Of a DNA stretch of 64,000 nt, positions 1 through 64,000 are shown one piece after another. The translations under genes were made by a program, and so were the position numbers. Source of the DNA: Schmidtea polychroa (Eukaryota). Position 1 is the first letter of the stretch, and each line of letters begins with the position of its first letter. The stretch lies in the NCBI GenBank assembly GCA_044892525.1, contig CM097887.1, forward strand, positions 51,398,001 through 51,462,000, written 5' to 3'. Under the pieces are notes generated by a model. It was not told the DNA's origin. It was given only the letters and a program-made list of their open reading frames with translations, and ran no database searches.

Positions 1-1419
1 TATACTTGTTTGGGCTTTTTGAACACGAAAAGAGAGTCGTTATTCGTCAATGAATGGTAACAGCAATGCCACCGTTTTGTTGTTTAAAGAGATCTTTTGA
101 CTTTCCTCTTCATTTTCCAGCATAACATTCTCTCATCTTATGAATTTCATTCTAATCATTTTCACCTGGCAGCCATCTTATATTTTTCTGCAATTTGCCA
201 TCATCCAACACGTTATTATTGGTGGAATCGTTGTCATTATATTTTATGGGCAATACAAGCAGTTTATTGTCATTTGAATTATTACCAAAGGGATTGATTT
301 CTTTGTCACTATTACGAGATCACTTGTTAGGCACCCAATCTTTAGAATCCTCATCACACACCTAAAACAGAATTATTTATATAAAAAACAATTATTTATT
401 TAAACATTAAAGCCAAACTGCTTTGGTAGGAAGTCATTGATATGATTTCCTGTGTTTCCCATATTTCGTTTTCAATTAATTTATTTAATCATCAATTTGA
501 AGTTTAATGAATCAGCAGCTGTAATGAATAATTAATTAAATTACAAACATTTATAATCTTAGTTGATTGTTTGGAACAGTACAATTTTTAAAAAATGACC
601 CTAAAAATAAAATAATGTTAAAATTTCTATTATATGCATTTAATAAATCAAATTATAAGTTGATGTTAATTTATTGTTATAATTATAATTTACGATTATA
701 ATTTATAATACTCGGTGTTATATGGCGCTGCTCTAGTATTTATCGAGAAGATTTTTAAGATTTTCTAAAGTTTATTATTTATTAGTATTATATAAAACAA
801 GGATTTTTCTAGATAAACAATATCTTGAGCAAAAAATTATCTAACACTTATATTATAAAAATATTTCCTTTTAAATATTTAGTATATTATACTCAATTAT
901 AATATTTCATATAATACTTATTAAATACTAAATTAATCAATATACAATTTATTGAATTAGATGATTAAGTTGATTAAATTAAATGTTTAATTTAACTTGA
1001 GCCTTATATTCAGTTTCGCATCAATCTATCTCGTTAATCAATACTTGTGGAAAATTATCTTTTCTGTGACGGATATTTACTAATCTCGAGTTTAGTTATG
1101 TATTTTATCAGAAGTATGCTTAATAGTGATTTTACTAATATAAAATCTAAAATATGCCAATCAAAGAAGTTTCATCGAAAGGTTCCCAAAAGTAAAGATA
1201 AACTCAAATAAAAGCCTTGTTAAAAACATAACCATGTAAGAGAAATAAAGAACCATGTGTAATAAAAAAATAATAATAAAAACCCAATATATAAGTTTTG
1301 ATATATTTATGTGCATGAAAATATAATTCATATACACTTTGAATTAAAAAAAAATAATATTAATAAAACAATCAAAATGTAGGGAAAAAACCTTTTGAAA
1401 TTAAAACTAGAAGATTTAT

Positions 1420-4260
1420 TTATTTACTATTTACTGCTCTCAGCGATAGAAATTTCTAACACACCTGAAGAGTTTGAATCCCACGTGGGTTCTCGTTTAT
1501 TATAATCTTGTTAAGTAGTTGTTGGAAATTCCTGTAATGTTAAATTTTCTTTATGTGGGAAATCGCTTATCAGTTACCGTGTCTTTGGTTTTGCTAGATT
1601 CTTATACATCTCTTTATACTCAGTTATTCAAATTTGCAGTTCGTTCTTTTCGGTCATGGATAAGAAAATGATACTATTCTGCACTTACAGGAAGCATTTG
1701 TTTCTTAGTTACCTGAAGACTTGTTGATGACCGCAATTCCTAAAATTGTGCCATTTCTTTTAACTGCAGATTTTCCTTAACACAGTAAATTCTTTATCCA
1801 AAACACTAAAAGTTTTCCAATTTTCTATAACATAGCATTTATATTATATGATAATATTTTGGAATTGAGTTTCGATCCAAATATTATAGATTTTCATTTT
1901 TTAATTGTTTCAGTAGTTGCTTCATTCATAACTTTGCCCAACATATGTAAAATATTTGGTTCTATCTAGGTAGACTAAATAATTTTTAAATATTCAAAAG
2001 AAATTGGTTTCCTCACCCAATATTTGTTTTATAAATTTTATTATTCGGCTTTAAACTTTGAGATTTTTTAAAATTGTGTTTAAAAAAATAATCTATGCAA
2101 TGAAAGAGTATTTGTTCTTTTTTTGGACCGAATTAATAATCCTCAAAATAAGAGGCCGAGTGTATATTATTATTAATTAATTTTATAAATCTAATTTTTT
2201 TTTAATATATTGCCGTCAGTGGAATAATTGAAATATATAATTGAAATAAATATTTTTTCTTGATTTTCTGATCAGTCCGATTGAATCTTTATTTTACTTC
2301 CTTTGTCTATTCATTATATAAAACACAATTTAAAATTTAAAAATCTCTTAAAATTCTTTTATTATTGCAAACCTATTTTAGGTCTAAAAGTTTCAATTTT
2401 TAAAATCTTCGGAAATTATATTCGAACATACCAATTGGTGTTAAGATTGCTGCCTTTTTTATGTCTTCTTTCCTAATTGGGATTTGATGGTAGGCCTTTT
2501 GGAGGTCTATTTTTGAGAACTTTGATCCTTTTAATCTGTTGATTATGTCTCTTATTATTGGCAGTGGGTAGTTGTCTGGTTCTGTGATCATGTTTAGCAT
2601 TCTGTAGTCGCCACAATCTCTCCATTCCCCATTTGCATTTTATTTGAGCATTAGGGCGAAAGACCATTCTGAGTTTGAATTGGTTACTATTTTGTTGTCA
2701 AGTAGTTCTTTGAAAATTTCTTTTGTGATCTTTGTTTTTGTGGGTCCAGTTGTCTAACTTTTGATTGTACTGTATTCGCAATTATTATGATTGCGTATTC
2801 GGTTGGGTTGGGTTGTCCGAATTATCTTCGAATTTTACTGGTTCGATTAATTTGTTGAATTTTTTTAGTAGTGGAGTTATTTCGGGACCGTGATTGGTTA
2901 TTTTGTTTTTATTGATTGGGTTCGTTTGGATTACTCCAATGTCAATTTGTGTGCAGTAATTTGTTGTTGATTGATTTGTTTTCGTTTTTGCGATGGGGTT
3001 TTCAACTATGTCTTTATTTCTGCAGTCTACTAGTAAATAGTAGTGTGGTAAGAAATCAGCACCGATTATTGGTTGTTGGGGTGTTACATTTGTATTCTTT
3101 ATTCCCGAATTTGTGTTGGAAGTAGCAGATCTCTTCCTTACTTTTGTCCGTATTGTTGTACGAGGCTTTGTTTTTCGGTGTCGTGAATCTGATCGATTTA
3201 TGTTGTGGCGGTTTGGTGAATGGTTGTAGTTTTGGCTTCGGCATTTTTCTTTTATTTCAGTGGGTTCACGTTTAATTTGTTTGTTTTCGATTATTACTTC
3301 ATCGAATTTGCTGATCAGTGTACTCATGAGGCTAGTTGTGATTTTGTTTGTTTCGTGGTTTTTGTTCTTGTTGTTTACTGCTTGGTCGTTATGGTACGAT
3401 TGGTTTTTGTACTGTTTTTGGGTCCTATAGATTGTAGGGTTGATTTCTTCGTTAGATTGGTTCGCTATTTCCGCTAATGTTTTAATATCTGATTTGTATG
3501 CGGCTAGAATTAGTCGTATTTCTTGTGGTATAGCGCGCATGAATAGTTCTTTAACTGAACTGGTGATGTTTGGTTCTAGTTGTTCCAGTTTGTGTTTTAA
3601 TTGTCTGAGGAAATCGGAATGTTTGTTATTCCCCTATTGTGTGTTGTTTAAGCAGGACTCGAGTATTTGTCTATTGTTTATTTTGTTTTTTGATATTAGT
3701 AACTGACATAGATTGTTGTATGGGCCCTCACTTTTTGAGATTTCATCTATTTGATCTGCTATTTCATTGAGTTTATTGCTGGGTAGTGCTGCTATTATGC
3801 TTGAACACAGGGTTTTTGTTGACTCTAAACCTGATAAAGTTAGTGTTAAAGTTAGTTTTGCGAAGTCTATCCATTTTTGAGGTGTTCCATTTTCGTCGTT
3901 GAAATAGTTAGGTTTAAGGCTTATTATTGAATTTATAGAAAAGGGTTTAGATAGTGGGTTGAATTGAGGGTTAGAGTTGTCGTTCGTTAGTGGGGTGTTT
4001 TCTTCGTTTATGCCTGTGAATCTTTTAAATATTCGGACGCCTTCCTGCCGAAAAGGGTTGTTTTTGCTTGTTTGCATTAATTAATTATGCTTGTTTGTTT
4101 GTTCTCTGAAAAAAGAATTAGTTTAGTTAAGGATATGGCTTTCTGTGTTTAGCCAAAAGTGCCACAATTCTTTATACCTCTATTAGGTATGTTAAAAGAA
4201 AAAGTGGTTGAAGAAAAAATTTTCGCGAGTGTGTTATGTATTTTTGTTCCTGACACCAGT
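1420..4260 (-). mobile_element. Decayed Ty3/gypsy LTR retrotransposon (gag-protease-RT, integrase remnants)
   Basis: Minus-strand frames in gag-PR-RT order: gag 3634-4077 and 2785-3540 (IPQEIRLILAAYKSDIKTLAEIAN; knuckle-like CYFQHKFGNKEYKC), protease remnant PIIGADFL, RT GEWRDCGDYRMLN...PDNYPLP...FSKIDLQKAYHQIP...TPIGMFEY (2400-2640). Many stops and frameshifts. PBS-like TGGTGTCAGG at 4259-4250. Confidence 0.85.
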
Positions 4261-4899
4261 TATGTTAAGTGCTATAATTGTTATAGTATGAAGAGGAATT
4301 TGTAGTACCCAGCAGAGTCAACTTTAAAATCTGTATTGGGACTGATGGGGTGAGTTTGAGTAAATTAATATTTTAATATAGGATAAGGTTTTAACAAAAT
4401 TATAAAATTTTAACAACTTTTATTAAATTAAAAAATAATAATACCCACTTTGTAAGATACTATTATACCAAGATCTTCAACGTTGACTTTGCTTTGAACA
4501 CAAACTGATTTCCAAGATATTTTCAATTTTCTTAAATTTCCAAGGATATTCAATTTTCGGTATTTTATTTTTAGTAGTTAAAGTAGTTTTTGTTTTATTG
4601 ATTTTTTTATTTTTATGTCAAATTTGATTCATTTGCGTAATATATAATATAATAATTTTCAAAACACCTGGTTTTTAGTACGTGCAATTTCCGATTAATT
4701 TATAAATTTCTTAGTTCATTTTTATTTTTCAATTTACAAACATAAAAAATAACATACAACACAACTGTTTTCGAACCTAAGCCTGTCTTTGCAAACAGTA
4801 TGTCTTCGAATTAATGACATTTCAAATGAAATTATTTTAAAACTGCGCGACAGAATTCGAGATTTCAATTATTTTTCCTTGGCATTTAATCACATTAAA

Positions 4900-5756
4900 A
4901 TATTTCAAAAGTAATTGTTGTTATTTGAATCGCAATTAAAAAGTAACAACGCTCATCACTTTCCATTGTTGAATGAATTTAAGAAATCAAGTGTAACATA
5001 TACATCAAATATGCAAAAGAGATAAGAAAACTTACAGCTGATTTTGAAAGCCGATACTGTAATTTAGAGTTAGAACACAAATTTTGATATAGATATTTAT
5101 CTCGTTTTCGTGTTAAAATCGAGTTGGCCTCAGAATTTCTCCAAATGGAACTGATTGATTTAGAGTACAATTTTGAATTAAAACACATTTTTGAAACATC
5201 AGAATCAAAATAGATTTTTATAACACTTGCGTCACAAGAGAAAATTTCCAATTTGATAAATCTGGCGCCTTTGATTCAACTTACAGCTGCTAATCGTTTT
5301 GTCGAAAAAATGAAATTGACTAAACACAAAACAAGCTTAAGCATAACGGACCATAACCTGCAACACAAATTACGATATGCAAATACCAAAATTGAGATCG
5401 ATTTGCAAAAGCTAAGTGAAGGAGTGGAGAAATAAATATTGCACCTGTAAAATAAATACTTTTTAATGATTTAATTTTTTTATTTCATTTATTTTTATAT
5501 ATATTTATTCAATTTTAAGTGTTATATATTTATTTACAAGTATCATTAGTATCATTAATATTATATCATCTATGTTTACATGTAAGAATAATAGTAAACA
5601 CAATAATATTAACTCATTATGTTTCAATTTTTCACTCCAAAAATGTCTATAGTGTATCTAAATCTAATTTGGGGATATATAATTTTATATGTGACTGGCG
5701 GAGTTATGATGCATTTCCAAAGTAGCCCGCAAGATCATTTGGGTTGACCAACCCTG
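4900..5756 (+). mobile_element. hAT (SPIN/GTF2IRD2-like) transposase C-terminal relic with right end
   Basis: Fragments ELASEFLQMELIDLEYN and KMKLTKHK..SITDHNLQHKLRYANTKIEIDL resemble the hAT dimerisation region. Ends in GGGTTGACCAACCCTG (hAT-type CAGGG terminus in reverse) at 5756. Confidence 0.65.
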
Positions 5757-7306
5757 ATTTATATAATATAAATATATAGATTTTCTTAAATTATTTTAAA
5801 CAAGCTAATGTTGAATTTTTGCTTTCCATACTTATGATTCGCAACTCATTAAACAAATTTTGCTTTACACACTAAACTTTTAACTCCTTCAAGTATCTAC
5901 TACAGTTAATCGGATTGACACTCAATAAACACGGATACTTCATGAGTCAAAATTTGGGTATAAACACACGATTTATCCAAAATTTAATGAGTTCGCACCA
6001 AATTTGGTAGTTTTGGTTTTAATGATGTGAATTTTACTATCCGAACATTCATTCCAACACACATACATTATTATTTTTATATAAGATTACCATTTTAACA
6101 GAATAAATCTTATCGAAAACTTTGTTTTAATTATTTTTTCAAGAAAATGGTAAATTACTTGAAATCAAAATGTTTGAAAATACTGACAACAGAAAAGCAT
6201 AATCAAAATAAGAGTATTGGTTTTGCAGTAGTTTTAATTCGATCGTCATCTATTTGGATTTGAAGATTTAAATGCGTTCAATGTATTTCATAACCCATAT
6301 CTTGCCGGTGATTGACATATGTCTGCATCGTACAAATTTTCACTGGTCACATCCACTTTGACATCTCATTTGAGCCGACAAACATTGTTAATTTTTCTCA
6401 ATGAATTAAAGAATAATTTTATCCAAAGCAATAAATCTGTCTAACAATTGTATTTTTCAAATTAGAATTGAATACTTTGGCTTGATGGAATAAATTGACG
6501 AGGAGTCGAATTTTACAATACCAGCCCAGCGAATAGAGTTCGGTTTATTTTAAGATCCGATAAAAGTTTTTTGTACCAAACACCAAAATGTAACATTCAA
6601 AACAAATCTGAGAACTGATCCTTATTTTTATTCTTGCTCTTATTTTGACACTATTCGAAAAAAGCGGTCTATTAAAGTTTTTACAAAATCATAAAAATGG
6701 CTATTTTTGTATTTAGGTTTTCCATATTATAAATAGTTCTAAAATATTCGTAGAATTTTATTCACGGCACATTAATTTAATCCATTTAGGACCGGCAACT
6801 CACAATGCGTTTGTTCCGTTTTAGCAGCAATATGTAAAATAACTAGTTAATGAATATGCACAATGAAAAATGATTTGAAGTTAAATTTATAAAATCATTA
6901 TTCGTTAATCCAAGTTAAAAAATCTGTCAGGACCCTACGTCGTCTTAAAAAAAATTGTAGTGGGACTCGATGTATATCTATATTTAGTATGATTACATGC
7001 AAATGTTTCTCAATAAAAAACGATTATTGAACAAATTTAAATCCAAATTTAAATAAAGCATACTTTGAATTCGTAATTTCAGGATTTTATCTTTGGTTGA
7101 ATTTTCCCAGAGTTTTTATTCCTTTCAAAACTTTATTCTCAGCTGATTTCAGTTTTTTATTTGCTAAGACCATTTTGTCTAATTTCTATCTTTGATTTCG
7201 TTCAATAAATTTCTGGGTGCAATTGATTCGTTGGATTTCCATAATTACCAAATTCTTCATAGTTAAATGCTCGAATATATCTGGAAGATCTAACAATTAT
7301 TATTAA

Positions 7307-7548
7307 CCTCTTAAGTGGTTTATTTCGTCAAACGAAATGTGCTCCTCTGCTGCTAGTTTTGTTATCCGCTAGCGTATATATACGTCTTGGGCATAGTGTT
7401 ACAAAAAATTAAATAATATCTTATTGAATGATATTTATTAAGATAATATGTTAACAAAAGAAATATTTATGATATATTTTTATTCGTCTTAAGCGTTTTG
7501 TAATGCATATGTTGATGACGTATATAACCGTCATAGCCACTTAAGAGG
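7307..7548. mobile_element. piggyBac-type MITE (242 bp)
   Basis: Perfect 12-bp TIR CCTCTTAAGTGG / CCACTTAAGAGG flanked by TTAA on both sides (7303-7306, 7549-7552). Confidence 0.85.
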
Positions 7549-8016
7549 TTAATATTATTTATCCAAATACTGTTTTTCGAAAAATGGAGTTGTGAAAAGT
7601 AGTGAAAAGATCAATAATAAAATTAGGAATCTTAAGATAAACACTTCAATCAATTTCCTCATGGATGATGATAATAAATGGTGATTTTTCTGATTTCAGT
7701 TCCGAATATAAATTAAAAGTTGTTTAATTTTCAATAAAATAGACAGCCATTTAATGTTTAATAAACTCAATTTAGGTGTCAACAATATTCAATTTTCAAA
7801 ATACATAACAATCAACTTTTAAATAATTTCCACAATATTTCTTGAATAATCTAGTTTTTAAATCATATTTTTTGCTTTTCTATTAACTTTCATTGTTTTT
7901 TAAATTTTCTTAAATGTCAGTTTCAATTAGTTTTTTTCAAACTTTTCGTTTTATTTATTTTGTAAAATTACAATAAATTTTTAACACTAAATTTTCAAAA
8001 TTTATTATCTATCAAT

Positions 8017-8383
8017 CAGTGGCGTAGCTAGGAGCACTTGGCGCTCGGGGACAGTGATATTTTTGGCGCCCTGGGCTTACTATAAAAAATTTTTTGTGAT
8101 ATTAAAATAGACATATGTAAAAACGCCAAATATAAAATGCATATTATTAAATTCTAAAATAATATTTTAAAAAAATATAAAATATAAAATATAAAAATAT
8201 AACAAAACTAGAAAAAAACTGGAAAACAGAAAAATAAAATCCCTTTTTCATCGTTTATTTTAAAAAATTTTCAATGCTTGGCTATATTTATATATTTTAT
8301 ATATATTGCGTTCAATCCGGCGCCCCAAAAATTGTGGCGCCGGGGCAACTGTCACCCCTCGCCCTCACCTCGCTACGCCACTG
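8017..8383. mobile_element. hAT-type MITE (367 bp)
   Basis: TIR CAGTGGCGTAGC / GCTACGCCACTG with a perfect 8-bp TSD CTATCAAT (8009-8016, 8384-8391). Confidence 0.92.
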
Positions 8384-9818
8384 CTATCAATAAATGAGAT
8401 TGCTGGTTATTGTATCGTATAGAAAAAATATGAATTCGATAGTAAAATTAATTTTATTTAAAAAGGCATTATTCGATTTAGTCGTCTGATTATAATTCTG
8501 AAAGGATTTAAGGTTTTGATAACAATTATTGCTTGAAATTTAATAAATTTTTCACTTTTTGCCAACCTTTTGTCAATATTGATTGTGAATATTGATTGAA
8601 TTTCAAAGTTTTATCTGTAAATATTAATTTTTAATTGTGTTTTTCGTATTCGTCTAAAATCATTGATTTTATATGCTTAATCAATATTTGACTTTGAATT
8701 TGAGTTAATTGTATTTGAATTCTGGAGAACATAAAGGATATTTCTTCGGTTTAAAGTCGAAATTCTCTAGATATTCTATATATCTAAGTCAAACAAATAA
8801 TTGGGCTATTTTTTATTTGATTTTTTTTATTGGATGACCGGTGAACCGATTTTTTCATAACATCAATTTTCATAAATAAATGATAATTTACGATAATAAG
8901 TAAAATATATTTTTTCATTCAAATTTATCAGTGTTTTGACAGTATTTTATCCTACATACAAAATTTCATGATTAATTCTATTATTGATTTTCGGCTGAAT
9001 TGAAAAACATGTTGAAAATTTAATTTTACTAATAATAGATTCTCAATAAATTTCATTTTAATGCATATATGGCATTATGAATTTCTTTTAATTTTGAAAA
9101 CATTTTAAAACATCTATTTTTATAAATATTGTTGAGTTCTATTAACTTAATTCTACGGATTGTTAACACCTATTAACGAATTTATTTTTTATTATTTGAA
9201 TTTGTTAACATTGATGTGACCAATCATTGCCTAAATTTTAGTAAATTTTAAGACTTTAAAATGTATAATATTTAAAATCTGTCATATAACGATTTAGTAA
9301 GTAATAGGCAAATATAACCTATATAAATCGATAGATACAATCAGAAACTTAATGTGAGTTCTAAAGTACTCAAAACCTTTTAACACATTAGATTCCAGTA
9401 ATTAATGTTGGTGTTGAAATGTCCACTTATGTAAATAATGTAAATAGAATAAACGTCAATTAGAGATTCAAAATTTTGTAAAAAACAGTTTATTTGGAAG
9501 AATAATTAACCGGTTATCGAGTAGTAATAAATCTGCTCAAATAACCAATTCACTGGTTCGATAATAACTGTGTTGACATCTCTAATTGTTATTAAATATA
9601 TTTAATGTATATATCATAATAAATAGGACATAACATATCATTGCTACAAATTTCTAAATATTTTGTTAAATTACTACAGGAACTCCGAAACTCTTTTTAA
9701 AGATTTTATACTTTCAAATTAAAAATTTCTCTAATATCAACGTAATTATGAAATTCTCAAGATCAAACTTTTAACTGAATTCATTTTAATTGAATTCATA
9801 CTTTTTTCCTATTTTTAG

Positions 9819-12800
9819 AGACATATAGACAAAACTTTGGTTACTTGTATAAAATGGGTTCCAACTACACCAAATCAATTTCTAGTGAGTCATGCTAGTG
9901 GATATTTGTATCTCTATAATGAAGATTTACCTTGTGGTGCTTTAGCTCCTACTTATCAGGTTTTCAAACAAGGATGCAAATATTGTATATATACATGTAA
10001 AACTAAGTCTACCAGAAATCCCTTATATCGATGGGAATTTGAATCACCTGAATATTCATCTAGCTCATATGGAATAGAAAAATATGTAAATAATTACAGT
10101 GGATTATCACATAGCGTGTCGTCATTACTTAGTAGTAGTAGGTATTGTGCCATAAACGAATTTGCATTTTCTCCTTCTGGTCAGTGGTTAGCAATAGCAA
10201 GTCAAGATGGTTTTTTGAGAATTTTCGATTATCACAAAATGGAACTTCAGGTAAGCGAGATATTTAAGATTTTTGTAAAACATTAATGATTATTTATATA
10301 TTGTTTGCATATTATTTATAATTATTAAGTGAATATCTATTTCCCGCAAATAGGCTTTTAAAATATGCGAGTGGAAATTAATTACTGTCCAACCAAATTT
10401 GATGACTTTTTACGAAAAAAGATTCATTTGTATACTGTTAATTCTGGGGCACAAAATTCGATTTTGAATTTTATATTAACGTTTAACGTGTATATTTTGA
10501 TTAAACATTGTTTTTATTTTATGAAATGTGTTATATTTACAATTGAATATGTACATGTAATGTAAAGTAGGATATTAACATTTAGTTAAAGTAAGAAAAT
10601 GATGAATGTATATAAAATGGCTGTAAATTTCAAAAAGGTTTTATCACAATTGATCTGAGAAGCAATGCATGTGAGGACTTTCATTTACAACGACTTTCCA
10701 TATCACATGTTTTCATGGGAAAAAATTAATATAAGAATGAGTTTCATAGTTCATTAAATTCTTGAGCAGAGATTCAAAATTTGCATCTATATGTAGTCTA
10801 AGAAAATCAAATAAAAACAATTTGAAAAAACAGCCATGCTAATTTTTTAATCAAAGTGCTGATCGAGAAGCAGTCGCATCAATTGTGGTCCACTGAAAAA
10901 ACCTTCTGTTACTTTCGCAGAATTCAGTTTGAAGAATTTTGTCTTCAAAAACTTCATTATAATATTTGTCAAGTGCTATCATAAACTGTTTAATCAGTCC
11001 TAATTTTATATGCAAAGGTGTCAATATAATCCTGTTTGGTGAAAAAGTGATTGATTCGCAACATTCTTTAGTCCAATTGTAAATTCATCACACATAGGCC
11101 CTTCCTTGTCTTTGTAGTTGCTATGTCTTACTTGTGAATTCCAAAGGGATGGGAAACAACAAAAATTTGTATTTCCTGCTTGTAGTTCAGTTAGGATAGC
11201 CACGACTGATGCTTATATTGTATGGCATTCAGAATGTCTTTCAGATTTTTGTATTTTTACCGAATGACAACTAGATATGTAAAAGGCACAGATGTTAACT
11301 GATTGCCAACAAGTTCTATACAGCTGTTACACTAGATTCTGAGGCATTAATAAAAGATGCCATTCAGTTGAGTTATATTCCTGTTCAAAGAATTTCGATA
11401 AACCATCAATTTGTCATAAAATAACTTGTGGAAATGGCTTGTGGGAAGAAATCAGAAAAGTGCAATTCTCATAAATACCACTCGTTGAAGACGCAAAAAA
11501 TTGGATTTACGAAAATTTTGTAAAACTATGGTAAATACATGCAATACACTGCGTCTAAATAATATTGCTGGACTGCATTACTTAAGACAAAAAAATAAAC
11601 ATAATTTGAGTGAAATTTCGTCTTTATAGATATTTTTAGAACAACCAAAAATCTTTCTAAATCCGAAATGATTTGGATAAAAACCAATTATATCGATATT
11701 TATTGATTATTCAACAGTGTGTATCTTAAAATTAAGGAGTGGTATAAAGTTTTAAAGATTTTATTGATAATTGAGACTTGATTTACATGAATCAATGCAA
11801 GACATTTCTTTGATTTTTCAGATCTAAGGTAGACCAGGAAAGTACATTTTTAAAAAAATGTGGTAAAGAAGAACTGTTCTCCACAAAACAGAACAATTAG
11901 CTAGTTTGTGATATTTCAAAATTATTTAAAATAAGAACAAACGATAATATCAAAGTGAAAAAATGGTTCCAATACTGAAACTTCTCTCGAGGTAATGATT
12001 ATGTGTTCACACTGTAAAGAAAGAAACAATTGAATGTTGGGTTATGGTTACACGAGAATATATGACGTGGTAAAGCGATTCCTTTATAAAAAATGTAGTA
12101 CCAATCAATAAGAGCGCCTGAGAATACATTCATTCGAATAAAAAATAATAATCAACTTCTAAAAAATAGTTTAATTTATGTTGAAAATTTTGCAATTTCA
12201 TTTTTCGTAACATAAATGACAGTTATTTCCTCATCGGACCTTGTCATAATTATTAGCAAAAGGAAAATATTCGAAAAGTGCTATTTCAGTTTGTAAACAA
12301 AATAATACGTTTGTAACACGTAATTCGCATTTTTTGAATTTGTTTTAATAAATAGAAATTATCAGAATGATAATCTAATATCAAAAGATTTTGTGTGTAT
12401 ACCACTAGTGAGGATACTCAATGAAATTTATCTCCATTTACCAGCAATTGCACAAATTGAGTTGAAAAGCGGACTTTAGACAAAGTTATTTTTTTCCAGG
12501 AAAAGTTATTGAAAAATAAATGGAATGTTTCAATTTGGATTTCGACAATACTTTGGACATTATCGTAAGATATACTAACTTTGAAGGTATTTTCACTCTT
12601 GAAATGAACCAAGCTGGAAGGAGCTAATAGACAACAACTAACTAACAGAAAATCGAATATTTGGGATTTTTGGACACGCTTTTGGAGATGCAATTTTTCA
12701 GACAACAATTAACAGAAACCGTTTCAAACTTATTTAACGGTTTCTTAGATTTGATTAAAATATAACCAGGCCTGAACATCAATCAACAGACAAGCTAGTG

Positions 12801-15800
12801 CCAATAAGATAACACTGAGAAATTATACTATACAAAGACAAACAAATAAATGGCTTACCCACATAATTTATTTGATATTTGGTGAAATTGTTTGAAAAAA
12901 CTAAGAAACTTTAGAGGAAAACATACCTACAAACAAAATATATTGTGCAGATACTTCAGAAGCAGTTCTTAATAGTACAACTTCCGATTGAAAAAAGATG
13001 TTTTTTTTTCACAATTTGTTTGTTTTACACAGTAGATTTGCTCAAAATGCCAATTACCAAAAAAATAAAAAAGTTGTGATAAATCTAAAGTGAATTGAAT
13101 AAATATTGACAAAAAATTTTTTTAAAATTATTTTTCAAGTAGTAGACCCTGTCGGTATTTTTAGTTCTTTTTTATTTTCTAAGGATACAAAACAAACTTT
13201 ATTCTAGTTTTTTAAATATATTAATAAAAAAAATCAATTTTAATCAACAAATAAATAAATAATAAATTGATAGTTAATTTTAAATCATTTTCCCAATAAA
13301 AATCAATCAATATTACCAAAATGAATTGTTTTTGATTTTATAGTATGTTTTTTAAAAAAAATAGAAACTCCTTTTTAATTAATGTGTCTTTAAATGAATT
13401 TTATACAGTTTCGTTTACAGTTATATATAGATATAAAATTTTAACGAATCGAAATTAATGGCTTTGAGAAGCATTCATACTGTCAGGTAGTAGGGGTTTC
13501 AAATCTAGGATGGAAAAACTTATAATCCAGCGCTTCAGCGCTAACATTGAATTTATGTGAATTTTTATTTACTTTAAAAGCTTAATTGAAAATGTATTAT
13601 AATTAAAGTGATTATATATGATAAAACTTTGCGATCATTTTGTACCAGTTCCTATGACTTTAGTTAGAGGCGAGGAAAACTTTATCTGATTCATGTTTAT
13701 CGATTTTTTAAAATTTTCAAAATCAATTTTACAAATTTATTTATTAAATTTTATTAAATTTGTATTTATAAAATTTTGGCTACTTCAAAATTTCTGTATG
13801 CCGAAATCACAGGATTATATATCATATAAGATCTGATTATAATTTTGAAGTAAAAAAATATTGTAATATTTTGTCATACATTTTTGATTTCTGAATTTAT
13901 TTCCTGAGAAATCTTAAAATAAAAAAAATTCCAGGGCAGCATGCGATCATATTTCGGTGGTATAATATGTTTGGATTGGTCTGCAGACGATAAATTTATA
14001 GTTATCGGTGGTCAGGATGATCTTGTAACTATTTGGTCTGTGCAGGATCAAGTTGTGGTTTGTCGTGGTCAAGGTCACAAGTCATGGGTTAGTACGGTAA
14101 AATTCGATCCTTTCATGTGTCCTTCAAATGATAATTTGCAATCTACAAGAAATAATTCGGCTACAGATACAAATGAAAACAATGAAGAGAATTTACAAGC
14201 TACTAAAAACAGTACTGATATCTTGAATTCCAATACATACAGGTGTGTAGTGCATTTAATATCTTTAGTATAATAAAACATAGTTTGCTCCTATTTCAAA
14301 AAGCATTAAGGAGCTTAGGATTTGCTCAGTCGCCCACGTAAGACATTTAGACTTTAAATACTACTTATTCACATGCATTCTTCTTTTGAGATCTTCTAAA
14401 ATATATACGGCTTATACAAAATCTCAATTTGGATTCAAATTCTACCAAATCTTGCAAGGGTAATTCTTATATTAAACCTAGGTCACATGAAAGCAAAAAA
14501 AAATCTTGAAATTGAATAAATATTCGTTTAAAATTTTTCCCAATTTAGGAAAAATTAGTTTCATGGTTATCATGTGGCCATTATCACATAATCATGTGTT
14601 AACGTGTGTAAATAACTGTGTAATTTGTATCAAATATTTTTGTCGTTATCGTCACTAAATCGGAGTTAATTAAATAAAAATCAATTGAAATCAGACCTAA
14701 TTCTGCTGCCATTCATATATTCGTCAATCGAGATATGCTTTGACCTTTAGAAAAAATCAAAAATTCTATCTTTTCAGGTAAAGGTTTAACCAAAAGATTT
14801 AAAAGTGGTCGAGTTTAACGTCAACATTTTTTTAGTATAGTAGGTTCATTTTGAGAGTAAGAACTGTTTAATAGCCCATTTTCGTTTCTGGATCTTAATC
14901 AAATTTCGAAATAAAGCAGAGACATTCAATAGTACAAGCTCAAACTAATTCATCTCAATAAAAATTCAAAAAAGTAATTACGAATCCTAACTAAATTTCA
15001 ATTAATAAAGATTTTGAGCAAATCAACGCAAACAGAAAAATTTAACCCAATTGATGGTTTATTTTTTGTACACAAGATATCCAATCAATGGAAATGTCTT
15101 TATAGTTTCATCTTTCTGTTTCGAACTACACTATAGAAATTTTTATAACTGGGAAAACTTCTTTCCAATAATTTAAAGACCAGTAGTATCGTGTTTCTTT
15201 TAATAGTTATTCATAGCTAAATTTCTTGTCCTGAAATTTATTCGATGGCTTAATATTTAATACATTTTAGATTCGGAAGTGTCGGACAAGATACGTTATT
15301 GTGCTTATGGGAATTAACGGAAGATGTCATTCGGCAAGCTCTTAAATTTTCAAACAATCAGAAAGAAAAATTAAAAAATGACTGCTCAAAAATTAACAAT
15401 AATGATGAAAATTATATAATTAACAGTGATTATTTATCGTCGAATTCATCAGCAACTATTCCAAAAATCAAATTAAAAGGTTCATTGTTGAAAACAACTA
15501 AACTTATCACAAATAATCAAAACGAATCAAACCATCATTTAAATAATCAATCTAATTACTCAACGGCGTCATTAAGTCAGAAATTTGTTCATAGTTTGGG
15601 AGGAATACTTGGAAATGGTTCTTCAAATATAGATAGAAAACACTTTACTTTTAGCGGAGGAAGTGTGTCTTTCAAATCCAATCAGAAACTTTCGGAAAGT
15701 AAGCAGAACGGCTCCACATCAATGGATAGTGACAAAAAGTAACTTTATTTAATTTTTCTTAGTCTTCTTCAGTGAAAAATACATATTAGCAATTCATATA

Positions 15801-18800
15801 TAAGGGACAATCGAATAATTACAACAATACTCCATGCATCACCAGAATAGATAGTATTGTCCTCACTGGGTTGTTTGTACAAAGTAATCAAGAAGTCATT
15901 CCGCAGTAATAATAATGTAATTGTATAATTTAATTTTTCCAATTTTCTTAACGATAAAGTTAATTATAATTTGATTGACATTAAACAGTAATTTAAATAA
16001 TATTTTTTATATTTAAATTTATCAACATTTCATCGATCATAATATTTATGAAAATATTAATTCAAAATAATTACCAAATTGTCAATTTTAGAAAATAATG
16101 TTTGAATAATTTTAATCAGCGGTTTCTAAACACTTAAAAGATCGTAAAATTTTCGTGACCCAGTAAATGATAATGATAAAAGAACGAATCAAATGATCGC
16201 CTTATTTTTCTGTTTTTTTATTTGGTATATTAATTTAAGACATTAATTTAAATATAAAAAGGCACCTTTATTTAACATCATTAAACAGTAGTCAGTACTT
16301 ATTTTGAATTTTTTGACTAATAAATATCAAATTGATTAATTAATTATTAAATCGATTATTAAATAATTAAATTCATAAAACTTTTGTCAAGCCTAATAAA
16401 AATGTTTTGGATATTTATATTATGAAAATTAAAATTATAAACAAAATTCCTTAATATGATATACCGAATTATCAACTTGATATCCTACATAAATAATAAG
16501 ACAAAGCTGATTATAACATTTTACACAAAATAGATAGTTGTGGTAAACAAAATTTATACTAAAATTTTGTATAAATTTCGGTTTGTGCTCATAACGGTTA
16601 ATGAATATTACAGTTTCTTGAGCTCTATTATGTTATCTGTATGGTTGTAATTTAGCATACTAAAATTATGCTACTATTGTGGGGGTTCGTATTGAGTAGT
16701 GCAAAAAATTTTTAAATCAATAAAATGCCAATACTTAAAAAATCAAAATTAATTAAAAATTTGAAAAATTAAAAGTTGACCTATTTCGGTGGAAACAGAT
16801 GTGTGCCCAAGCACCAACAAGTGCAATGTCAGATTTCTGTAAATTGCCACCTTTTTTAGAATTCCTGAACCTGAACTCACCCACTGAGTCCACATCTTGC
16901 GAAATCGATCATTAAAGGGTTTTTTGAGACAGGAATCCGGTGGCTGGATTATAGATGTGAGTTCTCCCGGAATTACAGCAAGGTTAGTTTTGAGATAATT
17001 TGCTCTTAACATCTCCCATTCCAACAATGAAATTTGTAAAAAAAAAATTAATTTGTACTTTTATCGACCCGTGTATAAGTCGAAGTGGCTATTTAAAATT
17101 TGAAGTAAATTTCTCTACTTATACGATTATTTTTTTAAATGTTTTTGAAAATAGCTTAATTTTAAACATAATTGATTATTTAAATAAAATAGTGCATTTT
17201 GTTTATTAAATATATAATATTGTGGTGGCCTTTGAAATGTTAATAACTGATTTTGCATTTTTATTTATCATTTCGTTAATTTCTTTTTCATTAATATCAT
17301 CAAATTTTGTACATTTAGCTAACCATGCATTATTAACAACATAATCAACGGACAACAAAGAATTTATGACGAAATTTAATTCATTTCAATTACTAACTTC
17401 TTTGACTTTGGAATTATTTTCATTAATTTTAAAATTTTGAAATATACCATTAGTTCTGCTTAATTAAAGAACAATGGCACCAATTTCTAATAACGTTTCA
17501 ACCAACTGTTTTCCTATTCCTTTCGAACCACCGTTCACTAAAACTGTCTTACAAGAAAAATCGTAATTTATCGTCATTCAATATTTTAATAAAATTAACT
17601 GATATTAAAAATAATTTAATAAATTGAAAACAACACTAATCATGTAATAAATATATAAACTGTAGTCACTCTCGCTTTAATATTTAAATTTTTGCTTTAA
17701 TTTACTTAATTTAAAAATATTGATTTAATTTAAAATTTTGGATCATTGATTACTTAATTTGAAAATTTAAACCCATAATTTACTTAATTATCCTCAGGCG
17801 CGTACGCAGGATGAATCCATGGGGGGGGGGTTTAGAAAACATATTTTGTATATGTATTTTTATTTTTTCACGTAATAGCTAATAGCTAGCACTATTTACC
17901 AAATTATATTCAAATTATATTTCACTTTATTTCAATATAAAAACAATTACCTATAGGTATATTTTTCTCTCAACTTTTTTAAAGAAAATTGTAAAGAAAA
18001 CTAAATAAAAATTTATTAAGAAATATGAATAATAATTATACATTATAAGAAAAATTAATATAAAAGTTTTATTAGAAAAAAAGTAATATACTATATACAT
18101 ATTAAAAATTATATAAGAAAAATTAATAAAAAATTAAGCAAGAAAAATTAATAGAAAATTATACATATGATGAATATCTTTGTATAAGAAAACTCAATAC
18201 AAAACTCAATATTAAAAATTATGTATTGTTTTCTTATAAAATAGAATAAAAATTGCATATTCAGCAAAAGGACTATTTTCTGAAAAAAATAAAAAGCGAT
18301 ATAAATTAAGACTGAAGTTCAAAGATTTTTCTATCCATAAATACCTAATCCAAGCGAATTTCTAATTTACGTGAACTTTTTGCTAGTTCATCTAGAACTG
18401 CATCTGTAGAAATCGCGACATTACGATGAATATTAAGTAACACTAATCCATTTAACCTATCTTCACTCATTGTGTTGCGTAAATACGTTTTAAGTCGTCT
18501 CAATGTTGAAAAAGATCGTTCACTGCTTGATGTTGTAACTGGTAGTGTAGCAAAAACAAATATTTTAAGTAATTTTCGAACAGTTGGGAAAATTGAATCG
18601 TCGCATGCTAAAAATGCATTATGAGCATTTTTTGGTGTATTCGAAGAATTTAAAACATGGCGCCACCATAGCTTCAGCTCACCAATGCCCTCAACTATGC
18701 TACAGTTTGTAATACTATTATATTTTCCTAAAAGGATTTTTGCAGAATTTTCGTGCTCCGATGAAAAGTTTTGTTCATTTGGCAAAAAACACATAAAACT

Positions 18801-21800
18801 TTGAAATATATTTTTATGTTGCAGAAACCGATCGTGAATTTGCATCTTTGTAGCATCCACCAAAGGAATGAAGAAAAAAAATCTTTGATGTTATTCGAAT
18901 CAGAATCTACATAACGAAAGCATAATGAAAATGGTTCAATACCAGCTATATCACTAGTTTCGTCAGCCAAAATCGAAAATGATTTCGCACTATTTATTTT
19001 AGCAACAATTGAACGAACAACTATTATGTTGCATGCACTTATAATTTCGTTTTGAATTCTTGGACTCAAATAAGTTGCATTTTTTCCTGACACCTCTAGA
19101 TGATTTTTAAGTATTTCATCTTCACAATGAACTCTAAAACGTAAAAGTGCTTGAAAATTTCCATCATTTTCCTCTGGATTATCAAGTGTTAAAGTGCCAG
19201 AGTCTCTATGTCCTCTTAAAGGCAAACCTTGTCGACCGCAAAAAAGTATAGCTATATATCGGCATTCGGAATATTTCTTAAATTGTTTTAATTTTATATA
19301 TTTTTTAATTATATTTTTTTATATTGTTGTTGGAATCATGGGGAGGGTTAACCCCCCCCCCCCTCGCGCATGATTATCCCTTATTTACCTATTTATCCTT
19401 GTATTACTTAATTTAACATTTCACACCATAATTTACTTAACAACCATATATATAACCCTTATTTACATATTAAACCAATAATTTCATGTGGTAATTTAAA
19501 GATTTGCATTAATTAAATTAATATTAATTAAAATATCAACTTAATAATTAAACTTAAACAATTCGTTTAAGGAAGGCAATGCTGAAAATTCGTNNNNNNN
19601 NNNNNNNNNNNNNNNNNNNNNNNNNNNNNNNNNNNNNNNNNNNNNNNNNNNNNNNNNNNNNNNNNNNNNNNNNNNNNNNNNNNNNNNNNNNNNNNNNNNN
19701 NNNNNNNNNNNNNNNNNNNNNNNNNNNNNNNNNNNNNNNNNNNNNNNNNNNNNNNNNNNNNNNNNCAATGTCAATGGAAAAGAAATCAGTGGTAAATTTG
19801 AAAAAAAAGTTCTTATAATATTAATAATTAAACTTAAAATATATTATTAAATTAATTAAATTAAAATGATTGTTTAAATATTCAAAAAAAACATTTTTAA
19901 AAAGAAAAACATTATAAAAAATTCATGCATCTTTCGCCATTTCAATCACTAACCCATATCAAAATCTATAAAAAACAAAAGCCAATCATTCGAGAAGCTG
20001 AAACCTATGTCTACCAAGACGAGATCTCTCTGTTGATTACCTTAATCATCGACATCTTCTATTCGACCAAAGAAATTCTCCGTATCAGCTGGAATGATCA
20101 ATATGTCTTCGATTGCCAAAAGAAGTTAATGATCATTGTCGTTCCAGATAAATATTCCAATACTTTACATCATACGATAATGGAGTCGATATTCCTAAAA
20201 GCGAGTTCATCAACAATCTCAGTACAATCACCAGATCAAGTACCCATCCTTTCGTGGAAACATTGACTGTTATAGCAAATATTTCTATGATCGTTTTCAA
20301 TGTCGTTTTCAATCGAAACTTCATGCAAATTAGTCTCGTGTCTCCACATAAACAACTAATATATTTGAACAACATACGCAATACTTTATCAAAAGTGTCA
20401 CAGAAATATTTCACTGAAATCTATTGTTTTCGAAATAATTTCTCATCCGAATGTTATAATATTTATTTATTTCAGAATTCGATGGGAAGAATTTCCTTGA
20501 TTTTTATTGGAACTGAATTTTAGAATTGATTAAAAATATTGTTTCAGCAAGCTTTTCTTATAATACAGTGTACCCTCAATTACCCGTGCATGGATTATCC
20601 GGTTTGCGGATTATTCGTGCTTGAAAAATATATTTTTTAATTCAAATTTAATTTGATTGATTTTTTTTCTATTACGATCTTAAATACGCGCGTTGTTTGA
20701 AAGAAATTATTTTTAATTTCTTTCTGTGTGATATTATTTTTCTTGTTATATGTAATCTCAAAAATTCATATTTTACCTCTACATATCTTTACCGTTAAAA
20801 TGGAGAAAGACTGATTAAGAAAAAAAACTAAAGAAAATTGTACTCAAGATAAAACAGAAACTTACATTAATTGACAGATTCGAAAAAGGAGAATCCACGT
20901 TGGAAAATTTTTATTTTTTGGAAGGAAAACACAGAGAAGTGGCTTATTTATGATTTAATTGATCAAGGCTTTAAACGTATGGACGATCCATATATCGTTT
21001 CTCTTGTTGCTCAAGAGGAAGAAAATGACAGTAATACTACAAGCGCAGAAGATACCAGCGGTTACGTTAGTCATGAAACGGATTGAATTGTATTGAAACA
21101 TTGCTAGATTACGCTGAACAAAAGGGAACTGAATATATTAATGTAATAGCTTTAAAAATATTTCGAAAACAAATGAAAATAACAGATTTTTTTAAAATTT
21201 GTGTACATTTAAAAGTATACTTTTATATTTTCATGTTCGTATATATGATAAAATATTATAATTTTACTTGTTTGTGTTTTCTTGACAAATAATGAATATA
21301 AAAATGTGTTAAATTTTGTGTTGTATATATGATATTATATTCGAAAATAAAAATACGATCATTCTGATTATCTTTGTTTTTCAATTATCCGTCACCATCC
21401 TTCCAAGCATTATTGAGAGTGCACTGTATTTCTATAGATTTCGATAATACCACCAAACGGATCGCTACAAATATCTATAGTTTTTCTAAGCTACTTGATA
21501 ACGAAGCGAATACTGTCGAAATATATCTTAAAAGCATGCTTCATTGGCGCTTTTAATAAAGATTATTCCCATTGTTTCCATATATATATACGATTTAAAA
21601 TAATAGTAAACAGATTCAAAATAAAGAAAATTCATTCATATAAAACAATACTTTAAAATTTAATTAAAAAAAGTACTTGTAACACTAAAAATTTTAAATT
21701 TGGTTAAACAATTTTTCTAATTAAATATAAAACTTAAGACGGCATCTAGCCAGTAAAAATGAAAAATAAATAAAAAGCCTATGACCTCTTCCGAATTAAA

Positions 21801-22957
21801 TGAGGGTCACATGCAAAATTTCAGCACCATAGGTCCAACCGTGGGGAATTAATTTTATGGGTAACAAACAAACTTTCATCTATATATTTTAGATATATGC
21901 AGGATCTTGACTTGTTGTATAGCATAATCGGAATTTTATAAACTTCGTTTTTCATTATATATACCCTTTATTTTTAGTAATTTTTCTGTAAAGATGAAAT
22001 ATTAATAAAGTTTAATAAAATTAATTTGATATTAATAAGAAATTTTCAATTACAGTATTTTTAAAAGTGGAACTTTTCTAATTAATCGGAATAAAAAGTT
22101 ATATTCTTTATTTTCAATTAATAATATTCTGATATATTTGTCATATATAAATACGATATCATTATATATAAGCAATTTGTATATATTCGCCTTCAAATGC
22201 AAACACGTCCATGCGTACTTTTTCTTATTCATGGTAGTTTTCCTATTTTTTGCTTGCTGGCTAATTTTGTCAATTGTAGATTAAAATTATCCTAAATATT
22301 TAGTTTATAGTAATAATTTTTTATTAATTTAATAATCCATATAATAATTTCTGTCAAAAAATATGAATTAAGTATTCACAGATCCGACTGGTTGTTATGG
22401 TTTTAGTCAAATAATTTTATTAAATAAAAAACTAATAAGAAAAAATCCTTTTTGTACTTTTTTATTAGTGAAATGTGTCTTTCATTTTTAAATATAGGTT
22501 ATTATTCAATATTCAACTCTATTTTGACACTTCAAATTTCTAATCAAGCATTTAATTAAGATATTTGGGCACTTCTCAATGTCCCAAATTAGAAGATGTT
22601 CCTATACTTGAACCCATTGTATCTAAGCATGTATCCAACGACCGCCTAACAGATTTGGTATTTAGAGAAGAGACTGTGTTATGCACTAGCCAACAAGGAA
22701 CGGTTTATGCATGGACTAGGCCGGGTTATACAGTATACTCAATTACCTTGTTCTATCATTTATAATTTGTCTACAAAATGTAGGTTGTTAAAACAGTTCT
22801 CAACAACACAGATATCGACGGGAAATCATCAGTTTCACTCAACTCTCTCAATCAGAATTCAAATTTACAAGGAAACAGTTCCTCGTGGTCTCAGAGAAAC
22901 TCAAGTTTGAAAATCAGCAGAACTATACAGAAAGGCCAGTCTGGCACAACCATTTAG
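9819..22957 (+). CDS. WDR20: WD repeat protein 20 / DMWD family (USP12/46 cofactor), 5'-partial; exons 9819-10250, 13935-14242, 15271-15738, 22561-22732, 22784-22957
   Basis: Joined translation has family motifs [108 protein letters not shown] and [38 protein letters not shown]. All junctions are GT-AG with matching phases (0,2,2,0). The N-terminal exons were not found in the window. Confidence 0.93.
16740..17085 (-). mobile_element. pogo-family DDE transposase fragment
   Basis: [34 protein letters not shown] resembles the pogo VIPGGxTSxxQPLD..NKPFK motif. A pogo-like terminal motif CCCGTGTATAAGTCGA lies near 17068. Confidence 0.7.
17205..17577 (-). pseudogene. Classical short-chain dehydrogenase/reductase (DCXR/L-xylulose reductase-like) 5' fragment, unprocessed pseudogene
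   Basis: Minus strand from ATG 17577: [42 protein letters not shown], then a 42-bp GT..AG intron, then [58 protein letters not shown]. Shows the Rossmann GxxxGxG and NNA(G) motifs and two in-frame stops. Absent from the ORF track. Confidence 0.75.
17795..19372 (-). mobile_element. Internally deleted hAT element (ZMYM1/PRKRIR-like transposase)
   Basis: Left end CAGGCGCGTACGCAGG, degenerate right end ..CGCGCATG, 8-bp flanks ATTATCCT / ATTATCCC. ORFs 18728-19225 ([45 protein letters not shown]) and 18345-18863 ([36 protein letters not shown]). The central region is missing. Confidence 0.9.
19994..20355 (+). pseudogene. HSP90: Cytosolic Hsp90 N-terminal ATPase-domain fragment (decayed)
   Basis: [30 protein letters not shown]...[11 protein letters not shown] [frameshift] [39 protein letters not shown] aligns by eye to Hsp90 [30 protein letters not shown]...[37 protein letters not shown]. 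One internal deletion and one frameshift. Confidence 0.8.
20395..20559. repeat. ~165-bp dispersed sequence, second copy at 57221-57384
   Basis: The two segments align co-linearly (e.g. GAATTCGATGGGAAGAATTTCCTTGATTTTTATTGGAACTGAA vs GAATTCAATGGGGAGAATTCCCTTGATTTTTATTGGAACTAAA). Confidence 0.85.
20566..21392 (+). mobile_element. Tigger/jerky-like non-autonomous relic
   Basis: TA|CAGTGTACCCTCAATTACCCG left end and GATTATCCG subterminal motifs. Internal [50 protein letters not shown] resembles a Tigger C-terminus. The right TIR was not found. Confidence 0.65.
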
Positions 22958-23217
22958 TGTTTCCAAATTTCTCTTAGTACATAATATATATGTATATTTA
23001 TATATTTAAATCAGATTCAATTACATAATTTATATTTACTTCATGTCGAGAGATTGATGAAGATTTTTACTTCTCTTTGATAACTTATAATAGAAATAAT
23101 AATAAAAATGATGATGATGATCATAATGAGAATTCTAATTTTTGATTCGATATTTTGCCGCTTGTGATTTGTGAATCTTGATTCCGGGCGTTATCGATCA
23201 TTAGATATTTTGTTAAA

Positions 23218-23277
23218 ATTATAATAATAATTATTATTATTATTATTATTAATTATTATTATTATTATTATTATTAT
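23218..23277. repeat. (AAT)/(ATT)n microsatellite downstream of the WDR20 stop
   Basis: Direct observation. Confidence 0.9.
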
Positions 23278-26149
23278 GGTTTTTGAAAATCTATTTTCTA
23301 TGAAATTCAATAAGCGATTACAAATATTTTGTTTTCACATTATTGATTGTGAATTTTGTTTGTTTTTAATAAAAGGTCTGGGTGATGCTGACTCCTCGTG
23401 CTCTTTATATAAATTGCAAGAAATCCAATACGAAAATTATATTTAAACTGATTGCACGCTGATCAAAAACAGTTTGACTTAAACGATTTGCAGTTTATTT
23501 AAAATTTCAATATGTGTATGTGTGTGTAACTCCTCCCTAAATCACTCTGTAATCAATATTCGGTTTACATGCTGTTTCCACAATTTCCTGGCTCCTTTTC
23601 TAGAACACCGTATTTGTCATCTTTCTTAGATGAAATTTATTTCTTTTAATTTTTTATTTATTTCATTTCTATACATATTTATTATCAAATATATATTAAA
23701 AAGTATTTTTTAAATAACTGCTTTAGGAACGTACGTCGACTTAAAATTATTATATTCGGATTTGTATCAATACTTGCTACTCGCTCATAAATGTTTTCCT
23801 TAAAAAAATATTAATTAAAAAAATTTTTAACACTTATTTGTTAGGATTGTAAGACTATGGGTTCAGATATAATTCTTTATTCCCTACATTAACGTTTCTA
23901 TTTTATTTCGTATTATTGAGTTATCAATTAAATAAATATTCAACGTGTATTTGTATTTGAATTGTTACAATTTACAAAACTCCGAATATCGCAATAAAAT
24001 GTATGTTCTGGTTACTTGATAAGCCTCGCTGTGCCCACTTCTACAACAATAATCACATTTTTCTTTGACTTAATTTGATCCTTTCTTTGATTTTAACAAT
24101 TTTCTTTTTTACATACTCTCATTTTGAAGAAAAATGCCGATTGTTTCTAAATTTGAGTTCCTTTATATAGTTAAAATAGTCGCATTGATTGATGGTGTTT
24201 TAAGTCATTGTTCATTGACAATCTTTGCCTCGCGGGCTTTTTCATTTTCACATATAGAAGAATCTGTTGAAATATTTAAAAAAAATAAAGACAATGACAC
24301 GCGAATGGAATAAAAATGAAATTGTTAATTTCTTGCAAACACACGGCATTAATGGCAGAGATGTGCAAAAGTGTATTCTTATAAAAGAGCTAAAAACTAC
24401 TTAATAGATCAATGACAGATAAAAATTGGGGGAAGATAAGCAAAATAATATATAAACAATATGTTACGAAAGAAGTATTTAATTATAGAGTCGTTGGGTT
24501 TTATAATAACAAAAGATTGATCGTTGGTTACTCTGACCCCTCGTTTTCAGACAAATCAATAAACTCCGATTTCCCAACGTATATTTGTTATTACACTTTA
24601 CAATTCTCAATCACAACAAATTTCACAACAATAATTTAATAATCAAACTTTTTATCTATTCGATCAAGCCTCACCTCGGAAGTCTCGACCCTGTGCGATC
24701 TTGAAAGTAACTATCACCTTTTTATTCCTTTATTCGACTCCTTGCCTTTGATTCGATTTGTTTGACTATTTTGAATTTAATTCACTCAACTCTTTGATTC
24801 ACTTTTGATACCCTTTAATTTCCTTGATCTGATTTCTTTGATTCCTTGATTTTCCACGTCTCTTCAATTTCACCTCTTCTAACAATCTCCAAAACCTATT
24901 GTCAATTTCTTCTTCCCTACCTAAGGCTAACGCCAAATTTTCTGAATTTGGAGTCTCCTTATATACTCCAATAATCATTTTGATTACCAGCGGCTTCCTT
25001 TGATATTATGATAAAATAACTGTAATTAATCGCTTCTACCGTTCCTTCATGTTATTTCCGATCTTTTTTTTTATTTACCCTTACTTATCCTGTTGATTCC
25101 ATAATAGTTCTCTAAAAGTTAAACTGTTTATTTTTCTCGATTACCGCGCTCGGTTGTTAAGATAATGTCTCTCCAAAAGTCGTTTTGTTTGTTTTGATAA
25201 TCGTTCTCCAACGTTCAGTTTGTTTATTTTCCCTAATAACCGTGCTCGAGGTTTCTTCATCTCTCGGGTTCTCCATTGGCTCGGACTTCCCATTAGCCCG
25301 GGTTTTCCATTAGCCAATTAATTAATTAATTAATGATTTCTGTTTTAACCTTTTTACCTATTTTCAACCCTTTCAAGACATTTTCTGACAATTTCTTGCT
25401 CGCTATCTTCTTCGCCAATCCCTGATCTACACCTATTCCGTTTTCCAGCTTCGATTTTGATAACTTTTCAATTTATTCCAATTTCTCCGATTTGCACTTT
25501 TTCTCCATTCCGTATCTGCTTACACCTTTTTCTCGTTCTGTTTTCCTTATGTCTTTCTTTGACTTCAATTCTCTGCTTGATTGCGATTCTCTTTCGTTCC
25601 ACTTCAATATTCTTTTGATTCAAAATAATTCTAATTTAATTTAAAATAATTTTAATTTAACAACCTCAACAGAGTCAGATATATAGACGTGGTAATGTCA
25701 GCAGAAATCAAAAATAATGGAGATATGAATATTCTATGAAAAAATTAAAAATAAAAAAAAGAAATAGAAAAAATAGAAATTTTTTTCAATTATTTGAGAA
25801 TCATTTAAATGACATTGATTCAGTTTTGTTATACACCAACCGGCAATTGATTATCATCGAATCGCCATTGATTTGCAAATTTAATAATATAAATATTAAC
25901 TTACCTATAATAAATGTGTGTGTGTCATAGCCAGATGTGACATTGAATTTGCAAGGTGACATTAAATTGGCAATTACACTATAGAAAGATAGAAAAAATC
26001 GCAGTTGGAAGAAAATTAAATAAATACATACAAACACGGTTCACAAAATTACTATAATAAAAATTACATACTATAGGACATTGATTTATCATACGGACAT
26101 TCAATTAGCAAAAATTTTTCAATTTAAAATTAATTAATTATAAAAAAAT

Positions 26150-26600
26150 ATACGAGAATGTCAGAAACTTCATCAGAATCGACAATTTCATTTCAAGCAA
26201 TTCATAGATGAATGCTCTTCAATACATGGACGAACAAGAGATTCGGTAGATCACGGGTAGGCAATAGAATATATAACAATATGCCAAAAAATCGAGGTCC
26301 CAATATTCAAAGATGAGGTAATCCATTCACAATAATATATCTTCATTGACTATTCAAATTGAAAAGTTGCCATATAATCCATTTTTGAACCCCATCGAAT
26401 AGATAAGAACTAAAGTTTCTTTGACTGATGAATTTAGCAGACAGACTTTCAATCAATGACTGATTTACTGCAATATTCCAAGCAGTTAACGAGGAACTTT
26501 GAAAACCAGATCACAGTAATTTCAAAAATCATATTAAAGTCATATTAATAATCATATTAAAGATTCTTCCCAAAATGCTTGAAAAAACTGAATATTTTAG
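26150..26600 (+). mobile_element. Tc1/IS630-like transposase relic
   Basis: IEKLPYNPFLNPIE*IRTKV resembles LPPYSPxLNPIExxWSKVK; downstream RFFPKCLK. Heavily disrupted. Confidence 0.5.
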
Positions 26601-28407
26601 GTGAACTATGAAAAATTTAATGTATATTTAAATAAATAAATAAATATTTTACTTCTTTATTCATTATTTTAACAAAAAAACTTAAAATATAACTAAAATC
26701 GAAAACAAAGCTCAATTGACATTGCTAAATGAATGTCTCATTTATGATAATCAAATGCGCTTTGGTGTATCAAACTTACCCAAATTGTATGCGTGTGTCA
26801 TGGTCAAAACTGAAATTTAATCAGCTTTTACAATATAGAAAGATAGAAAAAATAATAACATTCTAAGACTTCACAAAATTTCATTAATAAAGCTGCATGA
26901 AGTTGGACTTTAAATTAAATCATTGACATCGGAAAATAATAAACTTCAAACGATTAACAATAAAAGTAAAATACGACAGAAACAAATAACTGAAAGCCAA
27001 AAACTGTAGAAAGATTTTCTAAGAATGAAAAAAATCAATAAATACTGAAACATAGGTCAAAGTAGTAGCATATACAGTACTATGTCATCACCACATAGAA
27101 CTGTCAGCTTATAAGCCCATCAAAGCCACTCAGTGTGCGTCACAAACACCATTTAACAAGAATAAAGACAAATATAAATTTAGGTGACATTATTGCTACT
27201 TACATTGTTGGAAAGAAAACTGCAACCTGAAATTTAGCATAAAATGAGAGAACTGGTGGTTGGAGTGTAGGAATGGTCTTAGTGAATCATTACACTATCA
27301 ATGTAGAACCAGAGGGACAATGTCTTAATCATATGAATACTTTCTATGAACATAAGAAGGATGATGTAGAAATCATCTTTAAGTTTCCCATGGACAATAT
27401 ATTGAAAGGACAGACACTTGTCTGTGTTATTGATTGCAAAATTGTAAATGGTTGTGCTGAACATAGAACCATTCAGTCCCTTGAAATTCTGTTGGAGTCT
27501 GTTACACAATTTCTGTCAACTGCGTGGGAATCAGCTCCTCTGGCGTGGGTCTTAAGGAAAACGAATCAAGGAATATTAGTCTGAATTATCAGTTGAGTTA
27601 ATGGGTTAAAATAATGGGCTAACATATATTGTTCTTGTCATTTTCATTTCATTGAGCGACATTAGTTCATTTTTTCGCAAAATATTGCTACCAAAACTTA
27701 CAAATAATCAAAACGAGGCCGCAACTTTAAATTTTAAACCGCTTGGGCAAATTTTCGAATTTTAATTGATGTTTTGTATTCAATGGGCAAATCGGAAATC
27801 AGAGAAATTTGATATTTCAATGTAATTCAATGTCCTAATTAGATAAGGTGGTCCAGACTATAATATGAAGTTCCTTTGAAGCCGAGTAAAAGGATTTAAA
27901 GTCACAACTTGGCCCAGCTGTAATATTTATGAATAAATGTTGAACAAAATCTTGTGTGATCATGAATTGTATATTTCAACTTTCAGAATGTTTGATTATT
28001 AATTATTAATTATTATTAACCAAAAATGACAAATATATATCAAAAAAGAAAATGATTCCCAAAAAACTGATTTCAAATTGGAATGATATTTCTTGGTGAT
28101 GTAGCGAATTTGCCAATTTGTAACACAGAATTCCCAGATAGTCTAAGCCAGGGAGATATTTATCCGCCGGGCAAATTCTATGAACAACCACAAAACATGG
28201 GTAGAGTAAGCTAAAATAAAAATTCTTGCTGTGAGGGTAGCGAGTATAAATCAAATGAAATGTAACTAACGAAACCAATATCAAATTGAAACATACGTAT
28301 GATACATGCAGAATCTTGTAACAAATTCCATTAAATTCCATCCACACTCTCAGAGATGCAATTCAAAATGTGTACAATTTTGAAAGTCTAATCTAGCACA
28401 ATCAATT

Positions 28408-31400
28408 TCAGTATTGCCCGGTGAAAAGAGTTTGACAAATTATTGGATAATTCAGCTCCAAATAATATCGTCCTTGGCCCCAGTCAATAATACTTCCGGA
28501 CTCAACGACGGCAACAAATTTACCAGATTCATTTTTTAATTGTATGTCAATTATTTCCAATTGATCTAGGCCACTTTGGACAGGTTTGGTACCTTCGGTG
28601 TACATGAGAGTCATATGAGCACGACATCCAAACGGTCGTCTGACTTGTTTGACGCCATTTAACTTTGCTAAAATAATGGTTGTTAATAATCGTGTAGAAA
28701 TAAAATATTTTCATCAAATTATGATTGTATAGGGCTGATAGTAACAATACAGTTGATTTGATTTTAGATGAAGGAAAAACTCGTGTTTTTATGTCAAAAT
28801 CTAGTAAAGAATTACATAGAAAATATGACCCCTAATTCCATTGGTTCAATCACTTATTATAGGTCTTCAAATGATGCAGATGATTCATTCAAGGCCAATC
28901 GAAGGTATTCTGATCGTTTCAGAACACAGAAAAATCTCCACAGCATCTTGATAAAAGAGAAACAGCTAGTGCTGATAGAGTTGACAGTGATTTTACGTGA
29001 ACCCAGGCTCTTTTGAAAATGTTACCGAATAGAACTCACAATAAAAAAAATCAAGCTACAAGACTAGCAAAAAGAGTCTTACTTTCTCTTTTCAAGGAAA
29101 CATGATTCAAACGATTTCTTTTATTTTATGTTTAACACATAATTGTAGGAATTCTTGTCTTGATTGACGTCCTGAGAAACATTGTAAATATGTTGAATAA
29201 ACATGCCAAATATATTTTAATTGTGCACATACAAATGTAATAAGAATCGTTTGGATGTTTATATAGTTTCCATCTGCCTTGAACTGATATTTAGCCGTTG
29301 AAATTTCATAGCTGTGCCAAACACTTTGACAATTTTCGCAGTCTTGATTCGTGCGTGCTTCTCGCGTACTTACCGGAACCAGATAAATTTGTTTGTAAAT
29401 TTCGACGAAATATACATTTTTTTTGATTTCGTTGATTTTGTTTCACGGACATATATTTACAGGGGGACTAATTAACAATATTATTAAAAAAACATACATT
29501 TATTTTTTATGTGTACAATGTCAAATCATCATCTTAAAAATAAAAATTACATTAAGACAAAACATCAAATTTCATTCTAGGATGAACGCTCGTTTTAATG
29601 CTAGAATTTATAAAGGTTATCAAAATTATTACATCTAGCCTTACTTATACACCTTACTTATTGCGTACATGACGCATATTGTATATCATTTCCAAAGCGA
29701 GAAAATTAATAAAAAAATTAATATTTTCAAGGGAAACGGACATGAGCGTATGCCAAATGATGAGACGAATATGGTAATATAAAATTATTAAAGGAATACA
29801 AACTAATTAATTAATTAAGTGTAAAAAAATAATTAAATTAGTCCCGGCTCCTGATGAGGATATATTTTGATGGAAATTTTTATGAAGTAAAAACTTCCTA
29901 TAAAAAAAGCTCTCGACTTAGGCAAATCGCATTTCTGGTCGAAGGTAAAAATTGTAGTAAAGAAGTGACGAAACTGAAATTAGAGCAGAAAACAAAAGTT
30001 TTTTTGAGTAGTATAGGATTTGTTCAGTGAACTTACTTGAGACAGTCTAACAAAGGGTTAATTGCCCACAGATCCAGTAAATTCATTGAAATTGTATTGA
30101 CAAAATTTCATAGATTGTAAAGTGTAATATCAATAACCGTTACTTGTGTTTTCATTCTTTTGATTAATAGCACGTGGAGTTAGATCATCAAATAGCTTGG
30201 CGAACCATATAAATTTACTCAACACATTGTTCCCTTTTGGTTTTTGACTAGTTATGGAAAAGTAGAATGTGATAAAGCGCTAGAAAAATACATAAATTGA
30301 GTATTTTTAAAATAAATACACTTAATAAATGGTTGTCTTCAATTTTTGTCCGTCTAAGTGTACTTTTTATTATTTTTCTCTGCTTACTACAGTAAATGTC
30401 CTTAATTTATGGTGGTCATCCGTAATTTTTCTTATTTCAAGTAAGAGTATATTTGTTCTATAAATAAATTAATTGTCTTCTATTACACCTTAATTTATGG
30501 AAAAAATTATTTGTAATTCATGCCATTTGATGTAGCTATTGGAGAAAGATTGATTTTGACAGGAAAAGGCATGAAATTACATTAAGTATATGTAAAAAAA
30601 ACACCAAGCAAACACTGCAAAATAGGTAAAAATAACATAAAAATAAGGAAACATTATTAAAAATTAAAAAATATATAAAACTGATAAAAATTATATCAAA
30701 AAGAAATTGAGTTAAAATTATTCAAATTTGTTGAAAAGCACTAAAACATACACACTAACCAACACACCAAAATCAGGCTATATATACAATAAGATTGAAT
30801 GTAATATTAAAAGAAATAATGAAATTTATTTAATATCTTGTGCGATTCATAAGTCTTCGTCTCTAAAACTGAAATAAAACAACAGTATGAACAAACTAAA
30901 TGTATTGATTTATTTAATGCATAACAAAAAAAATAACAGTAAGGACAAATAACGGTAAATAATAAGCAATTTCATAGCAACTGTTCAAAATGTTCACCAT
31001 CTTGCTCCAAAAAAAGATTGAATCGTTTCCTGAAGCTTGAATAACATTTAGGGACGACTTCTTGATTGATGTTTATTAATTCATATGAAATTTCTTCTTC
31101 AAAAGTCCAATATAGTGAGGTATGGAGATCTTGGTGACCATCCCTTTACGACCAATCCACCGCTGAAGAAAATGTTGATCAAGCCATTGTCATACTGAAA
31201 TGAGGCGGTGCCCCATCGTGTTGATACCAATGTTGATTGTCATTTCCAATGAAGAACAACAGCTTTTGATTTAAAACAGTGACATACCGCTCTTTGTTCA
31301 TTGTTTCACAACTGATACTGAAGGTAACACCAAGATCATATGAAATAGTCGCCCAAACAGTTAGTCTAGGTGGTACAGAACAAATGGTGTTCATTTTCTT

Positions 31401-34400
31401 TAGCGTAATAAAAGAAATTATTTTTTCGTACGAGACCGTTTAGAAAAAACGAAGTTTCATCTTAGAAAATAATCTTGCTATGGAAATTAACACTGTTTTC
31501 GTTGACTATCCAAGAACAGAATACAGCCCTCCTATCGGGATCCTATATATGCCCATCAAAACAAAAATGATAGAAAGAATTATAAAAGGCTCAAGGAAGA
31601 CATATGAAACTCATCGGGGCTTCTAACAATAACAAAACCATTTTGAAAACGGTTTGTGCCCGCATCCTTAAAATGGCACACTAGTAGAATCAACACCCAA
31701 TATAATAGCTTGCCTACTATATTTTGCCTTGCATATTGATTATGCATTTGATACTTTTTATTAATAAATGTTTAACTTTCCATTTTCTTCAAACTTTTGT
31801 TTCCAGTATTGCACAGTTGTCCTAGCTTGTGTTGCAGAATTGAAATGTTGCTGAAATTCTTGGCAAGCTTTGACACTACTCTGGTACACTATTGCAAGGC
31901 TAACTATAATACTCTAACACTCTATTCGCAAGCGAAATTTATCATTACGAGATGCTTCCCCCATATTGTTAATCAGTGAATAATAATTAATATCACTGAG
32001 TGTGAGAATAAATTATATTGTGTTTTGTTGTTTTATTTTAGTTTTAGAGACGGAAACTTATGAATCGCACGGTATTTATATATTTATATGGTAAATAGGA
32101 CCGCATTTACACTTTCGGGGGCCGAGGCAGAGACAGATATTGGTACTGATATACAATTTTTACTTTCTCCGCATTGTGAGAAAGTCATGTAATCACTGTT
32201 TATCTGTTTCTTTGTGATTCTTGAACGCTCAATTTATTTTTCAGTTATGTTTTATTCATTTAAGTTACTTATTGTTATAAGTAACCTAAATGAATAAATA
32301 AATAATAATAATTAATTTTTATTATATTATGTTATTGCATTCTATATTAACTATATTATTCTATATTAAATGATTCTTATATTCTTTTATTATTTTTGTT
32401 TATTTTGTCAACTTGGTTTTAAAACTTTCTAAAAATCGAAAATAACCTGCTTTGAATAGTGGAAGAGCCCCTAGGGTATTTTATATATTTCAAGTGTTTG
32501 AAAGAGATAGCTTCAATATCACTTGTAATAAAGCGTTAGGATATTTGCCGATGTAAAAGGTTTGATAAAATATTATACAAATTTGACATCAATTTAATAA
32601 AATTAAGTAATAAAATAAATCTGGTTTAACTTGTAAGTAAATTTTTAGGAATATATATTATGAAATATAAAATTGTGTTATATTACTTATTCCGGTTTTC
32701 TTGCTGAGACTGGTTGGCTTGGATCCATATTTATTCATGGCAGATGAAATATCTTCTTGATCATCACCAGCCCATAATTGAATTTGCTTGGGACCCGCCA
32801 ATTGTACATGACCACTAAACGTCTTTGGAGTCAATAGAAATCCTTTAATGTGAATTGGAAATAACTGTCCAAGACTTTCTTGAACAGCTCCAGACTTAAG
32901 ATAAGATTCAGCGTCAGTAGCTGTCCCATACCCACAAAATTTCGTTGTCACGTGCAATCTGTCGGTTTTCATTCGCCAATGATCTAACAAATCTGCCTTG
33001 GATACAACTGAAAATTAGATTTAAACAATAAAACTGATATTAAAAATGTTAAAATCAAATTTTGAAATTTTTCTTTTGAATCGATAATTGAGTGCTTGCA
33101 TGTCAACATTTAATATATCTACCCATATCATTTAGTAGNNNNNNNNNNNNNNNNNNNNNNNNNNNNNNNNNNNNNNNNNNNNNNNNNNNNNNNNNNNNNN
33201 NNNNNNNNNNNNNNNNNNNNNNNNNNNNNNNNNNNNNNNNNNNNNNNNNNNNNNNNNNNNNNNNNNNNNNNNNNNNNNNNNNNNNNNNNNNNNNNNNNNN
33301 NNNNNNNNNNNNNNNNNNNNNNNNNNNNNNNNNNNNNNNNNNNNNNNNNNNNNNNNNNNNNNNNNNNNNNNNNNNNNNNNNNNNNNNNNNNNNNNNNNNN
33401 NNNNNNNNNNNNNNNNNNNNNNNNNNNNNNNNNNNNNNNNNNNNNNNNNNNNNNNNNNNNNNNNNNNNNNNNNNNNNNNNNNNATTTATTTACAGAACTC
33501 ATTAAAATACTTTTGAAACCACATATTTCCGTTCAATTTTTTACTTCTTGTCTCTTTAAATCATTCACAATTTCAACACATTAGTCGAATAGTTTCGTTT
33601 ATGTTTTCATTATAACTTCAACAAAAATAACTTTATAAGTATTTATTCCACCATTAATAAAGGAGGAAATATTGATGCATCAATTTGTTGCCCTACTAAA
33701 TTCAAACACCCAATGATGGAGATAGAAATATTCGATAAATAATAAAAAATTATAATTTGTTTTATTACACTTATAAAACTATAGAAAATTTGAATTTTCC
33801 CATAGCTTTTCATAATTTTTTTTATTCTCATTTATACAATCAAAGCAAAAATGAATCCTACATTCTGGTAAATCGCAAGCTGCTGCAAGCCCCATGCGAA
33901 TTTCTGGAATATTTATCAACAGTTCAAGCGTATCAGTGGCAAATTGTAGAATATTATCACTGTCTCTATCATTGAGGAACCAACCGAAATATAATGGAAT
34001 AGCTGGTTCGAATTCATTGATAGATTTCTCAATTTCCCAGATCGGTTCTGATTTTGTGCTTTTTTCATGTAACTGTTCAACGTCGAATCTCCATGGGGTT
34101 TTCGGAACTACGACCATTACAAGATAATCGAACCTCGTTGATATATCGACGCTATATTTATATTGCCAACATCGGATATTGGGATTATCAATGATGACTG
34201 GAGATTTTCCTGATTCCAGAGCTTGGTAGATTTGATTCTGACAAAAATTTTCAGCTTCATTGTACTTAGATCTATCATACTTGAAAGTCCCATCACTTTG
34301 AATAAAAAAATGATCCGATGAACACACCTAAAGAAATGCATAATATTATATTGTAAATTGCAAATTGCAAAATAAATTTTTTCATATCTATGATTATTGT

Positions 34401-37400
34401 ATTATTATATTAATTTTGGTGAGCAAAATATAATACAAACATCCGTAGACAATTCACAACAACCATATATTAAAAATACAGAAGGACAAAAATTATTAGC
34501 AGCAATTATTTACAATTTTAAGAATTTTCTAACATTTTATCACATATCACCTCTCCATGAGTATCAGAGAAGCAAAGTGGGGCCATGTAAAAAAAATTAA
34601 AATTAAAATTTATTTAAAAATTTTGATAATCATGATAAATTACCTGAAAAGGTGGGAAATAAAGGAGAAAATCATAGAAAAATGTAATTTCTAATTTAAA
34701 TATTAAAGTAAATTATTTTTATTTATTCAGAAATTGATAAAAAAAAAGATTGATCTAAGTCACGGAATGGAGAGTAAATTAGTTCAATCATAAAAACAAT
34801 TTCCCGAAATTATTTCTAATTGAAAACATTTTAAATGACAATTTAATAAATCCTACCGTTTCCAAAAATTAATTGTAAATAACCTGAAATTCATAATAAA
34901 TACGAAAATTCAATTTTACTAAGAAGATTAATCATATTTTTAAAAACATATATACCGTATATACTCGTGTATAAGCCGATCCGTATATAAGCCGAAGTGA
35001 GTTTTTATAGTCAATTTTTTGTCCAAAATCAAGTTAAATTAAATATGATTTTTTAAATTAAAATTAATTTTTTTTTGGCTGGCAAAAAATATTGGTTTTT
35101 GTTACCCGTATATAAGCCGAATGGAAAAAATTAGCTTAACTAGAATTTTAACAGTGAAAATCTAAGCAAAATGTCCTAAGCAAAAATTGCAACATAATTA
35201 TCGACAAGAAATAATTTCTAAATAAAACCAAACTGAAAGGGAAACTAATAAATGTCGACTGCGAAAGAAATGCCTAAATGTAACTGCTAACAATCGGTAA
35301 TAGATGAATCACAGAACCAATTCAATGTCAACGGCACAGTATATATTCAACTGATCTCTATAACATGTTCCCGAATTTATTGCATCAAAATATTTAGATG
35401 AATTTATGAGATTATTAACTCGATGCCGTTTGTATAAATTTTGCATTTATATAATAAATAATTTTTATCTTATATAGGACAATTTTTATTATCAAACACT
35501 ATTTAAGAACAGGAATTAGTCAGCATTTTCATTTGTTGAGATGTCTGCCAGGTCGACAGCCAGTAGCCATTGGCATATTAGTCATTAATTCATCTGAAAC
35601 AGAATTGAACTTGCTATGACATATTTCCTATGTCTACGCTGAAAATTTTCTATTTATAAATAGTTTCACTAGACTACATTTTTAATTTCCGTAAATCTGG
35701 CAATAGAAATATTGTTAGTCATATATTTTAATAACATCAATTCACATTTGTTACACAAAATATGAACTAAGGGCTTCCTGTATAGATTATATACATTATT
35801 AATAATTTATAGATAGGTTTAGGGCTATAATCTGTTTTTATTCAAATGAATTTTTTTATTGGTACTCATTTTGAAGTAATTTAAAAAAGAAAATCCTTGA
35901 TAAATATATTAAAAGAAAGTTTCCTTTTCAATTTACAAAATGTTAACATGGTAGGTTACTATCTCGAGTCACATTAAAGACATTAAGGCCTTCATATCTT
36001 CACATGTAAAATGTTGTACATACGATACTTTTTTTCAGTGTTGCCACCGTTGGGAAATTTAGGACTTGAACATTTGAGAAACAAAAAATTTTTTGGAACA
36101 CGAGAAAAAGAAAATCATTAGAACACGAAAATTAGTTTTTATTATTACAATTAAACCATAAACCACAGATAATAACATCGGCGTCCTATCTATGAAACAA
36201 AATTATAAAACATTTGAAAAATTTTATATAGTTTGTTCTAACCGAAACAAAAACAAAACCCGTTGTACGGAACAAAATCAAGAAGAAGAGATGTGGTAAT
36301 ACCTATAATAATTTCGGGGTTAATTTGAAATGATTTTAAATTAACCGCGAAATAAATTAATATGGTTAACCCGATTTAAAATATCTTGTGACAAATAAAT
36401 TATTTATTTTACGACAAATCGAAGTGGCAGTCCGATTTAGATACAACCCGGACATTTTTGGGTTTCATTTGGACACCCGGACGCACGTTTCAAAGCCCGG
36501 ACAGGTGGCAACACTGGCGGCAGTATATATGATTATATTTAATATTTATAAAGAATAGATATTCCAGGCCGGTGCTCCACTAAATTGTTACTAGTGCCGT
36601 CAAATATGAAACATTGGCTATTTTATAATGATTTTTTCATCTTTATTCATATTTAATTAAAATTTCCTCAAAATTTATGAATTATCATTTGAAATTGGAG
36701 GTCAATAAGACACACATATGACATTGCATTTCGTTCATGTTTAACAAGGGTAAGAAAGTATCAAAAGCAATAGAATAAATTTGGCAAGTTTATGAAAAAG
36801 ATATTGTCGGGTTCACAACTATCAAGGACTGGTATTTGAAGTTCAAGAGGATAAGGCCAAATCAGTACACGAGATACCCAAGGTGAACACCTTAAGACAC
36901 TTCTGGATGAAAATGATACCCAGTCAACACGCCACTTTGCCAACATTAATGTCAATCAATATATAGTGCAGTGAAGACTTCGAGCTATGGCAAAGGTCTC
37001 TAAAGTATCTAAATGGGTTCCACATAAGCTTTCACGAAGAAATAAGGATGAGAAATTATTAATCTAATTGTCTCATTTGTAAAAGCATAGAAATAAATCG
37101 TTTTGACACCTATAGTGACTGGTGATTAGAAGTTGGTGTATTATGATAATCCATAGAGGTCATGCCTTTGATATCCATTACAGAGCGTAACATCCATGGA
37201 ATAAAGGTTATTTTGTGTGTGATATGAAAAACATGAAGACATAAAGGAGTGAAGACATCATTTAGCCCATAAACCACACAAAAATCATCTCCTTGTATGA
37301 TAACGCAAAACCACATTTTCCATTAGCAACGAAAACGATCATTTTGAAACTTGGATGGAAAGTTTTTCCACGCCCGCTATGTTTATTGGACTTGGCCTCA

Positions 37401-38474
37401 TCAAATTACCACATTTTGAAGTTTCTCCAACACACACATTTTCTGGTACACACTTCTCCAAACTTGCAAAGTAGTCCGACTAGTGAACAGTTTTTCTGGG
37501 TGATTGTTTTTAACAAATTCCGAAACTTCACGGATTTTTTCTAAAATATATTTTATTTGGATTAATGGAATAATGGCTGCCTCCTCCTCGTCCTCACTGA
37601 ACTCCTCCTTCACGGTTATACATTGCATCACCTTCAACTCCATATTATCTCTTGCTTTGTTTGTATGGACAAAACATCTCTCTTCTTCTCACCGCTTTTT
37701 TTCATCACTTTCATGGGATTCATAGTTAATACAAGTGTAACAAAATTTGACAAATTTAAATCTTTATTAAAATCTGAAAACTCAAATATTTATATTGATT
37801 TTAATAAATATTTGAATTGCTAAATGACTTACGATTCTAAACTAAACGAAGATGTTTTAACAACATCTAACAGTGATTATTCATTTTTGAAAATTTATTA
37901 AAAGTCGGATATTAATGCGTTGACTTAATAATTAAATTAATTAGTTCTAAATAAAATATTTATTAAAAATACCTCATAAACACGAAGGTAAAATATGACA
38001 TAAAATCGATAATAAAGTTACCACTGCATTAACGAATTTATCTTTGAGGCATTCTACGATCGTACTTTTCCCAGATCCAGATGGACCTCGAAGAATAAAT
38101 ATAATTCTAGATGAAAGCATCCATTTGATCACAGCTAACGAAGTAAGGAATGGGAAATCAACAAATTGATAAAGTTGATGATCAACAGGTCTGATAGAAC
38201 CAAAGTTTGAATCAATTGTATTCTGTTTATAGCTAAAATTTGTAACTGATGACTCCATGTTGATTGGCTGATGGTTGCTGTACTGACTAGTCGACAATTG
38301 GCTGTAATATGAGATTTTTGATTGGCTCATTGATGAAACGGGAACAATGCATTTGTAAGGAATATTGTTATGAGTAATACTTATTTGTTCATTGTCTGTT
38401 TTAGCGAGTCCCTCATTCACATACATTTGCGATGAATTGTCGTTGTTAATTAGGTTGGAGCACAGGCTACCCAT
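28408..38474 (-). CDS. CNP: 2',3'-cyclic-nucleotide 3'-phosphodiesterase-like protein (N-terminal P-loop kinase-like domain + 2H phosphoesterase), 499 aa; exons 38474-38022, 34327-33862, 33007-32687, 28667-28408
   Basis: Exon lengths 453+466+321+260 = 1500 nt, GT-AG junctions with phases 0,1,1. Motifs: FPFL..IFILRGPSGSGKST (Walker A), VCSSDHFF, VIIDNPN, VVPKTPWRFD, PLYFGWFL, first 2H motif LHVTTKFCGYG, second motif GCRAHMTL, and VQSGLDQLEI..GQGRYYLEL..FTGQY*, all matching vertebrate CNP landmarks. Confidence 0.92.
30960..31560 (-). mobile_element. Tc1/mariner-superfamily transposase relic
   Basis: LTVWATIS..ETMNKERYVTVL..WYQHDGAPPHF followed by RWIGRKGWSPRSP, typical of WFQQDGAPPH..RWIGR..WPPRSPDL transposases. 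Lies in CNP intron 3. Confidence 0.8.
34955..35125. mobile_element. pogo-family terminal fragment
   Basis: TA|CCGTATATACTCGTGTATAAGCCGA plus repeated CCGTATATAAGCCGA motifs. A related end TACCGTAAAATCGCGTGTATAAGCCG occurs near 61150. Confidence 0.6.
36036..36516. mobile_element. MITE with 13-bp TIR CAGTGTTGCCACC
   Basis: Perfect TIR pair CAGTGTTGCCACC / GGTGGCAACACTG; no matching TSD visible. Confidence 0.7.
36690..37430 (+). mobile_element. mariner (Mos1/SETMAR-like) transposase relic
   Basis: Fragments EVNKTHI*HCISFMFNKGKKVSKA, KWVPHKL, IVTGD..VYYDNP, YDNAKPH, LDLASSNYHIL; multiple stops. Confidence 0.8.
37401..37800 (-). mobile_element. Tigger-like C-terminal relic
   Basis: EEFSEDEEE..IKYILEKIREVSEFVKNNHPEK resembles a Tigger C-terminus. 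Confidence 0.5.
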
Positions 38475-38799
38475 CAGTATAAATGTTCAAAGATCAATCA
38501 AATCTGCAATTCTGAATGCAATAGATGGAATTATAGAAAAGCTTTGTAGTTTTTTTATTCCAATAGAAATATATTACTTAGTTCAAAAACAAAATTAACA
38601 AGTTAAGAATAAATAAATAAAAGTGTATGATAATTTTAAGCAGGGGCTTTAAACCTTGTTGGAGGTACTGAACCTTGGAAGTTTTATAAGTGCATTTATT
38701 GAATCCTCGTAATTGGAAAAATAAGATATGATTATTTCAAATAGAAAACACGGGTAGATATTTTATTAGTGTATAAAATGCGCCATGCATCAGTTACAC

Positions 38800-39475
38800 A
38801 CAAAATCACTGTGTTCAAAGATTGTAAGACAAACAAAAATAACATATGGATACTAAAGGGAAAGATAAGACAATTTATAGAGCATGCAGGTGTAAATAAA
38901 GTTCAAGATTATGTTTCACAGACATTTGATTTCGGAAATACGAAAACAAATTGAAAAGGTAGTTAAAGGTTGTGAGGAGTTTCAAAGAAAAAGACGTTGA
39001 CAATACGCACGGATGAAACCATTGTTAATCAAAAAGGCTGAAATTTATTTGAGACTATTTTTATTGACTTTTGTTAATCTCTGAAACTCACAATTCATGA
39101 AAAAGATATAAATTGGCAATAATGAATCAGATTAGTAGATACATATCATTAAGTGCAGTATCAAGACAAGATGAAGAAACAACAGCAACGGGAAGTTAAT
39201 ACACTCTGACCGATGAAAATCATTTGAAGCAAAATTGATAAAATATTTAATGAATATTCGTCGAATTAAAATATTGTATTCAAGTGTGTATTATTATTCA
39301 GCTAATGGAATGATTGAAAGACAATTTAGAACAATACGAGAAGCTATCCTAATTTGCTTAAAAGAGAAAATTTATAAAAACTTGATAGAGTCATTACCAG
39401 AAGTGGAATTTATGCTTCATTCAACAACTCGAAGTACAATTGGATTTAGTCCAGCAGAAGCAGTGTATGGAAGCA

Positions 39476-39532
<57 letters not shown>

Positions 39533-39720
39533 CGATGATAATGAGTTTTGAACTAATCGAGAAATCGCTGTCGGTTATCAGGTATGTATTAAAGAGGATC
39601 TAACAACAACGGATCATAGTATATATGATAGTACTGGAGAAATAATTGAGGAAAGACATGATCGGAGGTACGTGATAAAAATACCAACAGGAAAAATATA
39701 AACCAGAACTGTAAGATGGC
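38800..39720 (+). mobile_element. Ty3/gypsy integrase relic
   Basis: HAGVNKV..VKGCEEFQ (degenerate HHCC), IFIDFC, YYYSANGMIERQFRTIRE..LPEVEFMLHSTTRSTIGFSPAEAVYG; interrupted by a (TA)n run. Confidence 0.8.
39477..39530. repeat. (TA)n microsatellite
   Basis: Direct observation. Confidence 0.95.
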
Positions 39721-42700
39721 TAAAAGAATTTAAAAAATCAATATATTTTTTAAAAGGTATTTAAAAATATTATTATATATTCATTTTTGTAGTATTTTGA
39801 AGTTGTATAATTGCATTGCTTGGAATATTATTTATATTTAGTTAAATTCTCCACAAACATTGTCAACCGAAAATCAAGTCAGAGATTTTATTTGCTAATA
39901 CTTGAATAATTTTTATATGAATAAAAGTTCAAGAAAATAAGTAATGTGAAAAATGTTACATAAAATTTTCTAATATATGAAATATTTATAAAATTTGATG
40001 AACAAACTAATATTAATAAAACTAATATATAATAAAAAACATTATTTTTCAAAATGACTTAAGATTTTTTAAAATTTTCAAAAACTAACAAATATTTTTA
40101 ATTCATTAAACAAAAATAAAAGTCAAACCTTATTTAATTATTAAATGACTTAAAATTTAAACATGAAATATCCATTAAAATGTAAATTAGTATATATTAA
40201 ATAAAAATCAATTTACCTGAATTATATAGTTAAATAAATATAAATTTAAATTCGACTGTTTTAAAATATTTTATAAATAAATTATAAATAAATAACAATT
40301 TTAAAAAAAAAACTTGTCCGAATTGGATAAATTATACACTATTCAATAGAGAAAATTTTATTTTCAAATAACATTGAAATATAGCATGTTGTTGATTAAA
40401 ATTAAAAGTTATTATAATTTTATTACGATAACATTGACATGAATGGGATTGGTGACGTCGTCCGATGTACCCGTCTTTACTAGTCAGGTTCAAACATTAA
40501 TATTCGTTACTTGATGGGGAATAAAACTAATAAACAATTTATAATATTTTATTGAATTAAGTTCTTATATGTTTATTTGAAATTTTTGTAAAGAACCCCT
40601 GCGCTTTTCATATCATTATAGTTAGTGAATATTATTATTTTATTTCATTTCAAATTGTAATAATTAATTTTGTTATTATTTTTATTTTTAATGAAATAAC
40701 TAACATTTATTAGTCCGTCATTATTAATAAATAATAAAGATTATAAAATACCACAAATTATAATTCATGTTATTTCCTTTCTTGTGATTATCTGTACTAA
40801 ATGTTATTATGTAAATATGTAAATCATCCAATCTTATGAAAAAGTCTAATAATATTGTTTACATTATTTTAAATTCTTGCAAACAGTATTCGAAATACTA
40901 ATTCATAAATTTTAAAATAAATATCTTAATTCTTTGACTAAATTAACCTTTTAAGCAGGTGCTGTAGTTATGAAAAAAATACAATTTTAATGTAAAAGAT
41001 TCAAATACAAAACTAATTACTGTAAAAGTCCTCAAAGATGAACAAGAAACAAAATCATAAAATAAATTTTTAACTTTTAAACATAGAATTTCAATGTTTG
41101 TTTTATTAGATTTGATTTATTTATTTTATGTTTTCAAATATGCATGAAAAAAGCTTGAATCAATAAAAGATGAATCGAATCTATCTAAACGCGACGAAAT
41201 TTCCAACTGTGATGAACAGATGATAAATTCTGCAGAAGCTTATCATTATCTTGAGAAGTTGGAAATATTTTTTCTGATCAATTCATTGACAGTAAAATGT
41301 TCAAAGATAAAATAATTAATGAAAGAAAAAGAAGGAAATCAAAGATAACCGATAATTTTTTAAATGTGGATTAAAGGTTTTTGGTGTTTTCATTTCCTAT
41401 ATGGTGTACTTCGTATTATAATAAAATGTTGATGTTCAAGCTAGACAACGTTTGCTGTATAACTTAAAAGTTGCAAAATCGAAATTTGAATACAAAAATT
41501 AATTTAAAGTATAAAAATTTTTATACTTTATAAATTAAACGCTAAAGGTGATCGAGTGCGCTTGCAAACAGTATCGACTTTTTAAGTCTGTAAAGTTGAA
41601 TATGATTTTTCATAAAATATCTGTCTCACACTAAATGCGGAATCTATTTAAATTCCACAAATAACCTCAATTCTTTTAAAACACTTCAATGTTAATAAGT
41701 TTCGTGACCTTTATATAATTTAGTTTTATAATTTATTTTACAATGATAAAACAAAGTTATTCCATAAATAAAACTTATTAATTTCATAACAAATATCGTT
41801 AAACTACATCTAAGTTGATTATTATTAAAATGAAATCCGTAATAAATTTGTACTGAAATCCGCTAAGATGTCATATAATCAGCGGATGTCGACCAAATGT
41901 CCATCCTGTTAATGTCGAAATTTATTTATGTACCAATATCATAAATTTCAATTTTGTTTAAACACTACTTATTACTGGACGTGTGAGTAATATATATAAG
42001 TAGTGCAATGAAAAGAAATAAAATCGATAGGAGAAGCAGCAAGCTAGTTGAAATAGCAGCAAAAAGAAGTGAGTAAAAGAGAACAAGAGAACAATTAGTT
42101 ACTAATTCTGTTAGACACACAATTTTAATCAGCAAATATAGGAAAGATTATTTAATCAGTTGTAATCAGTAGATGTCTGATTGGTGAATCCCAATTCCGG
42201 CTAGAGAATGGTTATAATAATATTCTCTTCTTCTCTCCTCAATATTAAATTATTGCCAAAAATGTTAGTAGATAAAAAGTTTGGGTTTTAAATGTCAAAA
42301 ATAATTCGAAAATTCATCGCCAATTGACATTTAATTCTTTAAAGTAAATAAAAAAATAATGGATATTAATTAAGTAAAATCAGAGAAAATGCTTGTGAAA
42401 ATTATTTTAAAAATAATTAAAGAAATATTTTAAACATTTTAAAATTCAAAAAGTTTGTAGTATTGTGTAAAGTTATTTTAAATAAAATTTATTTATATAA
42501 TTAGGTAATGTTATTCCAAAAAAAATAATCAGAAACCGTATAATTTTTAGTGAATGTTATTTTATAAAATCATACATTTTCTGATTAATTTGTCATAATA
42601 AAACAATATAAATAAATATATATAATTTTCAAAAATTATATAATATGTAAATTGACTAACTTTTACTGTTAATAAATCCCTTTGAAATAATTACTCTGTG

Positions 42701-43149
42701 AAATGTCTAATTAATACTTTACGTATATATATCATTTTAGTTAACTTACAAGACTAAGAAATTAAATTAAATTATCATAAAATATATGACCTTGAGTTCT
42801 ATTTATTTAAACAAAACTAAATAGGAAGAATTCAGACAATTTTCCCATCTTTAATAAATTTTTTAAAAATTTAATGTAATTAATAGTTTGCATTTTTTTT
42901 ATCGAATCATTTTTGCAACTTCCCTTTTTTTACTTATTGAGTACCAGAATCAATAAAGTGAGTGATTATTATTTTATACCTTATTATGTATTTGCTTAAC
43001 TTTTGCCAAAGATGTTTTATTTCATTAAGTATAAAATTTTGATTTTTTAAGCACTTCGTAAATTTACATGATTTTAATTAGTAAACTTATATTTTTTCAT
43101 TATGCAAGTTCTACTTCCAACATCTGCCAACCAAAACTATAAGAAATTG

Positions 43150-43790
43150 AATACAGGACCAATAATTATTAGAACTCAATAGGAGTACTCGTTGAAGTGC
43201 TTGATCTTTGAGTTCAATATTTGATAACCGTGATGTTGTTGTCGTTGATCTACATTAGTGACCTTGCCTAGAAGGCCAAATCAAATTCGTTTTGGTTGTC
43301 ATGGTTTTGTTGGTCGCTTAGGGGTGTGTCATTTTTTTTAAAATTTGTTAGGGGTAATTGTAAGTATTAAATCGACTCCTTCCTAACGCCTTCACGATTA
43401 TTATACTTTAGACCATCTGTGTGCCCATGGCGACGACAATGTTGGTACTGTAAACAGTGGTGGAAAATCAATGAGCAGGTGAGCTCTATTGCTAAAACTA
43501 CTCCTCATTGTATTCTCCTTGCGGGTTCTGGACTGCCGATAGAAGGTCTTACGCAATTATTCATTGTCTATTTCTATTTTCGGATCGTTGAAATACCTTT
43601 ATTTAACTATGGTCCTTATTTCTGAATGTTTTCTATTATCTTCTTCAAAAATTTGAGCAGGGATCGGCCCGTCTTTCCAAGCTAATGAGTGTGGTTTCAT
43701 GTTCCTCATAAAATTTGAGTAGGGACCTGCCTGTATTCTCTACTTTTGACCTATTTGAGATCCTAACCATTCGGAGAACCTATAAAATTA
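43150..43790 (-). mobile_element. Decayed retroelement segment related to 59500-59800
   Basis: Shares GGGTTC..GGACTGCCGATAGAAGG and a CAGTACCAAC motif (minus) with the 59.7 kb segment; GC-enriched, no intact ORF. Confidence 0.45.
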
Positions 43791-44271
43791 ATCAAACTAG
43801 TTTTTATTAACTAGTTTTTATTAATTTTAACAATTTAGTTTTTATAAATTTTATAATTTAAATAATTTTGTTGGTTTTATTTTAGTTTTCATTTAACAAT
43901 TTAGTTTTATTAATTTTATAATTTACATATTTTACTACTTTTATTTTACTTTTTTAATCATTTTATCAGTTTACTGTATATTTTAGTTTCAATTTTAAAT
44001 TTATTCATTTAAAACATTTTCATATTATTAATTAATTTATTATCGATTATTTTATTTATTATTATTTTATTTTCTAGTTGTTAGATTTTTCGAATGCGAT
44101 ATTTCTCCTAATTGTGTTAGTGATTGCAACTTCTTGCGTTCCTTTATTTTATTATACGTAATTTATTTATCCTCAATGTAATATGTATTTTAGTTTGTCT
44201 TATTTGGTGTATGACCATGAATTTAATTCAACTTGGTGCGATTTTTATGTTATGTATTTCCGATTCATTAA

Positions 44272-46764
44272 CACTAGGACGGCCAGAGCGGTCATTTTGA
44301 CCGTTAAGCAATTTCATTTTTATTTTGTGAGAAAACGAAAAGGAATTAGCGTCTCATATTTTGTGACAATTATTCATTTTTAGTGAACTTGTTGTGCATA
44401 TCAAAGCTTCAATTATAGCATTTGTCACGACTGAGATAATGAGGCCATCCCCATGGAAGGCCGAACCGGTCAATTTGACCGGTATCTTGAAACACACAAG
44501 AAAGTCACACATAATCATCTTACATACTAGAAAATATAAAACCAAATATAATTTACACAAAACCGAAGCATTTAACAGTCATTTGGGAATGTTTTCCACA
44601 GTAAACTTTACTACATACATGGCATATAGCTCCGGATTTGTTATCACAATGAGGAGCAGAACAAGTTTTTCGCTTCTTTAATTTTGGTTGTTCAGAACAG
44701 AGTTCACCAGAGATGGGACTTGCTGTTCGACGGCTTTTGAACTCCTCATAAAGAGATGTAGCTAATTCAAAAATAAAATCCCTTCTTTTTATAGTTGATC
44801 CCGTAGCATCTTTGAAAATAACATGAGCGTTGAGAGCTGCTTTATCAAGCAAATCATAGAAAGTAGCGACTGGCCATCTTGCTGTTGCGGCTTTACTGCT
44901 GTATAAACGCAACATGCTATCCATGGTATCTACAGCTGTCTTATTTTTGTTATAAAAGTGTATCATTTCAGGCTTTCTCTTTTCGTCAGATCTCACACTA
45001 GCAGTAGAATGGAATGTTGACATGACAATGACTTTCTTGTCCGATTTGCCTTGATAGGAAACAGTGACAGTGTTTTGACACGATAAATGAGTCGATGATA
45101 AAAAGCGTTAATTTAATCTTACAGTACCAACCAATGTTGTTCGATTTACAAGGAGATGTTCAGCTAGTGAGAGACTTGTAAAGAAATTGTCAGTGCAGAC
45201 ATTGTATCCTTTATTGAAAAATGGCTCCATTAGTTTCCTGATTACAAAATCACCCAGCCGTAATCCACAGCGTTCGTTTCTATCGTAAGCCCCTAAATAT
45301 GGCATTTGATTGATGACAAATTTGGTTTTGACATCACTGAGAATCCAGTATTTGATACCGAATTTATCAGGCTTATTTGGCATAAATTGGATGAAGCAAC
45401 ACCTATTTTTTAGCGGCAAAAGTTGCTCGTCGACAGTAAGGAAGGGATTAGGAGTATAAACTTGAAGACAGTTTGAAACAAACAAGTCAAATATTTCACG
45501 AAAATGGGCATATTTATCTTGTTCTACTCTTTGACGTCGAGAACATTGTTCATCAAAACGAAGAAAGCGCAGTATCTCACGGAAACGGTTCCGAGACATG
45601 ACTTCTCTGAAGTAAGGAGATCCAAATTGAGATGACCAGATTGAATTGATAGAATGTCGGCGAAAGCCTAACACACCACGGAGATACAGCAATCCAAGAA
45701 AAGCATCTAATTCTTGTAGACTGATACACCAGTCTGACGAAGCTTCTTTTCCTTTCATAATTGTGTATTTTTGAATTAACTTCAGCATTCCCTCAGAGAC
45801 TATCAAGCGCCAAGCGCTCAGGGGTGAGTCAATTTTGCGCTTTGCAAAAGCTTTCACACCAGGTGTTTCACTAAAAATATTGTGCGCGGGGAATCTGCCA
45901 ACACTAATAGCGTGATTGTTTTCTACTCGATTCCAAAGAGTGCCATCCCTGCTAGATAAAAGCTGATTTTCTAATGAAGAAATTGAGCTATTGACTGACT
46001 CATTGTCACTTTCTAACGAACTTCCATTATCATCAGAGTTCCATTCATGTAACTCTTCGTCAGAATCATTTCTTTCGGGCTCATCATCACTTCCCATAGG
46101 CTGATCTTCATCTTCGGAGAGAGCAGTGTCAATATTCCATAGCTTCTGTAAAGCACGTTGAGCAGCAATTCTTTTAGTTGGCATATTTGATTCTAAAATA
46201 ATGATAAAAACTCCGTCAGTAAAATAAGAAACGTCAAATTTATTATTGGATTCTAATGAAAACACGGTTTTATAATGTTTGTTATCCCAAGAAGTTCAAA
46301 GATTTTCTATAACAATTATTAGATATTGTCTTATGACATTTCGTTAAGTTTTTCGTTTGATTCTTTTAATTTACCAAATTTCAAAACTTAGAACTCTTAA
46401 TGCTTGCTTAATTACACTTTTAATAAGCACTATCTTTGAATAAAAGCAAGAGAATATTTATAAACAAGAAATGAAGTATACATACATACCAGTCTGAATA
46501 AACGCGAAGACAATGTTTAAAATAGTGTAGCTTTGTGTCAGCTAAACAAATATTTTTATTTCATTGTTGTAAGTAGTTTAATAAATTAACTACTGTTAGA
46601 ATAAAAATAGTTAAATTTTGAAAGCATGTTAGTAGCACAAAGAAAGTATTGCTAAATGAGTTGCATCATAGAAATCTCAGCATGAAAATAAGGAGCATAT
46701 GTGCACCGGTCAAATTGACCGGTTTGGCCTTCCAAGGTATAAAATATTTCCGGCCGTCCTAGTG
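44272..46764 (-). mobile_element. Near-intact piggyBac element (2493 bp)
   Basis: TTAA at 44268-44271 and 46765-46768; perfect 13-bp TIR CACTAGGACGGCC; 29-bp internal inverted repeats at 44455-44483 and 46705-46733 (one mismatch). Confidence 0.95.
44553..46184 (-). pseudogene. piggyBac (PGBD4-like) transposase interrupted by one in-frame TAA at 45110-45108
   Basis: From ATG 46184: catalytic motifs TVDEQLL, CTDNFFTS, AVDTMDSML; KPDKFGIK; RWP; C-terminal Cys-rich CSAPHC..CHVCSKVYCGKH. The two ORFs are in the same frame. Confidence 0.9.
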
Positions 46765-46924
46765 TTAAAATAACTCTCAATCCTCGCTTCTAGCCCAACA
46801 GTTTTATTCTTAACTGCCACAAATGTGATGTAACCAGACTGCACTCGTCACAAGTGACGTTTGTGATGTGTAAAATAGTAGGGCGTGAGCACTACTCCAG
46901 GAAAATGTAGATCAAATTTTTTTA

Positions 46925-47110
46925 GTATGTCAATTTATGGTCAAAAAAGAAAGTCAATATAGTTTTAAGGTCAAGATAGGTCAAAGTGACTTTAAGGTCC
47001 GAAAGATATGTCAAGGATACTTTAAGATCAAAGAGGTAGGTCGATGTTGTTTTTAGGTCACATTTTAGGTTAAAATCAAGTAAGTGACATAAAGGTTTAG
47101 GTGCTTCACA
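46925..47110. repeat. Imperfect ~27-30-bp tandem repeat; (CTGTATAAAAT)x4 nearby at 47179-47222
   Basis: Recurrent TTTAAGGTC..AAGATAGGTCAA units. Confidence 0.6.
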
Positions 47111-47735
47111 TGTAACATAAAGTACTACAAAACTACAATCAAACTGCTCGGTTGGACTCTTCACACATCAGACTTCTACTGTATAAAATCTGTATAAAAT
47201 CTGTATAAATTCTGTATAAAATCCTTAAGAAAGTATTTAAAATTTATAACCGAGCTCCATTAGCATAAAAAGATTGATATCTTATTTGATTTACACTCCA
47301 TATTGCCTTCTTGTTTTGAAGAAAAAAATATCTCTCCTGAAGAATTAAAAAACTTTGAAATATTGAAAATTTCTTTGAATAGAATCGGGTTGAATGGACT
47401 GAAAGCTAAAATAGATCGATTTATGATGCATTAGGGTTGAGCAGTGACTTTGAAAAATGGTTAACTGATATTCAAGATAAGGTCATACAAATGATTGAAA
47501 CTGATCCTAATTTTCAATGCGCGTACTATTCGAATTATTTTGGATCATTGTCCTTTTATTCATTTCTTAGTAAAAAACTTACAATTTAAAGTTTCATTTT
47601 AATTCTGTTTATTGAAGTGATTTTGGATATGAAATATTTGCCACTTGTCCAGTTTCCCTCATAAGGGGTTTAATAAAAAAATAAAATAAAAATAATAAAT
47701 TAATATAAAAATATTAATCAAATAAAATATAATTA

Positions 47736-48038
47736 TCAAAATCTGTAAATTTCCTTAATATGATCAATTAACAATTCAAAACTCTTCTTATATCGATGTA
47801 TCCACATAAATTCAGATAAATGGGAGTGTAAAGTGCTTCTGTGAGTGCCTTACCTTGTTTTAGTTTCTGCCAAACAGATTCAATGTAATTCTTTGCAGCA
47901 ATTTCTATTAGGACATTTAAAATAATTTCCTTTATTCTTTCTATTATTTCGAATCCTCACACGCATTGCTTTTCTGCAACAAAAAATCTTACTTAAAGAA
48001 ATGGCCTCAGACTCATTGGGGATCACCATTAGTAACTG
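47736..48038 (-). mobile_element. Merlin/ISXO2-like transposase deletion relic
   Basis: CCRKAMRVRIR..YFKCPNRNCCKE (zinc-ribbon-like) fused to NYIESVWQKLK and GTHRSTLHSHLSEFMWIHRY..LIDHIKEIY, resembling Merlin/IS1595 C-terminal motifs. Confidence 0.65.
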
Positions 48039-49135
48039 TATAGTGATATTTGTGATATTCTTATTTTTTACAAACTTTTTTTACTGCTAATTTCTCGCCA
48101 ATATCATGAAACTTTATCTGTTTTATTACTTCCTGCTCTATTGACAACTAGGGCTTCCAATACCGGTATACCGGGCATATTTCAATTACCGATACAGAAA
48201 AATGAATGCCGGTATCTCAGTAAATTTTTCCTTCGACCAAAAATACTTTTTCAGATTTTTAAGTTCAGATATTTAGTATTTCTTTATAATTAAATTTTTT
48301 ATTAAGTTTAATAATTAATAAACAGAAGAAAACATTTAACTATTGTTGGTAGGGTTGCCAACTCCCACAACCTCGAACCGGGAGATTATAAAATTGTTAA
48401 CAGTATAACGCTTAAGAAATAATATAACAGGTGTTATTTCACTTTTTTGGTTTACATATGTTAGTGATTTTAACTATATGATGACTAATATTATAAAGAT
48501 TTAAACCAAACAATTATTTTACATATTAAATAGTACAGTTTAACAAATCATCCTATTTTTGTTTGTTTTTAAAATTGTATTATTTTGTCGTCAGGCTGAC
48601 TCCAATAGCTTTGGTGACTTAAGCAAATGTTCATGAAATTCCTTACAGCAAAACAAAAAATTATTCGAAAAAAGGAAAGACGAGAGATTTACATCTCCTG
48701 GGTCATAGTTAACCGGGATACGAAAGCCGATTCTGGGAGTACTGAAATCAAAAATAAAATAATGTATAAAAAGAAAGTATAACAAATATTGTTAAGATCA
48801 ATAAAAAGCTCCAAACAACGAAAATACAAAATTTACTAAAAATCGAAAATCAATACTGAACGGAGGAAACGGGAACGGTTGAACGTTAAATGGAAAGACA
48901 AATTCAGAAATTATAATGAAAATTTAATACAGGGTTCACATGGAAAGTTATAACGAAAAATCAAATTAAAGTTAATTAATCCGTAACTGGAAGTCTGAGT
49001 CCATTGAGACCCGACTGACTAGCCGCCAGTTGGTCGAAGAAATAAGAGAAATTAACTGAAGAAGGCAGTCAGCGGTCAGAGGACGAAATTTAATAATTGA
49101 AAGCAAATGTTAACTCTCGTACCATAAAAGGTGTG

Positions 49136-50100
49136 TAATTACATCATTCAACTTACTTCAACAAATGTCCTCCGAGATCCAACAAAAAATACTATATAGC
49201 AACTCTCTATAGCAATAGTTTACTATTGTTGAGGATACCTAAATAATAATTCATTAAGAAATAAATAAAATTACTTGGGGAAGATCGCCATGACAAACGA
49301 GACGATCTATAGAGACTCAGAAAAGAAAACGGAAGTGAAAAGAAATTAAAAATGAGAAAGAGAAAGGAAATAAAAATTAAGGTCAGTACTAATTAATTAG
49401 TACAAAAAGGAAAAGGAATTTTGAAATCGGGGAAAAAGAAAAACAATAATATCCTTATCTTGACAGCTTGCGAGTGATAATAGAATTGAACGGAGATGAC
49501 GGCCAAACAGGAAAGGAAAAAGGGAAAAAACAACTTGACAGCTGTCAGAGATAAAAATGGGACAGTCGGGGAAAGCAGAAGGAAAGTGGAAAAACACTTG
49601 ATTATCTGGAGTGCCACAAGAGAAGCAAACTATATAAGGGAAAACTGGTGAACATGAAATTAGAACAAAAAGGGGAACAAAATTAGAGACAAATTGAGAG
49701 ACAATTTCAGAAATAATGGTTGGAACAAAATAAATATTTTGTTATTTGTGAGTTATATAAAGACACGCTTGGAGTCAGAGTAACATTAAATTTTATCACC
49801 AACTCAATAACCCAACACTATAGAGAATTGAAAAATTAAAAATATCAATAAGCCGAAAGTTGAATATTTAACTCAAGTTGACAATTAAAATTACAACTTT
49901 TATTTAGAAAATGTAAAAACCTTAAAAGGGGTGTGATGTCATTTTATGAACTCATAAAATTGTAATTTTCCTTTTAATTGTCAACTTGAGTTAAATATTC
50001 AACTTTCTGCTTGTTATTACAATAGAGAATTGCTATATAGTATTTTTTGTTGGATCTCGGGGAACATTGGTTGAAGTAACTTGAATGATGTAATTCGTAA
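49136..50100. repeat. Nested inverted-repeat (foldback) complex
   Basis: Outer arms ~49136-49217 / ~50031-50100; inner 41-bp arms 49850-49890 / 49972-50012 (one mismatch). Internal parts 49226-49315 and 49760-49817 recur, contiguous and inverted, at 59175-59343. Confidence 0.8.
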
Positions 50101-50368
50101 TTACATTTAAAAAATTGTATTAAAATCAATGACATTACATTAAAAGGTAATTGGCCATTGAGTAATCTACCTTGGCGAGCAATATTTATTGGAGGGAAAG
50201 GTGCAAATCTAATGACTAATTCTAGATTTTGATTGAAGTTTAATAAAGTTATTTTGTGTTGGGTTTCGAATTATTTGTTTAAATAAGAACACGAGCTGTC
50301 AGAGAAAACCGACGTGTAAAATAATAACCCAACAATATTAAGTTTAAAAAAAAACAAATAAACAAAAT

Positions 50369-52429
50369 TTATTCAAATTTATTCTGTTTAGATGGAATAA
50401 AATAATTATCATCATCACTATTCATGCCGACTTTATTCTTTCGCTTGTTGGGTTTAGGATTTGATTTACCCGAAACCGAAATCATCACATGAGGCGGTTC
50501 CCTTAAGCCAAATGTCTTGGCCAACGCCGCCAGGTCTAACTTTTTAATATCGAAACACCCCAAAGAGAAAGTACAATAAGCCCGTACAAAGGTCGTAAAA
50601 CCTAACTTTGCTGAATTCTTAAGAGCGGAATTAGATTCGACAATATTTTCGAAAGATTCTTGAATGTCGAACATTTTCGACTCGTCGAATTCAAATTCAT
50701 TCAAAGGAACTTTATTCTTGGCAAGCAACTCAAGAAATCCGGTTTCTTCCGGCCTAAGAAAAATCAAAGCTTTTCCATCTTTCCCTGCACGAGCTGTACG
50801 GCCAACTCTGTGAATATATTCCTTAGGATCATCGGGAGGGTCATACTGAATAACCCAATCTACTTTAGGAACGTCTAATCCTCGAGCCATTACATCAGTA
50901 CAAAGAATAATTGCAGCATCTTTCTCATTAAATTTTTCAAAATTTGCAAACCTTTTAGTTTGACTCTGTTTCCCATGGAGCGCCAATACTGGCACACTTA
51001 TAATGTTGAATAACTCATAAAAATATTTCACTTCTAGGCACGTAGACATAAATATCATTATCTAGAAATGAATATAGTTAAGGTAAAAATAGATGAAGAC
51101 CAAATTATAAGAAAATAATCGAGTGATGGGGACAAGGGGAGGTAACTAGGGGGGAAGGGAAAATAACCTTATAATGAAGTAATTAATTAGGAAACAAATC
51201 ATATAAAATGAAAAAAAGTTGGGACGGGTGGGATGGGGGTGCTATTAAGCATTTTATGATATTGATTATTGAAAATATGATAGAGGTACAATATACATAT
51301 AAGCTGAAAACATTGAAAATGAAAAATAATCATTAATCTTAAATAAAGAATTTAACCGGAAAATATTCAAGTTATAATATAAAATAGGCATCAGGAACCC
51401 ATCGATAAACAAAACCCATTAAAAAGTGGAATTTTTCACCAAATCAAGTATTTTATCGATTACATATTAAAAGGAAAATTTATAAATAAATTTGTTAGTC
51501 CCCCATAAAAAATTAGCAATAAATAATAAAATATTTACTTTTTTCTTTAAATTTCTCTTAATAAATGTGTATAATACTCTGAACCGATCGCAGGGTTTAC
51601 AGATTATATACCCCTGGGTCAACTGTGAAACGGTTGCGTTATCTCCATCTGAAACGGCTTCTTGTAGATTGACTTTGCTCATGTCAATACACATACAACT
51701 TTCTTTCATACTCAAACAAGCAAGAGTTAAAACTTTATCGTCTAGGGAAACCTTTTTGTTGTTTGCATCAGTTACTGGTTTTTTCATTTTCATTTTTAAT
51801 TTTGCAGAGTTCATTTTCAAGGTAGCTGAAAACAAAACGGTTTGTCGTTTTTTGGGGAGTTTTCGAACAATTGCTTTCATTTCTTCGAGAAATCCTTGTT
51901 CCATTAATCGATCGGCTTCGTCGATGATTAAAGTTTGAAGTCGATGAAATAAAAAAAACTTTGTATTATTTAAATGATCGAGCAATCTTCCGGGTGTTGC
52001 TACAAGAATTGTTACGCCTTCCTGGAGATATTTGGCTTCCACATTACGATTGTTACCACCAATAAGGAGGCCAGTTCTTATTTCTGTATGCGAAACAAGT
52101 TTTCTAAGAACTTCGAATATTTGAAGACTTAATTCTCTTGTTGGTGACATGATTATTGCTGCTGTTCCGTGCCTTGGTTCGAAATTACTATTTAATACTT
52201 TATTTACTAAAGGTACTAAGAAGGCCAGTGTTTTTCCACTGCCAGTTTTAGCAGCACCCATTACATCTTTGTCTTCTAGAAGGTGAGGAATACAGTTATT
52301 TTGAATAGGAGTCATAGTTATCATATTCATATCTTTGAGAGCTTTCTTAATATTTTCATGTATGTTGAGCTCTTCAAACTTATTATTAATAATTATTTGA
52401 CAGCCAGGAAATTTTCGATCTTCACTCAT
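50369..52429 (-). CDS. DDX18: DEAD-box RNA helicase DDX18/HAS1, 527 aa; exons 52429-51539, 51061-50369
   Basis: Q motif (FEEL..MTPIQ), AKTGSGKT, SPTRELSLQ, TPGRLLDHL, DEAD, SAT, LHGKQSQTKR, TDVMARGLD, and the HAS1-type QYDPPDDPKEYIHRVGRTARAG. One phase-0 477-bp GT-AG intron (KKK|IMIF). Confidence 0.93.
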
Positions 52430-53989
52430 ATCAAGTAAACTAAAAAATGTGATATAAGAAAATAAAGTTTTATAAAAGTAATAAACTTTTTAATTTGAGG
52501 TTAAAAAATAATACTGATAATTTAAATAATATATATAAATTATAATTATTTAAACGAAGTTTTGCTTTTATATTTAAAAACTATCAAATATCATTTAATA
52601 AATTTTTTTAATTAAAAAATGTAATTAATTAAAAATATGTAGTTAATAATAAGCACAATTTCTATTTTCTAAATAAAATTTAAAATGAAATTATTCACGG
52701 TAGATTTATTATGATAATAATCTGAGAAACCATTTAGTTGACTTTTAATATAAAGAGTAAATTTTAATTGAAAGAAAATTAATTTTATTATTTATTATAA
52801 AACGTTTTAAAATTCAACTATTAAATTGAACTTAAAATAATTATTATTTTATAAATTCACTTTAGTTTAATTTTATATTTATTGAATAAATAATTTAATT
52901 AATGCTATTAAGCAAAACCAGAATTTTATATAAAAATATATTTCACTTAGGCCGCAGCACATAATCATGAACAATCACCAAAATTTATTTATCTTAGGAG
53001 CACTAAGTAATGCAGAGTAATATAAAAGATTAGGAATAGGTTGGGGTCTTATGAATACGTGTAAGTTAAAAACAAAATATATAAAATCCAAAATGTAATT
53101 TAAGAGCAAAATTAATTTAAAAATTAAATAAAATCAAAAATCAATATCTTTCAATGAAAAAGGTATGAATGGGTAGCAAATAAAATATTAAAGATGAGTA
53201 TAATAATTAAAGTTTGAAAAAGCTCCCAAATATTGGAATTACAGAAAATGAAAAATTACTATTTTTTATTGGAAAAATTTTAAATTTAATATTTTAAAAA
53301 TATAAATTTGTTGAGGATATCTAAGTAATAAAATTAAATAATTATTGAACTGAACAATAATGAGTGAGAAAGAATTTATAAGATAAAGGGAATATTGTTC
53401 CAGAATTTTGAGAAGCAGAAATGAAGCGGGGAAATTAGAAAAAACCATTAGAATCAAACAATGAAATCAGATAAGGTCGCTAGTGATTAATAAGTACAAG
53501 TAGGAAAAATGAATTATAAAAACAAAAACTGTATTCTTGAATCTCGATAGCTAGTCTGTGATAACTGAAGAATCACTAGAGAAGTCGGAGAAAAGAAATA
53601 GATAGGATCAAGTGAGATTTTATATCTGTTGAGGTTTCAATATTTGAGATTCCCAACGTTGCACTGGTAACTATATAGTCTATCAAAATATAAAAACAAA
53701 GTCGGGTTAGCAAATATTTATTTTGAAATAAAATATTACTAACACATATTTCTTTTAAAAAATGATTCCACTGATGAATTCCAAATGGTTTTTCAAAGTA
53801 ACATCCTATCGACTTACTAATTCGATCAAATTCTAAAATATTCCACTATATGAAGGTCTAATTCGATCAGTAGATCCAACAAAAAGCAAATTATTGAATG
53901 TACAGGAATTGATAAAGTCTAATAATACTTTCAAGATATGTTTAATTTTTTTGCATTCATTATCCATTTCATTATCAAAATAATACTTT

Positions 53990-54480
53990 ATCAATTGCGG
54001 ACTTTGATGTTAGTCGTTGCTCCAAATTTTTCCAAGCAAAAATTTTTTTCCATGCTCACTTGAATTTTCATGTTCTTCTATTCTCTTACATTTAAATGTT
54101 TCCAATCATTGAATCCTTTATTTGTATCTGACATTGAATTTAATGCAGCATTTTTTAGCAAAAAGTATGCAAGTAAAACAAAATATTTTGTCCAATTTAA
54201 CACTATAAATAAACCATGACCTTACAATTGTTTCCCCATTTGTTAATGTCTTTATGAACCAGTCATTTGAGAATTTTCTTTTATCTTTATGATTGTGCTC
54301 ATTGTATTCTCTTCCCAGTGCTGGCCCCGATTTAGCTAAGTATTCATGAATTTTGTTATTTAAAACATGCCAAGAACTTGGATCATTATTATCAAAAATC
54401 GTCAGATTTTTTGACTTCTGCATGCGTGAAGCCAACAGATTTCTGTGCTGTTTCTCTTTTTTTGAACTTTATCGGTGTTT
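53990..54480 (-). mobile_element. hAT N-terminal (TTF zinc-finger, ZMYM1-like) relic
   Basis: KRKFSNDWFIKTLTNGETIVRSWFIYSVKLDKIFCFTCILF..GFNDWKHL..HENSSEH. Confidence 0.75.
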
Positions 54481-54880
54481 GAAAATTCATCTTGACAATT
54501 TTTGTTAAAAAACATTTCATTATATCATTTTGTTTTTTGATTTCTGCTTCATGTTGGACTTCTTGCTTACGAAATTCGTGACCAGATTTATTATTTCAGA
54601 CATCATTAAACTAAATATATAAAATAAAAAATAATTTAAGCGAATACATATATAGCAAGTATATTACTTACTTTTTACTTTTAATTAAGATAAAAATAAA
54701 AATTGGAATTCACAACACTACTATGCAATACTGACTAACTAAATACAATTAAAAGCGTACACCAATGAAAGTTATTTATATAGGAGTAATATTAATTTTT
54801 TAGTCTAAGCAAATAGATAGTTTTTTGCAAGTTTGCAACTTGAAATATGTTTTGTAGCAATTTCTATTTATATTTATAGT

Positions 54881-55358
54881 CAGATGGTGACATTTCAAAG
54901 ATGTATTTTTATCAAAAGAAAGTCAAATATTTCGTAAAATGTACCAGATCTTTTTGAACCACCTGAAAGGCAGAAAGTTTATTTAAAAGGAAAACTAACT
55001 AGTATTTGAACAGATAACTACTGAAATAAAAAAAATCAATTCTCTGCAGAAACATTCACATTGATGGCCAGTGAAAATAAACAAATGGAAAGATCGGAAT
55101 TTTTAAAAATTAATATTCGTTATTAATTATGGAGTCTTGGGCACATGCCGGCTCTGATGGTAAGATAAGTCTTTTGCAAATGAAAGAATTTTTATCGTAC
55201 GATTATCCTTTTTAATTTGGTATTTATCTGTTCAAATACTAGTTAACTTTCTTTTTAAATAAATTTTCTGCCTTTCCGGTGGTTCAAAAAGATCTGGTAC
55301 ATTTTACGAAATATGACTTTCTTTTGATAAAAATATATCTTTGAAATGTCACCATCTG
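54881..55358. mobile_element. Long-TIR foldback MITE (478 bp)
   Basis: ~135-bp arms 54881-55017 and 55224-55358, starting CAGATGGTGACATTTCAAAGAT / ending ATCTTTGAAATGTCACCATCTG, few mismatches. No clean TSD. Confidence 0.88.
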
Positions 55359-55624
55359 AACTAGAACGCGCATATTTATTTGTATAGAAAACTACTGAGT
55401 GTGTCGCATCATCTCACAACTATTTACAAAAAGGTTCGGTGCATCCTTTCTACTACACCATTTTCTTAATGTCAGTAAACACAACATAATATCTTCGAGT
55501 TCCAATCAATCCCGTTGCCATGAATCATTAATAGTGCAAATTGAACAATAATCAGTTACTGGCATTAAAAATAGGATGACAAAGTTAAAAAGAAAACGAC
55601 AAATTTTATTGATAAAATTTAAAA

Positions 55625-56493
55625 TTAACTTCCGAATTTTTTATCAATCACTTCTTGAACTTCTTCCTTCGAATAAAGATGAAACTTTCCTTTCTCTGTA
55701 ATGCTGGACATTTCGATATTTGTGCAATCCAATTTTTCTTCCATCACGTGCTTCAATATTGACAAAGCTTCCATGGCCGCTTCTTCAATCGTCATATTTT
55801 TATTGTAAATTTCTTGCAAGGATTGCTGGGCTCCTTCGCATCCTGATCCTATAGCTTTTGCAAAATAATTGATATACGTTCCACTAGGATCCATGTGCAA
55901 CAATTGTGGTCCATTTTCATCTACTCCGGCAAATAAAAGTGCTACTCCAAATGGACGACTCTAAAATTATTTTACAATTCTTAAATGTCTGACCAAGAGG
56001 AAATTACCATGGCAGCTGGTTCGTTATCATTTGCAGCAAAGGATAAAGCCATTTTACTAACTGCTTTAGTAATGCTTTCAATAGGCATTCTTTCATTGTG
56101 ATTAAACCAATGATTTGTTGACTCAACTCTGGCTTTTTCAACGAGTATTCTTGAATCTGCCACCAATCCACTAACAGCAATAGCTAAATAACGAATATTA
56201 CTAATTATTAATATGAAAGACATACCAGTAAAATCGTCAACTTTAAAAATTTTTTCTACACTCGATGGAACTAGCAATGGTGATGTTATTCGCTTTTCTA
56301 CAGCAAGAACTACACCATGATTTGTTTTGATTCCTATTGCAGTGGACCCAAGCTATAATTTACAATTTAAAAATTAATATTCTACAAATAAAAATACTTT
56401 AGTTGCTTCGATAGCATATTCAACTTGAAAAAGACGTCCTTCAGGACTAAATGTGTTAACTCCATGATCATATTCAGAATTAGTCATAAACAT
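55625..56493 (-). CDS. PSMA5: Proteasome subunit alpha type-5, 244 aa; exons 56493-56398, 56352-56226, 56183-56008, 55960-55625
   Basis: [32 protein letters not shown]|[71 protein letters not shown]. Three GT-AG introns of 45, 42 and 47 bp; the 735-nt total is in frame. Confidence 0.96.
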
Positions 56494-57220
56494 TTTCAAT
56501 TCAACTTAAATTTTACCAACTTTAATAAATAAGTTATTAAGTAAAATTTAAATATATTAATGTAAGATAAATTTAAACAATTGATAAGTTAGACATTTTA
56601 TAAAAAATAGAATCTCGTAAAAACTTTGAATAATATTTTTAAACAGAGAATTTTGTATGAAATTGCGTAACAATATTTTCATATTTAAATTTATAAAAAA
56701 ATTAATCTAATTAAATAATTTTTTAATTGCACTCAAATTTTAATGGATATTGTTGAGCTCGAAACGAAAACTGAAAGCTTGTTTAAATGCGTCAGCAATA
56801 CATAGTATAGAAACCTCACTAAATCGAAATAAATCTATGATTATACGTCAGATAATACAAAGTACACAACACACTGATGATAAATAAAACACAATAAAAA
56901 TGATAAAAGTGAGAACTAACAATGACCAGCATAATTAAGGAAAAAACAACTCATAGGAAAAATCTACCAACTCGAAAAAAGAGAATAACAAATAAAATAA
57001 ATAATCATTAATATTAAAAGTTAATTATATATTAGTATTGAACGATAAATGGTTAATGTATTTCAAAGCACACTTAGCATGTATATAAATTATCTATCTA
57101 TTCAAATAAAATTTTAAACAAAACTCACGAATATCATACAATTGAAGTAATAAAACAAAACATAAAATCACAAAAATCGATAAGTAACAATAGATATATC
57201 AGTGAATAGGATGAATAATA

Positions 57221-57384
57221 GCCACAAAGAAAATTTCAATTGAAATCGATTGTTTTTAGAAATAATTTTCATCGAGTTTTATAATATTTGATTATTTTAG
57301 AATTCAATGGGGAGAATTCCCTTGATTTTTATTGGAACTAAATCTTAGAGTTGATTGAAAATATCGTTTCAGAAAACTTTTCTT
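57221..57384. repeat. ~165-bp dispersed sequence, paralogous to 20395-20559
   Basis: Co-linear alignment with the copy in the WDR20 intron. Confidence 0.85.
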
Positions 57385-57420
57385 CATATAAGATTTATAT
57401 GGATTAGACCGTCTAATGGC
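57385..57420 (-). other. Planarian-type spliced-leader (SL) exon copy, not followed by a GT donor
   Basis: Minus strand reads GCCATTAGACGGTCTAATCCATATAAATCTTATATG. The Schmidtea SL1 exon as I recall it is GCCGTTAGACGGTCTTATCGAAATCTATATAAATCTTATATG, so this copy differs by a 6-nt deletion and 2 substitutions. It ends in the ATG typical of flatworm SLs and is followed by AAGAAAAG rather than GT. Confidence 0.75.
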
Positions 57421-59499
57421 TCTCTACACAGACGTATTGCCAACTTCTCAGAAAATTTTGAGCACCTTAGCTTTTACCAGTTTATATCAATTTCTTATTT
57501 GTAAAGCACTTTTGGAAAATTTTAAAGAAACTTTTAACAATGAGTGCATGTATATTGTGTATATTTTGTAATGCTATCGTTTCGATTAAATTTGTATGAT
57601 GTTTTAAAGGTTTTTCATCATTTTTACGATTTCTTTTCATGAACAGCTTAAAACTATCAACAATTCTACTGGGTTTAAAAAACACTCCAAATTCAGTAGA
57701 TCGTAAAGGCGTTGCATAAAAAGATTTTGGCAGAGAAACAAACCTAAAAAATAACAAAACAAATAACAACCAAAAATAGCGAATCTAAACCAAAAGAAAA
57801 TAAAAAAAGAATCATATCGTAAAACAGTTTTAACCACAGACTATGTCTTAGTAAAAAAACCATTTACAAAAAATTCGAATCAAAAAACAAAGGCCCATAC
57901 AAACTATTAGAAATAATTAAAAATGTGGCCACAATAATGAAAAACAACAAAGAAATGTAAATAAATATCCGTCTATTGAAATATTATCACCAAAATGAAC
58001 AAAGCCAATATAATGCACCAAACAACAATAACCAAGCAAACCAAAGACACGTCACACTTAGTGAATCCAACCTCGTTATCGAGTACCCGGTTACTCGGAA
58101 TTTTATTGTTTTTTTCGATTACTCGATTACCCGATTATACTCGGGCTTGTATTTGATTTGTTTTAAACATATCAACCAAAAATATTTTTCAAAAATATGC
58201 GTGGATTTGAATTTAAATCCAAGTAACTCACACTCAAGAACAACGAACCATCACAAAGATCCAAAAAAAATCCTTACACCAAACGCATACAGAAAACGGT
58301 ATAATAACTGTCTTAAATTAACCAACTAAAATCAAACATAATCAATGGTAAATTGTACAATTTTTATGTTTATTCTAATCGTTGGTTGTAACAAACAAAC
58401 CACAATATATAAATATATAAACAAATTTTTTTTTCAGTGTGATTATTATTATTGCTACTTCGTTTCCAGAATTAAGTGTTAACCTCCAGTTTAAAGAGGG
58501 AGGTTATGTGTTGTATGTTATTTTATTTTTGATGTTTGCAAATTGAATATTGTTTCTGAGAAATTTTTATTAATGTATAAAATTTTAATTGATTTTTGCA
58601 TTGAGTTTCTATCAATCATACTAAAAGACACTCCACTGAAATCATCTCCAGTTTCATTTTCAACATCCCACATTGGTTTTTCATTATAAATCAAATTTGA
58701 TTTTAATATATAAATCGATAAAAATATTTAAATACCTTGAAAATAAAACTAAAGTGACAAATAAAAAACGATTGGAAAAATACTGGAAGATTCAAAGACA
58801 GAATGTTGTTATGCGAATTTGATATGCCCCTTTCGAATCAGACTGGTTCGTATTATTATTTACTAATTTAATAAAGTTTGTTCAAATTTTATTACTTTGT
58901 CATAATCATATCATATAATAAAATATTAGCTTACTCACACTCGCCCCAGCAGTTCCAATTCAAAATTTAAAGGTAACTCTGATGGACACTACAAATTCTT
59001 TTTTAATAACATAAAAATAAAAAACAAAACAATTATTATACAAATACAATACATATACATCTACAATATAATACATCCATTATAGTACGTAAAAAGTGTG
59101 TGCAACCTTATGAAAACTAGCTTCAATATATAAGCACTAGCACTACCTTCATTCAATAATCAGAATTGTAAAACTGTTGGGTTATTGGGTTGGTGACAAT
59201 ATTTGTAAATTCAAACTTTTACTCTGACTCCAAAGCGTTTTACACTCATAGTCCTAATAGATCGTCCCGTTTATCATGACGATCTTCCCCCAGCTAATTT
59301 TATTTATTTCTTTATAAAATTGTTATTTAGGTATCCTCAACAAAACATTTTCTCCCCTTGACCCTGGAGGCCTAAATTGACTTTCCCAATCTCTATTAGG
59401 AAATCATTCTGTAACGAAAAATACAACTATTTTAACGATGAGTTTTGAAATTTAATTGCATTTTAATTAATAAGTTGACGGACACTAAATAGTCAAGGG

Positions 59500-60900
59500 A
59501 ATTATAATTTTAACATTCATAATTTTTGTTATATGATTTGAAATATTTATTGTAAAATGTTAATAAAATTAAATCATTTTTTTGCAATTGGTGGGTTACA
59601 GGTAAGAATACATTTTGCTTATTTGTTCTGTTTCCAGCGTAACCCAGAATACAAACAATATTTTCTGCGCTTGATACCAGTTGAGCGATCAAAGTTGGTA
59701 CTGTATCAAGAGGGTGAGTGCTCGCAAGAAGTGAGCGAGTTATCCACACTATAATTGTCGGACACTCCTTTGGGTTCACGGACTGCCGATAGAAGGCTTG
59801 TGTCCGATTTTACCTGGTACCTTCACCAGATTGTCTTCCCAACACCATGTCCAATTCATCCCGCTTATCTCCCACACACATCATTTTCGTCATTTCAGGT
59901 ACACACACATACATTTTATGGCAACTTTCTAGTGAAAGTTAATAATTATTTATTAAAATATCACACGTAATTCAGGTTTATGTTTGGTTAACTTCCTGTT
60001 CAATCGAAATAATAATAATTAATACTTAATTTTTATTTAGACGAATCCAGATTAAAGTAAAGTTGAGTTTAATTATCTAGATTTCTTTTCCTTCTAAAAT
60101 TAAATTTTTCAATTAATAATAAAATAAAAATTTATTTTATTTATAAACAATATTAATAATCAACCTATTTATAATCAATATAATGCTGATATTTTGTATT
60201 TACTCAAATTAATAATGGAAAATTTAGTATTTTTAATTTTAAATATGTTTCCTAAACGCCTAATCGTTGAACAATTCATCTCTTTCGGTGCTTGGCAAGT
60301 TGTTAGAATCCCTAGTAGATTCTCAACTTGTCATCATTTAGACGGGTTGTCCGGTTCAGCGTATTCACTTAGTTGTTCCCCAATATTTAGAGATGCGGAT
60401 GCAAAACGACCAGTCATAATGTCGGTCTGTTACCAGAATTGAGGTTTCTTTCTGCCCGTATTGGCAGCTCATACGGTTGAGATACAGAGAATCTCTCTTT
60501 GAACCGGTTAGTTGGTTTTTTATCAAGTATTTTATGACTGTTTCAGGGATACTTATGCATGATCCTCCTCTTTATTCTTGGCATTATCCAGATCAGAATT
60601 TGTTTGTTATATGAAAATACCACAAGATTTTGTTTTTTCTGTTTAATATTTCCCCCGAAAATCTAAATGGATTTTATAATCTCTTAGCTGGTTCAATGGA
60701 ATTACAATCCGGGTTTTGTCTTTTTGGTTCAACATTGTGAAAGAATATGTAAATGATTTTGGTAATATTTTAGCGTTTTAACTGGATTTTGTTCAAGTCG
60801 TATTTCGATACTAAATGTACCAAAATGGTTCCATGCTTCTGGTTAGTAAATTTAATTTTATCTTTCGAATTTTTGCTTGTCTTTAATTAGTAAATGTAAC
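59500..60900 (-). mobile_element. Decayed LTR-retrotransposon gag-like segment
   Basis: Frames RFKERFSVSQPYEL and GEQLSEYAE resemble retrotransposon gag Q..E.V.EY; shares motifs with 43150-43790; many stops. Confidence 0.45.
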
Positions 60901-61901
60901 ATTATTACTAAAAATCTTTATTCTATTTCGTATTTTGTAAATTTCATATTATTGCGAAAATTTTCTTCTATATCTTTAGATAGCAGATTTGATCTTGGTT
61001 TTAAAAGGAATTTTAAGTAGTAATTTGCCTATGTATTCAATCTTAATTTTGTAGCTATTTTGCATTCACCAAAGGAAAATTAAAAGCGTTTAGAGAAAAA
61101 TGTATCTAGAACATGCGCCAGCAACAAAAGAAGGACTTTTAGAATTAATTACCGTAAAATCGCGTGTATAAGCCGCGGTTTATAGAAATAAAAATGTACA
61201 ATTAATTTCAAAAAAGTGAAAATGCGGCATATATAAATATAAAAATGGATTTTTGAAAAACTTGTAATCATACAGAAATAATGCAACATTTCTTTCTCTT
61301 TCAAATTTTCGGTTTATCAGGATTCACAATTATCACAAGAATTTTTTGACATAAAGTGTACAATCAAAAATTTGGCATAGAGTGTTGGTGACTGAAACGT
61401 GTCGGTATATACCTGATTTTCGGTGTGAGTTCGTGTAGTAAAAAAAACCCGAATTCTTTTTATTCTAGAAGTTTCTATTTTCAATTTTTCGCAATAATTT
61501 TTAAAATAATTTTTTGCTATCCAAATGGATTTGGGCATTTGCAGAACATTCCATGATAATTTTAATCTAATTCTTTATTATTAAATAATTTAATGCAAAA
61601 AATTTTTATTTTTTATCTAAAATATTAAGTTTTTGGGCGGCCATAATAAATTTCACCATTTTTATGGATTGTTCTGAATTTTTTAATCGAAATTAGTTAT
61701 AATTTTCTCTAACTAAGTTTTTTAAATTTTCTTTTTCTTTAATTCTTTCAAATTTGTTTTTGGTGAGTTTGTGTTTCTTGGTTATATTTAAGTATAATAC
61801 GTGTAATACTTCTTGCTGTTTTATTTTTACTTTTATTTAGATGTTTTTCTTTCTTATTATTGTTTAGTTGATGTTTGGATTCCTACTTAAATTAGTGCTA
61901 G

Positions 61902-62880
61902 TCACGAACTTATTTTTGGGTCTATAAATCTGTTCTAGCCCAACTCATTGTATTCAGCCCCGCTCAGACGAAGGAGACCCAGAATAAGCTGTATCGCAGC
62001 GAACACAGTCGTGACGCTCTCATCTCGGAGAGTCGTTCACAAAGGAGCTTGATTAAAGAGCAGTCCGAGGCGCTGCATAAGGTCTACTTACAGGCAGCCA
62101 CCACGCGAAAGATCGTCCAGATCCCAATCAAAGAGGCCGATAATATCTTTCCGCCTCATCATAACACCTCTTCAAATCCATCTCCGCCGCTCAAGAGACC
62201 CTGTCGAGATTGCGTCGAAACAGAACTGTCGCCCAAGCGACCAGATGTTATCATTACGGGTACTAGCAAGGCACCAACTCCTAGTGCATCCACATCAACC
62301 ACGCTTCCGCAAGCTGCAATTTCGGGCAAACCTAAACGCAAACAACTATCTCGTGCAGAGCGCAAAAGGAGACAGCGCGATCGTACATTAAGCAGACAGA
62401 ATAAGGCCTCTGCGTAAGATCCGACCACCCGAAGTACCGGTTCCGCGGTGATAGACTTGACCATCGGAGCTCCCGCGCGAATTATATCAGCCGCCGGTGT
62501 AGCCTGGGAGGAGAACGCCTCCGAGTTCTTTGATTTAGAAGAGTTGTTACTCGCCACGGAATGAGGCCCCACGGTGAAGCGTTCTCGAAAATTCTATGAA
62601 CTCACGTCATCCTGCACTGTCTCTTCTTTTCCTATGTAAATACTATGTCGCATTCTGTGTGGTTATTAGGACAATAAATTTCTATTTCTCTTTGGTATTC
62701 GTATATGTCTTTTATAATGAATTAGTATCGATATTTAAAGGTATAGAAGTACTCATTTTGGGGGAGTATAAGTCAAGTTTGCATTTGGTGTAAGACCCAG
62801 CGAGAAATCCGATCGCGTTGCTAGACGTAAGTCCTTCTATCGGAATTATCTGTGGCCTTTTGCAGTCTACTGATCGCAGG
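61902..62880 (+). mobile_element. GC-rich orphan reading frame followed by a PPT-like GGGGGAG; probable 3' region of an LTR retroelement
   Basis: Stop-free frame 61902-62417, resuming after one TAA to 62564; GGGGGAG at 62760-62766; CGTAAG.CCTTCTATCGG motif shared with the retro-relic at 43.5 kb. Confidence 0.4.
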
Positions 62881-64000
62881 TGTGGAATGAATTAGAAAAT
62901 TTGTCTTTTATTTAAAGTTCGAATTATTAGGATCTAGAATAGATTATAAATCTTCATCGTCTTTTGCAATGTGTATATTGATCATGTATTTATTGGAGCC
63001 CATTATATAATATTTAAATTTTATGATTATCACTAATCTTTCATCTTCGGCATGTTAATTATTAATTCAAAATTTGTTTCAATTGAAATAGTTACCTTAT
63101 AAATTACAATATCGTCGATGCATTAAAAATAATAATAAACAATTAGTCACAAATTAATTATTTTTAAAATAAATAAATATATTATTCAAACACGACTCAA
63201 TGTCAACGGAACATTTGATAAATATCTGACTGTTACGCATTAGATCTGATAGCTCGATAGCATAAATAAAGTTGGTCATATTCTATTCCAATACATTCGG
63301 TTGGTTGAATATATATTTTACTATTTGGATTATTTGTGCATTTATCAATCGCAATGATATAATGAAAATGTGACAGAATGCCTTAATGGCCATTCCTAAA
63401 TGCTGTCCAACTCGCACTTCATCAAACAAAAGAAGACAGATAAATAAGTATTCTTACCAACATCATCTCATCAACACGCAAGCACATTTTATAACCATTT
63501 TTATATGAGAAATGATTTGCTATAAATTATCTTGTTTATTCTCTGTTTAGCAACTGCTATTTTATAATTGAAATTGTCGAGTTTCCATAAAAATTCTCCG
63601 TAATTCAGCTGATTTTGATCTGTAAGATTACATTTTTGTTCATTTTTATTTGGTCGAACTTTTCAATTATTTTTTTCTGAAATTTTAATTTATATTGCTT
63701 AAGCAGAACTTTATTATTTTACTTCTTTGTTCTCTTTTAATTAATTGGATTTCTGTTTGCTCGCCATTGGTGGACCTTTGGCCAATTTGTTACTTGAAAT
63801 TATTCTCACTAAAAATTATTCCACTAAACATTCAATTTCAATCGATCAAACGCATTACACTCCTTTCTATCTGCTTTCCTCAATGTATGCAGTATATCTT
63901 CATTTAATAATTTGTTTGCCTCAGCTTGATCGGCATATTTCATCAACAAATCAGTAATTTCAATCTAAATAATTATAATTAAGCAAACACTAATCGAAAT

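What the first reader, a model, noticed from the sequence alone, without database searches (positions are those of the whole stretch)
57221..57420. Genomic spliced-leader exon fused directly to a dispersed sequence: an SL-capped retrocopy or SL-bearing mobile unit
A 36-nt near-copy of the planarian SL exon ends in ATG but is not followed by the GT donor that an SL-RNA gene needs. It runs straight into a 165-bp sequence with a second copy at 20395-20559, where a Tigger end sits at the position the SL would occupy. The SL-supplied ATG opens [27 protein letters not shown], a basic Ser/Phe-rich peptide resembling a mitochondrial presequence; the second copy reads through the stop position as CGA. 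This is what a reverse-transcribed trans-spliced mRNA 5' end would look like. Such SL relics are known from dinoflagellates; I do not know of a description in planarians. An alternative is a junction made by an SL-targeting retroelement (NeSL/CRE-like behaviour). The variant SL forms a perfect ATTAGAC-G-GTCTAAT palindrome and lies ~900 bp upstream of PSMA5 on the same strand.
Basis: partly seen in the sequence, partly recalled or inferred. Interest (0 to 1): 0.75.

Follow-up and report, generated by a model that had tools for sequence, protein, structure and literature searches.

The report
Dispersed repeat with spliced-leader-like head
A short non-coding repeat that begins with a spliced-leader-like segment occurs twice in this flatworm window; it is probably an old relic of an SL-tagged repeat transcript, a kind of locus already reported in parasitic flatworms, and is neither a retrocopied gene nor a working SL RNA gene.

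Summary
A 36-mer ending in ATG lies at 57385-57420 (minus strand). It runs straight into about 163 nt that recur at 20396-20559 with 88% identity. It sits 892 nt upstream of the PSMA5 start codon on the same strand.

One premise is wrong. The "Tigger end" at 20566 is the left end of an 861-bp TA-flanked non-autonomous element (20566-21426) nested in copy B. Beyond it, copy B continues with its own SL-like head, homologous to head A plus 12 nt upstream (29 of 41 columns identical; 18 of 19,817 random genomic windows score as well). So the head-body fusion is older than both copies and belongs to a repeat of about 215 nt.

The 27-aa peptide is not conserved: copy B has no ATG and an early stop. 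Neither copy has a poly(A) tract or a target-site duplication above chance. Neither has a GT donor or an Sm-like motif.

I could not test whether the head matches the planarian SL. No reference was reachable, so that rests on recollection.

Best reading (confidence 0.4): a decayed relic of an SL-tagged repeat transcript that was integrated and later copied as DNA. A 2025 paper reports 597 comparable loci in parasitic flatworms. I rate it a new member of a known kind, of modest interest.

The parts
57385..57420 (-). Head A: the 36-nt SL-like segment ending in ATG, followed by AAG rather than GT
   Evidence: Sequence. Unique in the window within 3 mismatches. Its fold is not unusual. No Rfam hit.
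57421..57432 (-). 12 nt upstream of head A that are still similar to copy B (9 of 12 identical)
   Evidence: Anchored alignments. A shared degenerate 27-mer is found only at the two heads.
57222..57384 (-). Body A: non-coding repeat body of ~163 nt
   Evidence: BLASTN to 20399-20559: 85% over 163 nt, E 7e-44. 145 of 165 identical. No conserved ORF. No Sm-like motif, no A-run of 8 or more.
20396..20559 (-). Body B: second copy of the repeat body
20560..20565 (-). Last 6 nt of head B. They include the TA next to the nested element's left end.
   Evidence: Sequence and alignment of this piece to copy A.
20566..21426 (.). Nested 861-bp non-autonomous element with terminal inverted repeats (CAGTG... 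/ ...CACTG), flanked by TA on both sides.
   Evidence: Inverted arms 20562-20595 and 21397-21430, 34 nt, 76% complementary. No ORF of 80 aa or more inside. The superfamily name was not tested.
21427..21473 (-). Head B: 5' part of the SL-like segment plus ~12 nt upstream, lying beyond the nested element
   Evidence: Sequence. Alignment to head A: 29 of 41 columns identical with one 6-nt indel, reached by 15 of 3000 shuffles and 18 of 19,817 genomic windows. Pattern match.

Best explanation
The locus is one copy of a non-coding dispersed repeat of about 215 nt. The repeat consists of ~12 nt, an SL-like head of ~36-43 nt, and a body of ~163 nt. Two old copies lie on the minus strand 36 kb apart.

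Shown:
- Both copies carry the head joined to the body at the same point.
- The fusion therefore predates both copies.
- Copy B was later hit by an 861-bp TA-flanked element inside its head.

Inferred:
- The head derives from a spliced leader.
- The fusion arose when a transcript of a repetitive, non-coding (probably mobile-element) sequence received the SL by trans-splicing and was reverse-transcribed into the genome.
- The integrated copy, with a little flank, was then multiplied at the DNA level or as part of a larger repeat. That would explain why no poly(A) tract or target-site duplication is seen and why similarity runs ~12 nt past the head.

Today it is a decaying relic. It is not a working SL RNA gene and it encodes no protein.
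For: - The head abuts the body right after ...ATG with no GT. Flatworm leaders typically end in AUG just before the donor (PMC12582326). A break exactly at an exon end points to splicing rather than random DNA breakage.
- Body copies are 88% identical.
- Copy B has a homologous head at the expected place beyond the nested element.
- The ORF is not conserved.
- No donor and no Sm-like motif occur in 280 nt downstream of either head.
- PMC12582326 reports 597 candidate SL loci in parasitic flatworms that lie with LTR/LINE elements and keep only a partial leader. Its authors suggest integration of trans-spliced retrotransposon transcripts.
Against: - No tool or held paper could test it.
- There is no poly(A) tract and no target-site duplication above chance.
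- No reverse-transcriptase or other retroelement domain appears in the ORFs tested, and the body is unclassified.
- 9 of 12 nt upstream of the 36-mer are shared by the copies. This needs the extra assumption of later DNA-level copying.
- Only two copies are visible, so neither the family's size nor its true ends are known.
- Head B does not end in ATG.
Confidence: 0.4

Rival explanations
1. An ordinary short interspersed repeat, such as a fragment or non-autonomous derivative of some transposon. Its 5' part only resembles the spliced leader by chance or by distant common origin. No trans-splicing or reverse transcription was involved.
For: - No tool confirmed SL identity: Rfam gives none, and the 18-mer scan of metagenomes gave only chance hits.
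- Similarity between the copies extends past the supposed SL start.
- No retroposition hallmarks are present.
- A 10-nt inverted repeat sits at the exact ends of body A.
- The window is rich in DNA transposons.
Against: - The inverted repeat is absent from copy B and is short for AT-rich DNA.
This is recollection, not a test.
Confidence: 0.25
2. SL RNA pseudogenes. An ancestral SL RNA gene lost its donor and intron by deletion or rearrangement, and the damaged gene with its immediate upstream flank was then duplicated at the DNA level.
For: - Similarity runs ~12 nt upstream of the head, as expected for gene copies and not for cDNA.
- Both copies lie on the same strand of one 64-kb stretch.
- SL RNA pseudogenes without a donor are reported in flatworms (PMC12582326; PMC2770079).
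Against: - Nothing downstream of either head looks like an SL RNA intron. There is no GT at the junction, no Sm-like motif, no canonical Sm site and no significant structure.
- The break falls exactly at the leader's end in copy A.
- The head is less conserved than the body: 29 of 41 against 145 of 165, Fisher p = 0.014.
Confidence: 0.15
3. One reading: a retrocopy of a trans-spliced protein-coding mRNA, in which the SL's ATG opens a presequence-like peptide.
For: An SL-like head ending in ATG is fused without a donor, and a 27-codon ORF is open in copy A.
Against: - Copy B has no ATG and an in-frame stop at codon 11.
- There is no poly(A) tract and no target-site duplication above chance.
- The body is only ~163 nt and both copies end at the same point.
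- Both copies share the fusion, so neither is a parental gene with an acceptor.
Confidence: 0.05
4. A junction made by a retroelement that targets SL RNA genes (NeSL/CRE/SLACS-like behaviour), with the body being the element's end.
For: The same sequence is joined to an SL-like head at the same point in two places.
Against: - No reverse-transcriptase or endonuclease domain appears in any ORF of 100 aa or more.
- The sequences downstream of the two bodies are unrelated, so no SL gene resumes there.
- The body is short and starts at the same base in both copies.
Confidence: 0.03

Closest known systems
SL-bearing loci associated with LTR/LINE elements in parasitic flatworms (597 loci set aside in PMC12582326, Mol Biol Evol 2025)
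   Same: A leader sequence is the only SL RNA feature present. It is attached to repeated sequence. There is no donor and no Sm-like motif. The authors also propose integration of trans-spliced repeat transcripts.
   Different: Here the host is a free-living flatworm. The attached repeat is short and unclassified, with no retroelement domain nearby. The leader looks full-length rather than partial.
Relic spliced leaders in retrocopied genes of dinoflagellates (Slamovits and Keeling 2008; Jaeckisch 2011; cited in PMC12582326)
   Same: A genomic SL is fused directly to downstream transcript sequence.
   Different: Those are protein-coding retrogenes, often with tandem relic leaders. Here there is no conserved ORF, no poly(A) tract and a single head.
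SL RNA pseudogenes lacking the donor or with aberrant flanks (PMC12582326; PMC2770079)
   Same: A leader without a usable splice donor; the locus is not functional.
   Different: Those keep the rest of the SL RNA. Here nothing intron-like follows the leader.
SL-gene-specific retrotransposons NeSL-1, CRE and SLACS (named from my own knowledge; not tested against sequences)
   Same: A mobile sequence is joined to SL sequence at a fixed position.
   Different: Those elements encode reverse transcriptase and interrupt otherwise intact SL genes inside the exon. Neither feature is seen here.

Membership tests
Functional flatworm SL RNA gene (criteria of PMC12582326) | Leader matches the species' known SL | not testable with these tools
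   No planarian SL is reachable in the held papers, in Rfam or in the sequence collections.
Functional flatworm SL RNA gene (criteria of PMC12582326) | Leader ends in AUG | tested here: inconclusive
   Head A ends in ATG. Head B does not.
Functional flatworm SL RNA gene (criteria of PMC12582326) | Canonical GU donor directly after the leader | tested here: not met
   AAG follows in both copies. The first GT is at +8 in A and +47 in B.
Functional flatworm SL RNA gene (criteria of PMC12582326) | Sm-like motif (UVUUUGG) or canonical Sm site downstream | tested here: not met
   None within 280 nt downstream of either head.
Functional flatworm SL RNA gene (criteria of PMC12582326) | Hairpin holding the donor and a hairpin before the Sm site | tested here: not met
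   Folds of head plus body and of the downstream flank are no better than shuffles (z -0.58 and +1.8). The consensus fold of the body is weak.
Functional flatworm SL RNA gene (criteria of PMC12582326) | Not within 500 bp of mobile elements | tested here: not met
   Head B is split by an 861-bp inverted-repeat element. The sequence after each head is itself a dispersed repeat.
Retrocopy of a trans-spliced mRNA | SL fused at its 3' end to transcript sequence, without a donor | tested here: met
   Copy A. This depends on the head really being the SL.
Retrocopy of a trans-spliced mRNA | Downstream sequence is a coding mRNA | tested here: not met
   The ORF has 27 codons in A and is interrupted at codon 11 in B.
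Retrocopy of a trans-spliced mRNA | Poly(A) tract at the 3' end | tested here: not met
   No A-run of 8 or more within 280 nt downstream of either head.
Retrocopy of a trans-spliced mRNA | Target-site duplication | tested here: not met
   Best flank matches score 4.5 and 5.5 against a null mean of 5.3.
Retrocopy of a trans-spliced mRNA | Homology between copies stops at the SL's first base | tested here: inconclusive
   9 of 12 nt upstream of the 36-mer are shared. The true SL start in this species is unknown.
Retrocopy of a trans-spliced mRNA | Parental gene with an AG acceptor at the junction | not testable with these tools
   No genome or transcriptome of the species is reachable. Copy B is not a parent, because it carries the head.
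SL-tagged mobile-element relic (PMC12582326) | The leader is the only SL RNA feature and is attached to repeated sequence | tested here: met
SL-tagged mobile-element relic (PMC12582326) | The attached repeat is a recognisable LTR or LINE element | tested here: inconclusive
   No reverse-transcriptase or other retroelement domain in ORFs of 100 aa or more. No repeat library was available to classify the body.
SL-gene-specific retrotransposon (NeSL/CRE/SLACS) | Reverse-transcriptase/endonuclease ORFs, with the SL gene resuming beyond the element | tested here: not met
   (no such domains). (downstream flanks unrelated).
MITE (inverted-repeat element) | Terminal inverted repeats conserved among copies | tested here: not met
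   A 10-nt inverted repeat lies at the ends of body A only. Copy B has none.

The most novel reading that the evidence does not exclude
The unit belongs to a planarian family of short non-coding retroposons that carry a spliced leader as their 5' end. In one version the family is SL-headed and SINE-like. In another the same RNA was trans-spliced more than once, and the two heads, which differ more than the bodies do, represent different SL classes joined at one acceptor.
Probability: 0.12. Interest if true: 0.6.

Novelty: new member of a known kind. Interest (0 to 1): 0.3.

Why it matters
If the head is a true spliced leader, the locus shows that free-living flatworms also keep SL-tagged repeat sequences in their genomes. 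Such loci can mislead SL-gene annotation and SL-based transcript-start calling. With a genome-wide census they could also give a fossil record of which repeat transcripts were trans-spliced. For this window the practical result is negative:
- there is no new gene;
- there is no mitochondrial presequence;
- there is no SL RNA gene upstream of PSMA5.

Tried and rejected
- Rfam at gathering scores on the whole window, and at E up to 10 around both copies, gave nothing relevant.
- Eight literature searches and many look-ups found no held paper that prints a planarian SL. Zayas 2005 and Rossi 2014 are not held.
- I tried to fetch planarian DNA through proteins. The DDX18-type ORF and its nearest relative (86% identical) have no contig on record.
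- A metagenome scan with the head's last 18 nt gave 45 hits. None has the head's 5' half, so all are chance.
- MITE idea: a 10-nt terminal inverted repeat occurs in copy A only.
- A 12-nt direct repeat flanks head A. My hand estimate for AT-rich DNA puts it at chance level, so I dropped it.
- The target-site-duplication search gave chance-level scores.
- A tRNA-derived SINE head: no tRNA-like sequence anywhere in the window.
- Link to the neighbouring hAT transposase: sequence next to body B is not repeated near copy A. A long AT-rich inverted pair at 17676-19885 would place body B outside that element, which is weak evidence.
- A third copy at 30660-30716 is only a weak, A-rich match.
- The bacterial-type promoter/terminator scan is uninformative for a eukaryote.

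Full report
**Observation.** On the minus strand the window reads GCCATTAGACGGTCTAATCCATATAAATCTTATATG at 57420 down to 57385. AAGAAAAGTTTTCTG... follows directly. The 36-mer is unique in the window within three mismatches. The following ~163 nt (57222-57384) recur at 20396-20559. BLASTN gives 85% over 163 nt with E 7e-44, and a global alignment gives 145 of 165 identical. The window has 28% G+C and two N runs, which I left untouched.

**Neighbouring genes.** PSMA5 lies downstream on the same strand. Exon 1 (56374-56499) carries the Proteasome_A_N signature. Two further exons match the Proteasome family, and the last exon matches alpha type-5 chains best. I searched the exons one by one by reference and left out the joined model. 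The start codon is 892 nt from the head. A DDX18/HAS1-type helicase follows at 50369-52429. Its named relatives are flatworm proteins at about 50% identity. One unnamed entry is 86% identical. This fits a free-living flatworm whose close kin are missing from the collections.

The CAGTGTACCC... end at 20566 has an inverted partner ending at 21426. The arms are 34 nt long and 76% complementary, with TA on both sides. No ORF of 80 aa or more lies between them. It is an 861-bp non-autonomous element nested in copy B. I did not test the name 'Tigger'.

**Copy B has a head too.** Read on the minus strand beyond that element, copy B continues with ...TTTGTAGCGATCCGTTTGGTGGTATTATCGAAATCTATAGAAATA. I compared the two pieces of copy B with copy A separately and never joined them.
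- Head A plus 12 nt upstream aligns to this piece with 29 of 41 columns identical and one 6-nt indel.
- That score is reached by 15 of 3000 dinucleotide shuffles and by 18 of 19,817 random windows of the same DNA. A second scoring scheme agrees.
- The place was fixed in advance by the nested element, so no correction for searching is needed.
- A degenerate 27-mer built from the two heads occurs nowhere else in the window.

Both copies therefore have the order short upstream stretch, SL-like head, body. The head-body fusion is older than both.

**What the unit is not.**
- It does not encode the proposed peptide. Copy A reads M-K-K-S...S-P-H-stop (27 codons). Copy B lacks the ATG and has a stop at codon 11.
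- It is not a working SL RNA gene by the criteria of PMC12582326. There is no GT at the junction (first GT at +8 in A, +47 in B). There is no UVUUUGG or canonical Sm site within 280 nt. No fold is better than shuffles, and there is no Rfam match. Mobile sequence sits right at the locus.
- It lacks the marks of a fresh retrocopy. There is no A-run of 8 or more. Flank repeats score 4.5 and 5.5 against a null mean of 5.3.
- It is not visibly an SL-targeting retroelement. No reverse-transcriptase domain appears in any ORF of 100 aa or more. The DNA downstream of the two bodies is unrelated.

**What it most likely is.** The junction in copy A falls exactly after ...ATG. Flatworm leaders end in AUG just before the donor (PMC12582326), so the break sits where splicing would put it, not where random breakage would. 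That favours an RNA-mediated origin of the fusion. The shared 12 nt upstream (9 of 12) and the common 3' end without an A-tail suggest that later spread was at the DNA level or as part of a larger repeat. The head is somewhat less conserved than the body (29 of 41 against 145 of 165, Fisher p = 0.014). That could mean faster decay or heads of different SL classes, and I cannot tell which.

PMC12582326 reports that 597 of 1179 candidate SL loci in parasitic flatworms lay with LTR or LINE elements and kept only leader sequence. Its authors propose integration of trans-spliced retrotransposon transcripts. The class is therefore known. I found no report of it for planarians in the held library.

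**Limits.**
- SL identity is the weak point.
- Only two copies are visible, so family size and true ends are unknown.
- I did not use the large protein search, because no protein question was open.

**Verdict.** The best explanation is a decayed SL-tagged repeat relic (confidence 0.4). The rivals are an ordinary repeat with a chance resemblance (0.25), an SL RNA pseudogene family (0.15), an mRNA retrocopy (0.05) and an SL-targeting element (0.03). It is a new member of a known kind; interest 0.3.

Noticed in passing
window 20566-21426: An 861-bp non-autonomous element with CAGTG termini and TA on both sides is nested in the head of repeat copy B. No second copy of it occurs in the window.
   Followed up: partly
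window 18345-19225 (-), next to N gap 19594-19765: Fragmentary hAT-type transposase (DUF4371 and the hAT dimerisation domain in two overlapping ORFs), just downstream of repeat copy B on the same strand. No link to the repeat was found.
   Followed up: partly
window 44553-46265 (-): A piggyBac-type transposase (DDE_Tnp_1_7) spread over two ORFs.
   Followed up: no
window 50369-52429 (-): A DDX18/HAS1-type DEAD-box helicase in two large exons. The nearest database relative is 86% identical and has no contig on record. Named flatworm relatives are about 50% identical.
   Followed up: partly
window 62001-63000: A G+C island (45% against 28% overall) holds two overlapping antisense ORFs of 122 and 137 aa (62049-62572). 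The 122-aa ORF has no Pfam match; the 137-aa ORF was not scanned.
   Followed up: no
window 32658-34327 (-), around N gap 33139-33483: ORFs with CNPase and AAA_33 matches, probably exons of one gene that the masked stretch interrupts.
   Followed up: no
window 57309-57322 and 20483-20496 (repeat body; columns 64-75 of alignment A4): A 4-bp hairpin in the repeat body keeps pairing through one G-C to A-U double change between the two copies. By my rough estimate a single such event is not significant.
   Followed up: partly
window 30660-30716 (+): A weak A-rich match to the 3' half of the repeat body (78% over 59 nt). It may be a third decayed copy or low-complexity noise.
   Followed up: partly
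window 54118-54435 (-): A 105-aa ORF between PSMA5 and the helicase has a Cys-rich tail and no Pfam match. It could be a zinc-finger remnant of a transposase.
   Followed up: no
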